Program-made: the position numbers and the translations under genes
Assembly (NCBI GenBank): GCA_963720565.1
Contig: CAVRFW010000012.1
Location: 64,001 to 128,000 of the forward strand
Source: Candidatus Bathyarchaeota archaeon
GTDB lineage: Archaea; Thermoproteota; Bathyarchaeia; Bathyarchaeales; Bathycorpusculaceae
Direction of reading: 5' to 3'
DNA length: 64,000 nucleotides
Shown here: positions 1-64,000 of the stretch, in pieces
How the letters are laid out: every line of letters begins with the position of its first letter
Numbering within the stretch: position 1 is the stretch's first letter
The notes under the pieces: model-generated
Databases searched by the model: none
Told to the model about the DNA's origin: nothing
Seen by the model: the letters and a program-made list of their open reading frames with translations, nothing else

Positions 1-352
1 CGTCCAAGAATGCTTCGTCAATGCCTACTTGCTCGAATATGTCTGCATAGCTTCTTAGAATATTCATTATCTTTTCTGATGTTTCTTCATAATACTTGTA
101 ATCCACAGGCAGGAAAACTGCGTCCGTGCCGTCCAGTTTTCTTTTCGCCAAGAAAAGAGGCATCCCTGATTTAACCCCGTATTGCCTGGCTATATAGTTG
201 GCAGTGCTGACCGCCCCGCTTTCCTCTGTCCGTCCTGAATAGACGCCTACTACAACCGGTTTGTTCTTCAAGGAATCATTCCGTAGCTCTTCGCACTGGG
301 CAAAAAAGTAGTCTAAGTCCACCAGCATTATAACTCGATTCTGAACCGGCAA
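1..352 (-). CDS. dinB: DNA polymerase IV (Y-family, DinB/Dpo4), 3' end runs off the window
   Basis: Manual translation from TTG at 352 gives MPVQNRVIMLVDLDYFFAQCEELRNDSLKNKPVVVGVYSGRTEESGAVSTANYIARQYGVKSGM...QVGIDEAFLD. This contains the Y-family motifs D-x-D-Y-F-F-A, TANY-x-AR-x-YGV and IDEAFLD. It is not in the ORF track. Confidence 0.95.
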   Translation of the reverse strand, partial: MPVQNRVIMLVDLDYFFAQCEELRNDSLKNKPVVVGVYSGRTEESGAVSTANYIARQYGVKSGMPLFLAKRKLDGTDAVFLPVDYKYYEETSEKIMNILRSYADIFEQVGIDEAFLD

Positions 353-358
353 AGCACT

Positions 359-1219
359 TCACCTCTTAGCAGACGGAAGGAGCCATGAACCATCACAAGC
401 TGCAGTATTCAACTCGGACAGACCTTCCCTGCAAACACCAAACTTCAAACCATTAGCGGTGACTAATTCCTGCAAGTTCTTCATGAGTTTTAGGCGTAAG
501 GTTTTTGGCAATAATGTGTAACCTCCAATTCTTTCTCCTTGGCGAAAATAAAGGTCTTTTAGTTTTTCTGCAGCCTCGGGAAAAACAGTGGAGAAGCGAC
601 GCCAATTGTCAGGTCTAACCTTGTAAGTTGAACTAGTTATGTGCCTCACGCCACTGTTGACGAGTTTCTCAACCAGCTTCTCAGGTTTGTCATTCACGAA
701 GGGTATAATGGGATCTATTCGGACAGAAACCGGAATTCCTTCGCGAGACAAGTCTTTCAGAGCTCTGATTCGCTCACTAGGTAACGGGGCTTGTGGCTCT
801 AAGAGTCTTGCTGTGCAATCGTCGTCTGTTGTTATAGTTAAGGCCACGGTTGATGGTACTTTGACAAGCAAATCATCATCTCGGGTAACCATACTGGATT
901 TGGTGATTATCTGGATTCGACAGTCGTTTTCCGTTAGGATTTCCAGGCATTTCCGAGTAATTCCAGCAGAGGCTTCCATTCGGGGATAAGGATCAGATGA
1001 GTTGGCTATTGACACTATTTCTCCTTTGAGTTTTGAGGCTTCTGTTCTCAGTCTTTGGAGAAACTCTTTTTTTGGGCGGCACTCAGAAAAGTTAGGAACA
1101 TAGCTTGACGCGTAGCAATAGACGCAAGAATGGTCACAGCCGCTGTACGGGTTAAGAGTCAATTTGGGTGGACATGAGCAGAGTTTTGAGCGCCACGGAT
1201 CGAAATGTGATATCAGCAC
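359..1219 (-). CDS. Radical SAM protein, spore-photoproduct-lyase-like family
   Basis: LNPYSGCDHSCVYCYA carries the CxxxCxxC motif; SSDPY, ITKS and RIDPIIP are typical of SplB-like radical SAM proteins. Confidence 0.85.
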   Translation of the reverse strand: MLISHFDPWRSKLCSCPPKLTLNPYSGCDHSCVYCYASSYVPNFSECRPKKEFLQRLRTEASKLKGEIVSIANSSDPYPRMEASAGITRKCLEILTENDCRIQIITKSSMVTRDDDLLVKVPSTVALTITTDDDCTARLLEPQAPLPSERIRALKDLSREGIPVSVRIDPIIPFVNDKPEKLVEKLVNSGVRHITSSTYKVRPDNWRRFSTVFPEAAEKLKDLYFRQGERIGGYTLLPKTLRLKLMKNLQELVTANGLKFGVCREGLSELNTAACDGSWLLPSAKR

Positions 1220-1330
1220 TAATCGTCACTGGCTAGACTATACTTCTAAAGGTGGAAAAAAACAATTCGTTAACGTCAATGACTTTTTGGCAGGAAATTT
1301 CAGATAATACTATATAAAGCCAGTTACTCG

Positions 1331-1567
1331 TTAGGTGGCGGTGCTTTTCTTTTGGAAACATGACGAGGAATTCCAGTCTTTCCTTTTCTTGACAGCCCCT
1401 TTGAAGCTACGAAGCCTCTCCTCGCAAATACCTTTCTTCCATGAACATATTCCACTGATTATCTCGCTCAAGTAGTATTCGAACTCTTCGTCTGTTAAGC
1501 CCTTGGCGCAATCGACACGATAGACAATTTCATCTTTCTCTCTGCTGGCGGTTATCGAAACCAACAC
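1331..1567 (-). CDS. Hypothetical protein
   Basis: 78-aa ORF with plausible composition and no recognised motif. Confidence 0.45.
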   Translation of the reverse strand: MLVSITASREKDEIVYRVDCAKGLTDEEFEYYLSEIISGICSWKKGICEERLRSFKGAVKKRKDWNSSSCFQKKSTAT

Positions 1568-1722
1568 GGCTGCTTTCTTTTTTCACAGCTACCCACTCAA
1601 ACCTCTATTTGTTGATTGTTTCAAATTTAAGTTTTCGCAATATTTCTTCGTCAAGGTTTTCCTACCGCAACAGATAAAAACGTGCAAGGTAACCTTGAAA
1701 GGGTTTGTTGCAGGTGATTGGG

Positions 1723-1917
1723 ATGCCCTCTGAAATTCATGATGTTGAAAAGTTTGTTGCATTAAGCGCCAACGCTAAGCACTGCTCAGTGAAAAGGTTG
1801 AAGGAAAATGTGAAGCTAAAACTGCGAACCCCGAGCAGGCTTTACACTCTGAAAGTGGAACCTCTGAAGGCTGATGAAATTATTAAGAAATTAAAATGCG
1901 AAATTGAAGAGATCTGA
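1723..1917 (+). CDS. rpl38e: 50S ribosomal protein L38e
   Basis: MPSEIHDVEKF...VKLKLRTPSRLYTLKV matches L38e (K-x-K-x-R-x-x-R-x-LYTL). GGTGA ribosome-binding site (RBS) precedes ATG 1723. Confidence 0.85.
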   Translation: MPSEIHDVEKFVALSANAKHCSVKRLKENVKLKLRTPSRLYTLKVEPLKADEIIKKLKCEIEEI

Positions 1918-2107
1918 GGTCGAAGCGAAGACTAGCAATCAGCGTTGCACCGAACCCGGTGACCGGCTTTCCTGTTTTTATTTGAAATTGCAGCCCCGGA
2001 AGAATTTGCTCCTTTAAGACTCCATTAAATTGCAGGTGAATTCATTACTGCAATCCCTAAGCTTATAAAGAAAACGTACATAAATATGAAGAAGGAGAGG
2101 AACAAAA

Positions 2108-2479
2108 ATGGGTTATGAGTCATTGTTAATACAGATCGTCGTCGCTGCTGTAGTTCTTGCTCCAGTGCTGTACTTTGTTGGCAAATGGTTCGTTGGCAAA
2201 GACAAGGCAAAATTCACCGATGCCCTATGGATTGGAATTCTGGGAGTAGTAATTGGCGCAGTCGTTGGCTTCATACTTGGCGGTGCACTTGGTTCAATCC
2301 TCGGACTGCTAATTATGATAATAGTCTGGGTGGCATTGGTTCGACACTTCTTCGACTGTTCTTGGATGAAAGCGGTAGTAATAGCGGTTATTGCAGGTAT
2401 ACTCTACTGGATCATATCGTTGATACTATCGTTCATACTGGTGATGCTTGGGCTTCCAGCACTACCATCTTTGTGGTAA
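2108..2479 (+). CDS. Small multi-pass membrane protein
   Basis: Four hydrophobic segments; GGAG RBS upstream and a T-tract downstream. Confidence 0.75.
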   Translation: MGYESLLIQIVVAAVVLAPVLYFVGKWFVGKDKAKFTDALWIGILGVVIGAVVGFILGGALGSILGLLIMIIVWVALVRHFFDCSWMKAVVIAVIAGILYWIISLILSFILVMLGLPALPSLW

Positions 2480-2705
2480 ACGTCATCAGAGAGTCCTTAA
2501 ATTCTTTTTATTTTTTGTTTCAACAATTTCTAGTTATTTGAGTGCATGAAAAACTAAGTTAGTCAGTTTGAGCGTTATGATTTCGCTGTTCTTATTTGGA
2601 TTCAAATCTATATCGCAGGAAAGTGAAAAGGACTCTGGTAAATGAATACTTAATAAACAATAAATAAATACGGGTAGCAATGAATCTAATTACAGTGAGA
2701 TATAG

Positions 2706-3110
2706 ATGACGAACGTTGAGAAGATAGAAGGAATAGGACCCGACTACAAAAAGAAGCTTGCAGTAGCAAAGATTATGACCACGGAACAATTGCTCGAAGC
2801 AGGTTCAAAGAAGAAGGGTCGTGAGGACCTTGCGGAGAAATCGGGAATCTCGCCAAAGTTGATTCTTGAGTGGGTGAATTTGGCAGACTTGATGAGGATT
2901 AAAGGCGTAGGCGAGGAATACTCAGATCTCTTAGAGGAAGCAGGAGTAGACACTATTGCAGAACTGGCAAATAGAAAACCAGAAAATCTTATCACCAAGA
3001 TTCTTGAAGTAAACGAAAAAGAAAAACTCGTTCGAAGACCCCCAGTCCTAAAGCAGGTTCAAAATTGGGTGGAACAAGCAAAGAAGTTGCCCAAAATAGT
3101 CGAGTACTAA
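2706..3110 (+). CDS. DUF4332-like helix-hairpin-helix protein
   Basis: IEGIGP...ADLMRIKGVGEEYSDLLEEAGVDT...VRRPP...WVEQAK; two HhH-like GIG/GVG motifs. Confidence 0.85.
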   Translation: MTNVEKIEGIGPDYKKKLAVAKIMTTEQLLEAGSKKKGREDLAEKSGISPKLILEWVNLADLMRIKGVGEEYSDLLEEAGVDTIAELANRKPENLITKILEVNEKEKLVRRPPVLKQVQNWVEQAKKLPKIVEY

Positions 3111-3126
3111 ACTTTTCGCCCAGAGA

Positions 3127-3156
3127 GCACGGAGTTTTCCGTGCATTATTTTTCTC
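3127..3156 (+). terminator. Hairpin followed by a T-rich tract
   Basis: GCACGGA-GTTT-TCCGTGC stem-loop followed by ATTATTTTTCTC, just after the stop at 3110. Confidence 0.5.
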
Positions 3157-3408
3157 TTGTTGCCAAAAAAAATTGTTAAATTAGCGATAATGTTATGAGA
3201 TTTGATTTTTTTTCCCACTAGACTGCAGTAGGAACATGTGGTTACTATAGATCACGCTATGATAAGCTCTGCATATTTTTCAACATAGCAAAATGGTATT
3301 GTAGCAATTTTTGGTGTGTTGGCAGCAACCCAATGCAATCCGGACGGAGGAATTTTTCTCATAATGACGAAGACTATTAGGAAAGTTGGGTGATCGCCTA
3401 TCTTGTTG

Positions 3409-3486
3409 TGGTGGGCCGGACCGGATTCGGACCGGCGACCTTCTGCACGTCAAGCAGATGTCCTAACCAGGCTAGACGACCGGCCC
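3409..3486 (-). tRNA. tRNA-Val(GAC), CCA encoded
   Basis: The minus strand folds with acceptor GGGCCGG/CCGGCCC, anticodon arm TCTGC-TT GAC GT-GCAGA, T-arm GCCGG-TCCGAAT-CCGGT and an ACCA end. Confidence 0.93.
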
Positions 3487-3695
3487 ACTCGTATGTTTGC
3501 AGTGACAAGCTTTCGGTGTTCGGAATATTTATGGGTTTTGCGCAAAGCCCTCTGCCTCAAACGTTTCTTGTTTAGTCTGAGATGCGAAATATGTCGTAAA
3601 TCGCAGTTCGCTACTTAAATACCCAAAACACTTACCAGTTCAATGGGAAGAGAGAGGGGGAGGCTGGAATACTAAGAATCAAAACGGTTCCGAGT

Positions 3696-4019
3696 TTGGC
3701 CATGATCTTAAGCGGAACAATGGATTGGCTGACAACAATCGTCGGAATCGGTTTCTTTGGAGCTATAGAAAGCAACCCGTTTATGTCAGGCTTAACCAGC
3801 ACAAGCCTCATCACTTTCACAGTTGTTAAACTTTCAACAACGCTGCTTGTAGCGTTCATGTTTCACAAAGCAGATCAAACATTACTTGAGACAATGGATA
3901 AGAAGAGCCGTTCCTTTTCTCTAACGCGTCTAACTCTGAAGGGTGCATATGTCATCTCGACAGCGCTATTAGCTGCAGCCGTGTTAAACAACATCATCGT
4001 TGTCGTCCGAGCCCTTTGA
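3696..4019 (+). CDS. Small membrane protein (DUF5658-like)
   Basis: D-x-LTT...GAIESNP...K...NN pattern with three transmembrane segments; start uncertain. Confidence 0.65.
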   Translation: MAMILSGTMDWLTTIVGIGFFGAIESNPFMSGLTSTSLITFTVVKLSTTLLVAFMFHKADQTLLETMDKKSRSFSLTRLTLKGAYVISTALLAAAVLNNIIVVVRAL

Positions 4020-4455
4020 AGAGAAACAATGTGAAGAGCTTTTAATTAGAAACTGCACTTTCCCTGCTGCAACAATAGAAGGCGGGTTTAAGACACTGCA
4101 AAACGAGTTCAAACCAAAAGTTGTGTGGTTAATTCTAAACGGAAAACCGGAGGAGGCACTTATGCTCTTAGCGAAAAACTACAGTGTTGCGGTCCCCAAG
4201 TTAAAAGTCGGTTTGCCCAAGGGACGTGCCACAAAAGCTTACGGATGCTATAGCCCAAGCAACGAGACTATTTCAGTGCTTAATAGCGATGTAATTCAAA
4301 ACCCTTTTGTAATTCTTCACGAGTTCTACCATCACCTTCGAACTTCTATTGATAAGCAGCACAAGGGTACGGAAAAAAACGCAGACAAGTTCGCGTTGGA
4401 GTTTCTAGCGTCCTACAGATCAACAGATCCTGTGGGAGAAACTGAGCCAACGTAA
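4000..4455 (+). CDS. Hypothetical protein with an HExxH zinc-metalloprotease-like motif
   Basis: ILHEFYHH...E-x-x-AD-x-FA (zincin/IrrE-like). The true start is probably near 4090. Confidence 0.65.
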   Translation: MSSEPFEEKQCEELLIRNCTFPAATIEGGFKTLQNEFKPKVVWLILNGKPEEALMLLAKNYSVAVPKLKVGLPKGRATKAYGCYSPSNETISVLNSDVIQNPFVILHEFYHHLRTSIDKQHKGTEKNADKFALEFLASYRSTDPVGETEPT

Positions 4456-4461
4456 TCTTTT

Positions 4462-4854
4462 TTATTCCCCGAGAATCCGAAGAGTTAACTTTTCACCCTT
4501 GGAGTCGTAAACAATGGCATTTTGAAGGTTAACGAAGGGAAAACCTACAATCATTAAGATACGCCCGAAGAAGTGATTAAGGTCTACAGTCGAAGGATTA
4601 AGGTTTCCAGACGGGTGAGAATGCACTGTACCAACAATAGAAAAATCCATTGGCAACATGTGAAACGGCAGATTGGCAAAGCCATACCCATAGACCGCTA
4701 AAGGCGGGACAACAAGATCCGTCACCCTGATTTCCTCTTTTCTCTTCCTGCCGCGGAGAAGAAGAAATGTCTCTCTTGGATAGAGTCTTCTTGCACCCTC
4801 GAATATTGAATCCAGCAAGTCAAGGTTAATCGTAACCGTTAGGTTGTTGCTCAT
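4462..4854 (-). CDS. JAB/MPN+ (JAMM) metalloprotease domain protein
   Basis: YPRE...GTVHSHPSGNLNPSTVD is the JAMM E-(x)n-H-S-H-x7-S-x2-D motif. ATG at 4854 has a GAGG RBS. Confidence 0.9.
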   Translation of the reverse strand: MSNNLTVTINLDLLDSIFEGARRLYPRETFLLLRGRKRKEEIRVTDLVVPPLAVYGYGFANLPFHMLPMDFSIVGTVHSHPSGNLNPSTVDLNHFFGRILMIVGFPFVNLQNAIVYDSKGEKLTLRILGE

Positions 4855-4958
4855 GGCAATCCTCAAGGGGGTTACTCGCCTAATTACCTTTCCCGAGTTA
4901 GTTGTCATCTCTGATACAGAAAACAGAAATAAACAAGAGCAGCAATTAGACAAGCGGA

Positions 4959-5043
4959 GCCGGGATGGCAGAGTGGTTAACGCGCGGGCCTTGAGAGCCC
5001 GTGGATCTTCTGGTCCGCATGGGTTCGAATCCCATTCCCGGCG
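4959..5043 (+). tRNA. tRNA-Ser(TGA)
   Basis: Acceptor GCCGGGA/TCCCGGC, anticodon arm CGGGC-CT TGA GA-GCCCG, long variable arm, GGTTCGAATCC T-loop and a G discriminator. Confidence 0.95.
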
Positions 5044-5392
5044 CCTATTTACTATTAGATTTGAGGTTGAGCGGGTACTCCGCAGTGGATTTTGAATGTG
5101 TATTGGTAGTGTTGATTCTTGATGGTGTTTTAATGGTTTTTCGCGTATGTGTTGTACAGTTCGCTTGGCCTCCGTATTATGTTGGTTTTGGGGACATTTC
5201 GGGGTCTGATACGTTGCGATTTTCGGGTTTACCGTGTTCTACAGTATGCTCTGGTATGTTTGTGGTATGCCTCTATCGTTATATCGGCGTTTGCGCATTG
5301 ATAGTATCGTACGACATATGTCTCACTAAAGACCTATCGTACACGTGTAGAACAAAAATACAATAAAAACCGCAAGGAGAAAAAACAAACAA

Positions 5393-5803
5393 ATGAACAA
5401 CCCACAAAAGGAAGCCCAAACAAAACTCACCAAAGGCCTACTCGACATGATCGTCCTCCAACTACTAAGGAACGAGCCCATGCACGGCTACCAAATCATA
5501 ACTAGCATTCGAAGAAGCTTCGGTGTGTACTTTGGTCCCAGCACCGTTTATCCCATGTTGGGTGTGCTTGAGAAGAAAGGACAAGTCAAAAGCGAGTGGA
5601 ACATGAATGGCGAGAGACCCCGTAAAGTTTACACCCTTACTGTTGAGGGTCAGAATCTGTTGTCTTTCACTGAGGGTTCTTTGAATCTGATTTGCAGGAC
5701 TTTATCCAAGACTTCTGCTGCTGAGGCTGCCGTTACGGTGTATCCTTCAGCTATCCGCAGCAATGTTGGGAAAGCTATAAGCAATCCTGCCTTCGCTCGC
5801 TAG
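5393..5803 (+). CDS. PadR-family transcriptional regulator
   Basis: KGLLDMIVLQLL...PMHGYQII...GPSTVYPML..LEKKG...RPRKVYTLT.EG; AGGAG RBS upstream. Confidence 0.92.
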   Translation: MNNPQKEAQTKLTKGLLDMIVLQLLRNEPMHGYQIITSIRRSFGVYFGPSTVYPMLGVLEKKGQVKSEWNMNGERPRKVYTLTVEGQNLLSFTEGSLNLICRTLSKTSAAEAAVTVYPSAIRSNVGKAISNPAFAR

Positions 5804-6187
5804 AACAAAGAAAACAGAACTTTCTTCCAAAGCTCCTCTGTTTCCACCACACTATGAAAGGTAAACCCTCCGAATCCTACTACTATCTGGTTTTGCTCGG
5901 ATACAGCGTCGAAAAATGGGTTGCTATAGTAGCAAACCTCCCATAGCGCTAAAGTGCAAGACTCCAGGTTGGGCAAGGGAACAAGGTGGGCGCAAATCCA
6001 TTTAGGGCGCTCCAGAAAAGAGGACCAATCGCTACTGAAAACTCTTACTTGAAATCACTCACTTTGATTTTCCAAGTACTCAGCCAGTCTTTTCCAAATT
6101 AGTAAGAGGGCTAATTATTTGCAGTTCATAATTGTTAAGTTTAAGGGGTAAGAATAGCAGTGAAAACACTGAAAAAGAGGAAAAGAA

Positions 6188-6454
6188 ATGCCGGAATTTC
6201 TCGTCTTGTTGAAGTTGAATCCTATGCAGATAATAGATGCGCTTAGCGCAATCAGAAACTTGGAGCAAAAACCCGTTCCAGGCGTGGATTTGCTATACAG
6301 CATAAACATTTTTGGTTCATGGGATGCGGGGGTATGGATAAACGCTAACGAAAACGCGCAAGCCTTGGATTTCGTTCAGAAAAAGATAAAGACCCTTGGC
6401 GGCGTGACCGAAACTTATTCGATACCGACGTTTCCGCATGGTAACGGAGTCTAG
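6188..6454 (+). CDS. Small Lrp/AsnC ligand-binding (RAM)-like protein
   Basis: FG-x-WD...IKTLGGVTETYS pattern resembles stand-alone AsnC C-terminal domains. Confidence 0.55.
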   Translation: MPEFLVLLKLNPMQIIDALSAIRNLEQKPVPGVDLLYSINIFGSWDAGVWINANENAQALDFVQKKIKTLGGVTETYSIPTFPHGNGV

Positions 6455-6689
6455 AAGCCTAGCATCAATGGATACTTGACCTTAGCAATACGTTGTTCCT
6501 GCAAAGCTGAATTTTCTTAGGTCGCCTTCCGCGTCTAGTCCCCCTTGTGTATTTGTGTTTTACAGAAATACAAGATGTATACGTAATACTTAGTGAGCTT
6601 AAACAACCACTAAATACAACTTTTGAGCAGAGTAAACCAAAGCAGTGTGCCTATACGATGCAGCAGAGAGACGCGAGGTACGGTAGCGC

Positions 6690-7477
6690 ATGAAAAAGTA
6701 TCACTGTTCGAATCCTAATTGTAAGAGCGTTTTCTCTGAACCCAAAGTGATAATGTATCGTGTATGCCCGACCTGTCAAACCATGATTGACTCAACAGCA
6801 GCCATTTATCAAGCTGGAACAGTTGTTGAAGAAGAACAGGTACCGACAAGACAATCCAAAACAACAGATGTTCTCAAAAAGCAAGTCATGTCTCAAACCG
6901 AAGAACCCAAAACAACGGAAACGAAAAACCAGCTACCGTTAGAAGCGAAAGAACCAGAAATTGCGCAACCTCCAGTAGCCGAACAGGAGACGAAAGAGAC
7001 AAAATCAACAGATACAACTACGAAACCATCACCAAAAACCACGGAATCTGATGTCGCCGAATTAAAACCGGCATTGTCAACAAAACCAGAAGAGCCCAAA
7101 CCAGTGCAACTCGAAGAGATTGAACCCAATCGCGCAGAGCATAAAAGCAACAATGCAGCAAATAGAGGTAGAATCTAAAAAAGTAGAATCTAAGATTGCG
7201 ATGCCGCCGAAAACAATAGCGCAAGCCAAAACGAGTCAGCAGAAAACTGAACCGAAAACCATGGTTCAGCAATCGGTTAAAAGCAAGACAGATAGCGCTA
7301 CATCCGACAAGACTTGTCAGCACTATTTACGGTTATCTGGGACAGCGGGAAAAGGGGGAAGGAATACCTAGTTCCTGCGTGGAATGCGCCAAGTCCCTAG
7401 ATTGCATGCTCGCTGAATACTACAAGTCAAAAGAGACCGTTGAAGAAATCAGGAAATGGTACCGTCCGAAACTTTAA
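6690..7477 (+). CDS. Protein with an N-terminal Zn ribbon, a low-complexity linker and a C-terminal Cys-rich domain (two frameshifts)
   Basis: CSNPNC...CPTC at the N-terminus and a T/E/K/P-rich linker. After frame correction the C-terminus reads CQHY-GYLGQREKGEGIPSSCVECAKSLDCML...WYRPKL, with the stop at 7477. Confidence 0.65.
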
Positions 7478-7519
7478 GAGAGGACCAGTCCAAGGCATCT
7501 ACGTTAGGCAAGAAGGAAT

Positions 7520-7870
7520 TTATTCTTCGCTTACGCCAATGAATTTTCGTATGGCATCTATTGTTTGCTTCAGGGTTTTTTCGGTTAAGGGCGGATCGTA
7601 GGGTATGCGGAGAACCTCCCAACCGTTAGCAGTCAGCATTTCAGCGATTTCCTCGTCTTGCTTTTGTTTTTTGTCACCTGAGTGCGCTTGCACACCATCT
7701 AGATAAACGATTTTTCGCTTGTTGAGCCAGCAAAAATCAGGGATCGTAGATTTCAGCACTATTGTTTTTTGTGTTACCATGCCGTTGGTCAGTCCAGCTG
7801 CGCTTAATGCTTTGAAAACTTCGATTTCAGCTTTGCTGACTTTAGGGTGTAATCTTGCCTTGTAGCTCAA
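7520..7870 (-). CDS. DUF559/Vsr-like PD-(D/E)xK endonuclease domain protein
   Basis: S-x-AE...PDFC...YLDGVQAH...D...L..NGWEVLRI. Confidence 0.75.
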   Translation of the reverse strand: MSYKARLHPKVSKAEIEVFKALSAAGLTNGMVTQKTIVLKSTIPDFCWLNKRKIVYLDGVQAHSGDKKQKQDEEIAEMLTANGWEVLRIPYDPPLTEKTLKQTIDAIRKFIGVSEE

Positions 7871-8085
7871 TGCGACAGCTCCGGTTTCCCGTTAGATTAG
7901 GTGTATCCCCTAAAATGGGTTTTCCTCACGACACCTTTGCCTTCCGATTGTGGGCATGTTTTTCGTGTATGCTATAGGCCTTTGTCTTTGACCAAAAGAA
8001 GACAGCAACAATGTGACGCGCTGGGGTTTAGCAGTTAACTTTTAAATCCCGTTGTTAGTATTTCGTGTAAGGCATATAAGTGCGC

Positions 8086-8202
8086 GCGGGGGTCGCCGAG
8101 CCAGGTCAAAGGCGTAGAATCGCGTTGATAACTCAAGCGATGTGCATGCTTCAGGAGCCTATCCTGTAGGGGTTCGTGGGTTCGAATCCCACCCCCGCAC
8201 CA
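8086..8202 (+). tRNA. tRNA-Leu(CAG) with a 30-nt intron (8118-8147) at non-canonical position 29/30
   Basis: Removing 8118-8147 restores the anticodon arm TAGGC-TT CAG GA-GCCTA. A BHB motif is present, as are a long variable arm and a CCA end. The 3' acceptor strand is one C short in a homopolymer run. Confidence 0.9.
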
Positions 8203-8463
8203 TCTTCTCAGGCTTTATTTCATCTAAGAATCAGGTTTGCAGTTTATCTCAGCAATTAAGGATGAATTTACGAGCTTTTGCTTAGGGGTGGACACCCAAA
8301 AATTTGACGGCTAAAATATTGTTTTTCTTGCATTACTCATTTTAGAATTGACCAGAGACACTACAGTCAAAAACAGGATTTGTCTTACATATCTGTAGGA
8401 ATAGAGTTGACAAAAATGTAGAAAGCAGCATTGAAGTATCATTGAGCACTATTCGGTATCTAG

Positions 8464-9720
8464 TTAATCGTTTGTGAGTGAAGTACCGTTCCAGAAGAAC
8501 AGCTGCTTGTACCTTTGCATAGCTTCAGATCCTGCATCTTCGTATATAACGTCCAGTTTCGAACCGCGAGACTCTATGAGTTGATTCAGTTCGCTCCATA
8601 CAATTGGAGATAATGTATCTGGCTCCCAGAGACCCCATATTTTGTCGTTGGGGCCGCGAAAACCGTATCCATAATCCTTGGGAAGAACATAAGCCGTCTC
8701 GCCGGGGGGCTCTCTTGGTTGCGGGTTGTTTTTATGGTAGTTCCAAAATTCTTTCATTGAGTTTAGGTGGTCTTGAGTCAAGAGGCCGTTTTCGGTTATG
8801 TTTGTGGGATAGTTGAAGACAACGATGTACTTGGCTCCGTTATCGTAAGCTAAGACCATGTCTTTGTAGAGCTCTTCTGCGCTTTCTATGTAGGGGGGTT
8901 GCGTGTAGGTCCAGGTTACTATCGCGCCCCAGTCGCTGTTATGTGCAGTTGCGGCGCCTCTGCACAGGGCAATGTTTACTTGTCTGCTGTGGTTCCAGCC
9001 GAACTGTGCGAAAACAGTGTTGTAGCAAGCTACATAATCGTACCAGTATAGGGCGTAGTCAGAGGTGAATATGGTGAAGTTGCCTGTCATGTTGAAGTTG
9101 CCAGCCCACCACAGCAAACCTTGCTCGGCTACGGCGTTCACGTATTGGATGGCTGCGTCGCTGTAGTTTAGCGCGTTGTTGACTGGTCTGTGCTCTGCGA
9201 GGTCTATTTGTTTTCCGCCTGGCTCGTCAAATGTGTAGACTCCCAGGAAATGTTTGCCCCACCTTTGTTTGGCGACTTGAAAGAAGTTTGTGTCGTTAAC
9301 GTATTCTAGTAAGCTCATGAATGGAATGAAATACAATCCTCGACTGTAAAGATTGTCAAAAACCTTGTACAGCGCTGAGGAATTTCTGGTTATCCCTAAA
9401 TCACTAACAATCACCAGGTTTACGTACTCTTTCACCTCATCGACAAAGATTAAAATCTCTTCAACGGTCGCGTGGCCCGTCATAACGCCGACAAACACAT
9501 CTTTCTCCACTGACAAATTGGGAACGATGCAGGCAAAAAACGCCAAAAGCAGAACGACTACAAATAGAACGATGAGGACTCGTGAAACCCTTGTTTTGTC
9601 TAATAGAGAATGGATAGTTCTCTTTGAAGACTGGTCTTCCGCCAGATTTCTAAACAGTGGAAACCTCAACCCCAAGGTTACGAGAAACCCTCCTTTGTTT
9701 TTAAATTCTTCTATGCTCAT
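8464..9720 (-). CDS. Secreted or membrane-anchored protein, possibly glycoside-hydrolase-like (DEPGG family)
   Basis: N-terminal TM segment, FLGVYTFDEPGG, TSDYALYWYDY, GAKYIVVFNY, YGYGFRGPNDKIWGLW. The start is probably downstream of 9720. Confidence 0.75.
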   Translation of the reverse strand: MSIEEFKNKGGFLVTLGLRFPLFRNLAEDQSSKRTIHSLLDKTRVSRVLIVLFVVVLLLAFFACIVPNLSVEKDVFVGVMTGHATVEEILIFVDEVKEYVNLVIVSDLGITRNSSALYKVFDNLYSRGLYFIPFMSLLEYVNDTNFFQVAKQRWGKHFLGVYTFDEPGGKQIDLAEHRPVNNALNYSDAAIQYVNAVAEQGLLWWAGNFNMTGNFTIFTSDYALYWYDYVACYNTVFAQFGWNHSRQVNIALCRGAATAHNSDWGAIVTWTYTQPPYIESAEELYKDMVLAYDNGAKYIVVFNYPTNITENGLLTQDHLNSMKEFWNYHKNNPQPREPPGETAYVLPKDYGYGFRGPNDKIWGLWEPDTLSPIVWSELNQLIESRGSKLDVIYEDAGSEAMQRYKQLFFWNGTSLTND

Positions 9721-9792
9721 TCATCCGGGCTACATCGAAAATGCCTACATGAAAAGGCTTCCTGCTACATTGAAAATTCAGGCAAGCGCGCG

Positions 9793-9950
9793 CTCACCCA
9801 GGAAGATCTCGTAAAAAAGGTGGGGTGCGAAGAGAAACTATACTCTTCATAGAAAAGGGAAACTACAATCTCTCGTTGAAGATAGCGTATGATATAGCGA
9901 AAGCCTTTCAGACCACGATTGATGATCTTTTCATCTTCGAAGACTCATGA
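9793..9950 (+). pseudogene. XRE/Cro-C1 HTH regulator fragment lacking its start and first helix
   Basis: [52 protein letters not shown] (one frameshift). It begins immediately after AGCGCGCGCT. Confidence 0.75.
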
Positions 9951-10537
9951 AGCAATCCCATTTTCTCTTTTTTTTAGGCTGTGCCCTCATAATTCAAACG
10001 TTTGCCTGAGTTAACGGCAATAGGCTTCTGTAAAGGATGATTCAAAAAATCACTTTTTTTGCATAATGGAAAAATATCTGGGATGACATAGTAGTGGGTG
10101 AGATGACGGGAAATGGTGGAGTACGTTAGGGGAAGTAAGATTGATAAGTGGCATTTTTGCAAAAACTGTACTCAGTATCCAATATACGTCTACCAAAGAA
10201 CGTCGACAAAACCGCCTAATATTTGCGAGCAGTGCACGACAAAGGTAAGAAACAGAGACTGCGCGACATAGATTTCGCTGCTTCGGCATTATTATCTCTG
10301 CTGTGGGTGTATGTATACTGCAGTCTCGTCTTTTGGCATCAGTTTCGGAGCGAAGGGTGGGTGGAATTTTCCAGTTCCTGGCCGTTTGATTTTCATTTTG
10401 GCTGACGTATTCTTTTGTTTGTTTTTCATCGCTAATTTGCGCGGATGGTCTTGTTTTTTTGGTATTTGTATTTTTGTAAGACACTTTGGGCGTGCGAATG
10501 TTTATTAGTAATATTTATTAAGACTTAAGATTTACTG

Positions 10538-12187
10538 TTGCGAGTGATTACATTGCAGCAGACAAACCCAAAGATACTCATCATAGGATTAGGCCAAATA
10601 GGATACCACAACGCAGAATACCTAACCCGACTCGGCTTAAACGTGGAAGGCTTCGACCTCGAGAGAAACGCAATCAAACGAGCCCTCGACTCCAAAATCA
10701 TACAAAGAGAAGCAAAAAACTTCGAGGGATACGATTGCCACTTGATCTGCGTTTCCACTCACAACCCAAACAACATGGCGGAACCCCTTCTGGACGGGCT
10801 ACTGGAAACAGCTGAACGCCTAAAACAAGAAGGAAAAGAAGGCGGACTCGTCTCAATAGAGAGCACAATTACCAAGGGAGTCTCCAACCAGGTTGAAAGA
10901 CTCTTGGAGCATAAACTTCACGTGGCTCATGTTCCTCACAGGTTCTATTCTGAAGACAAGAAAGAACACGGAGTAAAACAGCTGAGAGTATTGGGAGGCT
11001 GCAAAGGCTGCTGCACACGAGCAGCGCTAAACTTCTACGCCTCAGTCCTAGGCATCCCCGTGTACACAGTAAAATCAGTGGAAGTTGCAGAGCTCTCCAA
11101 GATAATCGAGAATTCACACAGGTTCTTGGAAATTGCTTTTGCTGAAGAGCTCAAGATGTTCTGCGACGATCAGGGTTTAGACTTTGAAGAACTGCAAGGC
11201 GCAATAAACTCTAAATGGAACATTAGAATCCTTGAAGCCCGCAATGGAATCGGCGGCCATTGCCTACCTAAAGACACCCAAATGTTCTTCGATCTAGCCA
11301 GAAATCTGCTTCCCGCCTCAACACTGTCAGCTGCAATCGAATCGGACAGACTGTACCAGTTCCATCTTGCGGAAAGCAAAGATTTCCAAGTTGTCTTTCC
11401 ATCTAGACATACTCCAGCAGAAACGATGCACAATCCATTAAGAGCTGATCCTTGCTTGAAACTCGTCGCTGCCGCAGCTGTTGCATCGACACTGGTAATT
11501 GTTCTTGGATTCATAATGGTAAGCCCAATCTTTGTTAATCCTCTTCAAGTCGAACCGAAACAGCGAATAATGCTCAGCTTCAGCATCTCAGAATCTGACG
11601 ACGTTGTGACATGGTGCGAAAACCTGTCGGCGGTCCTCAATGAATACGATCTGAGCGCAACGGTATTCATAGTCGGCAAAGTGGCCGAACAGCATCCAGA
11701 ATGTGTGCGATGTTTCAGCAACAAAGTTGACATCGGAAGCCAAACATACAGCAACTCAAACCTTACCTCTATTCCTTATTATGAGGCTCAGCTGGCGGAA
11801 GTAAGAAAGGGGAAACTCGCCGTGGAGACCGCGGGCAACCTTCTCTCAAGAGTTTTCATGGCACCGAGCAAGGCAACAGACCAAAACATCTACTCACTTT
11901 TAAGCCAAAACGAGATACTGGCAGATTTCTCATATGACGGGCAATACAATGTTTTCGTGGGCACTCAATTTCTAAAATTTGATGCTTTTGTTTTCGACGG
12001 CGCAACTTGCTCTGCAGACGTCATATTGGCAAACGGCGAAACGTCAAAAGTGACAGTTCTGCACTTTGACAACGGATGTTCAACAGAGCTCATTGAAAAT
12101 TTCATAGATTCACTGAGAACTGGACAGTTCGATTTCGTCAATGCCTCCGAAATCACTGGACTCGAATTAACAGTGAGGGGGACTTGA
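10538..12187 (+). CDS. NDP-sugar dehydrogenase (N-terminal and central domains) in frame with a TM segment and a polysaccharide-deacetylase-like domain
   Basis: IIGLGQIG, IESTI, AELSKIIENSHR, GIGGHCLPKD; then a TM segment and ATVFIVG, DIGSQT, FMAP (NodB-like). It could be two genes joined by an indel. Confidence 0.75.
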   Translation: MRVITLQQTNPKILIIGLGQIGYHNAEYLTRLGLNVEGFDLERNAIKRALDSKIIQREAKNFEGYDCHLICVSTHNPNNMAEPLLDGLLETAERLKQEGKEGGLVSIESTITKGVSNQVERLLEHKLHVAHVPHRFYSEDKKEHGVKQLRVLGGCKGCCTRAALNFYASVLGIPVYTVKSVEVAELSKIIENSHRFLEIAFAEELKMFCDDQGLDFEELQGAINSKWNIRILEARNGIGGHCLPKDTQMFFDLARNLLPASTLSAAIESDRLYQFHLAESKDFQVVFPSRHTPAETMHNPLRADPCLKLVAAAAVASTLVIVLGFIMVSPIFVNPLQVEPKQRIMLSFSISESDDVVTWCENLSAVLNEYDLSATVFIVGKVAEQHPECVRCFSNKVDIGSQTYSNSNLTSIPYYEAQLAEVRKGKLAVETAGNLLSRVFMAPSKATDQNIYSLLSQNEILADFSYDGQYNVFVGTQFLKFDAFVFDGATCSADVILANGETSKVTVLHFDNGCSTELIENFIDSLRTGQFDFVNASEITGLELTVRGT

Positions 12188-13623
12188 CAATCTCAACCAT
12201 CAATGTTCAGCTCCCCGAAATCGTCCTTGACGAGCAAGACGTTGCAGAACTAAATGATCCGAAAACTAACCAAGAGAACATGGGTAAGGTAAGCAGGAAA
12301 GCGTGGACTATTCGCGCAGCCACCATAGGCGCAATCACTTTTTTCATGTTTTATAATCTAACAGTCGCGTGGCTGATGTGGGATCCGCTAATCGTGTATT
12401 CGACTTTGATGCCGCTGCACACGTTGATAGTTTTCATCGTCGGCTGGGTCTTCTTCAAGAACAAATCAACTGGAAAAATTCCAGAAGACCTAGTTTCAGT
12501 GATTGTTCCGGTTTACAACCAGGCAGGGCTGATAGAGGATGTATTGAACGCGGTTCTAAAATCCACTTATTCGAACATTGAAGTCTTGGCGGTGAATGAC
12601 GGAAGCAAGGACGGCACGGACAAGATTCTGGATGCATTGGCTGAGAGGAACAGTAAGCTCAAGGTTATCCATAAACCAAACGGGGGAAAACGAACCGCTG
12701 TTGCAACCGGTTTCTACGCCTCGAAAGGAGAGTATATCGTGCTCATCGATTCAGACAGCGTCGTTGACTGCAGGGCAATAGAGAAATTCATGAGAACCTT
12801 TAGCGCAAACCCGAAAGTTGGGGGCGTCGTCGGTAACTGTAAGGTTTTGAACGCGAACAAAAACTTGCTGACGAAGTGTCAAGACGCATGGTATGACTAC
12901 GCTTTCAACATTCACAAGACGACTGAAAGTACATTTGGCACAGTCTTATGTTGCTCGGGCTGCTTGGCCTCCTACAGACGAGCGGCGATAGCCCGTTTTA
13001 TTCCTTTTTGGGCTAACGCTAAGGTTCAAAACAGCGACGATAGGGACTTGACGAGTTACGTGCTGGGATCGCCATGGGCAAAGAACGATCTCGCTCCACT
13101 GTCATTGCAGTTGATGAAGGAAATGGCGAACTACGACGATTCTGAGGACCGAGGTTTGACAGCTCACACACTTATGGAGTGGGAAACCGTCTACGTGCCC
13201 ACTGCGGTAGTCTACACGGAAGTTCCTGAAACCCCCAAGTCATACATTAGGCAACAGACGAGATGGAAGAAAGGCTACATTAGATCATGCTTCTTTGTTA
13301 GCGCGTTCTTCTGGAGGAAAAACCCTCTCATGGCGCTGGTTTTCTATTTGGAATTCATGAGCACCTTCGTATCGCCTGCAGTGATCTTTGCAATATACAT
13401 CTATGCTCCTTCCGTGCTGCATCTCTACCTAATTCCGTTGACATACCTTATCGGTCAGCTTCTGATCGGTTTTGCTGCAGGGCTTGACTACAAGTTTAGG
13501 GAGCCCGAGACTGCAAACTGGAAGTACAAGCCGCTGATGAATCTAGTAGCCTCCTTTGTACTTCCTTGGTTGATAATTCCTGCCTTGTGGACGTTTAGGA
13601 AAAATCGGTGGATGACTCGGTGA
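12184..13623 (+). CDS. Processive GT2 glycosyltransferase, hyaluronan-synthase/NodC/IcaA-like
   Basis: VPVYN, NDGSKDGT, NGGKR, IDSDS, VLCCSGCLASYRR, EDRGLT, QQTRW (QxxRW); two N-terminal and several C-terminal TM segments. Confidence 0.9.
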   Translation: MTISTINVQLPEIVLDEQDVAELNDPKTNQENMGKVSRKAWTIRAATIGAITFFMFYNLTVAWLMWDPLIVYSTLMPLHTLIVFIVGWVFFKNKSTGKIPEDLVSVIVPVYNQAGLIEDVLNAVLKSTYSNIEVLAVNDGSKDGTDKILDALAERNSKLKVIHKPNGGKRTAVATGFYASKGEYIVLIDSDSVVDCRAIEKFMRTFSANPKVGGVVGNCKVLNANKNLLTKCQDAWYDYAFNIHKTTESTFGTVLCCSGCLASYRRAAIARFIPFWANAKVQNSDDRDLTSYVLGSPWAKNDLAPLSLQLMKEMANYDDSEDRGLTAHTLMEWETVYVPTAVVYTEVPETPKSYIRQQTRWKKGYIRSCFFVSAFFWRKNPLMALVFYLEFMSTFVSPAVIFAIYIYAPSVLHLYLIPLTYLIGQLLIGFAAGLDYKFREPETANWKYKPLMNLVASFVLPWLIIPALWTFRKNRWMTR

Positions 13624-14423
13624 GGCAAATGTGGTTTAGCACAAAGAAGAAACTAGCAGTTGTTCTTTCCTCGTTAATCGTGATTTCCATGTTGCTTGCG
13701 GCACTCGCAGCAGGCGTGCTGAGAGAACGCCCCGAACGTTACATTGTCTTGCGAGTGGACGACATCCAGGATTACGCCTTCAGGGATGCTCAACTGTTCC
13801 TCTTGAACTACAGCGCTGAAGCAGACCTGACGATGAGTTTGGGCGTTATTTCAGGTATGTTCGGGGAAGACCAGCAAGTTCTTGAGGCAACACGGTCAGC
13901 GGTAGAATCAGGTTCTGAAGTAGGCATCCACGGCTGGAATCATGAAGACCTCACAGTTCTATCGCTGAACGAGCAAAGAGACATCTTGTTTCAAGCGAAA
14001 AACCGAATAAGGCAGCTGCTTGGAGCAGACTCGACGCTGTTGATTCCGCCTATGTTCAGCTTCAACCAGGACACGATTTCTGCGATGCAGAAAGAATCAT
14101 GCAGCATCATTTCAACTTGCACAGACTATAACGAACCAAGTTTTGACGCAGAGGTCATAAACATACCAGCGACGGTGGAACTGTCAGTTCTCTCTGGCAA
14201 CACCTGGCACTTGAAGAGTTCCGACGTGGTTTTGTGGGAGGTTGAAAGAAGCTTCGAACTATATGGATATGCGGCGATCGTGACCCATCCGCAGGAGTTC
14301 TTCACGGATGGAAAACTGGACCAGACGGCTGCTAATTCCCTCATCGTTCTACTAGAAAAACTAGGGGAAACATGTAACTTCACAACGTTTGAAAACATAG
14401 CGCGTCAAAAAACAGCATCCTAA
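13608..14423 (+). CDS. Secreted polysaccharide deacetylase (CE4/DUF2334-like)
   Basis: Signal/TM segment, LRVDD, GIHGWNH, LIPP, VTHPQEF. Confidence 0.85.
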   Translation: MDDSVRQMWFSTKKKLAVVLSSLIVISMLLAALAAGVLRERPERYIVLRVDDIQDYAFRDAQLFLLNYSAEADLTMSLGVISGMFGEDQQVLEATRSAVESGSEVGIHGWNHEDLTVLSLNEQRDILFQAKNRIRQLLGADSTLLIPPMFSFNQDTISAMQKESCSIISTCTDYNEPSFDAEVINIPATVELSVLSGNTWHLKSSDVVLWEVERSFELYGYAAIVTHPQEFFTDGKLDQTAANSLIVLLEKLGETCNFTTFENIARQKTAS

Positions 14424-14463
14424 CCAGGATAATGCAAAAATCCAGAAGAGCAGAGGTAAGCCT

Positions 14464-15360
14464 CTACCCAAGATTCTGCATTTCAGCATACTTCTTCCAT
14501 GAATCATCTATCCAATTTTTGAAGACTCGAATATCCTCATCTGTCATTAACTTGTATCTTTCTTGAATTTTCAGAAAGTTCTCTATGGGCTTCCGTTTTT
14601 CTTTGCTGATAAGACTTGCGCTTGGACCTGTCAGATGGAATCTTCCGTTTTCTATCTCGAAGAGAGCCCACGCTCCGGTTTCTACTGCTAATCTGCCTAC
14701 GTGTATTGTCTCGTCTGCCGGTGTTCTCCAGCCGGGTGGACATGGACTGTAGAGGTGAATGTACTTGAAGCCTGTGTATGTCAACGCTTTCCGGAGTTTC
14801 TGGACGAAATCTTGGGCGTAGGATATGTTGGCGGTTGCGATGTAGGGTATGTTGTGTGCTTTCATGATGAGGGGCATGTCTTTCTTGAATAACTTCTTGC
14901 CGCCTGGCGAATTGGCAGTCAATGCGCCATATGGGGTTGCGCCGCTTTCTTGAACTCCGGTGTTCATGTAGCCTTCATTGTCGTAGCAAATGTAGAGCAT
15001 GTTGTCTTGTCGATGAGCGGCGCTTGAGAGTGCAGATAGGCCTATGTCAGCTGTTCCTCCGTCTCCAGCCCAGACTACAACGTTTACTTCCTCTATGTTT
15101 CGAACTTTTAGAGCGGCAAGCACTCCGGAAGCGACGGCAGCGGACGAAGCGAACGCCACGTTTAAGGCTGGAACTCTCAATGCTGTTTTCGGATACGAGC
15201 CCTGAATGATTGCGGAGCAGTTGGCTGGAATAATCAGAATTGTTCGTTTGCCCAATATTCTCATGGCTAATCTTAGACTTAGGGCGGCGCCGCAGCCCAT
15301 GCAAGAAGATGTTCCAGGCAGAAGGTATTCTTCCTGGGGCAATTGTTTGATGAAGCTCAT
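14464..15360 (-). CDS. porB: 2-oxoacid (pyruvate):ferredoxin oxidoreductase beta subunit
   Basis: CMGCG, GDGG...DNEGYMNTG (TPP-binding), SPCPPGW. Confidence 0.92.
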   Translation of the reverse strand: MSFIKQLPQEEYLLPGTSSCMGCGAALSLRLAMRILGKRTILIIPANCSAIIQGSYPKTALRVPALNVAFASSAAVASGVLAALKVRNIEEVNVVVWAGDGGTADIGLSALSSAAHRQDNMLYICYDNEGYMNTGVQESGATPYGALTANSPGGKKLFKKDMPLIMKAHNIPYIATANISYAQDFVQKLRKALTYTGFKYIHLYSPCPPGWRTPADETIHVGRLAVETGAWALFEIENGRFHLTGPSASLISKEKRKPIENFLKIQERYKLMTDEDIRVFKNWIDDSWKKYAEMQNLG

Positions 15361-16550
15361 TTTTCAACAACCTCCTTTGTGGCCACCCATTCTTCCTTGG
15401 GATATTTCACTCCCTTCTTGAGGGCGTCAAGGCCTTTTCTTGCTGCTCTGGTGAGGTCTCTTATTCTTATGTCTCTGCCTCCGAGGCCTGCGATGAAACC
15501 TAGAACAAGGGGTTTCTCTTCCAAATGATAAAGTGCACTTTTTAGCTCCGTGAAGAGTGCGCCCTCCATTCCGAATGATATGTCACGGTCGATGACTACG
15601 AAAGCTTTCACTCTCTTTCCCAGTTCTTGTAACGCTTCTACAGGGAAGGGTCTGAAAACTCGCAGTTTAACGGCGCCAACTGGCAGTTTCTCCTTTCGGA
15701 GCCGGTCAACGGCTTCTTTGGCTTCGCTGCTTATGGCTCCCATAGAAACTATGGCTATGTCGATGTCTCTGCACTTGTAGCATTGAACCTGAGATTCGTA
15801 GTCTCGACCAAACTGTTTGGAGAATTCTGAGGCAGTTTCGCTGATGACGAGTCTGGCGTTTTCCATGGCTTTCTGAATTAAGAGACGAAACTCCATGTAC
15901 AATTCTGGACTTACAAGGTTACCGTGAGTCGTGGGTTTCTCCAAGTTAATCAGGGCATGCTCAGTGTTGTATGGTTTTAGGAAGGCGTCCACTGTTCTTT
16001 GATCAGGCAGCTCAAGAGGCATGGCTGTGTGCGAGAGTTCAAATCCGTCGTAGCACACCATGGCAGGCAGGAGAACTCGGGGATCTTCCGCGACCTTGTA
16101 CGCCTGCAATACGGTGTCGAGGATGTCTTGGTTGTTTTCGCAGTAAAATTGGATCCATCCGGTGTCTCTTTGACTGATTGAGTCGTTGTGGTCAACCCAG
16201 ATTGACCAGGGTGGGGCTATTGCACGGTTGACTTGAGCCATTACTATTGGTAGTCTGCTTCCGGAGGCCCAGTGAAGCATCTCGTGCATGTACAGCAAGC
16301 CCTGGGAAGATGTTGCTGTGAAGGTTCTAACGCCTGCCGCTGAGGCTCCGATGCAGGCTGACATTGCGCTGTGCTCGGATTCTACCTTGATGTACTCGGC
16401 GTTCATCTGGCCGTTGGCAATGAACTCTGAGATTTTCTCCACCACGGCGGTCTGGGGCGTGATTGGATAAGCTGCGACTACTCTGACGCGGGCGAGTTTT
16501 ACCGCGTAGGCAGCGGCGTAGTTACCATTTGCCACCAGTTTTTGCGGCAT
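15357..16550 (-). CDS. porA: 2-oxoacid (pyruvate):ferredoxin oxidoreductase alpha subunit
   Basis: AYPITPQT, ESEHSAMS, TATSSQGL, GLGGRD. Confidence 0.93.
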   Translation of the reverse strand: MPQKLVANGNYAAAYAVKLARVRVVAAYPITPQTAVVEKISEFIANGQMNAEYIKVESEHSAMSACIGASAAGVRTFTATSSQGLLYMHEMLHWASGSRLPIVMAQVNRAIAPPWSIWVDHNDSISQRDTGWIQFYCENNQDILDTVLQAYKVAEDPRVLLPAMVCYDGFELSHTAMPLELPDQRTVDAFLKPYNTEHALINLEKPTTHGNLVSPELYMEFRLLIQKAMENARLVISETASEFSKQFGRDYESQVQCYKCRDIDIAIVSMGAISSEAKEAVDRLRKEKLPVGAVKLRVFRPFPVEALQELGKRVKAFVVIDRDISFGMEGALFTELKSALYHLEEKPLVLGFIAGLGGRDIRIRDLTRAARKGLDALKKGVKYPKEEWVATKEVVEK

Positions 16551-16854
16551 CCTTCATTTCTCCTTTAAACTTCATCGTTATTGCTTTCATGGGGCATTCT
16601 TTTGCGCAGATTCCGCAGCCCTTGCAATGTGAAAGTTCAACTTCGGGTTCGTAGTTCGGGTCAAGTTTTATGGCGCCTTCTGGACAGTAGAGCCAGCAAA
16701 TTGCGCACTTCGTGCAACGTGACTTGCTTATGGTGGGTTGAAATATTCGCCATGTGCTGATGTCAACAGCGCCTTCCTCGGATGGAACTGATATGGGGGT
16801 TCTCGGCAGAATCGGAGGTGCGGATTTGACTCGTTTTCTAGCCAGCTTTATCAA
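16522..16854 (-). CDS. porD: 2-oxoacid:ferredoxin oxidoreductase delta subunit (2x[4Fe-4S])
   Basis: WR..P, CTKCAICWLYCP, CKGCGICAKECP. Confidence 0.9.
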   Translation of the reverse strand: MIKLARKRVKSAPPILPRTPISVPSEEGAVDISTWRIFQPTISKSRCTKCAICWLYCPEGAIKLDPNYEPEVELSHCKGCGICAKECPMKAITMKFKGEMKDAAKTGGKW

Positions 16855-17401
16855 TCCCCCTCAGAAGCATATAACCCAACAACGCGGCCTCGGCGTTTCT
16901 TTCTCCCAGTTGCCCCGGCCATCTCTTTCTGATTGCATCTTTAAGCGAGTCAATGCTTACTATCTTTGTGGCTCTAGCAAATGCTCCTAACATCACGGTG
17001 TTAACGACCGCGGATCCAGCGACAACTAGTCCCAGCTTAACCGCAAGCTTGGTAGCGTCAACCTTGACAACCCTGTAACCTTCGTATTCAAACCGCTTGC
17101 GCCTGCCTGGACTGTTAACTAAAAGCAAACCAGCTTTCTTCAGCCCTTCTGTCACGTTCACTCCCTCGCTCAAGAAGGGACTGAGAACCACAACATAGTG
17201 TGGTTCATAGAGTGGGCCTCGAAGCCGAATCGCCCTCTCAGATATACGCACAAAAGCTGTCACGGGCGCACCTCGACGCTCTCCGCCGAAAAACGGGAAG
17301 GCTTGAACCCATTTACCTTCCTTGAAGGCGGCGTCGACTAGAAGCTCTGCAGCGATTACTACGCCTTCTCCTCCTCGACCATGAAATCTTACACCTTTCA
17401 T
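16838..17401 (-). CDS. porG: 2-oxoacid:ferredoxin oxidoreductase gamma subunit
   Basis: HGRGGEG, FGGERRGAP, NTVMLGA. Confidence 0.92.
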   Translation of the reverse strand: MKGVRFHGRGGEGVVIAAELLVDAAFKEGKWVQAFPFFGGERRGAPVTAFVRISERAIRLRGPLYEPHYVVVLSPFLSEGVNVTEGLKKAGLLLVNSPGRRKRFEYEGYRVVKVDATKLAVKLGLVVAGSAVVNTVMLGAFARATKIVSIDSLKDAIRKRWPGQLGERNAEAALLGYMLLRGIDKAG

Positions 17402-17760
17402 AATCGATCAATAGACTATTCTGAAGTTGACTGCTTAAAACGTTTACACTGGAAACCCTCGGTTTCGTCCGTAAATGCGCTCTAAGATAGTGAAACTTGA
17501 GAAGGACAACGAACGCGAAAAGAAAAAGGCTGAAAGTGTCTACCAGATAGCACAGAAAATCTGTCCGCTGCGCCATTCATAGGGCGAAAACGTTCCAATA
17601 GGTTTCAAACTGACCTTTCTATAATTATGTTTGAAGAAAACGGTTGCTGCCGGACTCCAGCTTTTTTTGCACTGCCCACCCTTGGGCTAGAATAGAATTT
17701 AGACCGGAAAAAATAATATACGACTGCCTATCTTTTGATGACCAACACAAGCTGACAAAG

Positions 17761-18648
17761 ATGGAATGGTACGTTTTTGCCTTATTGGCTCCTGCTTTCT
17801 GGGCTATGAATAACGTGTTCATCAAGTTTCTCCTCACTAACAAGTTCAAGAGTAATCTCCCTATGATGTTCACTGCTATTTTATGTGACATGGTTTTTGC
17901 CCTGGCTGTTGCCCTGTTTGCTCCGATCAAAATCGATTTTCCTTACAGTATTGCTGCTTTGCTTGCTGGCTTGATGCCGCTCGCCGGATTTTGGTTCTAT
18001 ACTAAGGCTCTCCTGTTTGAAGATGTAAGCAGGATAGTAACTTTGTTTCAGCTTGTTCCATTGTTCGTTGTTTGTTTATCGGCAGTTTTTCTTGGCGAGA
18101 TTCTCGGCTTTCAGAAGTATCTCGGAATATCCTTGATAATTGTTGCGTCAACTTTGGTTTCTTACAAGAAGTTCGGGAGCAAAGCGTTTTCAGGCGCGTT
18201 GAAATTCATGATACCCTTTGCGGTGTTGATAGCCACCTACACTATCTCGGACAAAATGCTCTTGGGTTATCTGGATTTCTGGTCTGTGTTTTTCTGGAAT
18301 ATTCTGGGAACTTTCTGCGGAGTATTCTTTTTACTGTCTTTTTCTAGACCTAGGAAAGAGTTTCGAGTAGCAGTTTCAGACGCTGGAAAAAAAGCCGTTT
18401 TTACAGCCTTCATCGGAGAAGGGCTCTATATCACGGGCACAATATGTTCCCTGGCAGCGTTGTCCATAGTTGACGCGTCTTTAGCTTCTGCATTGTTTGG
18501 TTTACAGCCCTTCTTTGTTTTCTTTTACATCCTGCTTCTGAGTCTATTTCTACCCAAAATCCTCAATGAAGATATCAGCAAATCAATAGTATTGCTAAAG
18601 GCCTCTGCTATTGCCTTAATGCTCATAGGAACCTGGCTTGTGATATAG
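17761..18648 (+). CDS. EamA/DMT-family transporter
   Basis: About 10 TM segments in two repeats; FLGE motif. Likely start is MEWYVF at 17761. Confidence 0.85.
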   Translation: MEWYVFALLAPAFWAMNNVFIKFLLTNKFKSNLPMMFTAILCDMVFALAVALFAPIKIDFPYSIAALLAGLMPLAGFWFYTKALLFEDVSRIVTLFQLVPLFVVCLSAVFLGEILGFQKYLGISLIIVASTLVSYKKFGSKAFSGALKFMIPFAVLIATYTISDKMLLGYLDFWSVFFWNILGTFCGVFFLLSFSRPRKEFRVAVSDAGKKAVFTAFIGEGLYITGTICSLAALSIVDASLASALFGLQPFFVFFYILLLSLFLPKILNEDISKSIVLLKASAIALMLIGTWLVI

Positions 18649-18799
18649 ACTTTGACTTAATATCAGGGTACTTCGAAAGCCCGCTCGTTTGGTGCACATA
18701 TAAATGCGATCTCGCACGCACCTAAAATTTGTTCCCAATCCAATGTTTTGAGTATGCAATGCGAATGCACTATAAGGAACGAAATACGTATTACCAGAA

Positions 18800-18997
18800 A
18801 TGCAACCTAATCAGCAGAGGAGCCAAATCAAACCTGGCATTAAAGTAAAAATCGTCTTGAAGCAAGACCAGCGGAGTGGCAAATTAACCGAGGGCATCGT
18901 CAAAGATATCCTCACAAACAGTTCAACTCATCCCCATGGAATTAAGGTACGCCTCACAGACGGAAAAGTCGGTAGGATACAATTACTAATAAAATAG
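18800..18997 (+). CDS. YwbE-family protein
   Basis: IVLKQDQRSGKLTEGIVKDILTNSSTHPHGIKVRL.DGKVGR. Confidence 0.9.
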   Translation: MQPNQQRSQIKPGIKVKIVLKQDQRSGKLTEGIVKDILTNSSTHPHGIKVRLTDGKVGRIQLLIK

Positions 18998-19088
18998 TGT
19001 AGCAGCTTGGTTGAGTTGCAGACGCTAATGGACCATTGAGCGAACGCAACTCGGAGTTGACTGGAGTAGATCTTAGACTCCAAATCCG

Positions 19089-20004
19089 TTAGGGAGAGAT
19101 TAAGGATGCGATTGTTTCTTCTATTTTTGAGACGGATTTTTCAAAGCGCGTTTGGGACTCATCTGATAGTTTGAGTTCAATAATTTTTTCTATGCCGTTT
19201 CTTCCTAGAACGACGGGGACTCCTATGGAGACTCTTGAGCAACTGTATTCGCCCTGTGGGCATGTGGAGACGCTCATCACACGGTTTCTTCCTTTTAGAA
19301 CGGCGTCTGCCATCATAGCGATGACGGCACCCGGAGCGTAGGTTGTAGCTCCTTTTAGTTTGATTACGTCGGCTCCCGAGTTTATGGTGAGGTTGACGAT
19401 TTTGTCTATTTGTTCCTTCTCTAGAAGGGTGGTGATGGGTATTCCCGAGACGCTGGCGTATTCTACGAGTGGAACCATGGAGTCTCCGTGTTCGCCTATC
19501 ACTAGGGCGTTTGTGTCTTCTCTTGAGACGTTGAGTTCTTGGGCGATGTATGATCTGAAACGATGGGTGTCAAGTATGTTTCCCATGCCGAAAACGTGAT
19601 TCGGAGGGAAGCCGGATTCTTTTCTTGCTATGAACGTCATTATGTCAACGGGGTTTGTAACTATCATCAATTTGGAGTCTGGTGCATGACTTCGCGACTT
19701 CTTTGACTGTTGAGGTGATGATTTTCGAGTTGTTGACTATGAGCTCCATACGTGTCATGCCTGGTTTTCTGCCTTGACCGGCAATGATTATTACGAGCTC
19801 AGAGCCTTCCATTTCCTCGAAGTCGTCTGTCCCGCGGATATTTCCGTCGAATTCTATGGCAGGTGCGGCCTGCATCATGTCTAGTGCCTCACCTCTTGCC
19901 AAGTCTGCATTGAGGTCAACGAGAACCACATCGCCGATTTGGTATTTGAGAATCTCGAAAGCAGCTGAGCTTCCTACTTTTCCAGCTCCAATAATTGTTA
20001 TCAT
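19089..20004 (-). CDS. mdh: Malate dehydrogenase (LDH-like), one frameshift near 19680
   Basis: IIGAGKVG, RKPGMTR, VTNPVD, LD-x-x-R, GEHGD across two adjacent ORFs. Confidence 0.9.
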
Positions 20005-20152
20005 AAGAACCACTGTTGACTATTCCCTTAGACTGATAAAGGTAACGTGAAATCAGGTAATGTGCTAATTGCGGAGTCTTAGTTCACGCGAGAAATGACT
20101 AAATGCATCAAGCTAATAGTGCGCGTTCAAATATTTTGTCGCCTAATTTTTT

Positions 20153-20803
20153 TTAGGTTTTCTTGAAGTTTAGCTGGTAAGAAACAATGTTTCCGAATTC
20201 TTTTTCGAGTTTGAAATCTGCTTGCTGAGCCCATTTTTTCTCAGTGTTTTTTCTAGGATAATCTGGGTCAATTATTAGTTCACACAGGCACAATAGACCA
20301 TTGGGTTTGAGAACTCGGTTGCATTCGCGAAGTACCAAAACGGGATTAGGAATCTCAGGCAATGCTGACATTGACAAAACTCGGTCTATGCTTTCATCTG
20401 GGAAAGACATGTTGTAGGCGTTGTCAACCCTAGGATAAATGTTGGTGAGTCCTTCTTTCTTAACTCGTTCTTCCAAGCGTCTAATAACTTGCTCTTGAAT
20501 GTCGACGGCAAATACTTTTCCATCGGGCAGAACGCGCTCGGCAAGAGCCTCTGAATATGTTCCGGTTCCAGGTCCAATCTCAATCACTACCATTCCAGGC
20601 TCCAGTTCCATTCTATCGGCTATGGAACTTGGGTTCTGAATCAGGGCTCTACGAATTCGATTATCAATCAGCGGCACGGCAAACGATGGTGTAGGGAAAT
20701 GAAAATAATGCCTGACAAATCTAAGCAGAACAAGGAACAAGAAAAGGAGAATTGAAATTACTATCAAAATCCATTTTGCGGCCTCAAGCAACAATGGAAT
20801 CAC
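20153..20803 (-). CDS. Class I SAM-dependent methyltransferase with an N-terminal TM segment
   Basis: VIEIGPGTG, AVDIQ, RVLKPNG. Confidence 0.88.
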   Translation of the reverse strand: MIPLLLEAAKWILIVISILLFLFLVLLRFVRHYFHFPTPSFAVPLIDNRIRRALIQNPSSIADRMELEPGMVVIEIGPGTGTYSEALAERVLPDGKVFAVDIQEQVIRRLEERVKKEGLTNIYPRVDNAYNMSFPDESIDRVLSMSALPEIPNPVLVLRECNRVLKPNGLLCLCELIIDPDYPRKNTEKKWAQQADFKLEKEFGNIVSYQLNFKKT

Positions 20804-20904
20804 ATAAACACCTTAGCATACTGTTCTCATACAAGGTATTAGCATTTTACTCATATCGCGCGCTGACTGAGCTTGGTAGAAGTTTTTGGGCGAAAACCTA
20901 TTTT

Positions 20905-21831
20905 CTAGACTATTCCGAACAGCAAGAAATACGAAATTAGGTATCCGAGTATGGCTCCTGAACAGAGAAGGGGTAGACCTGCTTGCGGCTTTCCCTTGAT
21001 CACAAATGTCATGAGTACCATGAAACCCATGAGGGTACCCGCCAAGACCGATAATGCTGTGAGTAGGGCGTTACTTGCCGTGTTGTGAAAGACTGAAACG
21101 GCAAGAATCCCAGGAAATACAACATCTCCTACTCCCAGGAAATAGGCTTCTCGTGCTTCGCCTTCTTGCAGTTTTTCTTTCAGGCTTCTTGTTTCTTTGA
21201 GAAGAGAGTACCCTTTGTTTTTTGGGATGACGAACATTACTGGAAGTTTCCTGTCGATGATGCTGTCAGCAAGGTCTATCATGTGCTTGCTCTTGTACAC
21301 TGAGAACGCGTCGTACGCAGCCATTGCAATTAACAGTGGAATTACTATCCAGATGTCAAGTGAAATGCCTATCATTGCTGTGGCGCCGACTCCTGTCAGG
21401 ATGGCAACTGCGTCCACTACATACCATTCAGGTTTCTTAATGAGCAGTAATGTCAGAGCGGCTGAACCGACTATTGACAGACCCAGGGTTAACCACCCGT
21501 TTGAGCTGACGAGAGATAGGAGCGGGTAGAACACGTAGAGGCCTAGCACAGCTGTGGCGCCCAGAAAGATCACGCGCAGAAAATTTGCCTTCTTTAGTTT
21601 TATGATAATTAATATTGCTGCCGTGATGACCATTAACATGCCGAAGAAGTACGCTATGTTCCATGGGTCGCTTGGGTTCTCAAATGCAACTGCACCTGCC
21701 GCCTCAAATGGCCCTGCCACCAAGAAAGACAGCAGGAAGATCACGACAAACAAGGCACCCATTGACAAAACGGGTAATACGTCAACGGTTTTTGGCTTAT
21801 TCATTTTACCTGAAGATTGAGAGTCATCCAT
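20905..21831 (-). CDS. Presenilin-family intramembrane aspartyl protease (PSH)
   Basis: YD (AAYDAFSVY), LGVGD (GxGD) and PQAGLP motifs; about 9 TM segments. Confidence 0.92.
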   Translation of the reverse strand: MDDSQSSGKMNKPKTVDVLPVLSMGALFVVIFLLSFLVAGPFEAAGAVAFENPSDPWNIAYFFGMLMVITAAILIIIKLKKANFLRVIFLGATAVLGLYVFYPLLSLVSSNGWLTLGLSIVGSAALTLLLIKKPEWYVVDAVAILTGVGATAMIGISLDIWIVIPLLIAMAAYDAFSVYKSKHMIDLADSIIDRKLPVMFVIPKNKGYSLLKETRSLKEKLQEGEAREAYFLGVGDVVFPGILAVSVFHNTASNALLTALSVLAGTLMGFMVLMTFVIKGKPQAGLPLLCSGAILGYLISYFLLFGIV

Positions 21832-21855
21832 TTATTATTATCCCTTCAACAGGGG

Positions 21856-22296
21856 CTATTCTACTTTAAAGACGAATCTGTAACGGTCTTTTCCGGCCTT
21901 TGACACTTCAACAATTTCAAAAAAGCCTATCTCTCTTGTGTTTTCAACGTGAGGGTCTTTGCAGGGTGTCTTGTCGAAACTTTCGATTTCCACAATTCTG
22001 ACATCTCTCACGGAAGACGGAACCCTAGTCAAATCAAAATCTTTCTCAGCATTTTCCCTATCCAAGATGTACTTGTTAACTCGAAGATTCTTCCGTATCG
22101 TCGCGTTGACCTCGTTTTCCAGCGTTTCTCGGTCGATCTTTCGCAAATCCGTTTCAGAGGAAATTTCCATTTGCCCAGCATTCTCTGCAAACTTCGAGAT
22201 AACGAATTTTGTGGTTTGAAACTTGCTCTCCAATGTCCTGGCAAGGATGTGTTCGGCAGTTTGAAGTCTGCCTTCGTTTGGCTTCATAATAACCAT
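21856..22296 (-). CDS. Stand-alone AlaX-like tRNA editing domain
   Basis: TAEHIL...VRIVEIESFDKTPCKDPHV.NT.EIG. Confidence 0.8.
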   Translation of the reverse strand: MVIMKPNEGRLQTAEHILARTLESKFQTTKFVISKFAENAGQMEISSETDLRKIDRETLENEVNATIRKNLRVNKYILDRENAEKDFDLTRVPSSVRDVRIVEIESFDKTPCKDPHVENTREIGFFEIVEVSKAGKDRYRFVFKVE

Positions 22297-22372
22297 TCAA
22301 AACATATGGCTCTACTTAAGAATCTAGTTGTCTACGCACAGCAACAATGGTCAACAACAAGCGTGAATGCTT

Positions 22373-22999
22373 CTATTTCTTCTTTCTCTTAAGAGCTACT
22401 ACCGTTATGACTGCGAAGAATGCTATGCCTATTGCTGCTATGACGTAGAGAACTTCTGGAGGCAAGGATCCAGTGGGTGTTGTCGTCGGTTCAGGCGATG
22501 GAGTAGGCGAAGCTGAAGGCGTAGGCGATTGTGAGGGTGAAGCCGTAGGTGAGGGAGTTGGCGAAATGCTTGGTGTTGGCGTAGACGTAGGAACAGGTGT
22601 TGGTGTAGGTGTGGGTGTTGGAATTATTACCGTGCCAGACCATGTACTATATCCATGAAGATTGCATAAAGCACGTGCTCTAACCGAGTATGTATTGCTG
22701 TTCGATCCCAGACTATACTGAACGGTGAATGTTTCTGTGCTCTGAGGTTCCTGCGTGAGGTCTGTAGTTGTCCCGTTGATTTCAAGCTGAACCACTGGTA
22801 CGTAATGTGAAGCGCCAATCGCAGTCGGAGGTTGATGAGACACAACAATATCCAGCCATATTGTTGATCCGACTTCGTGGGAACTAATACTCATAATGCT
22901 TGGAACGTTAGCTTTGACCGCTGGCACATGAACGCCACCAAAAACTAAAGCCACGAGCAGTAATGAAACTGTAGCCAAAAACAATACTTTATGGTTCAA
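22373..22999 (-). CDS. Surface protein: signal peptide, superoxide-reductase-like His/Cys domain, Pro/Thr stalk, C-terminal TM anchor
   Basis: SH..SH..SHYV...RALCNLHG, then (PT/PS)n, a TM segment and KRKKK. Confidence 0.75.
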
Positions 23000-23483
23000 T
23001 CTCTACTCTCCAAGAAATTGAAATGGCCTAAGACGGTTATAAGGCTATGTTGTTGCTATGACATAACAACTGTCAGCCGTAAGGGGAAGCTTATTTTGGC
23101 AGGGCTAGTGCGCCTTCTCCAGGGCTCGTGAAGGTCTCTTCAAAAACAGTCGGTTATCCGAAGTTTGCCTGTCTCTTGCAGTATGTTTGAGGAAGACCTA
23201 TCTAAGTCGTGCAACGCTCTCGGGTGAGCAAATAGGAGAGGGAGCGGTTTTTTCTAAAAACAATAGATTTGCCTCTGCGTTCGCGTGGTAGTTTCTGGCT
23301 GCGATAGTTCATATTCTTCTCTTGAAAAGTACTAAGCGAAAAAGGAGTAGAAGAACAACTGCAGAAAAATCGTCGCAAACGCTTGTTTTCCTTCTTCTAT
23401 TCTTACATGGTTCCATGGGCAGCAGCCATAGGTTAAGCATATTAGTTCCAAGCGGGGAAGTTATATTATTCGAAGGTGATTTT

Positions 23484-23711
23484 GTGTCTTCAAGGTCTCA
23501 ACCTAAAGCCAGCATGAGAGTCAGAATGGAAAATGGTGATTTTTTGAATTTGACTGTTTGGGCTGGAAAGAAAGATCCTGAGGCTGAAGTTATCACGGTG
23601 CAAGTTAGGCGTCTAGTGGGGGATCAGTGGGAGACCGTTGGAAAGATAGCTGCTTACCGAACCAAGCAAGGAGACTACTCGCAGCTGCCAGAACGCAGCC
23701 AGTCCACATAA
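23484..23711 (+). CDS. Small hypothetical protein
   Basis: GTG start with an AGGTGA RBS; MSSRSQPKASMRVRMENGDFLNLTVW...YSQLPERSQST. Confidence 0.65.
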   Translation: MSSRSQPKASMRVRMENGDFLNLTVWAGKKDPEAEVITVQVRRLVGDQWETVGKIAAYRTKQGDYSQLPERSQST

Positions 23712-23838
23712 CCGGCTAAGTATGGTTCAGATGAATTGCAGATAATTTCTACTGGTTATGGTCCGGCAGCCCATTACGAGACTGTGTTGCGATTTTGTTA
23801 TTTCTTTGCACATCTGCTTGAATCGTGTAAGCCAGAGA

Positions 23839-24979
23839 TTACCGGTTTTCGATTGAAACAAATGGCCTATTGAATTCGCCAACGTACTTTGATGCTGGAC
23901 GCAATAGAACTGCGTCCTCATACTGCTCTATCACATGAGCGACCCAGCCAGATATCCTACTTGAGGCAAAAAACGGGGTGAAAAACTCCTTAGGCACCCC
24001 TAAAGCATCCATGGCAACAGCCGCGTAGAAATCCACGTTAGGATAAATTTTCCTCCTACCGTAAACAATCTCCTCAATCTTGATGCATTTATTGTACAAA
24101 TCCAAAGTCCTGTCACGATGGCTAAGATCTTCCACCATGCCCCTGAGATGTTTCGTTCTAGGATCTTGCGCCCTGTAGACTCGGTGTCCAAAACCCATAA
24201 TCTTTTTCTGGTCATCCAAAAGACCGTTGATATACTCTTCCACTTCTTCCTCAAGATTAATGTCATCTAGCATTTCCATGACCTTCTCGCTGGCGCCACC
24301 ATGCAAGGGGCCCTTTAGGGTTCCTATTGCAGAAGTCACAGCTGAATACATATCCGAGTTTGTGCTTGCTGTTACGCGAGCTGCAAAAGTGGAAGCGTTA
24401 AATCCGTGGTCAGCATGAAGAGTCATGTAACGATGCAAAACATTTGTCTCACTTTCGTCCGGAATTGCACCTTTAAACATGTAGAGATAGTTTTCAGAGA
24501 AGCCGAACTCACTTTTCGGTTCAGGAACTGTCTTGTTAAGGCGGCTTCTGTGTATGGTAGCAACTATGACGGGCACTTGGGCTATCAATCGCGCAGCTCT
24601 TCTCAGGTTAGCCGCCTCAGAGAAGTCATTGCCTTCGGGATCATATTCGGCTAGCCGGGAAACTTCGGTTCGCAGTATATGCATCGGGTGACAATGTTTA
24701 GGAGTGCGTTTTATGCTGTCAACAATTGGATCGGGCAGTTTCATATCGGAAACAAGTTCACTTCTGAAATTGTCAAGCTCTCTGCTGGGTTGGAAGCCTT
24801 TTGTGAACAAGAAGATAAGCAACCTCTGCGTAAGTAACTCGCCCCACTAAATCGTCGATGTTGTAACCTAAATAATAAAGAAACCCGTTGAAGTCAACAT
24901 AGCTTATTCGGGTTTCAGCCGCGGCAACATCTCTTAATCCTCGAACAACGACACGATCAGATTCTTTAATCATGGGCAT
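23839..24979 (-). CDS. gltA: Citrate synthase (or 2-methylcitrate synthase), frameshift near 24810
   Basis: GLRDV, HPM, LHADHGFNASTF, GPLHGGA, MGFGHRVY, YPNVDFY. Confidence 0.92.
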
Positions 24980-25271
24980 TCACCATCCTTTTCGCTAAGG
25001 TTTGCGTGTGCGATTCCGAACTATAACAGAACGGAACTTATGCATATTCCTTTTCGTTCGAGACGGGTTATCCTGGTCAATTATGAAGTGAACAGCGCAC
25101 GAAATCTCGTTTTCGATATTTTTCATATAGAACGTAGGAAAACTCCTTATTTTGAGATTCGCACGCTAATCAACTTTTTGGGAGGCAAGATATCGTTAGA
25201 TTCAGCGAGATTTACCTGAACATCCAACATGGTGCTACGTTTGTTGATCTGGAAGTTTATGCTTTTTGGCG

Positions 25272-26367
25272 TTACCAATCCATCTCTGCCTGGTAGTAGA
25301 CTCTTCCGTTGCCGTATTCATAAGTAAAGGCGTAGACTGCACCGTCTTTCCATCGTGCAATGACCTGCGCCCCCTCGTTCATTGAAGCCAATGCGTAGCA
25401 GCCGTAAGCGTCAATGTGATAGACTGTGCTCTGGCTTTCAAGTGAAGTGCCTAAAGGATTGTCCATAACCAAGTTGGCTGTTCCGCCTGAATTCACAAAA
25501 CGCAGCGCTGCCGAACCAGTCTTGGATTGAAGAAAGGTTTTGGCCCCCAGTCACATAAGGCCACATATCTTTGCAGTAAGTTGCGAAATAACATGGAATA
25601 CCGCTGAGGATGACAACACTGCCACCGCTGTTCAAGTAGTCTCTCACAACTTGATCGTGCTTGGGTTCAACCGCGAACCAAGCTTCAAAAACTACCAAGT
25701 CGTAGCATGACAGGTCCTCTGGAACATCACCCACGCACACAACTGTGAACCCTTGCTGCTCTATGACCTTAACCATAACGTTCTTTATTTGCCCGAGTTG
25801 TCCTTCCCTCCACCAAGGACCCCAATCTGCCCCATCCGATAAGTGGTGCGCAAGGTAATTGTCATACCAGTTGATGTACAGAACTGAATTGCCCTCTTCT
25901 GCTGCCCATCTTGCTCCTGCGCCAAACAGCGTCAAAGAAGGAGCTAAATCGTCTGCAGGTGAATGTTCCAAGTCTCGAACTATGCTAATTTTCACTTCTA
26001 ATTGGGATGCTGGGGCTGTGCTCGAAACAGAAAGCCACGCGTCAAGGATATTTTCACCTGGCTCGATTGTATAAACATTATTGCTGAATGCAACGTGTTT
26101 TTCCTGATATCCCGTGTCATTCAAACTGAAGCTCAAACAAGCATTGTAGCTAACAGAAGCGCGGTTCTCCACCGTGACGGTAAACTCTAATGTTTCACCA
26201 GGAAAAAGGGTTAAAACAGTATCAAACGGCAAGACCTCAAGAGGCTCCTTCACCTCCAAATTGATCGTTTCTGACTGCAGAGAACTTCCACCTGCAAATT
26301 CTAGGCTAGAAATAAAAATCACTGCAGTAAAAAGAAAACCAAAAGATGCTCGTTTATTCATAGACAT
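25272..26367 (-). CDS. Secreted protein with Ig-like and class I glutamine-amidotransferase-like domains, frameshift near 25500
   Basis: Signal peptide; DLSCYDLVV...YLNSGGSVV; continues in ORF 25272-25496 (YEYGNGRVYY). Confidence 0.65.
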
Positions 26368-26405
26368 CGATAAATCTGATCTCAGCAGCTCTAAAAAGCG
26401 TTCTT

Positions 26406-26455
26406 GTAAAGGTTTCTTGACTAAAACCAGATTTTGTCAGTCAAAATTTCTTGAC
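26406..26455. promoter_or_regulatory. Tandem palindromic operator, GTCAA-N6-TTGAC type
   Basis: GTAAAGGTTTCTTGAC (26406-21) and GTCAAAATTTCTTGAC (26440-55); the same arrangement recurs at 47473-47513. Confidence 0.55.
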
Positions 26456-26564
26456 TAAGCACCCCTGAACGCTCGATTGTCAATCAATAGGTCTTGGGCA
26501 CGCATGACTAAACGCTTTCGTAAACGAGAGCGAGATCATATCTTGATGGAGACATTCTAAGCGC

Positions 26565-26928
26565 TCACGTGCTGTTGACTGCTGCCTTGAAGTTGTAAGA
26601 TCCAATAGCTGTAATTGTGTATGTTGCACGCGCAATTCCCCCGCGATTAGTTTTCTGGGTCGCAAAATGAGTCCACTCACCGCCATTGAGTGAATAGAAG
26701 AATGCGATGTCTGATTCCGTCTCCGACAGAGTTACCGTTGATTCTGACTCTGGCTGTCAAAGAAACCTCACCGTTTCGGACCGAGGAAGATAGAGTAATT
26801 GTGAACTGCATATCTACGTGCACTACGTTGCTCGTAACCTGGAACATGCCATAAGCAGCCAAGTCGCTTCCCACTACGCAAAGCAGAAGAACAATGGCTA
26901 ATAACGTTTTCATAGGCGTTTTTGGCAT
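26565..26928 (-). CDS. Small secreted Ig-like protein, one frameshift
   Basis: Signal peptide. The corrected C-terminus reads DIAFFYSLNGGEWTHFATQKTNRGGIARATYTITAIGSYNFKAAVNST*. Confidence 0.65.
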
Positions 26929-27130
26929 GTTCTCACTTCGGGTTCTTCTTGCAGCTATTGTTCGTAACGTTAACAGAATTATGTTAATAACATAAGTGAT
27001 TTATGAACTATGAATAATCATTGTTTGAAGCGTATGCAGTTTTCGCAAGAATTCTATGGCTTGTTGAATGCAAACTTTGCTGTCAGGTTTGTTTTGGTTC
27101 GAGTTAGGTGTGCGTTTTAGTTTCCAAAGT

Positions 27131-27612
27131 TCGCGCGCTGCTTTGTCCCGAAAATGGTTAAAAATGGTTATAAGTCCGATTTGGCTAATTAGAGTCTGAA
27201 ATGGACTATTTTGAAAGTCGCATATTGGCCGCGCTCAAAGACGGCAAACCCCACACGTTCAGCCAAATCCAAGGACAAGTAACCTTCAGCCACAACACCC
27301 TCCAACAGCACCTCACCCAACTCGTCGAGAAAGGCCTTGTTCTCAAAGGAGAAACACCCTCAGAAAAGCTTCGGAAGACCCAAATACGCCTACCGTGTCC
27401 CGTCCAAGACGGCTAAGCAGGTTGCGGGTGCGCTGGAAGATCCTGGTGTGGAGTTGGTGACCATGCCGTTTAGCAGGGTTAGGCATGTTTGCAGGTTTGA
27501 GAAGGGCGGCTGGTGCAAAGAGAAGAAGGCGCAGTGTTCGCCTCAAATCTGCCCCCAAATCCGAAAATAAGACTTATCACCACTTTACACCAATAAAGGG
27601 ACCAGCGCGCGA
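27131..27612. mobile_element. Putative mini-element with ~45-bp imperfect terminal inverted repeats (TIRs) carrying one wHTH gene
   Basis: Left end: TCGCGCGCTG-cttt-GTCCC-gaaaa-TGGTtaAAAaTGGTtATAAGTC. Right end, reverse-complemented: TCGCGCGCTG-GTCCC-tttat-TGGTgtAAAgTGGTgATAAGTC. Confidence 0.55.
27201..27570 (+). CDS. Winged-helix (ArsR-like) protein with a C-terminal Cys4 motif, one frameshift near 27348
   Basis: RILAALKDG...FSHNTLQQHLTQLVEKGLV...GRPKYAY...CRFEKGGWCKEKKAQCSPQICP; about 122 aa after correction. Confidence 0.8.
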
Positions 27613-27864
27613 AAAGCAGTTGCGTAGGTAAAGGTGACTGAGTCGCCAGCTTTTATCCAGATGCCGTTTGAGAGTTGCCGGAGGGCTTTTGTTTCACCCT
27701 GAATTGTTGCTATCGTTCTTGATGTGCCGGGATGTAACGCATTAAGAGTTAGAAAAATCTTTTTCTTGGCAGGATAGATTCACAAGGATTGGAACCATCA
27801 AGGCACACGCACGTAAGCTTAATCTGATAGAATCGAAATCTCCACTTCTAATCAGGATGACCAA

Positions 27865-29105
27865 ATGACGCTTCAAAGCAGAATGGGGAAAGAGTTTTCG
27901 TTCATAAAAGGCAACTATGCCATACTGGTTGTAAGCTGGATCCTGATTGATTTCGCCTCAGAAATCCCAGCGACCTACTATGCCCTGTACGTTCTCAAAC
28001 TGGGAGCCACTGAGACAATACTTGGAATGATCGGGCTAGGCAGGTTTCCTTGCCTTGGCTTCGATGCAATTTCCAGGGGGATATTTGGCAGACAAGTTCG
28101 GAAGGAAATGGCTTGTTTCTTCCATGACTTTTGGAGTAGCATTATCCTACACGCTCTACGCTATTGCACCGTCATGGGTTTTCATCCTGATCGGGGCGGT
28201 TCTGACTAACTTTTTTAACTCGATTTACCAGCCCGCTCTGATGGCGATGATTTCAGATTCTTTGCCTTCTGAGAGACGTGGAATGGGTTTTGGCATAATC
28301 ATGTTAATAACAAGCACTTCTACCACTCCAGGCCCTTGTCGCAGCCCTCCTCTACAACCAGTTCGGAATGGAGTTGGGCATGAGAATAGCGTACGGCATT
28401 GTCGTTACCCTTTTCTTATTGCTTCAGTTCTTCGATTCCGGCTCAAGGAAACCTTCATAGACACGCCTAAGCCCTCTTGGAAAGAGTTTTTCCGCTCCTA
28501 TCCCACCTCGTTGAGGGAAAGTGTGAGGGTTTGGAAGAGAGTTCCAAGTTCAATGTTCTACTTGTTTCTGACCCGGAGCGATCATGATGTTTGGAGTTGC
28601 GGCCGTGCAGATTTATCTAGTGGTTTACGCGGTGAATGTTCTTCTGTAGATGCGACGGTATGGGCATACGTCTTGCTAGCTTTGCCTATTACAATGATAG
28701 TCTTTTCAATTCCTATTGGAAAGTTTGTAGACAAAATAAACAGGAAAATGCCCATATTGGCGTCATACGGCTTCTTCTTCTTCTCGTTGCTGTTTTTCGT
28801 AAGCGGCTGGTCTGTCTCTCTGCTTTTCCTGGCCCTAGTGTTTCTTAGGAGTTGGACTCGTCATGATGAACTCTGGATCTAGCGCCCTGCAAGCTGACCT
28901 GACACCCAAAGAAAGTCGCGGAAAAGTCCAAGGTTTCTCAAGCTTCGTTAACAACATTATGATGGCGCTGGGTGCTGTCACAGGCGGATTTCTTTATGAA
29001 CATTTTTCCCCTGCAATACCCTTCTATGTTTCAATGGGACTTGTCATTCCAGCCTTTCTCCTTACGCTGGCATTGGTCCATGAGCCCAAAGACAGACAAG
29101 AGTAG
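27865..29105 (+). CDS. MFS transporter, several frameshifts
   Basis: GYLADKFGRK, ERRG and ESRGK motifs spread over three consecutive ORFs. Confidence 0.85.
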
Positions 29106-29219
29106 ACACACGGAAAAGGATTTTGAAAACACGGGAATCGAAATGTTGGCTATCCCAAGTTTTATTTATATTTATTGCGTCATTATGAATGAAGGAGAAA
29201 ATGGTGTAGCGATCTCAGA

Positions 29220-30827
29220 ATGGATGCAGTCGCTGTTATTTTTGGCACTGTTGGTGGCTTTGCCATCTTCCTCTATTCATTACGCACGTTGAGCGCCAGC
29301 GTAGAGAAATCCGCTGGCGAGAAAATTAAGCAGTCGCTTGCCAAACTAACAGGCAATCCCTTGAAAGGCTGTTTTGTAGGCGCTTTTACTGCGACGATGC
29401 TGCAAAGCAGTAGCCTAACGATGATTGTTCTTATTGGCCTGATAAATGCGGGCATTTTGACTCTGAAGCAGGGAATAGGAGTCATGCTCGGAAGCGAAAT
29501 TGGCACTACCGTGACTGCGCAGTTAATAGCGTTTAAAATTGGAGTTTTCTTTCTTCCTTTAATTGCAGTCGGATTCTTCTTGTCATCACTTGGCAAAAAG
29601 TGGAAAATACAAAAACATAGGTCAGATGATAATGAGTTTTGGCCTAATCTACTTAGGAATGGACCTAATGACTAGTAGTATTCAACCTCTTCAAAACGAG
29701 CCTGGCCTAAGCGATTTCCTATTTAATTTCGGACAATTTCCACTATACGGACTAATTGCAGGGATAGCTGTCACTGCTATGTTCCAGAGTAGTGCAGCTT
29801 TAGTGGCTTTGGTAATATCCTTGGGCATTAACAACTTAATCACCTTACCCGCGGCTATAGCTATGGTTCTTGGGGCTAACATAGGCACTTGTGTTGGCGA
29901 GTTGTTTGCAGTTATCGGGTCATCACTCGCGTCAAAAAGATTGGCTCTAGCTCAACTCATGATCAATTTGTTCGGAATTTTGTTATTCTTTCCTTTTATA
30001 GGCAACTTTTCGGGATTTCTTGAAACGTTGTCGTCTGATTTACCTAGGCAGATCGCAAATGCCCACACAATTTTCAACGTATCAGTCTCCGTAATTATGC
30101 TGCCATTAACAGGGGCTTTGGTTTCTCTCCTAGGGAGGCTCCTACCAGGAGAAGAATCTCAAATTAAAAGAGGTACCATATTCATAGATGAAAAGCTCTT
30201 AGCTGCTCCGTCCATTGCTCTGTCTCAAGCTGAAAAAGAAATTCTTAGAATGGGAAAACTAACATGCGAGATGCTGGATAAAGCAACATCAGCTGTACAA
30301 GACAACAAGAAAGAGGCAATTGCAAAAGTGAAAGAGTTGGAAGGGATTGTGGACGAAATCTATCATGCTGTTGACAAATTCTTAGAGGATAGTCGATTTG
30401 CAAACCTGAACGAGAACGAGTTGAAGAAACTAGCTTATCTAAAGCATAGTCTAAATGATATTGAAAGAGTTGGGGATCACGCTAATAATTTAGCAGAATT
30501 GGCAGAGAAGAAAATGAAAAAAACCTTGAAGTTTTCAGCAGATGCCAAAAGCGAGTTGGCCACAATGTTTATGAAAGCAAAGACGATTTTCGAAAAAGCT
30601 ATGGTTGCCCTTGAAGGTCAGGATGAGGAAGCTGTCAAGATGGTTCGGGAACTGGAAGAGGAGATAGATCGTTTACAGAGAGTTTTTGAGGCAAACCATA
30701 TTCGAAGACTAGAGAACAAGGTATGTGATCCACTAGGGGAATAATATTTGTCGATATCCTCAGAAACTTGGAACGCGTGGGTGATCATTCAACTAATATT
30801 GCAAACTCAATTCTACTAGGGTTCTAA
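29220..30827 (+). CDS. Na+/phosphate cotransporter with PhoU-like C-terminal domains, frameshifts
   Basis: QSSS..GSEIGTT, QSS..GANIGT, ANAHTIFN, two copies of ERVGDH. Confidence 0.9.
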
Positions 30828-30868
30828 TGCGGCATAATCCTGAATGAATGAAAAAAGCGTGCGCTCGG

Positions 30869-32195
30869 TTATTTGGATGTTGTGATTTGTACGTCTTTCA
30901 TTAGGATGTATGGTGAAAGTGAGGGCGGATCAGCTTCGACCCACCAGTGAACGTGCTGGCGTTCCCTACTCACTTCTATTACGTTGTTTAGCATTTTTAG
31001 TGCGTTGTCGCTTATTCGTATGTTTTTCAGAGACTGTCTTGATTTCTCCGTTTTCTATCTGGAAGATACCGTCGCGGGGTATCGTTGAGAAATCGCCTGT
31101 GGCATGGTTTTGGAATCTTGTGTACCACGTGTTTGTCAGGTAGAGGCCGTGTTTTACCTCTTTGATGAGTTCTTCTTTGTTCATTTCGCCAGGGTCCATT
31201 TCGAGGTTCCATGGCGTGGGGGAGACGATGCCAGCGTTGCCTGTGGTTGCGGTCTTGAAGATTTTCGCTGTGGACGTGTTGTGGAGGTAGGTTTTCAGTA
31301 CACCTTTTTCGATAATCACGTTTTCGCGGGTAGGTGCTCCCTCGTCGTCGAAGACTCTGTGTGACATTGAGTAGGCACCCGGCACATCTATCAAAGTAAC
31401 GTTTTCAGACGCAACTTTTTGTCTGAGCTTGTCGACGAAGATTGATAGTTGAACCATCACGTAGTAGGCGGAGGCCATGACTCCCCACATGCCCAGCAAT
31501 GAACCGAAGAACAATGGGTCGAAAACCACGTCGAATTTTCCTTCCACTCCAGGTTTTGGGTTTTTTGCTTGTCTGGCTATTTCTCCTGCTTTCTTGCCTG
31601 CTCTTGCAGCCTCAAAGCCTTTTAGTGTTGAGCCGCATTCGACTGCGTGGCCTGAGGCTTCTTTTTCGGAGAAGGCTCTGATTGAAAGTTCGACCGAGGA
31701 CCTGTGGTCAGTTCCGGCTGGGCCTTCAGATGATACTTGGTAAACGTCTGAAGTGTTTGTGTAGAAGATGCCTCCGCTATTTGTTTTTGGACCGGCTTCT
31801 TTTTTGGCTGCATCGATTGCTTCGAAGACGAGTTCCGCCGGGTTATCCAGGTTGTCTATTGTTTTGTCGGCTTTGTTTTTCGGGTAGTTGAATTTTCCTC
31901 TAGCGAAACCGCCGTGAGCTGGGTTTTCTTTGGAAACTTTGGCCAATTCGAAGAGGCGTTTCAGGGTCGGGTCTACTTTTTGGAAGTTGGCTATTTGGGT
32001 GGCGACGACTCGTTTCTTCCAAGACAAGACCACATCCGTCACGTAGAAGTTCCAGGCCAGCGACGTGTCAATCTGGTTATTGCTGAATCGTACTTGACGG
32101 TTTCGGCTTGCAACTGTTTTAGCTATTACTTCTTCAGCGCCTAACGCTTTGCTTTTTTTGACGATGTTTTCGGTTTTGGATAGGATTTCGCTCAT
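30869..32195 (-). CDS. pmbA: PmbA/TldE-family protein, frameshifts near the 3' end
   Basis: ATG 32195 overlaps the tldD stop (ATGA); RFSNNQI, FDDEG, TTGNA, WYTRFQ..TGDFST.PRDG. Confidence 0.85.
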
Positions 32196-33611
32196 TTCAC
32201 GTACACTCCCCTGAGCCTTATCATGGGTCCGCCTGTATAAACGGGGATTCCTTGCATGGGATCTCCTTTTCCACATGTAGCTGCATGCGTATTCGACCTT
32301 CTCGGACACGGCGTCTACTGCACTCCAGAAAACCTGCGTGGTTGTCTCGATCACGGGTCGAGCGACGCGTCCCTTGAGTTCGCCGTTTTCGATCAGGTAG
32401 GCTTCGCGACCCACGTAGCGCTGGTTGAAGCGTATGTCGTCGATGTTCCATTCGGTGAAGGACTTCATGTAAACTCCATGCTTGACATCGTCAAATATCT
32501 CTTGTTCGTTATAGTCGCCTGGCTCCACGAAGGTGTTGGACATGCGCACTATGGCTTCCCGGTCGTACCTTGTGGATCGGGAGGAGCCGTTGCTTCTGGT
32601 TTTTAGTTTGGAAGCGCTCTCTCTGTTTTGCAGAAACTCGTTGATGACGCCGTTCTTGTAGAGGTAGCGTGGTCTGGCCTTGATTCCTTCGTCGTCGTAC
32701 TCGAAGTAGCCGTAGCTGTTCTTCACGGTTGGGTCATCAATCACGTTCACTACTGAGCTTCCGATTTTGGTGCCAAGCCAAAAAGGACCCTTTGGGTATA
32801 TGAAGGACATGCCTGCTTGGCTCATTTCGCGGCCTAGTATTCTGTCAGCTTCCATCGGGTGCCCGCATGATTCATGTGCAGCTATACCCGTAACTTCCGA
32901 GCCGCAAATGAGATCCATTTTTCCAGGTGCGACAGCCTTGGCTTCCCTGATCGTGGTCTGCAGCATCTTCGCTTCGCTAATCATCTTCTCGGTCAATCGC
33001 CATTCCTCCAGTGCTTCCCAACCGCCTGAGTACCCGAACTGCCTGTATGATTGCTCGCACTTCCCGTTTTCCATAACCGTGAGATATGCAAACGCGCCAA
33101 CCGTGGGAAGGTAAGAGGAGATTGCGGAACCTTCAGTGTTGACAAAGTACTTTTCAATCGAACTTGTTCCGGACCTGAACATTCTTCCCGAAACGTTTAC
33201 TCCCTGAGAAGTCAGCTCCTTGTCGAGTTCCGTGAATGCATCGATCCGTGTTTCAGCCTGCACATCCTCGAGCCGCGTTTTCTCCTCTACCTTCCAGCTG
33301 GCTTTCACAGCTTTTTCTTTGGCGAAGGTGATTTTGTCTTTCCGGTTTGCCGTTTTCGCCAGTCTAAGAGCGAGGTCAACGATGCCTTCTGCCTCTTTTC
33401 TAGTCCACTTGTTAGTGGAAGCGAAGCCGATTCCGCCGTCCGCCAAGATTCGCACGCAAAAGCCACTGTCAACTGCTGAAACATAAGCGTCTAAGACGCC
33501 GTTTTTCATGGAGAGATCTTCGCTTTTCTCGCTGTGCGCCCTAACCTCCGCGTACTCAACCGCTTTTCCTGCGGCAATGCTTAACGCATAATCAACCAAG
33601 TCTTTGTCCAA
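32192..33611 (-). CDS. tldD: TldD-family metalloprotease, frameshift near 32285
   Basis: HESCGH (HExxxH), YDDEG, RMSNT. The corrected C-terminus reads CGKGDPMQGIPVYTGGP. Confidence 0.9.
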
Positions 33612-33837
33612 GTGAATTCACAGCTTCTCTTTAGCAGTAACAAGATTATAACTCTTCGCGAATCTATATTACCCGCCAGAATTCAAAACTTTTTCTCAAA
33701 CTGACAAGGATTGGCTACAAAGACATGTTAGGCGCGCTGATACTATATTGTAAATGAGTTGTTGGCCATAGCGAAATTTATATCGGGTTTCTTGCGTATT
33801 GTTTTAGCGGGGTTTGTGTCTGTGGAGGTGCGGGTGC

Positions 33838-34749
33838 TTGAGCTTTAAGAGTTTGTCAAATTACAAGGTGGTGCTGGTTCTTCTGCTTGTGGTTGCCATT
33901 AACCTGATTGTTTCTGCTCTAGTTTGGTATTCGGATTTTTTTGTTCACGGTGAACTCTATAAGTACGGTTTAGTTTACAGCCTTGATTGGGCGGATCCAT
34001 ATTGGGTTTCTACTGCGATGCTTTGGGCTGTCCTTGGGGGAGCTACCATTTTTGCAGCCATGGCCAGTTTCGTGCATTATTTGCCCTGCAGAGAGGTCAA
34101 CCGGTTTTCCGAATGGTCAAGAGTAGGCGAACCCGCTGTCATGCATTATGTGGACTCTAAATACTCTGGTCGCCTGTTGAGGTGGACAATGGTTTTGTTA
34201 CCTCTCTTGGCTCTCGTCTTCGAGGGAATAGGCGTCTTTTATTTTGACCAGAAAAGCTCTATCGTGTGGAACACTCTCAAAGACTACGGGCTGCGAAAAC
34301 GAGGCAGAGTGGGTAACAACTTACAACCTCATCAGTGTGCCTGCCGTCATGTTAATGGCAGTTGCGCTTTTTGTTTTGGTTATTCCGGCAGTCGTGGCTG
34401 CGAGTAGCGGATCCATGGTGAGGCGCTCCAACAATTTAAGAAGGGGCGAAGCCTCAATTACCCCGCAAATTCGGAAGAAGCGGTTGAGCTGCAACAGAAG
34501 ATAGTGCGACCTTTGGAAAGCCCAGGTGAAACGTCAATTGCTTTCGAAAAAGAGGAAATAAAGCCAGAAGACCCGGCAGTTCTGCAGTCGCCAATCCCAA
34601 TATACTCTTCAGAGAAACTTTTAACAGTACAGAAAAAACTAGAAATAGCGAGGGCAGAGGCCTCTACTGCAGCTGCGCAGAAGACTACAAAAAAGCGGAG
34701 AAAACGCTCACGAAGAAAGCGAAGGCAAAGTCGGTCACGGGCACAATAG
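33838..34749 (+). CDS. Membrane protein with two 'LY-x-YGL...W' repeats and an Arg/Lys-rich tail, frameshifted
   Basis: TTG start with a GGAGGTG RBS. Three consecutive ORFs are collinear with the paralog at 35615-36856; the product ends KKRRKRSRRKRR. Confidence 0.65.
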
Positions 34750-34877
34750 GTGCAGGCATGAAGTCAAGATGGCAGGCGCGTTTGATTCAATCCTGAAGAA
34801 GCTTTGCCAATCAGGTTAGGTGCATCGCTATTATTGTGGCGGAATAATGTTTTTCTTCCGGATCTTGAGAATTCTGA

Positions 34878-35172
34878 ATGGTTGTCTGTGTTGTCTGAAA
34901 TCGAGAAATTAACAGACTTGAAAGAGAGAATCATTAACATTGCGAGAAACGAGAGAAGCGGCTTGTTGATAATTCCCCTTGGAGTCTTTCTTGCTGGCAC
35001 AGGGTTAATCTTCAGTGTCATAGGAAGCAATAGTCCAGCATACATTGGCGGAATCCTGGTTTCTGGGTTGGGGGTTTTTTCAACTTTGTTTGGGTTCTAC
35101 ATATCGGTGCATTACGCTCATCAATACAATAACTTGCTCGATGAACTTGAAAACAAGGTTATAGTGAATTGA
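34878..35172 (+). CDS. Small two-TM membrane protein (start approximate)
   Basis: Amphipathic N-terminus followed by two hydrophobic helices (ORF 34804-35172). Confidence 0.6.
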
Positions 35173-35614
35173 GCCGGGCAGCATTCTCAACAGCGAAGGC
35201 ATGACAGCGCTTCGTGGGCTAGCGGTTCGTGGTGAGTTCGAAAGTTTCGCATATAATTTGGTAAAAACATAGATGAGGATGCTTTGCCCACAGCTCTAGG
35301 GAACGGTATATTCGTTGGACTATGAGGCACACTAGGTAATCAAATCGCCCACAAAGCTCTGATGCAACAGATAGAATATGCCATTAACAAATTGAAAAAA
35401 GAAATAGAGAACGGAACACACGAATGTGCTTCTTCGCGCGACGACTTAACGGAAATGACCCTGAAAGCCTTGGGCAAAAGGCGTTCGACAAAGGGGGAGA
35501 AAGCAGTGTTTATCGTTTTATGGTGTGCGCGGGTTGAAAAATTTATATTGTCTATCGGTCGGATTGTTGTAGGATGCCAGATCAGTGGTTTGATTCCGTG
35601 GAAGGGAAGGCTGT

Positions 35615-36856
35615 TTGGATCTTAAGAGTTTATTGAACTATAAGACCCTGTTCTTTCTGCTTTTCGTTGTCGCTGCAAACTTGGTAGTTTTTGTTTTGCT
35701 GGGGCGTTTGGACGGCTTCGTTCACGTTGACTTGTACGGTTACGGCTTGAATTTCAGCGGCGACTGGGCTAATGAGTATTGGCAGCTGAATGGACTGCTC
35801 TGGACCTTCCTTGCCGGAGCCACCGTCTTTACGGCTGTTTCGATGGTTTTGCATTATTTTCATAGTAAAAAGCCTAGCCGCTTGTCCAAGTGGACAGGAT
35901 TCTTCGTGCCCATCATCGCCATAGTCTACCAAGTAATTTCCATCATGTACCTTAACCAGATAAACGGACTCGTGTGGAACAAGCTCTACGATTACGGAGT
36001 ACGATACGACATCGACTGGTCAGCCACGTATAACCCCATCAGCATGCCAGCCCTCACTCTAATGGTAGTTGCGCTCTTGGCGTTGATTATTCCGGCGATA
36101 AGAACTTTAGACATAATTCAGATCGAGATTGTGCAGGAAGACGAATTCGAGGACGTGGCTACCGAAGATTCTGAAGAAGAGGTCGAGCAGCAGGAGATAG
36201 TTCAACCTTTGGGAAGAACAAGCTCTGCGTCCACAGCTTTAGAAAAAAAGGAATCGGAGCTAAAGATTTTTACAGGTTCGACTGCCTTGGAGAGAGAAGA
36301 GATTGAGCCAAAAAGCCTGACGGTTCTGCAGTCGCCAGAGCAGGCAGTTTTGCCGCCAGCCGCTTTAGAAAATTCGAGTGCAAAGTCGGCACCTGGGAGA
36401 ATAGATGAAACAGAACCAAGCTTGGCAGTTCTGCAATCAACAGAACCAGCAGATAGTTCAGAGAAACCTGCAGCGGAAGAGAAAAAGTTGGACAGAGTTG
36501 AGAAAGAAGCTTTGGCTGCAACTGTCAAGAAGACTACGAAAAAGCGGAGAAGACGCTCACGAAGAAAGAGAAGAAGATTACGTGCCAAGGCGCAGGTCAG
36601 TTCAGGGAAACCTGCGGCAAAAGAGAAGAAACTGGCTACAGCTGAAGCAAAGACTCTGGGTGTGCTGAAAACAGCGCCGAAGGCAATGCAGTCGTCGCCA
36701 ATAAAGCCTGCTATGGTGTCGCCTGGAAGAAGGAAGAAGACACTGGAAATAGTCGGAGCGGAAAAGTTAGCTGGGCAGAACAGGAAAAAGCGGAAGAAGC
36801 GCTCGCGGAGAAAGAGGAGAAAATCACGTATCAAGGCACCTTCGCCGCAAGCATGA
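35615..36856 (+). CDS. Membrane protein with two 'LY-x-YG...W' repeats, an acidic linker and two Arg/Lys-rich tracts
   Basis: Four TM segments; EDEFEDVATEDSEEE; KKRRRRSRRKRRR and RKKRKKRSRRKRRK. Confidence 0.75.
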   Translation: MDLKSLLNYKTLFFLLFVVAANLVVFVLLGRLDGFVHVDLYGYGLNFSGDWANEYWQLNGLLWTFLAGATVFTAVSMVLHYFHSKKPSRLSKWTGFFVPIIAIVYQVISIMYLNQINGLVWNKLYDYGVRYDIDWSATYNPISMPALTLMVVALLALIIPAIRTLDIIQIEIVQEDEFEDVATEDSEEEVEQQEIVQPLGRTSSASTALEKKESELKIFTGSTALEREEIEPKSLTVLQSPEQAVLPPAALENSSAKSAPGRIDETEPSLAVLQSTEPADSSEKPAAEEKKLDRVEKEALAATVKKTTKKRRRRSRRKRRRLRAKAQVSSGKPAAKEKKLATAEAKTLGVLKTAPKAMQSSPIKPAMVSPGRRKKTLEIVGAEKLAGQNRKKRKKRSRRKRRKSRIKAPSPQA

Positions 36857-36999
36857 AGTCAACCATCAGCGTTTGGTGTGCTGGCCTACTCCTTTAATGG
36901 TGCAAAGCCTGGATCATGAACATGCAGTTGTGCGTTGCATGTTATGCTATTTAAAACTAAAATAGAAGAATTGATTGAAGATAAGCTAAACATTGAGGC

Positions 37000-38281
37000 T
37001 TGGAAGTTGATGCATTTATGGGAAAAGAAACCTTTGATGTTGAAAAATCTGCAATGAAGTTAGTTATGACTGATAATGTAGTGGAGAAGAAGAAAATAGC
37101 TAAAAAAATCTTCGATGCTGCATCTGAAAAGGGGATTTTTCCTTCAAGTATTCAAAAGTTTTACGTGGCTCGCGGCAGTGGCAAATTTAGCGGTTGCACA
37201 GTTCCCGCCATAAACTTGAGGAGCATGACTTATGATTTGGCTCGCGCGATATTCAGAGTAGCAGAAAAGAATAATTCTGGGGCTTTTGTCTTTGAGATTG
37301 CCAGGTCAGAAATCGGCTACACCAATCAACCGCCGATTGAATTTGCAGGAATGGTTTTGGCCGCAGCTGTAAAGGAAGATTATTCGGGACCAGTCTTTAT
37401 CCAGGGTGATCATTTCCAGGTTAACGCTGCAAAGTTCAAGGAAAATCCTGAGAAGGAAATTGAAGGTTTACAGGCGTTGATAGGAGACGCGATTGATTCG
37501 GGCTTCTATAATATCGATATTGACTCGTCAACTCTTGTCGATGTATCAAAACCTGATTTGAAGGAACAACAACTTTTGAATTATGAAATCTGTGCGAGGC
37601 TTACCCAGTTCATCCGCCGTGTTGAACCCAAAGGAGTAACTATCTCGGTGGGTGGAGAGATAGGAGAGATTGGACACCAGAATTCGACGGCTGGAGATTT
37701 GCACGCATTTATGTCAGGCCTCGAAGACAAGCTGCAGAAGGGTTTGGTTGGCATAAGTAAGATTTCGGTTCAGACTGGCACTACTCATGGCGGTCTCGTT
37801 CTTCCTGACGGGTCGATGGCGCAGATCAAGCTTGACTTTGAAACGTTGAAGACTCTTTCCGGAAGTGGCTCGAAAAAGCTATGGATTGGCCGGGGCTGTT
37901 CAGCATGGAGCTTCCACTTTGCCTCCGGAGGCATTCCACAAGTTTGTCGAGTGCGAGACTGCTGAGGTGCATTTGGCCACAGAGTTTCAGAACATGATTT
38001 ATGAGTCAAAACACTTTCCAGTTCAGCTGAAAAATAAGATATACGAGTGGTTAGCAGTCAATGCGGCTGGCGAGGCTAAGTCGGGGGAAACAAAAGAGCA
38101 ATTTCTCTATAAGACTCGAAAGAAGGGGTTAGGACCATTCAAGAAAGAGATCATGAGTTTGCCGCAAAATAAACGTGATGCGATTGCCGCTGAGATCGAA
38201 AACAAATTTGACTTCCTCTTTAAGCAGCTCAACGTTGTAAACAAGAGAGCCTTAGTGGACAAATACATCGTCCACAAGTAA
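37000..38281 (+). CDS. fba: Class II fructose-bisphosphate aldolase family, frameshift near 37865
   Basis: VPAIN, FIQGDH, GGEIGEIG, GTTHGG, VQHGAS, EVHLAT. Confidence 0.88.
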
Positions 38282-38561
38282 ACAAGATTGTTCGGACCAA
38301 CCAAGCAAAAACAGGCTAAGTGTGCCATGAACGTTATTGTTTCCAAGAAACAAGCGAACAGCATAGGAAAGCTGATTTGGGAAAGAGAGGAGATAAACTG
38401 GTTGGTTTGTTCGGTCGCACTCCTATAGAAGGAAACGCTGCGCCTGTCGTTCATTAAGCCTTAAAGAGACTTAAATTTCGAGGCTACGATTCGGCTTGTG
38501 ACTGAGGTCTTCACAGCTAGATGATGTTACATCACGCGCCACTTATGTTTCCGTGGCAGAT

Positions 38562-39850
38562 TCAATTGGCGCTATCTTTTTTGTGTGCGTTTCCATCTTC
38601 ATCAACCGTTGTAATCGTGTTTGCTGCTATGTCTCTTTGCGCCAAGTAGCCGGGTCCAATCCAAGTGTTTTGTCCTACCTTGACTCCGGGCATGAGAAGC
38701 GCGTTTATCCCCGTTTTCACCTCGTCGCCCAGGATTACGCCTAGTTTTCTTCTGCCGGTGTCGACGATTTTGTTTTTAATCATCATCTTTACATGGTGGC
38801 ATCGTCGAAGCGGAGGTTGGCTATGAGTGTTCCCGCTGCAAGATTACAGTGCTCGCCGATTATGCTGTCGCCCATGTAGGATAAATGGCCCACGTGGGTT
38901 CTGTCCATGATTATGCTGTTTTTTATTTCGCAAGCGTTGCCGATTCGTGTGTTTCTGCCTAGGCTCGTGCAAGGTCTAATGTAGCAGTTGGGACCTACGT
39001 CGGCACCTTCATCGATGAACGATGGGCCTTCGATATATGCTCCTGAACGAACGCGTGCAGTCTGGGCAACCGTGACTGGCCCAAGCAGATGGGCTCCTTC
39101 CTCTACTGTTCCGAGGACCTTGTGTTCCATTCGCTTAAGTATCCAAGCGTTGGCTTCAAGCAGATCCCAGGGTTGTCCAATGTCCATCCAGTCGTTTTTT
39201 GGGATTTCAGAGGCATAGACTTTCTTCTTGTCTTTAATCATTAGTGAAATGGCGTCTGTGAGTTCTATTTCTCCTCGAACCGAAGATTTGAGCTTTTTAA
39301 CTGTTTTGAAAATCTCTGGGTTGAATACGTATAGTCCAGCGTTTGCTAGGTTTGATTGAGTTTCGCCCTGAGCTGGTTTCTCAATAAGCTGTTTAATTTT
39401 TAGGTTGTTTTCCAGTTCAACTATGCCAAAGTTTTCGGGTTTTCCAACTGGAGTAACGGCCATAACTGCGTTTGGGTTTTGGGTTTCAAACACTTGAATT
39501 AGGTTTTTGAGGACATCTTGTGAGAACAACAGGTCCCCGTAAACGAGAATGAAGGAGCCATCAACATATGGTTCTGCTATGCCTGCAGCGTTTCCGGTTC
39601 CAAGAGTTGAGGGCTGTTCAACATAGTCAAGTTTGAAACCGAATTTTTGTCCGGCGCCAAAATACTCGCGAATTGCCTTGCTAAGATAGTTTGTGACTAT
39701 GAGGGCTTCGGTTATGCCTGCCTTTTTTAGTGCGTCAAGGCAGTGTTCAAGGATAGGTTTTCCTCCGACCTTGATCAGGGGTTTGGGTCGCGTGGCGGTT
39801 AGGGGTAGAAGCCTAACGCCTTGTCCCGCGGCTAATATGACGGCTTTCAT
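38562..39850 (-). CDS. glmU: Bifunctional sugar-1-phosphate nucleotidylyltransferase/acetyltransferase (archaeal GlmU), frameshift near 38790
   Basis: ILAAGQG.RL.PLT..RPKPL, RGEIELTD, hexapeptide repeats, HLSYMGDS, DTGRRKLG. Confidence 0.92.
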
Positions 39851-41216
39851 TTGTTTTCTTTTGTCTCCTTGGCGCTATGGATGACGGCTTTTCCTTTTTC
39901 CATGATTTCGCGTGCAGCTTCTTGCGATTCGCCTTCAACAGTGACTCTAATGAGAGGTTCGGTTCCAGATGGTCTAATCAATAACCACCCGTCTTCAAGG
40001 GTTATTCTTACCCCGTCGACTGTGGAAAAGTCCTTGAAATTTGGAAAGGCTTGTTTTATGTTCTTATCCACTGAGGCTAAGACCAGTTCTTTCACATCAT
40101 TTTCGCAAGAGACCTTCTCGCGCAAAGTTATGAATCGAGGGACTTCTGCGATGAATTCACTCATGGTCTTTCCCGATTCTTCTAGGGCGTTGAGAAAAAG
40201 AACTGCCGATAAGGGTCCATCGGGACAATAATGATAATTGTCGGGTGCACCCAAGCTCCGCATGGTTCGCCGCCGAAAAGAGCCCCTACCTGCTGTATTA
40301 GTTCTGAGACGTAGACGTCTCCAACTTTGGTTCTTGCGACTTTTCCACCGGCTGCTTCTACCATTCGCTCTATGCACATTGACGCTTCAACTGTGGTGAC
40401 TATGGTGCCGCCTTTGTGCTTGTGGACAATATAGGACGAGTATGCGGATAGTGCGTGGTCGAAGTCGACGAAACTGCCTTTGTCATCGATGAAAGCTACG
40501 CGGTCAGCGTCTCCGTCGAATCCGACTCCCAGGTCGGCGTCCATTGCTTTAACTGTTTTAGAGAGGCCTGCGAGTGATTCTTTTGTTGGTTCGGAGCTTC
40601 TCGCGGGGAAAAAGCCGTCAGGATTAGCGTTTAGAGTAATTACTTCACAGCCGATCTCTCGTAAGGCTGTGGGGGCGACGTGGAAAGCGGCTCCGCATCC
40701 TGGGTCAGCAACGACTCGCCAGGATTTTTTGGGTTTTGCTACCGTTTTCACTAGATCTAAGTAGCGCCTGTTCTCGTCTGAAAAGGTTGTTTTTCCGATG
40801 GCTCTCCAGCTGGCAAGTTCGAAGTTGCCCTCAGCGATTCTCTTTTCGACGGCGTTTTGGAGTTCATCCGCGTAGGACAGACTGGTATTGTCGAAGATTT
40901 TTATGCCGTTGTACTCTGGAGGATTATGCGAAGCTGTAATCATGAAGCCAACATCAGCAGAAAGCGTTCTGGTCAGATACGCTAGCACCGGTGTTGGAGT
41001 TACTCCGATTTTGCAGGTGTCAACTCCGCATGCTGACAGTCCCGAAACTAGGGCGCCTTCGATTAAGGGACCGGTGACTCTTGTGTCTGTTGCCACAAGC
41101 GCTTTTTTCGCTTTTGAGACAGACGCTGTAGCCATGCCGACCTTGCAGGCTAACTCGGGCGTTAAGAACTCGTTTACAACGCCCCTTACTCCGGAAGTAC
41201 CGAATAACTTACCCAT
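39847..41216 (-). CDS. glmM: Phosphoglucosamine mutase, frameshift near 40240
   Basis: LFGTSGVRG, TASHNP, FDGDADR, GGE, RPSGTEP. Confidence 0.92.
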
Positions 41217-41794
41217 ACTCAATCAACCTCAAGTATACATTTTGAACGCTTAAAACGATTTTGGAGCTATATTCCCGCGCGCTCTGGTTAGTGTACTGAG
41301 TTTTTTCGACGTTGCTCTTTGTGCAACTACCATTGCGTTCGATAGTTGTCTCTCCGCTTAAGTCGCACGAGTATAGCATTGTTGAAAGGTAATTTAGCGA
41401 TGCTATAAAATTTCTTCACTAAAAATATGTAGCATAAATATGGTGTTAGCGAGTGCGTGTACATAAGAACGAGAATGAAGGGGTGTTCCGGGAAATGCGG
41501 GTTTCGAAGCACATGAGAGCGTTAAGTTCGAACAGGAGATCTAAGAATAGTCAAGCTTTGTGGCAATGCTTTTCGCAGACCGGGTCGGCTCTAGAAGGAA
41601 TCTTGGTGTTGACACAGTTGTCTAACTGGTTTTTTTGCGGAGGAATTCATTCTTTAATGTATGTTGGGGCGGCGGATAATGATTTCACCCCATTATTCTG
41701 GGGAACATGCATTGCTTCTGACAGCATAAGACGCGTTCAGCTTGTAGGGGAAATATCAAACAGAGTCTCTTTCAGAGACTTGATGGAAACTGCT

Positions 41795-43361
41795 TTAGCC
41801 CTCAGCACGTTTATCGTAAGTTGTCTGCAAATTCGCTATTTCAGGGAAGGCTCTCTTCTTCTTTTTCTTACAAGGAAGATACGCTGCTGTCCCCACCAGT
41901 AGTGCTGAAGATGCTGCAACGATTGCAGTTATGACGAGCCAATTGGACGTTAGGAAGTCAGGTGTTGTTTGCACGGACCATATCCTTAGATCTGGGTCGC
42001 AGAGTTGCGAGATGTACATGCAGCCTACGGTTACTATCTCTACCGTACCGTCATTATCAATGTCGCCGGTGGCTACGTTCCATGCGAATACGCCTTCTCC
42101 GGTGGTCCAGTCTTCTTGGTATTTCAGCTTGAGGGTTTCTCCGTTCCATGACCAGATTCTAAGCCACGAAGCCTCAGGAGTAGTGCCTGCATTGAATCCG
42201 CCGTAAACGGCCGTTCCCCCGCTGGCTACGATGTTCGATTCGCTCGTCACCATCAACATCATTCAGAGTGATTGCTTTGACTTCGGTGATGTCGTTGATG
42301 AACCACTCACTGCTTTTCTCGAGAGCGAAAACGTTTCCGTTCCAGTTCCAGATTCTAATTTGCGCATTCATTTTTTGGCCATCATACGTGAATCCGCCGG
42401 TTACTATTTCTGCAGTTCCGTCGCCGTCAACATCGCCCACCTTCACGTTCTCCACTAGCGTATTGCCCATCGGGTCCCCGGTGACGGTTACTCCATATAC
42501 GCCTTCTACCATTCGCCATTCCTCATTGGTTCCCAATTGAAGTTCTTGCCCGTTCCAGTGCCAAATGCGTAGTTGTCCGCTGCTGTTGGTTAAGCCATGA
42601 TCGGAGCCGCCGGTTATGATTTCCACAGCTCCGCTTTTGTCCAAGTCATAAGCGTAAACCGAGTTGGCGCTTGCGTTACCATCAGTATACCATTCATGAC
42701 TCTTTTCCATGTAGAGCTGATTTTCCTCCCAGCCCAATATGCATAGCCGAGCTACAGTAGTCTGGTTTCTGACGATTGTTCCTACCGTTAGTATTTCTTG
42801 AACCCCGTCATTATCTACGTCGCCTGAAAATATTGAACGGGCGCTTATCCCCTCATAGTTTGCTTTCAAAACCAAGTCTTCATTGTTCCAGCTCCAAACC
42901 CGTATTGAACTACTACCGCCAGTGCTGTTTATGACAAGCCCTCCGGTGACTATTTCTGTTTTCCCATCGCCGTCCAAGTCAGCAGCGTAAATTGACTGCA
43001 GAACTCCTGCCCAGTTGAAGTTGACCTCAAGCGTGAAGTTTTCACCATTCCAATTCCAGATCCGAAGCGGAGCTTCCAAATCAACCCCTGTATAGTCAGG
43101 TTTGCTATACGTCAGTCCGCCAGTAATCATCTCCAATACTCCGTCGTCGTCCACGTCTCCGACAAAAAAGTTGTGAGTGCCAAAATTGCATGTGCCCCCT
43201 ACCCCATATGTTGGCCAATGCTGTTCCCACTCCAAAACTAGCACGTCGCCTTGCGCTTTGACTGTTAGACCGATTGAAAATAACAAAGTTACGAGCAACA
43301 AAACTGATAGAGGCTTGCTTAGACGCTTCAACCCGTACACATCCACAAAGGCATTCTTCAA
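41795..43361 (-). CDS. FG-GAP/VCBS-repeat surface protein with a C-terminal TM anchor, frameshifts
   Basis: About seven repeats of GD-x-D-x-DG..EI-x-TGG...LRIW.W; signal peptide; TM segment followed by KKKK. Confidence 0.85.
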
Positions 43362-43797
43362 ACTAGATAAAATATGATTATGAGAGTAATGAGTCTTTAG
43401 GGTTTGCTGCGGCTCCAGAGCGAAACTGAAGGAAAAAAGGAGAATTCAAATGCTAAGCTCTAAGGCTGCTGCAAAGCAATCGTGACTTTAATCCGGAGCT
43501 GTGCCCTAGTATACCCTGGGTTTGCTATTCAAAATTGGTTTGCTAAGGGTTGGGTGAAAGTACTTGCCCTTTTCCTAATAGAAACGAGTGAATATCCAGG
43601 AAAACCATTCTTGCATCAAATTATTTTCCCGAAAGCATAGTTGAAACGTTCACAACCGCAGACGTCCAAATAAGTCCCTAGTTTGCGAAAGTAGAAGCAC
43701 GCCCTTGGAATAAAACCTTCAAACACTCTTGAGCCTGTGACGTTCCAAAAATCTTTATTGTTAGACAGCGGAGTTAATAATTTGGAGGATTGAAATT

Positions 43798-44548
43798 ATG
43801 AAGTTGTTAGGAAAGGTAGCCTTGATCACTGGCGCAAGTTCGGGTATTGGCAGGGCTATAGCGCTCTACATGGCTGAAGAAGGAGCAGATGTGGCAATAA
43901 ATTATCACTCAAATCTTGCTGAAGCAGAAGAAGCTGTAATAGAAGCAAAAACGTTCGGCAGAAAAGCAATGGCGGTGAAAGCTGACGTTTCAAGTCACGA
44001 AGAAGTTAAGGAAATGTTTGCTCAAGTAATAAAACGAATTTTCTACTCTGGACATTTTGGTAAACAATGCCGGCATTGGCAATCTTATGCCTGCAGTAAG
44101 CATGAAAGATAACGTTTGGAATACCATGTTGGGGATACACTTGTATGGCACAATGAACTGCACTCGGGAGGCTTTAAAAATTATGATACCTAAGAAATCT
44201 GGCAAAATCATAAACATTGCATCTATATGCGGAACAACAGGTTGTCTTGGAGCTGCTCACTACTCCGCCGCAAAGGGAGGGATAATTGGATACACACACG
44301 CGGTTGCAAGAGAAGTCATATCTCAAGGCATCAACGTCAACGCAGTTGCCCCAGGATACACGGATACACCCTTGCTATCTAAGGGCGGCTTAACTGACGA
44401 AATGCTAAAACTGTTGCTTGCTGAAATCCCAATCGGTAGACTAGGCAAACCACGAGAGATTGCGTCTTTGGTGGCTTACTTAGCAACTGAAGATGCTAAC
44501 TTCATAGTTGGACAAGTCATAAGCCCAAATGGTGGTCAGGTAATATAG
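43798..44548 (+). CDS. SDR-family oxidoreductase (FabG-like), frameshift near 44040
   Basis: TGASSGIG, NNAG, YSAAK, VAPG. Confidence 0.9.
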
Positions 44549-44860
44549 CCCTGCAAAATTCCTTATCGACAAAGCCATGAACATCACCTCGCAGGACCCC
44601 CTCAAATTTCTTTGTAAAGATGCAGGGAGAGATTTGAATCCCAGTTAAGCGGATGCACTGGTCTCCTATGAAAAACAGAAGTAAACTATGCGGGTTTCTT
44701 TCTGATCGTTGGTTCTGTCCTTATGGTTCATGCTGGCGCATTGAATAAATTGTATCCGTGCTAGCGTGTTAAGTTCCAAAAACCAGTTTGAGGATTCATA
44801 AATCATTTAAATCTACAATAGAAATTGAAATCGCGCGCTACATTGCGTGGTGTTGGATTG

Positions 44861-45109
44861 ATGAGAAAGCCCAAGTTTTGGTTTATGGCTGGTGAAGTGC
44901 TAACGATTGTGGGAATTGGTGTCTTCCGAAGCGCTGTTGTGACTCTGGCGGGCTTTATTGGAGCTTTGTTGGGCGCTATTGGCGCTTTGGTGACTTTGAC
45001 AGGAGTCATCCTGTGTAGTGAAGCGGAGACACTGCCAAAGACGACAACATTGGAACTAACAGTGAAAGTTCTAGAGGATCCCTTAGAGAACCCAGTAGAG
45101 AATCAGTAG
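44861..45109 (+). CDS. Small two-TM membrane protein
   Basis: MRKPKFWF... followed by two hydrophobic segments. Confidence 0.5.
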   Translation: MRKPKFWFMAGEVLTIVGIGVFRSAVVTLAGFIGALLGAIGALVTLTGVILCSEAETLPKTTTLELTVKVLEDPLENPVENQ

Positions 45110-45184
45110 GATAACGCGCTTTTCATGACCTAAATCACTGACTAAGGGTTTCGTTCCAAATCGGATACATACCCGGAAAACCGT

Positions 45185-45334
45185 TTATTTCTTCACTGAA
45201 GGGAGCATGTGCCCCTTATGCTCTACCATACTGTGCATTCTCAACTCATAGGGATTTGAAAAATAGACATTGCACATTCTGCACTTAAACGACCCATGTT
45301 TTGTTCCGCTATGCCAATTTCTATAGGTCGCCAT
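45185..45334 (-). CDS. 49-aa C2H2 zinc-finger protein
   Basis: MATYRNWHSGTKHGSFKCRMCNVYFSNPYELRMHSMVEHKGHMLPSVKK*, with a GGTGA RBS. It is shorter than any ORF in the supplied track. Confidence 0.7.
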   Translation of the reverse strand: MATYRNWHSGTKHGSFKCRMCNVYFSNPYELRMHSMVEHKGHMLPSVKK

Positions 45335-45535
45335 TCCTTTTTCTCACCAAAACCGTTTTCTAAATCCTCAACTACATAGCATCCCCGACACTAATAAACC
45401 CAGAAACCCAAAGTATTCGACGCTGGTTAGTGCTGAGAAGCACACCCTAAATCAGGTTTGGATCCAAAAAAAATAGTGCAGCAAAAACATGACCCACACA
45501 AAAAGTGAAGTGCTTCTCAATAGTATAGTACACAA

Positions 45536-46003
45536 TTACCTTCTTGGCTCTTCCACCTGTTGCCCATCCATCTCGTAGAAAGTTGGGATTTTCGCAAGCT
45601 CCTTGATTATGGATGCAGGTCTTGACCACTTATAAGACGTGTCAGGCAGGTACCTTCTCATGTAACGACATTCTGGATTGACACATCTAGCGAAGACTTC
45701 CCAGTAATGCTCCATTTCATTCTCCACCTTATTGTAAGTGTAGCTATAGACCCTGTGCCCGCATATGCACCGGGGAGGGGTCGGGATAACCTGCTTGGTC
45801 AAGCCTATAATCTTGTCTACTTTTGACAGGAGGTCTTTTCTTTCATTTTGTTCGAGTTGTTTCTTAAGCATACTTTCGATTTGGTGCCAATGTGCCTGTG
45901 GGTTCTCTATTTTTAGCTGAGTCGCTAGTTTATGAATTTCAATGATTTCTTCGTTCAAAACCCATTCTCGCGGTCGACCAGGTTTTCTAGCTTGCGTCAT
46001 CAA
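45536..46003 (-). CDS. Hypothetical protein with a Zn ribbon
   Basis: KPGRP N-terminus; CICG...CVNPEC. Confidence 0.6.
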   Translation of the reverse strand: MMTQARKPGRPREWVLNEEIIEIHKLATQLKIENPQAHWHQIESMLKKQLEQNERKDLLSKVDKIIGLTKQVIPTPPRCICGHRVYSYTYNKVENEMEHYWEVFARCVNPECRYMRRYLPDTSYKWSRPASIIKELAKIPTFYEMDGQQVEEPRR

Positions 46004-46167
46004 GTCAAGATTACGCGAACTAAAATTTAAACAATTGTTGTACTGTACAAAAATGGAATCGTCATCTTCGAGTGCGCTGCAAAAAATGGTTTCTCTTGAA
46101 AATTTGCAGTGTGTTTACCCAAAAGATGAAGAAATATCCTCGTTGTCCGGAAAAGAAAGTTGGGTGT

Positions 46168-47426
46168 TTATCCAAAAAAAGTGGTGTGAAGCACCGCAAA
46201 AGACAAAACGCCTGCCACATATGACAGGACCCATGAAACTGTCGTTATTTGTGCTATCCTCTTGCTCTTAGCTGCAAATGATATTGATCCAGGACGCCAA
46301 AGTGCAACAAGCCATACCCCGAAGAATAATGCGGGAATCGAAAAAATTGCATGCGCTCCGACTGCAACCAAACGCAAAGGTGAACTGGAATAAACCTGCA
46401 AAGAACCACTGCTCATGGGAGACATAAGCAGTACCAAAGAAAAACTAACTAACGATGCGAAGACTACCACTATCATAATAATCTCATGCACAAAATAATT
46501 GCCTTTTGTTCTGAACCACATGCTCACTAAGACCAAAGCTGTCCACAAAGTCTGCATAACAAGATTAATCTCATGAACACTCAAACCAATTTCAATCTCA
46601 AAATATGGGGCTACGACTATAGCTCCAACCGTCACTAAAAGAACGATGAGGATGACAAGGACTGCGATCTTTCCCTGCGAAGGGCCACTAGACGCTGGTC
46701 TTTTATTCCTCTTTCTTCGGGCAGCAACTATTACTAAAGACAACATTAATGCCGCCAGCACTATACTCACTCCAACCAAGGTGTAGAACATCGTCTGATT
46801 TAGGCCCAGGATCTGAGGACTCCACATGTTTGTAGCGATTGCCTGTACAGTGACAGTCAAGTCCTCAATGTACCAGCCATACCTATTTGTCACGTTTTTG
46901 TAGACTTCTGAAGATCCAACGAACGCACCGGTGGCTTTGTCCCATTCTTTGTGCCTAAGCGAGTCGTTTCCATATGTTACAATTCGGGTTGCGCCTAACA
47001 CTGTTTTTTGCTCTTGACTTTGAATAGTTACGTTAACGGGTTTTCCAGTGTGTGGTGAGTAGTCATAGAATTTGTTTCCTGGATCAAGATTCGAAGGAAT
47101 GATTATCCACCCTTCAACATTTCCTTCAGTAAAGTTAAACTTCCAAACGGCACTTCCTATTGTCCCATTAGCATACCTAGCAGTTAGATTTATGGAGAAT
47201 GCTGCACCCTGAACGGGCAAAACCTCTATTCTAAACCATCTAACGTCGTGTGTTGGAGGCGGAGTTACCAGTACCGGTTACGCCGACGTTGTATTCGATC
47301 CAATCTCCTTCTTTGACACCTACCGAAGGCTCGCCATAAGCAGCGTGGGGCTTGCCAAGTGCACTATTCCAACTATTAATGATAGTACCAAAACGAGTGT
47401 CTAGGGTCAAACGGTGTTTTCCTCAT
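46168..47426 (-). CDS. Membrane protein with an extracellular N-terminal domain and a multi-TM C-terminus, frameshifts at the 5' end
   Basis: ORF 46168-47220 plus an upstream segment (SVGVKEGDWIEY) traced back to ATG 47426. Confidence 0.65.
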
Positions 47427-47472
47427 AACAGCACCATAATAACTGGGTTATTTCATGTTAAAAGGAGTTTTT

Positions 47473-47513
47473 GTTAAACTTATTTGACTAAACAAGAGTC
47501 AAAGTTTCTTGAC
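47473..47513. promoter_or_regulatory. Tandem palindromic operator, GTCAA-N6-TTGAC type
   Basis: GTTAAACTTATTTGAC (47473-88) and GTCAAAGTTTCTTGAC (47498-513). Confidence 0.55.
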
Positions 47514-47852
47514 CAACGCTTACCGCATGCCGTCCAGGAGTTCGTTTTGTATGGGGAGTGGCAGCTCACGGAAAATAATTAGCTCATTTTAAAATCGTCA
47601 GATAAAATCGTTAATTGTTCTTTCTTTTCCAGACTTGAAACGAGCGCTGTCGTTCTTCACATTGTGTTAGCGGAGGATTCTTTGTTGCTCACGCGTGTCC
47701 TGCGACCGTCTGCTTCACTTCATAGTTGGCTGTGTAGACGAAATTAGCAATCATTCAGGCCAGTAGTACAGACTTGGATTCATGCACCGTTAGGCAATAA
47801 GGAACTTCTTGCGACGAGTATACCTATTCCTTCTGAAAGCGCTCGGCCCCTC

Positions 47853-48053
47853 TTATTTCTTCTCCGGAGCTGAGCTGGAAACGGCGAATGTCACGATGAG
47901 CGCGACTAAAACGAGCAGCCCGACCGGGAGAAACACTCCGAACAAGATGTCTCCAATCTGGTCTTTAAACAGATACATGTAAACCGAGGAAATTATGGCA
48001 ACTGCCAGCCAGCAACTCGATATGATTGCAGCTCTATAGTCCATGTTTCGCAA
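47853..48053 (-). CDS. Small two-TM membrane protein
   Basis: 66 aa with two hydrophobic helices; AGGA RBS. Confidence 0.65.
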   Translation of the reverse strand: MRNMDYRAAIISSCWLAVAIISSVYMYLFKDQIGDILFGVFLPVGLLVLVALIVTFAVSSSAPEKK

Positions 48054-48209
48054 CTCATCCTTCAGTCAATAGGTTGTCGTAGCTCACTTAAGGTTTTGTG
48101 GTTGTCAAGGCACAGCAACTATTACGTCTACAAGCTCAGGATTAGTGTCTTACAAACTGTTTTCGGGGTAACTATTCTCGGTTCATAAGGCTTTTTTGTC
48201 TCGGAATTC

Positions 48210-48908
48210 TTGTCTTTTACGGTGCAAAAGCTGAGCATAAAGTCCGCATTGTGCAATTCCAAGTTTAAACAGCTAGTCTTTCTAATCTGCATTGTATGTG
48301 CGGTTATTGTTTATTTCTTGTTGACCAGGATTGACCTGGTAGTTCACGAGGAACTTTATGATTTCGGCTTGATATTCAGCACCCAATGGGTTGATCCTTA
48401 CCGAGCTCTCATGTGGTCGATATACGCCTGTCTAGTCGCGTCGGTGGCTTTGAGTGGAACAGTCTTAGTATTTGATCTTCTTGCAAAGAAACAAGAGACT
48501 TCCACAGCTCCTTCTTTGCTTGAAAGAATGCGGAAGGTCGTTGCAAAACTTCTACCTTTGAAACTGCCATTTAGGGTTGAAGCTTCCAAGCATCCTCAAG
48601 GATTATCTGAAGAACACCTCCCATTAGAAGATGACCCTCAGAAAGCTTCAGAGCAACTAATCTTGCCAAAGAAAAACCAGAGTCTCCGCATCAAGAATTC
48701 AGAGGTTGCTGGACCGGAAGAGAATAGTGAAAAACGAGTTAATAACATGTTAATCTCTTGTCCTAAATGCAAAAGAGTTTTCCAAACTCCTTTGGTGATG
48801 CTTGATTTCAGCGGGACAAAACCTGGACTGATGAATGTCTGTCCCTACTGCAATCAAGTGTTGGGAAACAGTGAGGCAGAAACTGACGTTTATTGTGATT
48901 TAACATAA
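48210..48908 (+). CDS. Membrane protein with one 'VH..LY.FGL.FS..W..PY' repeat and a C-terminal Zn ribbon
   Basis: Shares its N-terminal motif with 33838 and 35615; CPKC...CPYC. Confidence 0.7.
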   Translation: MSFTVQKLSIKSALCNSKFKQLVFLICIVCAVIVYFLLTRIDLVVHEELYDFGLIFSTQWVDPYRALMWSIYACLVASVALSGTVLVFDLLAKKQETSTAPSLLERMRKVVAKLLPLKLPFRVEASKHPQGLSEEHLPLEDDPQKASEQLILPKKNQSLRIKNSEVAGPEENSEKRVNNMLISCPKCKRVFQTPLVMLDFSGTKPGLMNVCPYCNQVLGNSEAETDVYCDLT

Positions 48909-48927
48909 ATAGATGAGATGGTGAAGT

Positions 48928-49218
48928 ATGGAAACACTTGATTCAGAGAAATCGGAAAAAAGTCGAAAAAAACAAGACGAAAAAAACGCGTTGCTGGTTC
49001 TAGATGAGCTAGGCAAAGAAATAGACACTCTCTGCGAAGAAAAAACTAGTCTCTTAGACATAGAGAGAAAACTCGAAAAAGAAATAGATAAGGAAGTCAA
49101 ACGCAGAGAACAGAAAAGAAAACTCTTGAAAACTGAAGTTGAAACCCTGAAAAAGAAATGTGAAAAACTAACATTCTTCGTGAATACGTTTCGCCAAGAA
49201 GAGACTGTTGAAACCTAG
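48928..49218 (+). CDS. Coiled-coil hypothetical protein
   Basis: E/K/L heptad-rich; GGTGA RBS. Confidence 0.65.
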   Translation: METLDSEKSEKSRKKQDEKNALLVLDELGKEIDTLCEEKTSLLDIERKLEKEIDKEVKRREQKRKLLKTEVETLKKKCEKLTFFVNTFRQEETVET

Positions 49219-49309
49219 CGCGTGTTGCTGGATTTTGGCTGGTAGCTATCGACCTTGATTCTATAGGAGATTTTTATGGCGCTTGCGTAATCGGAAATAG
49301 GCAGGTAAT

Positions 49310-49823
49310 TTGGTTGACTCGCAGGTTTTCGCTTCAGCTGCTTTGCTTGCAGTAATTACGGTTTTGCTGTTGTTTCTTGCTGTTCCGCATGTGATAGATA
49401 TGCAGAGTAGAAGCCTGGATGAGTGTTATGTGGGGGTGGTTAGCGCGCGTCAGCTACCGACCCCATTTGGACAATGGTAACGAAATTTGCTCTCAAATGG
49501 GGTGTCATGCAGAACGAGCACTTTGAGGCGTTGGAGAGTTTCTGGAAAGACACCACCGAACATCGCATAGATTATGGCTCTGTAGAAGGTAAGGCGGTGC
49601 TTATTTTACCCAGCAACTACGGCTGGGGAATGAGGAAACCTGACGATCACATCTGGGGATTCTGGGGGGCAGACGAGAAATCGCCTCAAATCTGGATGGT
49701 AAGCCGCGAACTCCTGACCAAGTACGGAGCGACATTAGACATTATCTTCGACGATCCAGCATTTCCAGTTTGAATCAAATTACAGCCAAATCTACCTATG
49801 GAAACGCCACATTGCCATACTGA
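49310..49823 (+). pseudogene. Internally deleted paralog of the 8464-9720 protein
   Basis: Signal/TM segment and CYVGVV, then AGCGCGCG, then only the C-terminal part (HFEALESFW...LPSNYGWGMRKPDDHIWGFW...LDIIFDD). Confidence 0.7.
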
Positions 49824-49926
49824 ACTATCTTTGGCTTTTGTTGAGTCAGCGAGCGGCCCGGACACACGTAGGGTGCAAAATCTTATATTCCAAACGCGCT
49901 GTAAAAACATACTTTGGGTGCTAAAA

Positions 49927-51597
49927 TTGAATCTAAAAGACACAAAAGCTATTGGCAAAACGATGATTGCAGCAATTCTAATTGTAATAATAGCCATCGC
50001 TGGAGTCGCCAGCTACTATCTATATACGACTCAGGTTCCGAAAATAAAGGACACATTGATCATGGGAACAACTGACTCGGTTGAATCTTGCTTGGATCCG
50101 GCGGAAGCTTACGACTTCTTCGGTTTCGAGATCATTCAGTCTTTGGGTTCGCCACTGGTTGAATATGAAGCGGGTTCGACAGGTAGCATGGAAGACATTA
50201 TCCCCGCGTTAGCCACCTCCTGGGAACCTTCGGCAGACGGCTTGGTTTGGACGTTTAATCTAAGGCAAGGCGTAATGTTCGATTCTTCAAGAGAATTCAC
50301 GGCTGAAGACGTAAAATACACATTTGACAGAGGAATTGGCATTGCTGATGAAGACGGAGCGTTCGTGGGCGTTGGAATCGGCGACATTATCGACAGCGTT
50401 ACAGTTGTAAGCGACTATGTTGTTCGATTCAATCTGAAGATTCCTTTCGCCGCGTTCTTGTCACTAATGGCTTTCCAAGCTTGCTATATTGTTGATCCGA
50501 TGTATGCGCCAATGAGTGGATCCTCCTGGAGCATAGACGACATTGTAGGCTACGCAGATGGAGACGCGAGGGCAAGTAGCCCTATGGGTCTGGGTCCCTA
50601 CACTCTCAAGAGTTGGACACGGGTTGCAGGCAAAGACACGAAGATGGAGCTCGAAGCCAATCCTCTATACTGGAACGCTGCGGCAGGATATCCGAAGTCT
50701 AAGAATATTGTGATACAGTTCTATGCAGATTCTCCCGGATTAGCCTTAGCAATGACAGCTGGAGACGTTGATGTGGCGTTTAGACAGCTTGCAACGAACG
50801 ATATCGCTACGATGAAGACAAATTCAAACCTTAAAGTTTGGGAGGGCACTGGCGCGTTTATACAATACTTATGTTTGCAGCAGGATTACGCGCCATTCAA
50901 CGACCCGACGGTAAGGGGGGCTGTGGCCGCTGCGATCGATAGATCCGCTTTGGTGGAAACTGTGTTCCAAGGGCAGGCTCAGGAGCTCTATAGCATGATT
51001 CCCGCTGGCATGTTCGGACACACTGACGCGTTTGAATCTTATGAAAGCCCAAACTACAATCTAACTAGGGAACTTCTGTCTTATGTTGGATACAACGCAA
51101 ATAACAAGCTGGAGTTTACGTTGTGGTATGAAACTTCAGGGCACTATCCGCAGAGCGCACAACAAGCTTTGATGCTCAAGGAAGCTCTGGAGGAAAGCGG
51201 TGTCATCAGCGTCACTTTGGAAGGCCGGGACTGGGCAGCATACAGAACCGCGAGGCAACAAGAAATAATGCAGGCTTACATTATGGGCTGGTATCCGGAC
51301 TATATCGACCCAGACGACTACATTTTCCCATTCGTACATTCGGTAGGCGGATCATGGATACACCACAATTACGCTAGCGCGCAAATGGATCAGCTAGTCG
51401 AGTCAGCAAGAGGAACTACAAATACAGCTGAACGACAAAGCTTGTATGAGGATATTCAAGACTTGATGGTTGATGAAGTTCCGATAATTCCGCTTTATCA
51501 GGGCGGTGCCTACGCTGTTTCAAAGCCAAACGTGAAAGGAATCTACTTAGACATCACTCAAAACTGGCGCCACTGGCTGGTCTACATCGAAGAATGA
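49927..51597 (+). CDS. dppA: Peptide/nickel ABC transporter substrate-binding protein (family 5)
   Basis: LDPA, PALATSW..S.DG..WTFNLR.GV.F, FTAEDVKYTF, GLGPY, GWYPDY.DP. Confidence 0.92.
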   Translation: MNLKDTKAIGKTMIAAILIVIIAIAGVASYYLYTTQVPKIKDTLIMGTTDSVESCLDPAEAYDFFGFEIIQSLGSPLVEYEAGSTGSMEDIIPALATSWEPSADGLVWTFNLRQGVMFDSSREFTAEDVKYTFDRGIGIADEDGAFVGVGIGDIIDSVTVVSDYVVRFNLKIPFAAFLSLMAFQACYIVDPMYAPMSGSSWSIDDIVGYADGDARASSPMGLGPYTLKSWTRVAGKDTKMELEANPLYWNAAAGYPKSKNIVIQFYADSPGLALAMTAGDVDVAFRQLATNDIATMKTNSNLKVWEGTGAFIQYLCLQQDYAPFNDPTVRGAVAAAIDRSALVETVFQGQAQELYSMIPAGMFGHTDAFESYESPNYNLTRELLSYVGYNANNKLEFTLWYETSGHYPQSAQQALMLKEALEESGVISVTLEGRDWAAYRTARQQEIMQAYIMGWYPDYIDPDDYIFPFVHSVGGSWIHHNYASAQMDQLVESARGTTNTAERQSLYEDIQDLMVDEVPIIPLYQGGAYAVSKPNVKGIYLDITQNWRHWLVYIEE

Positions 51598-51662
51598 CCT
51601 CTAAAATCTCAATATCTCTCTTTTTTTTCTATTTTTTTCTGTTTGGTGAAAGGGCGATGTAG

Positions 51663-52694
51663 ATGACCCTGCGAACTTACATCATTTCCAGGATTTTGCT
51701 GACGATACCAATGATATTCATCCTTCTAACAACAGTTTTCGTGATTATGCGTGTCCTCCCTGGAGATCCAGTATTGCTTCATTTTGAGAAAATCGAGAAC
51801 CCCGAGGCAATGGAGGCCATGCGGATTCGATTGGGACTTGACAAGCCTTTGCTTTTTCAATATTTTGATTATATTATTGGCCTTTTCAGGGGAGACCTAG
51901 GCAAGTCTATGCAAGATTATTCATCCGTGGGTCAACAAATTTTCTCCGCTTTTCCGGCGACCCTCGAGCTTGCGATCTGTTCAATGCTAATCGCTATCTT
52001 AATTGGATTGTTTTTAGGAGTTGAGTCCTCAAAAGCGTATAACACGCCAAAAGATCATGTAATAAGAGTATTTGGAATAGTCACTTACGCAATCCCGGTT
52101 TTCTTCTTGGGAATGGTTTTTCAGATGATTTTCGGCGTCGGATTGCACTGGCTTCCGGTGGGGGGGAGAATCTATCAGGGTTTGGAGCCGGTCGGACTTG
52201 TAGTCGGAGATTTCCAGTTTTCAACTGGCTTGTACGCCATCGACAGCATTCTTGAAGGCAATGTCGTGAAGTTTGTGACGTCTCTGAAATACCTATTATT
52301 GCCTTCGCTGACGTTAGGTTTAGTTCTCTGCGGAATTTTCATCAGGCTCACGCGAAGCAACATGTTCGAAACCTTAAGGTTAGACTTTGTGACCGCGGCT
52401 AAAGCCAGAGGGTTAAATGAAAGCACGGTGACCTACGGATATGCTCTTAGAAACGCGTTTCTTCCGGTGATTACGATGATGGGGCTTCAGTTTGCTCTGC
52501 TTTTGGGCGGGGCGGTGTTAACCGAAACTACTTTTTCGTGGCCTGGATTGGGAAGGTACCTCGTCGATCGAATAAACTTTAGAGACTACACGGCTATACA
52601 GGGAGTAGTTGTGGTTTTCGGCATTTTCGTTGCTATAGTGAGCTTGGCTGTCGACTTGCTATACGCGTATCTTGATCCGAGGATCAGGTTGTAG
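51663..52694 (+). CDS. dppB: Peptide ABC transporter permease
   Basis: PGDP, GLDKP, GDLGKS, AKARGL, ETTFSWPGLG. Confidence 0.93.
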   Translation: MTLRTYIISRILLTIPMIFILLTTVFVIMRVLPGDPVLLHFEKIENPEAMEAMRIRLGLDKPLLFQYFDYIIGLFRGDLGKSMQDYSSVGQQIFSAFPATLELAICSMLIAILIGLFLGVESSKAYNTPKDHVIRVFGIVTYAIPVFFLGMVFQMIFGVGLHWLPVGGRIYQGLEPVGLVVGDFQFSTGLYAIDSILEGNVVKFVTSLKYLLLPSLTLGLVLCGIFIRLTRSNMFETLRLDFVTAAKARGLNESTVTYGYALRNAFLPVITMMGLQFALLLGGAVLTETTFSWPGLGRYLVDRINFRDYTAIQGVVVVFGIFVAIVSLAVDLLYAYLDPRIRL

Positions 52695-52702
52695 AAATAG
52701 GT

Positions 52703-53596
52703 ATGACTAAAACAAGAATTAGACGAAGCATGCTCGCGCAACTGATCCCTGGAATTGCATCATTAGCCAAGAGGGGCTTAGCAGGATGGCTGGTCCTTTT
52801 CGGGGCGACACTCACTGTGGCAATAATAGTGATGACTCTATTATCCCCTTGGCTTTCTCCTTACAACCCGTCCAAGACTAGAGTGGGAGAGCCCTTGTTG
52901 CCCCCCAGCTCCGAATTCTTGTTTGGAACAGATGATTTAGGCAGAGACATGTTTAGCCGCGTCCTTTCGGGGGGCGGAATAATGCTTCAAGTTTCGATTC
53001 TGTCCGTGTTTGTCTGCATCATGATAGGTGTCCCGCTGGGTCTATTCTCATCCTACACGGGAGGCGCAGTCGACAAATTCGTGAACCTAATCATGGACAG
53101 CGTCTACGCTTTTCCCGGACTAATTCTTGCAATAGCGCTAACCATAGTTTTTGGCACAGGAGTGATAAACATGGCGGTGTCTATTGCGGTAGTCTATGTT
53201 CCTTCATACTTCAGAGTAATTCGAAGTCAAGTGCTAAGCATAAAAGAACTGCCTTACGTTGAGGCAGCTAACGCTGCCGGCGCTAAAAAACGCACAGTAT
53301 TATCGCGTTACATCTTGCCCAATGTTTTTCCATCTGTAGCTGTAGTTTCCACCGTGAATTTTGCCGATGCGATACTGACGGCTGCAGGGCTGACATTCAT
53401 CGGCATGGGCGTGTCCGCGAGCATTCCGGATTGGGGGTGGGACCTGCAAAACGGACGGAGACTCTTGGTGAGTGGCGACTGGTGGGTCATAGCCTTTCCG
53501 GGTTTGATGATTATCCTTCTGGCTTTGGGTTTTGCTCTGATGGGTGAGGGTTTAAGCGAACTACTAAATCCGAAACTGGAACAGACAGGTGAATAG
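52703..53596 (+). CDS. dppC: Peptide ABC transporter permease
   Basis: FGTDDLGRD, YVEAA..AGA, ILPN. Confidence 0.93.
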   Translation: MTKTRIRRSMLAQLIPGIASLAKRGLAGWLVLFGATLTVAIIVMTLLSPWLSPYNPSKTRVGEPLLPPSSEFLFGTDDLGRDMFSRVLSGGGIMLQVSILSVFVCIMIGVPLGLFSSYTGGAVDKFVNLIMDSVYAFPGLILAIALTIVFGTGVINMAVSIAVVYVPSYFRVIRSQVLSIKELPYVEAANAAGAKKRTVLSRYILPNVFPSVAVVSTVNFADAILTAAGLTFIGMGVSASIPDWGWDLQNGRRLLVSGDWWVIAFPGLMIILLALGFALMGEGLSELLNPKLEQTGE

Positions 53597-53628
53597 TCAC
53601 GACAGATGAGCTGCTAAAGGTTGAGTCT

Positions 53629-54576
53629 TTGACCGTGGAGTACTGGACAAGAAATGGTAACCTCCGCGCCGTAGATGATGTTTCCTTCTCCGTGAGAAAA
53701 GCCGAGACATTGGGCATAGTTGGGGAGTCGGGTTCAGGAAAATCTACGTTAGGCCTGTCTCTTATAGACTTGATTCCGTATCCTGGCAAGCTGACCAGAG
53801 GCAAAATAATTCTCAACGGCAAAGAGGTGTTAAAGCTTCCCAAAGATGAGTTGCGCAACCTCAGAGGAACAGAAGTCTGCTACGTTTTCCAAGATCCTAT
53901 GACTTCATTGAATCCGGTCAAGAAAATTGGGGCTCATTTTGTAGAACTGATCAGGACTCATGACGCCAATGTGTCTGAGAAGGATGCTATTGAACAGGCT
54001 AGAAAACTGCTTCGCGATGTTGGCATTCAGCCTGATAGAGTGGATGATTATCCTCACCAGCTCAGCGGGGGAATGAGGCAACGGGTGATGATTGCCTTGG
54101 CCATAGCTTTGAATCCGAGTATTGTTGTGGCAGATGAACCCACGACGGCGCTGGACGTCATTGTGCAGGCGAAAATTCTGGATCTGCTGAATACATTGCG
54201 TGACACTTACGGGATGGCTCTCATCCTGATAACTCATGATTTGAGCATCGTGCTCCAGAGAAGCGACAACATAATTGTCATGTACGCTGGGCAAATAGTT
54301 GAGTATGCTCCAAGCGAAGAAGTATATGCAAAGCCAGAGCATCCCTATACTCAGGGGCTTCTCAAGTCGATTCCCAATATTGAAATCGCTGATCAGAAGC
54401 TGGAAGCGATCGCAGGCTATCCGCCGCACCTGCTTAACTTGCCGGGTGGGTGTCGATTCTGGCCTCGCTGCAAGTTTGTCTTTGACAGGTGCCGAATGGA
54501 AAATGTTCCGCTTTTCAAAACTGGAAAAAACCGTCTCGTTCGCTGCTTCCTCTACGAGGAGGGAAGAATAGAATGA
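53629..54576 (+). CDS. dppD: Peptide ABC transporter ATP-binding protein (start may be near 53593)
   Basis: GESGSGKS, FQDPMTSLNP, LSGGMRQR, ADEPTTALD, HPYT. Confidence 0.93.
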   Translation: MTVEYWTRNGNLRAVDDVSFSVRKAETLGIVGESGSGKSTLGLSLIDLIPYPGKLTRGKIILNGKEVLKLPKDELRNLRGTEVCYVFQDPMTSLNPVKKIGAHFVELIRTHDANVSEKDAIEQARKLLRDVGIQPDRVDDYPHQLSGGMRQRVMIALAIALNPSIVVADEPTTALDVIVQAKILDLLNTLRDTYGMALILITHDLSIVLQRSDNIIVMYAGQIVEYAPSEEVYAKPEHPYTQGLLKSIPNIEIADQKLEAIAGYPPHLLNLPGGCRFWPRCKFVFDRCRMENVPLFKTGKNRLVRCFLYEEGRIE

Positions 54577-55565
54577 GCCAAGACGAGATCCTCAGGGTAG
54601 AGCATTTGAAAAAGTATTTTCCAGTTGAGAAGAGTTTTCTGGAGAAGACGTTCACTCGCAACAGACACTTTGTCAAGGCAGTTGATGACGTCAGTTTCAG
54701 CGTGTCTAAGGGCGAGATTTTTACGTTGGCTGGCGAAAGCGGATGCGGAAAAACCACAACGGGCAAACTCGCTGTCAGATTAATCCCGCCTACGAGTGGA
54801 AAAATCTTCTTCGACGGCGCTGAAACCACCAGCCTTGACGATGAATCTTTGCGTGTGCTAAGAAGAAGAATGCAGATAATCTTTCAAGATCCCTATGCTT
54901 CGTTCAATCCTCGAATGAGAATAGGAGATGCCGTGGGGCATCCTCTTGAGATTCACGGAATAGCAGATCATGATGAAAAGAAGCAAACAGTCATGGAAAT
55001 CCTAGACAGGGTAGGATTGTCGCCTCCTGAGAAGTTTTTGGATTTGTATCCTTACCAGATGAGTGGCGGTCAGAGACAGCGTGCTGCCATAGCGAGGGCT
55101 CTGATACTTCGACCAGAATTTGTTGTTGCAGACGAACCGGTTTCAATGATTGATGTATCGCTGAGAACAGCAATAATTGATCTGATGCTGAACCTTAGGA
55201 AAGACTTTGGGCTTACATATCTCTTCGTCACGCACGACTTGGCAGTGGCTAAGTACATTTCAGACAGGATAGCCATCATGTATCTCGGAAGAATCGTTGA
55301 GATTGGAGACCGAGAGACAATATTCTCGGATCCCCTTCATCCGTATACGCAAGCTTTGCTTTCGGCGATACCGGTGCCCGTTCCGGAAAGAAAGCGTAAA
55401 CACATTGCACTGCAAGGAGATGTTCCTTCGGCCATAGACATACCTTCAGGCTGTCGTTTCCACACGCGCTGCAGCTACGCAGACAAAACATGCAAAGAAG
55501 CAGAACGAGAGCTTATTCCGGTCTCACCGAATCACTACGTAGCTTGTAGCCGATGCAAGAACTAG
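54573..55565 (+). CDS. dppF: Peptide ABC transporter ATP-binding protein
   Basis: GESGCGKT, MSGGQRQR, ADEP, GCRFHTRC. Confidence 0.93.
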   Translation: MSQDEILRVEHLKKYFPVEKSFLEKTFTRNRHFVKAVDDVSFSVSKGEIFTLAGESGCGKTTTGKLAVRLIPPTSGKIFFDGAETTSLDDESLRVLRRRMQIIFQDPYASFNPRMRIGDAVGHPLEIHGIADHDEKKQTVMEILDRVGLSPPEKFLDLYPYQMSGGQRQRAAIARALILRPEFVVADEPVSMIDVSLRTAIIDLMLNLRKDFGLTYLFVTHDLAVAKYISDRIAIMYLGRIVEIGDRETIFSDPLHPYTQALLSAIPVPVPERKRKHIALQGDVPSAIDIPSGCRFHTRCSYADKTCKEAERELIPVSPNHYVACSRCKN

Positions 55566-55776
55566 TGCGCTGTTGAGCAGTTGCGTCTTGGCAATTTGAC
55601 GGTGAAATGAGTGGATAAGCAGTTTTAGGAACAGACTACTTCTTCCATTCTCTTGCCTTGTTCCGGCGCGTTTGGAAAGTAGTAACTTGAAAGTGATTTG
55701 CCGGGAAAAGATTATGAGTGAGCATGCGAAGAAGCATGTTGCGTCTTAACCGTTTTGGAAGAGGAACAATAGTTCG

Positions 55777-56046
55777 ATGAGCGTCATTGAAGATTATGTG
55801 GCGGGTATAGAGGGAACATGTGGCCAAGAAGGAAGTGTCATTGTAACATTCAAGTACGACAAGAAGGATGAAGCCTTGGCTAAGATACATAAAAGGGCCA
55901 AGCTGAAGAATTCTATTTCTGGAGTAATCTTTGAATTCGTTTTTCAGGGTTTTAGTTTTCGAGTGTTCCCAACTGGGAAAGCGATTTTTAGCAGTGTCCC
56001 AAGCAAAGAAATGCTAAGAAGTATTCTCAAAAGCCTTCTTCTCTAA
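55777..56046 (+). CDS. Small hypothetical protein
   Basis: 89-aa ORF with a GAGGA RBS and normal composition. Confidence 0.6.
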   Translation: MSVIEDYVAGIEGTCGQEGSVIVTFKYDKKDEALAKIHKRAKLKNSISGVIFEFVFQGFSFRVFPTGKAIFSSVPSKEMLRSILKSLLL

Positions 56047-56072
56047 ACACTGAATTGCGTGTCCGCGGAGAG

Positions 56073-56795
56073 CTAGACTTGAGGATTACTTAACTTGGGT
56101 TTCAGGTTTGCCTCTTTAACGTCCATGTAGAGCCAGTTTCTCTTCCAAGCTTTTGTTTTTTCCTTGCGATCCTTCTTTTTGAACTTGGCTATCTCAACAC
56201 GCTCTTTGAACACTGGTGAGTCAACAACCATCGTGTGATACCCTTGTCCGTCTTCGCTGCAAACGTCTATTCCTTGCTTGTCCGCTAGTTCTTTCAATTC
56301 TTTGATAGAGTTCTTATCGAGTTCACGACCGAGCCACTCTTTGTTTATGAAGTCCAGGTTTATGCAGTTCATGATGGGTCTGATGCCTGCATTTATTTCC
56401 TCTTTCAGAACATCGTAGGTATCCTTTGACGGGTTTTCGTTAGGCATCATCAGCTTCAGGCCCAGCTGTTCACACATTGTGTCATAGTACGTTTGATGTA
56501 TTTGCGCACAGCCTGCACCCTTAATATCTCCCACTACGACGCCTTCAATTCCTTCTTCTCTAGTAAGGCGGGCAAGTATTGCAAGGATATCTTCGTACGC
56601 TTTTCTGATTTTAACTTTCATAAGAGGAGTTCCAAGAGTCTTGGATTGGAGTTCCATTATTTTGAAGCTGTGGAAAATGTAGGGTTCAGCGTACATGTAA
56701 GAGAGAAGGTATTTCACTTCGTGACCTTGAGATAAGACCTTCTGATATGCTAAGCAACATTCCTTTCCGCCGCTCCAGTGAATAGCAACCTTCAT
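56073..56795 (-). CDS. Diphthine-ammonia-ligase-like PP-loop ATPase
   Basis: WSGGKEC (variant of SGGKDS), GD, WLGR, C.E.G..YHT.V.DSP.F. Confidence 0.8.
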   Translation of the reverse strand: MKVAIHWSGGKECCLAYQKVLSQGHEVKYLLSYMYAEPYIFHSFKIMELQSKTLGTPLMKVKIRKAYEDILAILARLTREEGIEGVVVGDIKGAGCAQIHQTYYDTMCEQLGLKLMMPNENPSKDTYDVLKEEINAGIRPIMNCINLDFINKEWLGRELDKNSIKELKELADKQGIDVCSEDGQGYHTMVVDSPVFKERVEIAKFKKKDRKEKTKAWKRNWLYMDVKEANLKPKLSNPQV

Positions 56796-57070
56796 TTAGC
56801 CAATTCAACCTTGAAGGGCAAAAACACTTTTGGCTAATAAGCCTTCTGCAATTGCGTTGGTCGGCAACAGCGCGCGTTGGAAGTACCGGGTTAGTTCTTC
56901 AGAGATATGCATGTTTGATTTTTGAGTCTGTCATTGACCAGCGGTGTTACTGGTTTCTTGGTCAAGGCAGCGTATTACATGTGGTACCGACATGGCAACT
57001 TTTTCATTAGCGCGCTGAGAAAGTATTTAGATACTTTGAGGTGACTATTTCTAAAGAAGAAGGAGATAAT

Positions 57071-58500
57071 ATGGTCAAGGTTGTTTTTGTTGAGCCACCC
57101 AAAGACTACTGGTTTGTTATGGGTGAATACCTTCCGCCCCCCTATGGACTTCTTCAGCTCGCAGGTTATTTAGAAACGAAGATGCCCGAAGTCGAGATCG
57201 AAGTCTTAGATTGTCAGGCCCTGTCTCTGGATTGGAAGGGTTTAGAAAGAAAGCTGGAGACTTCTGATCCTGATGTTGTTGCAACAAGCGGTTTTGCCAC
57301 GTGTAATGTGTATGTTGCTGCAAGAACCTTTGAAACCGCAAAGAAACTAAAACCAGAAGTGCTCACAGTTGCCGGAGGGCAACACTTCACAGCCACCGCT
57401 CAAGAAAGCCTTGAGCAGTACCCGGAAATTGACGTTGTAGTCAGGGGAGAGGGAGAAGAAACGCTAGTTCAACTGGTTAAGGCCGTAGATGAAAAAAGGG
57501 TTTTCTCTGGAATAGAGGGCGTTTCTTTCAGGAATGCGGACAGGATTCTGCACAATTCTCCTCGTTCTCTTCATCGGTAATCTGGATAATTTGCCTTTTC
57601 CAGGGTATCATTTTGTTAAGGACTACGCGCACCGTTATCATTTCGCGATGATGGCTGGCTCTGATGCGAGGTATGGAATGGTTGAGGCTTCAAGGGGATG
57701 TTCGCATCACTGCACGTTTTGTTCACAGTGGAAGCATTGGCAAGGCTCGTGTAGGCACAAATCCGTGAAACGTGTGGCCGACGAGATCGAGTTTCTCTAC
57801 AACAACTACGGGAGCAGACTTCTTTGGCTTGACCGATGACAATTTTGGGTTTGGTCCGCGAATGGAGAATCTGTGTGATGAGCTGATTGGGCGTGGTTTT
57901 TCGGACGATATTACTTGTTTCATGCAGGCTCGGGTTGATGATGTTGTTCGAAATTCGCATCTTCTGCCAAAAATGAGCAGAGCAGGAATCAACTGGTTAC
58001 TTCTTGGAGTGGAGAGCGGTAGCCAAAGCAATCTTGATGGTTTCCGCAAGGGCACTAAGCCTGAAGAGGCGGTTGATGCCGTACGATTGTTGAAACAGAA
58101 TGGCATATTCTCTCAAGCATCATGCATAATCGGAAACCGCCAGGACTCCAGTGATTCAATCGAGAATTTGAGGGAATTTGTCAATGGGTTGGATCCTGAC
58201 CTTGCAATTTTCATGATTCTGACGCCTTTTCCTGGAACGGACCTATATGAGGAGGCAAAACTCAAGGGTTGGATAGAGAACTGGAACTGGGCTGATTATG
58301 ACATGATCCACGCCATAATGCCGACGGAATCCTTGAGCATAGAGCAGTTGCAGCATGAGCTCTACAGGTGCTATCGTGGCTTTTTCGGGTCTTGGAGCAG
58401 GGTAGCAGAAGGCTTTTTCTCGAAAAACAGCGCAAAAAGGAGAGTTTACAGATATTTTGCGCGGCAGAGTGTTCTAAGACAGTTAAAGAATCTGGTTTGA
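57071..58500 (+). CDS. Cobalamin-binding radical SAM protein, two frameshifts
   Basis: PPYGL, GGQH, GEGE, SRGCSHHCTFC, DDNF, GVESG, TPFPGT. Confidence 0.9.
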
Positions 58501-58513
58501 GGATGATTGTTAC

Positions 58514-59287
58514 TTGATTTTAAAGATCAAGAACCGTCGTGACCTGACTCTAATTTTCTTAACGCTATCTTCAATATTCGGTCTGGTTCTATCCCTCTTG
58601 TTTGTTGGATACCCTCCTATTCTTGGAGACGATTGGGCATTTCGCAGTTTGATTGCGGGATCTGCGTTTTGTGCAGTGTGCATCTTGGGAATCTTTGCTG
58701 CCCTTTTTCCCCGTTCATGTTCAAAGATGCCGAGTTTTGGGAAAAGCAATGGAGACCAAGAGAACCGTTCTTTAATCCACGAAAAGAATTTGCGTGCACA
58801 CCATCCCCTATGCGGTAACTATTCTACCCACATCTTGCATATCGGCAATAGAAGACTGTGTGCAACTTGCACGGGGCTTTCGGTTGGCGCCTTCGGCGTT
58901 ATCGTTGGCACGATTATGTATTTCTTCGGAGGCTTTCGCGTTGGAGCGCCGCATGTGTTGGTGCTGATAGGAGGGTTGGCTGTCATTGCAGGTTTATTGC
59001 AGTCTGCACTGCCAAAGCTAAGCAACGGTTATGCTAGGTTTTTCTTTAGCATCATCTTCGTTTCAGGATGTTTTCTTATGATAGTCGGTTTGGATGCAGC
59101 GGTCGAGAGTATCACAATTGACCTCTTCTTTGTCGCTCTTTCTATACTCCTGATTATGACGAAGATAGCCTTCTCCCAGCGGATCATCTCGAGACGTGCT
59201 CAAACTGCTCAATGGAATCTTGCAAACCAGACAGAAAGTAAGGGCGGCGTTAAGGGTTTGTTTTGGAACGAGTTATTTTGTAAATAG
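58514..59287 (+). CDS. Membrane protein with a His/Cys motif (DUF2085-like)
   Basis: AHHPLC...LCATCTG; multiple TM segments. The 3' end is probably frameshifted. Confidence 0.65.
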   Translation: MILKIKNRRDLTLIFLTLSSIFGLVLSLLFVGYPPILGDDWAFRSLIAGSAFCAVCILGIFAALFPRSCSKMPSFGKSNGDQENRSLIHEKNLRAHHPLCGNYSTHILHIGNRRLCATCTGLSVGAFGVIVGTIMYFFGGFRVGAPHVLVLIGGLAVIAGLLQSALPKLSNGYARFFFSIIFVSGCFLMIVGLDAAVESITIDLFFVALSILLIMTKIAFSQRIISRRAQTAQWNLANQTESKGGVKGLFWNELFCK

Positions 59288-59582
59288 CGCCTGCAATCAT
59301 CAAAACGCCGAAGACTATAATAATTAACCACCAGAAATTAACCGTCTGAGATAACCATCCAGTTTGCTGAAGCAGCATAGAAACTCCCCACAGCAGTATT
59401 ATCATGCCGACTACGATTCCAGCGATTGAGCCGCCGTGAGGAAGACCAAAACATTCTTGTTCCGCTTTTCTGCGTTCATATCGACGCGAAGCAACGGTAC
59501 CGGTTATCAGTCCTGCCCCACATTTCACGCAAAATTCCGCAGTGTCCTCATTCTTAGTGCCACATTTCGGGCAATATACCAT
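59250..59582 (-). CDS. Zinc-ribbon membrane protein
   Basis: YCPKCG..N...AEFCVKCG followed by two TM segments. Confidence 0.85.
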   Translation of the reverse strand: MVYCPKCGTKNEDTAEFCVKCGAGLITGTVASRRYERRKAEQECFGLPHGGSIAGIVVGMIILLWGVSMLLQQTGWLSQTVNFWWLIIIVFGVLMIAGAIYKITRSKTNP

Positions 59583-59894
59583 TTTTTCACCCGTTAATGG
59601 ATTTTGTTAAGGTTTGTTAATAAAACTTTTGTCACATTGGCGCCAAGTTGTTTTGCACGCTCTGCAACCTTCTGCGAGCATAAACGCGCTACCTTACACT
59701 TCTCCAAGGATTTGAATCTGAAGTTCGGCTAGCGCATCTGCGGATTTAACCCAAATTAAACAAACTGCATAATCCGTCTAATAGTATGAAAAAATAGAAC
59801 TTTCTCACCCCGGCGCGTGCAATTTCTGGAGGAAAAGCTTTCCCAAGCGAAAAATTCAAGTGCAACCATCAGAATACCTTCTTCTTGTGAGAGT

Positions 59895-60104
59895 ATGCAC
59901 GTAGTCAAAATTGTAGAGCTGATAGGTTCTTCACCTCAAGGTTGGCAAGAGGCAACACAGGCCGCACTTAATGAAGCTGCCAAGACAGTCAAAAACATAA
60001 AGGGCATTCACGTAAAAAGATGCACTGCCAAAGTGCAAAACAACAAGATTGTGGAGTACAGAGCAGTAGTCAAAATAGCTTTTGCAGTAGAGCACGAGCG
60101 TTAG
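59895..60104 (+). CDS. Dodecin-family flavin-binding protein
   Basis: VVKIVELIGSSPQGWQEA...AAKTVKNI...EYRAVVKIAF. Confidence 0.9.
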   Translation: MHVVKIVELIGSSPQGWQEATQAALNEAAKTVKNIKGIHVKRCTAKVQNNKIVEYRAVVKIAFAVEHER

Positions 60105-60352
60105 AATCTTCCATTTTCTTTTCTTAGTTCTTGCTTATTACGTTTGACTAGTATACAGTGAAGTAGTCAGAGTAGATGGTATAACCGTGAATGTTAAGTG
60201 CTAAGCGGTAATTTTCTGAGGGCAAAGCGGTGCTAAAGCTCAAAGTCACGTTTTTTGTGAATTAGCTGGCAGAATACATACAATAAATCGTTGCACTGAA
60301 TGCCCACTCCCATCGCGCGCGCTCATATTGCAGGTACCAAATTGCCTTGCTT

Positions 60353-60508
60353 ATGTTCTCAGGTGCCTTGTCAACGGTTTTTTCATTACTGCTGCTCATG
60401 GGTGTTCAGGTTTTCTCATCTTCGCCAAGTTTCATCGTTTTGCTTGCCATGGGTTTTACAGGTGTGGCTAACCTCATTTGCGGTTTGCTCTTGCTTGCCT
60501 CAGAATAA
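60353..60508 (+). CDS. Small two-TM peptide, possibly 5'-truncated
   Basis: MFSGALSTVFSLLLLMGVQVFSSSPSFIVLLAMGFTGVANLICGLLLLASE*. Confidence 0.4.
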   Translation: MFSGALSTVFSLLLLMGVQVFSSSPSFIVLLAMGFTGVANLICGLLLLASE

Positions 60509-60594
60509 CTGGATTTTTGAAGACTTTTCGTTTTAACCGTAGTGCGGGGTCTAGATCAGGAACAGACAAGAAGCGGGTTGGACGCCAACTCGCT

Positions 60595-63309
60595 TCATCG
60601 CCTTGCTGCTTTGCTAATGACGAATTTCCTCAGTTCCTCAGCGATAAAGACCGAACTTGAAACGAGAATTACCAACAGCCAGTCCCAAACTGAGAGCGAA
60701 GTTGTGCCCAAGGCACTCTGCAATGGAGGAAAAACAGTCGCCAACACCTGCAGTGAAACGGAGGCGGCAAGCCCTGCCAACAGGTATTTGTTGGTAGTCA
60801 AACCAATCTTGAATACAGAAGTTGTCCTTGACCGGCAATTCACTGCATTGAAAATTTGAAACATCGCTATGACGGTGAAAGCTATGGTCTGAGCCCTTTG
60901 AAGGTTTCCATTGTTCAATTCACTTGTGAAAAGCCCCAAGGTTCCAATTGCCATGAAGACACTCACGTAGACAATATTCAATATCATGTCCCGGTTGATT
61001 ATTCTCTCCTTAGGTTTTCTAGGAGGCATATCCATAACACCTTTTTCCTTAGGCTCCATAGCGAGGAACTTATCTAGCAAACCATCAGTCACCAAGTTGA
61101 CCCATAGTATCTGAACTGGCGTGAAAATAAGGGGAACACCTGGCAGAAGAACCAATGCAGCCAGCATCGTAACGATTTCCCCGGTATTGGTTGAGATGAG
61201 GTACTTAACGACTTTCCTTATATTCTCAAAAACCACACGCCCCTCTTCCACAGCGCTAACTATGCTTGCAAAATTGTCATCCGTTAAAACCATATCAGCA
61301 GTCTCTTTCGTCACGTCGGTTCCCGTTATGCCCATTGCAACGCCGATTTCCGCTGTCTTTAGAGCCGGAGCATCGTTGACTCCGTCTCCTGTCATGGCAA
61401 CTATGTGACCTTTCCTTCGCAAAGACTCGACGATTCGATACTTATTTGTCGGAGACACACGAGCAAACACAGATGTCTCATTTATGACTGCATCCAATTC
61501 CTCATCAGACAAACCGTCAAGGTCAGCACCGCTGAGGGCCTGCGTCTCTTTCTCCAAAATGCCTATTTCTTTAGCAATGGCAATTGCGGTAATCTTGTGA
61601 TCGCCTGTCGCCATTACTACCTTGATACCTGCATTCTTGCAAAGCGAAATCGCAGATTTAGCCTCGGCTCTTGGCGGGTCAATCATTCCTGCCAGCCCAA
61701 TAAAAACCAGTTGGGCTTTGCCACGTTGGATATCGAACTTGATGTTGTCAATTTCACTCTTGTCAAAAGTTAAATAAGCAATTCCTAGTACTCTCAGAGC
61801 TTCACTGGCCATATGCGTGCTGACTGCCAAAAGCTCTTTTTTCTTTTGACGTGTTAGCGATTTCACTTGGTCGACTTGAATATCACTACACATTTCAAGG
61901 ACGGTTTCCGGAGCGCCTTTAACATAGACGCTGAGTTTTTCCTTCGAGATTTCATGGAAAGTAGCCATGTATCTATCCTTTGAGTCAAAGGGAATCTCGT
62001 CAATGCGTGGATATTTTTCCTCTAGAGTGTCTTTTTGGAATCCCGCTTTTGCTGCGGCGACGATCAGCGCTCCTTCGGTTGGGTCGCCATAGATTTCCCA
62101 TCGACTGTCTCTATCGGTCTTATGCTGTCTTAGTCTTGTATCGTTGCAGAGAACAGCAGCTTGAAGCAATAAACTCAACGATTCATCCTTGGCTGCATCT
62201 ACCTTGTTGCCATCTAATTCGAAGTCTCCATGCGGATAGTATCCTACACCCGTAACGCTGACCAATCTGTTGTTTGCGAATATCTGTTGGGTAGTCATCT
62301 GATTCGTAGTCAACGTTCCAGTCTTGTCAGTACAAATCACAGTGGCCGAACCCAAAGTGTCAACAGCCTGCAACTTCCGGATAATGGCGTTCCGCTTAGC
62401 CATCCTGTGAACACCAATGGCTAATGTAATGGTGATCACGACAGGAAGCCCCTCTGGAATAGCCGAGACCGCTGCCGCTAAAACGAACAAGAACGCCTCG
62501 AGAAACTCAAACCCGCGCAGCAGGCTAATTGCTAAAATTAAGCCACTTGCCACCAGCGCGAATAATCCTAGCTTCTTGCTGAGGTCTGCGGTCTGCTTTT
62601 GAATCGGAGTAGCAGCCTTCTCAGTCTCCTTGATCAGTCTGGCTATTTTGCCAATTTCCGTTTTCATGCCTGTTGACGCAACAACAGCTTTCCCTCTTCC
62701 ACGGGTAACCATGGTCCCAGAAAACGCCATGTTCACCCTGTCAGCCACTGCCAAGTCCCTTTCAAGGGGGCTATTCGTTTTCTTCACGGGAAGCGATTCG
62801 CCTGTTAGCATGGATTCGTCGATTTCAAGATTCATCGCCTCTAGAACGCGGGCATCAGCTGGAACCTTCGTCCCAGCTTCCAACGCTATTACGTCGCCAA
62901 CTACGATTTCTTTCGCCTTGATGCGCATCTCAATGGCATTTCGAACTACCTCGGCCTCGGGGGCAGCCAAAGTTTTCAAGGCTTGAAGAGCTGCCTCCGC
63001 CTTGTATTCCTGGAAGAAACCTATGATAGCATTAAGAGCTATAACGACGATTATGACTATCATATCGATGTATTCGTCAACGAAAAACGAAATCAAAGCT
63101 GCAACGACAGAACTGCGACTAGGGGACTCCGCAATTGACCTATAAGCATGCCAAGTTTTGATGATTTGGCTTCTTCTTCCAGCTCGTTTGCACCATGAAT
63201 CTGAAATCGATTGTTTGCTTCAGCTGACAGTTAAACCTTGTCTGCTTGTTTCCAGTTTCAAGAGAACCTGCTCGACTTCTATAGAATGCCAGGCTTCTTC
63301 TCCGCTCAA
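60595..63309 (-). CDS. P-type (IIA, Ca2+-like) cation-transporting ATPase, frameshifts at the N-terminus
   Basis: TGES, PEGL, DKTGTLT, KGAPE, TGDGVND. The N-terminus MSGEEAWHSIE starts at TTG 63309. Confidence 0.95.
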
Positions 63310-63408
63310 AGTAGCTCCCCCTGCCACGTGACTCCCAGGGTTAATCGGGAAATACGTAATAAAATTTGCGCCACTATCAGCTTATCACATTTGCGGGGCG
63401 ATTGGTGC

Positions 63409-64000
63409 TTAGGTTAGCAGGACAAAGACGTAGATTGCTAATCCTCCGATTAGGTACAAGAAGGGGTTGTCCCAGGTGTGGGGTGAGTATGCTTCGGTTA
63501 TGGTCATGAGTAATGGCAAGATTGCGAGTAGGCATAGTAGCGTGTTCGAAGAAAAGAGATTGCGAGAAATACTTAAGGCTATAATAGTTGTTAGAAAAAC
63601 CATTGTGCTTCCTTCGTAACTGCGTGTGTAAACGCGGTTTCCAATCATGTCTTTAGTTTGGTACTTGTGTTTTCCGAAGCGGACGCCGATTGGTTCAGCT
63701 AAGCCATCGCCGAACGCGGTAATTAGTAAGGGGAGAGCTAGCAAGTCAAGCGGCATTCCTGAGAGTCCGTACAGGTAAGCTACGGTGATGAGTGCGATGT
63801 TCATGCCGATGATTTGGGTTGTAGCTAGCCTGACTGTATGTGGTCTGTCTTCTGGGCGGTCGTACGAGAGAGAAAGAAAATTGATGAATCGGACGCGCTT
63901 TCTTATTGGTTCGATGAAGATTAGGGATTCTGCGAAAGATAGAGAACCTGATATGATGAAGTACTCGATGCTGTAATTGAAGAAAGTTCGGTTAATTAAT
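63409..64000 (-). CDS. Dolichol/phytol kinase or cytidylyltransferase-family membrane protein, 5' end off the window
   Basis: GDGLAEPIGVRFGKH, RSYEGS, EAYSPHTWDN. Confidence 0.75.
   Translation of the reverse strand, partial: LINRTFFNYSIEYFIISGSLSFAESLIFIEPIRKRVRFINFLSLSYDRPEDRPHTVRLATTQIIGMNIALITVAYLYGLSGMPLDLLALPLLITAFGDGLAEPIGVRFGKHKYQTKDMIGNRVYTRSYEGSTMVFLTTIIALSISRNLFSSNTLLCLLAILPLLMTITEAYSPHTWDNPFLYLIGGLAIYVFVLLT

Follow-up and report, generated by a model that had tools for sequence, protein, structure and literature searches.

A transposase-less winged-helix cassette of Bathyarchaeia, most likely moved in trans by IS5/IS1182-like transposases

The stretch of Bathyarchaeota DNA analysed here as a whole (64,000 nucleotides, hereafter the window) contains a short segment in which two inverted ends enclose a gene for a small winged-helix protein. 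The question that it raises is simple to state: is this a mobile element, and, if so, what moves it and what is the protein doing there? The initial annotation proposed a non-autonomous mobile or invertible cassette, whose protein might bind its own ends. We think that the answer is rather more specific than this, and that the tips of the segment give a clue to it.

The inverted ends lie where the initial annotation had placed them. A repeat search of the window recovers an outer inverted pair identical at 11 of 11 positions (27130-27140 and 27603-27613) and an inner inverted pair of 38 nt with 74% complementarity (27145-27182 and 27565-27602). A 22-nt inner motif with 5 positions left free has two matches in the whole window of 64 kb, and both of them belong to the arms; 0.06 would be expected, and none of 100 shuffles contained two. 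The two TGGT units described as lying 10 bp apart are present at 27155 and 27165 in the left arm and mirrored in the right one. The TATA-like TTATAAG before the ATG and the right repeat starting at the stop codon were also correctly described: the former occupies 27168-27174, the ATG at 27201 starts 27 nt past its last base, and the stop codon (27568-27570) adjoins the right arm. The exact limits given earlier (27131-27612) have to be changed, since conservation across copies begins at a GCGCGC hexamer (27133-27138 on the left, 27605-27610 on the right); the element is thus 27133-27610, with inverted arms of about 46 nt flanking one winged-helix/Cys4 gene. An extra exact TCGCGCGCTG at window position 20856 is treated as a chance match because no arm sequence follows it. 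The GCGCGC hexamer is only mildly over-represented in the genome (468 observed versus 360 expected under a Markov model).

Comparison of copies shows that each arm is made of two parts, an outer one of 22 nt (GCGCGC plus 16 type-specific bases) and an inner one with TGGT-N6-TGGT and the TATA-like box. In the window the left outer terminus (27133-27154, plus strand) carries the 16 nt that we call the "A type", including GTCCC, and is the part common to autonomous insertion sequences (ISs). It is followed by the left inner arm (27155-27176, plus strand), which we presume to be both the promoter/operator and a binding site of the gene product. On the minus strand, the right inner arm (27571-27592) brings the inverted TGGT pair and a TATA-like box directly after the stop codon, and the right outer terminus (27593-27610) consists of type-A bases and GCGCGC, being 4 nt shorter than in other copies. 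Our survey of arm geometry covered 42 elements, 27 of them with strict hexamers, and in 21 of these 27 the spacing from GCGCGC to the first TGGT is 22 nt at both ends. The window copy has 22 nt on the left versus 18 nt on the right, and, on sequence comparison, the "cttt" offset between its two ends is due to the loss of 4 nt from the right arm. In arm profiles (34 left, 36 right) the TGGT units are near-invariant, their positions being 90-99% conserved among the left arms, and the 36 right arms differ consistently from the left ones by a spacer with GT instead of TA. Similarity between copies ends at the hexamer; in 15 copies of a derivative of about 303 bp, column identity drops from about 90% inside to 20-45% just beyond the hexamers.

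The gene between the arms (27201-27570, plus strand) encodes a winged-helix protein of 122 aa, which carries a C-x7-C-x6-C-x4-C tail. The winged helix and the cysteine tail had been rightly recognised, but not the state of the reading frame: what was taken for a single ORF is, as assembled, two overlapping frames (27201-27416 and 27337-27570), split by an extra G at 27348/27349 that gives the complete 122-aa protein when read as a four-letter step. This broken frame may be an assembly error. In Pfam the N-terminal half matches HTH_20 (E 3.9e-6, 27.2 bits for a cut-off of 27) and HTH_5 (E 7e-5); Pfam also lists MarR for this gene. A PDB profile search matched the winged-helix part only, including 2d1h and 6cmv. 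The AlphaFold2 model shows a helix-helix-helix-strand-strand core with pLDDT 86-92 over residues 1-50, then one helix (residues 68-79) and the Cys4 tail with pLDDT below 55. A search of the ESM Atlas returned the clusters of the family itself. Homologues form 553 clusters at 90% identity, mostly of 122 aa and mostly on contigs shorter than 3 kb; the four tail cysteines are invariant in all 22 aligned homologues, as is His95. The ORF is intact at 24 of the 29 loci checked, and the protein is under purifying selection, with a median dN/dS of 0.19 and a maximum of 0.46 over 108 pairs.

One may ask whether the cassette is autonomous after all, with this protein as a recombinase of a new kind. It is the product of the sole gene inside the arms, it has presumed sites at both ends, and its cysteines and histidine are invariant. 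However, Pfam, NCBIfam and PDB profile searches gave no match to a nuclease or recombinase family, Foldseek returned generic winged-helix folds of the MarR/ArsR kind only, the outer tips belong to ISs with DDE transposases, and the most successful derivative (the one of about 303 bp, 15 copies aligned) has lost the gene altogether, so that we find this proposal very hard to believe. The ORF list of the element contains only the two winged-helix frames and short overlapping ones, without a transposase gene, and the earlier statement that no transposase or integrase is present inside holds as far as transposases and recombinases are concerned.

Is the element mobile at all? The genome of the window has three gene-bearing copies as well as remnants, and genome G021 has four winged-helix genes and 47 arm-bearing ends. 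In the arm search for copies in the window's genome, the backward control is uninformative, as TGGT and AAA are the same read backwards. The gene is found in 8 of 41 related genomes and in 6 of the 151 genomes of the order, and 79 loci were found in other genomes; on viral contigs there is a single locus, whose arms differ in their outer part and lack GCGCGC. The flanks are unrelated at every locus compared, the same repeats recur in dozens of Bathyarchaeia genomes, and many copies sit at contig ends. The expectation that homologues would be multicopy, and flanked by the same repeats at variable loci, is therefore confirmed. There are also truncated copies and gene-less ones, the latter of about 165, 184, 186, 301 and 303 bp. 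All these gene-less size classes keep both inner arms and share nothing but their termini, except for those of 184 and 186 bp, which are 74% identical over their whole length.

The window site itself adds to this picture. Contigs from related strains in three sequencing runs (X1, X2 and X4) lack the element exactly here, leaving the left flank at 27122 or 27134 (…GTTCGC), which puts the insertion point within 27120-27134; past the left flank they continue into the same loose-end sequence in all three runs, and one X2 contig rejoins the window at 27757. In run X3 the occupied form spans both junctions. These empty-form contigs are short metagenome contigs with 7-11 differences over 143-172 positions of the left flank, and their link to the right flank is one contig with a 30-nt side. 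A search of same-genus and same-family genomes with the flanks of the window copy, of two other loci of its genome (C8 and C9) and of six loci in G021 found no empty site, the best candidates having only one flank conserved or another element in place. The element is thus polymorphic among related strains, with many copies at unrelated loci, and its copy number, its unrelated flanks, its patchy spread and this empty site all support the view that it is a mobile cassette of the non-autonomous kind.

The same observations bear on the idea of a static family of paralogous transcription-factor genes, immobile and with operators both upstream and downstream. This idea would agree with the conserved type of winged-helix regulator and with a promoter lying within the left arm. 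Against it stand the flanks, different at every locus, the copies at contig ends, the presence of the gene in so few genomes of the order, the truncated and gene-less copies, the presence or absence of the element among related strains at the window site and, as we shall see, tips identical to those of transposase-bearing ISs. We therefore give it hardly any credence.

The initial annotation had asked whether empty sites with a single GCGCGC exist; an empty site was indeed found, but its junction has no more than GC or CGC and so falls short of the full hexamer. Elements that abut each other share a single GCGCGC. On the initial idea of GCGCGC as a duplicated target these two clues, one copy of it between abutting elements and GC or CGC in the empty form, disagree. 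Beyond GCGCGC, direct repeats of 1-6 nt at offsets of 0-3 were not more frequent than with shuffled partners in 27 elements, so that no target duplication is seen there.

What about the alternative, also contained in the initial annotation, that the cassette is invertible? The arms would then serve a site-specific invertase, and the gene or its promoter would be flipped between them; inverted repeats with a palindromic GCGCGC at their outer edge would suit such a switch. However, no strand-changing joint was found in the contigs of four sequencing runs, in which rare forms can be missed; no recombinase gene lies in or beside the cassette in the ORF lists of the window (the queries used to search the loci were DDE transposases); and one invertible locus explains neither the dispersal nor the existence of cognate ISs. 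In our opinion an invertible switch is most improbable, and we found nothing in support of GCGCGC as a crossover core.

We are thus left with a mobile element that has no transposase of its own, and its tips tell us where to look for one. The outer 22 nt match the tips of ISs of 1.07-1.1 kb that encode transposases of about 300-340 aa with DUF772 and DDE_Tnp_1 domains, and, at the level of the sequences, identity of the outer arms with IS tips is shown for types A, B and C at least. The left tip of the window copy has 16 of its first 17 nt in common with the tips of the two A-type ISs (L140 and L141, 1101 bp each), and its right tip, bar the 4-nt gap, is equal by eye to one tip of L140. The C8 copy in the same genome shares 20 of 22 nt with the tip of the B-type IS of that genome (C9, at about 335.5-336.6 kb). 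The C-type ISs (L131, L132 and L133) measure 1065-1084 bp, and a further IS type adjoins a cassette in L059. A-type tips have 45 matches in G021 and occur in 10 of the 41 related genomes (the backward control gave none, except for one in G020), and C-type tips have 33 matches in G021 and occur in 11 of the 41. The protein tree mostly tracks the tip type, with swaps: in L052, for instance, the left tip is of type A and the right one of type C, yet its gene is at dS 0.12 from that of L050, which has C tips at both ends.

What are these parent ISs? The C-type transposase of L131 is recognised in Pfam by DDE_Tnp_1 (46.8 bits for a cut-off of 23) and DUF772 (42.6 bits for one of 23.1), with similar results for the pieces of L132. 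The best NCBIfam rows for the parent transposases are IS1182 and IS5, with 112.6 bits versus a cut-off of 270 (IS1182) and 74.6 versus 140 (IS5_4) for L131, and 83 (IS1182) and 68.8 bits (IS5_4), again below the cut-offs, for the A-type L140. As these scores fall short of the family cut-offs, we call the parents IS5/IS1182-like and not members of these families. Nevertheless, the element, in which the initial annotation did not recognise a known IS or MITE family, belongs to a recognisable lineage: its outer 22 nt are the tips of these ISs. Tblastn with four transposase queries gave a match in the genome of the window at C9 only, and this sole related transposase gene, the B-type copy, has an in-frame stop; no transposase reaches E <= 1e-20 in that genome. 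The transposase passes this threshold in 12 of the 151 genomes sampled, and two of these are among the six with the winged-helix gene, so that the co-occurrence of the two is weak.

The obvious comparison is with mobile insertion cassettes (MICs), such as MIC231 of Bacillus cereus, and with MITEs. Passages of one paper describe MICs and MITEs as transposase-less IS derivatives that can be activated by the cognate IS (PMC3129680). Our cassette resembles them in being small, multicopy, at variable loci and without a transposase gene, and in having terminal inverted repeats equal to the ones that autonomous ISs carry in the same genomes; its passenger gene recalls MICs, and its gene-less offspring recall MITEs. 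It differs from them in four respects. Its arms are composite, with a borrowed IS tip of 22 nt joined to an inner repeat of 24 nt that is foreign to the parent ISs (the TGGT motif was absent from all five IS copies checked, and was found only in the winged-helix cassettes and their gene-less derivatives); the same conserved DNA-binding passenger is present across hundreds of cassettes; the module formed by gene and inner arms is combined with the tips of several IS types; and no target duplication is visible beyond the cassette tips. This last feature has a parallel in IS1272, a member of the IS1182 family that, in the relevant passages of PMC5678879, inserts at palindromic stem-loops without target duplication. 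The palindromic GCGCGC junctions of the cassettes recall such IS1182-family members, as do the size and the domains of the parent ISs and their proteins for IS5/IS1182 in general. The differences are the low NCBIfam scores of the parents and the lack of a transposase in the window element itself. Full-text searches of the literature listed no account of such a cassette, nor of an archaeal IS with GCGCGC tips or a MITE from Bathyarchaeia.

We therefore think it likely, in view of the match between the 22-nt tips and those of IS5/IS1182-like elements, that the cassette is moved in trans by the DDE transposases of such elements, and we predict that its protein binds TGGT-N6-TGGT inside both tips. 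In this scenario an IS transposase would cut and join at the GCGCGC tips, and the winged-helix/Cys4 protein would repress its own promoter. The TATA-like box shares one base (27168) with the second TGGT unit, and the gene is probably leaderless. We infer that the protein binds both arms; with both of them occupied, it might also pair, mark or shield the ends. The copy in the window looks stranded or decaying, given its right tip minus 4 nt, its broken frame and a lone B-type transposase gene with an in-frame stop.

We now turn to the role of the protein. Its nearest named relatives are Lrs14 (E 4e-12), Sta1 (E 4e-11) and the protein of PDB entry 2d1h (E 4e-8), the Lrs14 score in NCBIfam being 46.1 bits versus a cut-off of 90. 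Lrs14-type proteins are described, in passages of PMC11841832, as binding cooperatively and as dimers to their own promoters over the TATA box, many of them being general nucleoid proteins (for Lrs14/Sta1-type archaeal winged-helix proteins, see also PMC1635249). The cassette protein, likewise small, archaeal and with the same helix-wing core, should by analogy bind over the TATA box of its own gene. It differs from them by its invariant four-cysteine tail, which replaces the coiled-coil dimerisation helix (this tail being poorly modelled by AlphaFold2), by being encoded in a mobile cassette, and by its presence in Bathyarchaeia and not in Sulfolobales.

It could be argued from these relatives that the protein is only the cargo of an IS-derived MIC, either a regulator (of itself or of the host) or a nucleoid protein, and that the inner repeats are promoter and operator, mirrored by origin and without a role in mobility. 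The constant spacing between the promoter-like box and the ATG (in 22 of 34 left arms the first TGG is 46 nt upstream) is in line with this, and so are two genomes, G002 (74% complete) and G013 (84% complete), that hold arm-bearing gene-less elements and in which no winged-helix gene was found. In the 303-bp derivative the arms show no more conservation than the interior, although this comparison does not discriminate, because the whole derivative is about 85-95% conserved. On the other hand, the right inner arm is kept across protein clades with saturated synonymous sites (168 of 276 pairs), where a mere relic would have decayed. The gene-less derivatives, sharing little but their termini, still keep both inner arms. 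Furthermore, matches to the inner-arm motif outside elements are few: 29 were found in the genome of the window versus about 10 expected, about 9 of the 29 being within elements. For these reasons we consider the purely passive cargo unlikely, though it should be kept in mind.

An element-encoded protein that acts on the ends would have a precedent of sorts. InsA of IS1 is a small zinc-finger/HTH protein that binds the inverted repeats of its own IS and represses transposition; it is encoded by an autonomous IS, in a reading frame shared with the transposase. On paper the cassette protein is similar, being a small DNA-binding protein encoded by the element, with putative metal-binding cysteines and with presumed sites that lie in the terminal repeats and extend over the promoter of its gene. 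The two differ in that the cassette has no transposase and that the presumed sites of its protein are absent from the parent ISs, and there is no sequence relationship between them. One can go a step further and imagine, quite tentatively, that the protein is a self-encoded end-binding adaptor which, sitting on the TGGT-N6-TGGT pairs next to the borrowed IS tips at either end, loops the 480-bp cassette and presents its paired ends to the transposases of several IS lineages. If this bolder idea, possible but doubtful in our eyes, turned out to be true, the cassette and its gene-less offspring would be hyperparasites of insertion sequences, the four cysteines would possibly gate the process by metal or redox state, and every hop would scatter four binding sites together with the promoter of a mobile regulator over the genome.

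Whatever the role of its protein, an abundant and unannotated repeat family of Bathyarchaeia, with its 553 protein clusters mostly on contigs broken at the repeat, now has a name. The cassette explains these assembly breaks, as well as annotations as "ArsR/Lrp/MarR regulator" of what are in fact parts of a mobile element. The cassettes and their derivatives, with 47 arm-bearing ends in G021, spread identical clusters of presumed binding sites and promoters, mostly in intergenic regions, and the outer tips of the cassette have been exchanged between IS lineages. A non-autonomous element is, as a rule, passive DNA, whereas this one keeps a gene under purifying selection, with presumptive sites for its product inside both tips. 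If the protein does act at the ends, the cassette would be an element that lacks a transposase and yet comes with a DNA-binding factor of its own, and it would give us a handle on how IS5/IS1182-like archaeal transposases choose their ends and their GC-palindromic targets.

We conclude that the cassette at 27133-27610, in which two inverted arms enclose a single gene without a transposase, is a non-autonomous mobile element, as the initial annotation had proposed. Its homologues are multicopy: the window's own genome assembly, 2.09 Mb in 13 contigs, has three copies with the gene, on contigs C12 (that of the window), C8 and C13; C5 retains a 3' remnant and C9 a 5' remnant, C10 has a small pair of arms without the gene, and C2 and C4 have solo pieces. 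The winged-helix (wHTH) gene occurs in 8 of 41 related genomes (one of these matches being weak, and four matches falling in a single genome, G021) and in 6 of 151 sampled genomes of the order. A protein search returned 553 homologue clusters at 90% identity, nearly all of 122 aa and mostly on contigs below 3 kb, and a scan of species-representative genomes gave 79 wHTH loci, many at contig ends and many fragmentary, about 70 of which are titled Bathyarchaeota or Bathyarchaeia. The same two-part arms recur from locus to locus, and the DNA outside them is unrelated. Strict GCGCGC is present at both ends in 27 of the 42 elements examined, and in 21 of these 27 the distance from hexamer to first TGGT is exactly 22 nt at either end; of 34 left arms, 22 have the first TGG 46 nt upstream of the ATG, and the stop codon directly adjoins the right arm. 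One viral contig from IMG/VR (L183, 1390-1980) also carries a copy of the gene (49% identity) with inverted arms, of which the left retains the TGGT units and the right a single unit; their outer part is different and GCGCGC is absent.

The ends of the window copy are as first described for 27131-27612: a repeat search found a perfect outer inverted pair of 11 nt and, further in, a second pair of 38 nt (74% complementarity, 382 nt apart). With five of its positions left free, an inner motif of 22 nt has exactly two matches in the 64-kb window, both within the arms (0.06 expected), and none of 100 shuffles gave two. The gene between the arms does encode a winged helix (HTH_20, E 3.9e-6; HTH_5, E 7e-5) followed by the C-x7-C-x6-C-x4-C tail already noticed, whose four cysteines are invariant in 22 aligned homologues, as is His95. 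As assembled, this gene falls in two frames; if the extra G at 27348/9 is read as a four-letter step, a 122-aa protein results that matches the family along its full length, and the frameshift may be an assembly error. At position 28039 the window has one base that is absent from every contig there in all four public sequencing runs (X1-X4), and this position lies inside the overlap of the two frames of a neighbouring split MFS-type transporter gene. The window is also one base longer than the contigs of three runs at 26712, where X3 has no cover, and at 27049, where the X3 contigs have the extra base too; several further neighbouring genes are split too. These extra bases and split genes suggest that the assembly of the window carries single-base insertion errors. 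The hexamer-to-TGGT spacing of the window copy is 22 nt on the left and 18 nt on the right, as against 22 on both sides in the 21 elements above, so that its right arm has lost 4 nt. Since the right tip is shortened and the frame perhaps broken, and since the window's genome (assembly 89% complete) yielded no intact cognate transposase, this copy is probably immobile at present.

The origin of the arms can be read from their outer tips, among which the 16 nt that follow GCGCGC distinguish types A (…GTCCC), B (…ATTAAAT), C (ATG..TGTTCC) and D/E (…GTTGC). A search of the related genomes gave 45 matches to the A tip and 33 to the C tip in G021, where the backward control gave 0. Paired tips show one of three spacings: about 480 bp in the cassette, about 160-300 bp in gene-less elements, and 1065-1101 bp. 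The elements of 1.07-1.1 kb are insertion sequences (ISs), each with one ORF of about 290-340 aa that matches DUF772 and DDE_Tnp_1 above the Pfam cut-offs; as the top NCBIfam ranks of these transposases, IS1182 and IS5, both fall below the family cut-offs, we call the parents IS5/IS1182-like. The left tip of the window copy shares 16 of 17 positions with the A-type IS tip, and the right tip, its 4-nt gap aside, equals one A-type IS tip when compared by eye. A B-type IS of the same genome (C9, ~335.5-336.6 kb) matches the arms of the C8 cassette at 18/22 and 20/22 positions. At one locus (L059) an IS of a further type adjoins the cassette. Beyond the shared 22 nt, the ISs run on in their own sequence, and TGGT-N6-TGGT is absent from all five IS copies checked; the arm thus consists of 22 outer nt borrowed from IS ends and 24 inner nt proper to the cassette lineage.

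The B-type IS on C9 (~335,550-336,560) has an in-frame TGA where its relatives have Trp in the transposase, and no other transposase of its kind was found in this genome. Its left tip is the same as the C8 cassette arms, and 5 kb away is the cassette remnant on C9, which meets a truncated ~160-bp MITE at a single GCGCGCGC.

There are also gene-less derivatives. One of about 303 bp (15 copies aligned; also matched in G041, G051, G065, G067, G075 and G080) has the two arms in full and, of the wHTH gene, a decayed 5' part, and its column identity drops from about 90% inside to 20-45% exactly outside the hexamers. Others, of about 165, 184, 186 and 301 bp, have mostly unrelated interiors (the 184- and 186-bp elements align end to end, at 74%) and resemble the 303-bp element in their terminal 30-60 nt alone, inner repeats included. 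A separate ~160-bp MITE family, without the inner repeats, has its source in the IS itself; these MITEs have C-type tips and IS-like subterminal sequence, with about 17 matches in G002, 12 in G004 and only 2 in the window's genome, on C9 (L012, 1345-1489) and at C13:64722-64858. Arm-bearing ends of types A and C are found in 9 of 41 genomes (47 ends in G021), 7 of which have the wHTH gene; it is missing in G002 and G013, both incomplete. The protein tree mostly tracks tip type, with L037, L051 and L067 as exceptions, and L052 has a left A tip and a right C tip, while its gene hardly differs from the one in the C/C element L050 (dS 0.12). The module of gene and inner arms has therefore acquired other outer tips on more than one occasion. 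In L134 (G021:C23:13700-16950), arm-bearing ends separated by 2.8 kb surround two ORFs, of 338 aa (a weak match to Mrr_cat, a restriction endonuclease domain, under cut-off) and 243 aa (judged by eye to be a membrane protein); the ends may bound a larger cassette with cargo, or be just two solo ends.

The wHTH ORF is intact in 24 of 29 loci, and the median dN/dS across the 108 pairs whose dS is not saturated is 0.19. In the AlphaFold2 model the winged helix is confident (pLDDT 86-92 over residues 1-50) and there is one further helix, but confidence is low in the Cys tail; Foldseek matches are generic MarR/ArsR folds, and the nearest named relatives are Lrs14 and Sta1 (below cut-off), with PDB 2d1h and 6cmv. 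Proteins of the Lrs14 type are described as dimers that bind cooperatively over the TATA box of their own promoters, and for which looping is also proposed (PMC11841832). The distance of about 27 nt from TTATAAG to the ATG of the cassette gene fits a leaderless transcript, and one base of this box (27168) belongs to the second TGGT unit as well; given this overlap and the Lrs14-type precedent, autorepression would be the simplest function of the protein. The right inner arm keeps its TGGT units across clades with saturated synonymous sites, and the gene-less offspring keep both inner arms, which argues that the TGGT sites matter at both ends. The protein is predicted to occupy both arms and thereby to affect the use of the ends.

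Contigs of the four runs speak to presence and absence at this locus. Depth is 60-180 over both arms and about 5 in the flanks, and many contigs depart from the window at 27129-27133 and 27602-27606. Contigs of X3, which may be the run of the source sample, span both junctions (26990-27153, 1 difference; 27597-27781, 3 differences). Related-strain contigs in X1, X2 and X4 match the left flank to 27122 or 27134 (7-11 differences over 143-172 nt), past which they share one common continuation, different from the element; it resembles, by eye, the window's diverged right flank, for example in GGTGAC at a matching distance, and one X2 contig returns to the window at 27757 (30 nt on that side). Our reading of these short contigs, with their thin right-flank link, is that they represent an empty allele. 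A ~68-nt repeat at 26390-26460, just downstream of a surface-protein-like gene, has raised read depth (36-63 versus about 5) and many matches, at 72-91% identity, in all four same-genus genomes.

No direct repeats were found outside the hexamers of the 27 strict-hexamer elements, in which T is favoured at -2 (16/27 on either side) and A at -1 (17/27 and 18/27 on the two sides). Abutting different elements have one GC run in common (L059:3400, L060:1478, L077:1533, L077:1959, L036:1763), which suggests insertion at a pre-existing hexamer. The empty allele, however, reads only …TTCGC then T or C, and no more than 2-3 nt of a hexamer were thus in place before insertion. A transposase that would join GCGCGC-tipped ends at GC-rich palindromic or partly matching sites, without ordinary duplication, is compatible with these junctions, and a lead is offered by the likeness to IS1272 (IS1182 family), described as targeting palindromes and leaving no duplication (PMC5678879). 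Beside the insertion point of a 303-bp element, in its right flank (L175 ~1520-1535 versus L158 ~2370-2385), the sister genome G041 has 8 extra bases, including GCGCGC and TA, and G021 has none; they could be a footprint, a small remnant or chance. Where G021 carries an insertion of the 303-bp element, the orthologous site in G041:C16 (L171 ~1100-1400) instead has the end of a gene, by eye that of an integrase-type (rve-like) transposase, and such spots seem to collect different mobile elements.

The element is thus a mobile insertion cassette with an IS5/IS1182-like IS as its parent; from the known mobile insertion cassettes it differs in its fixed DNA-binding passenger, its cassette-specific subterminal repeats and its exchangeable IS tips.
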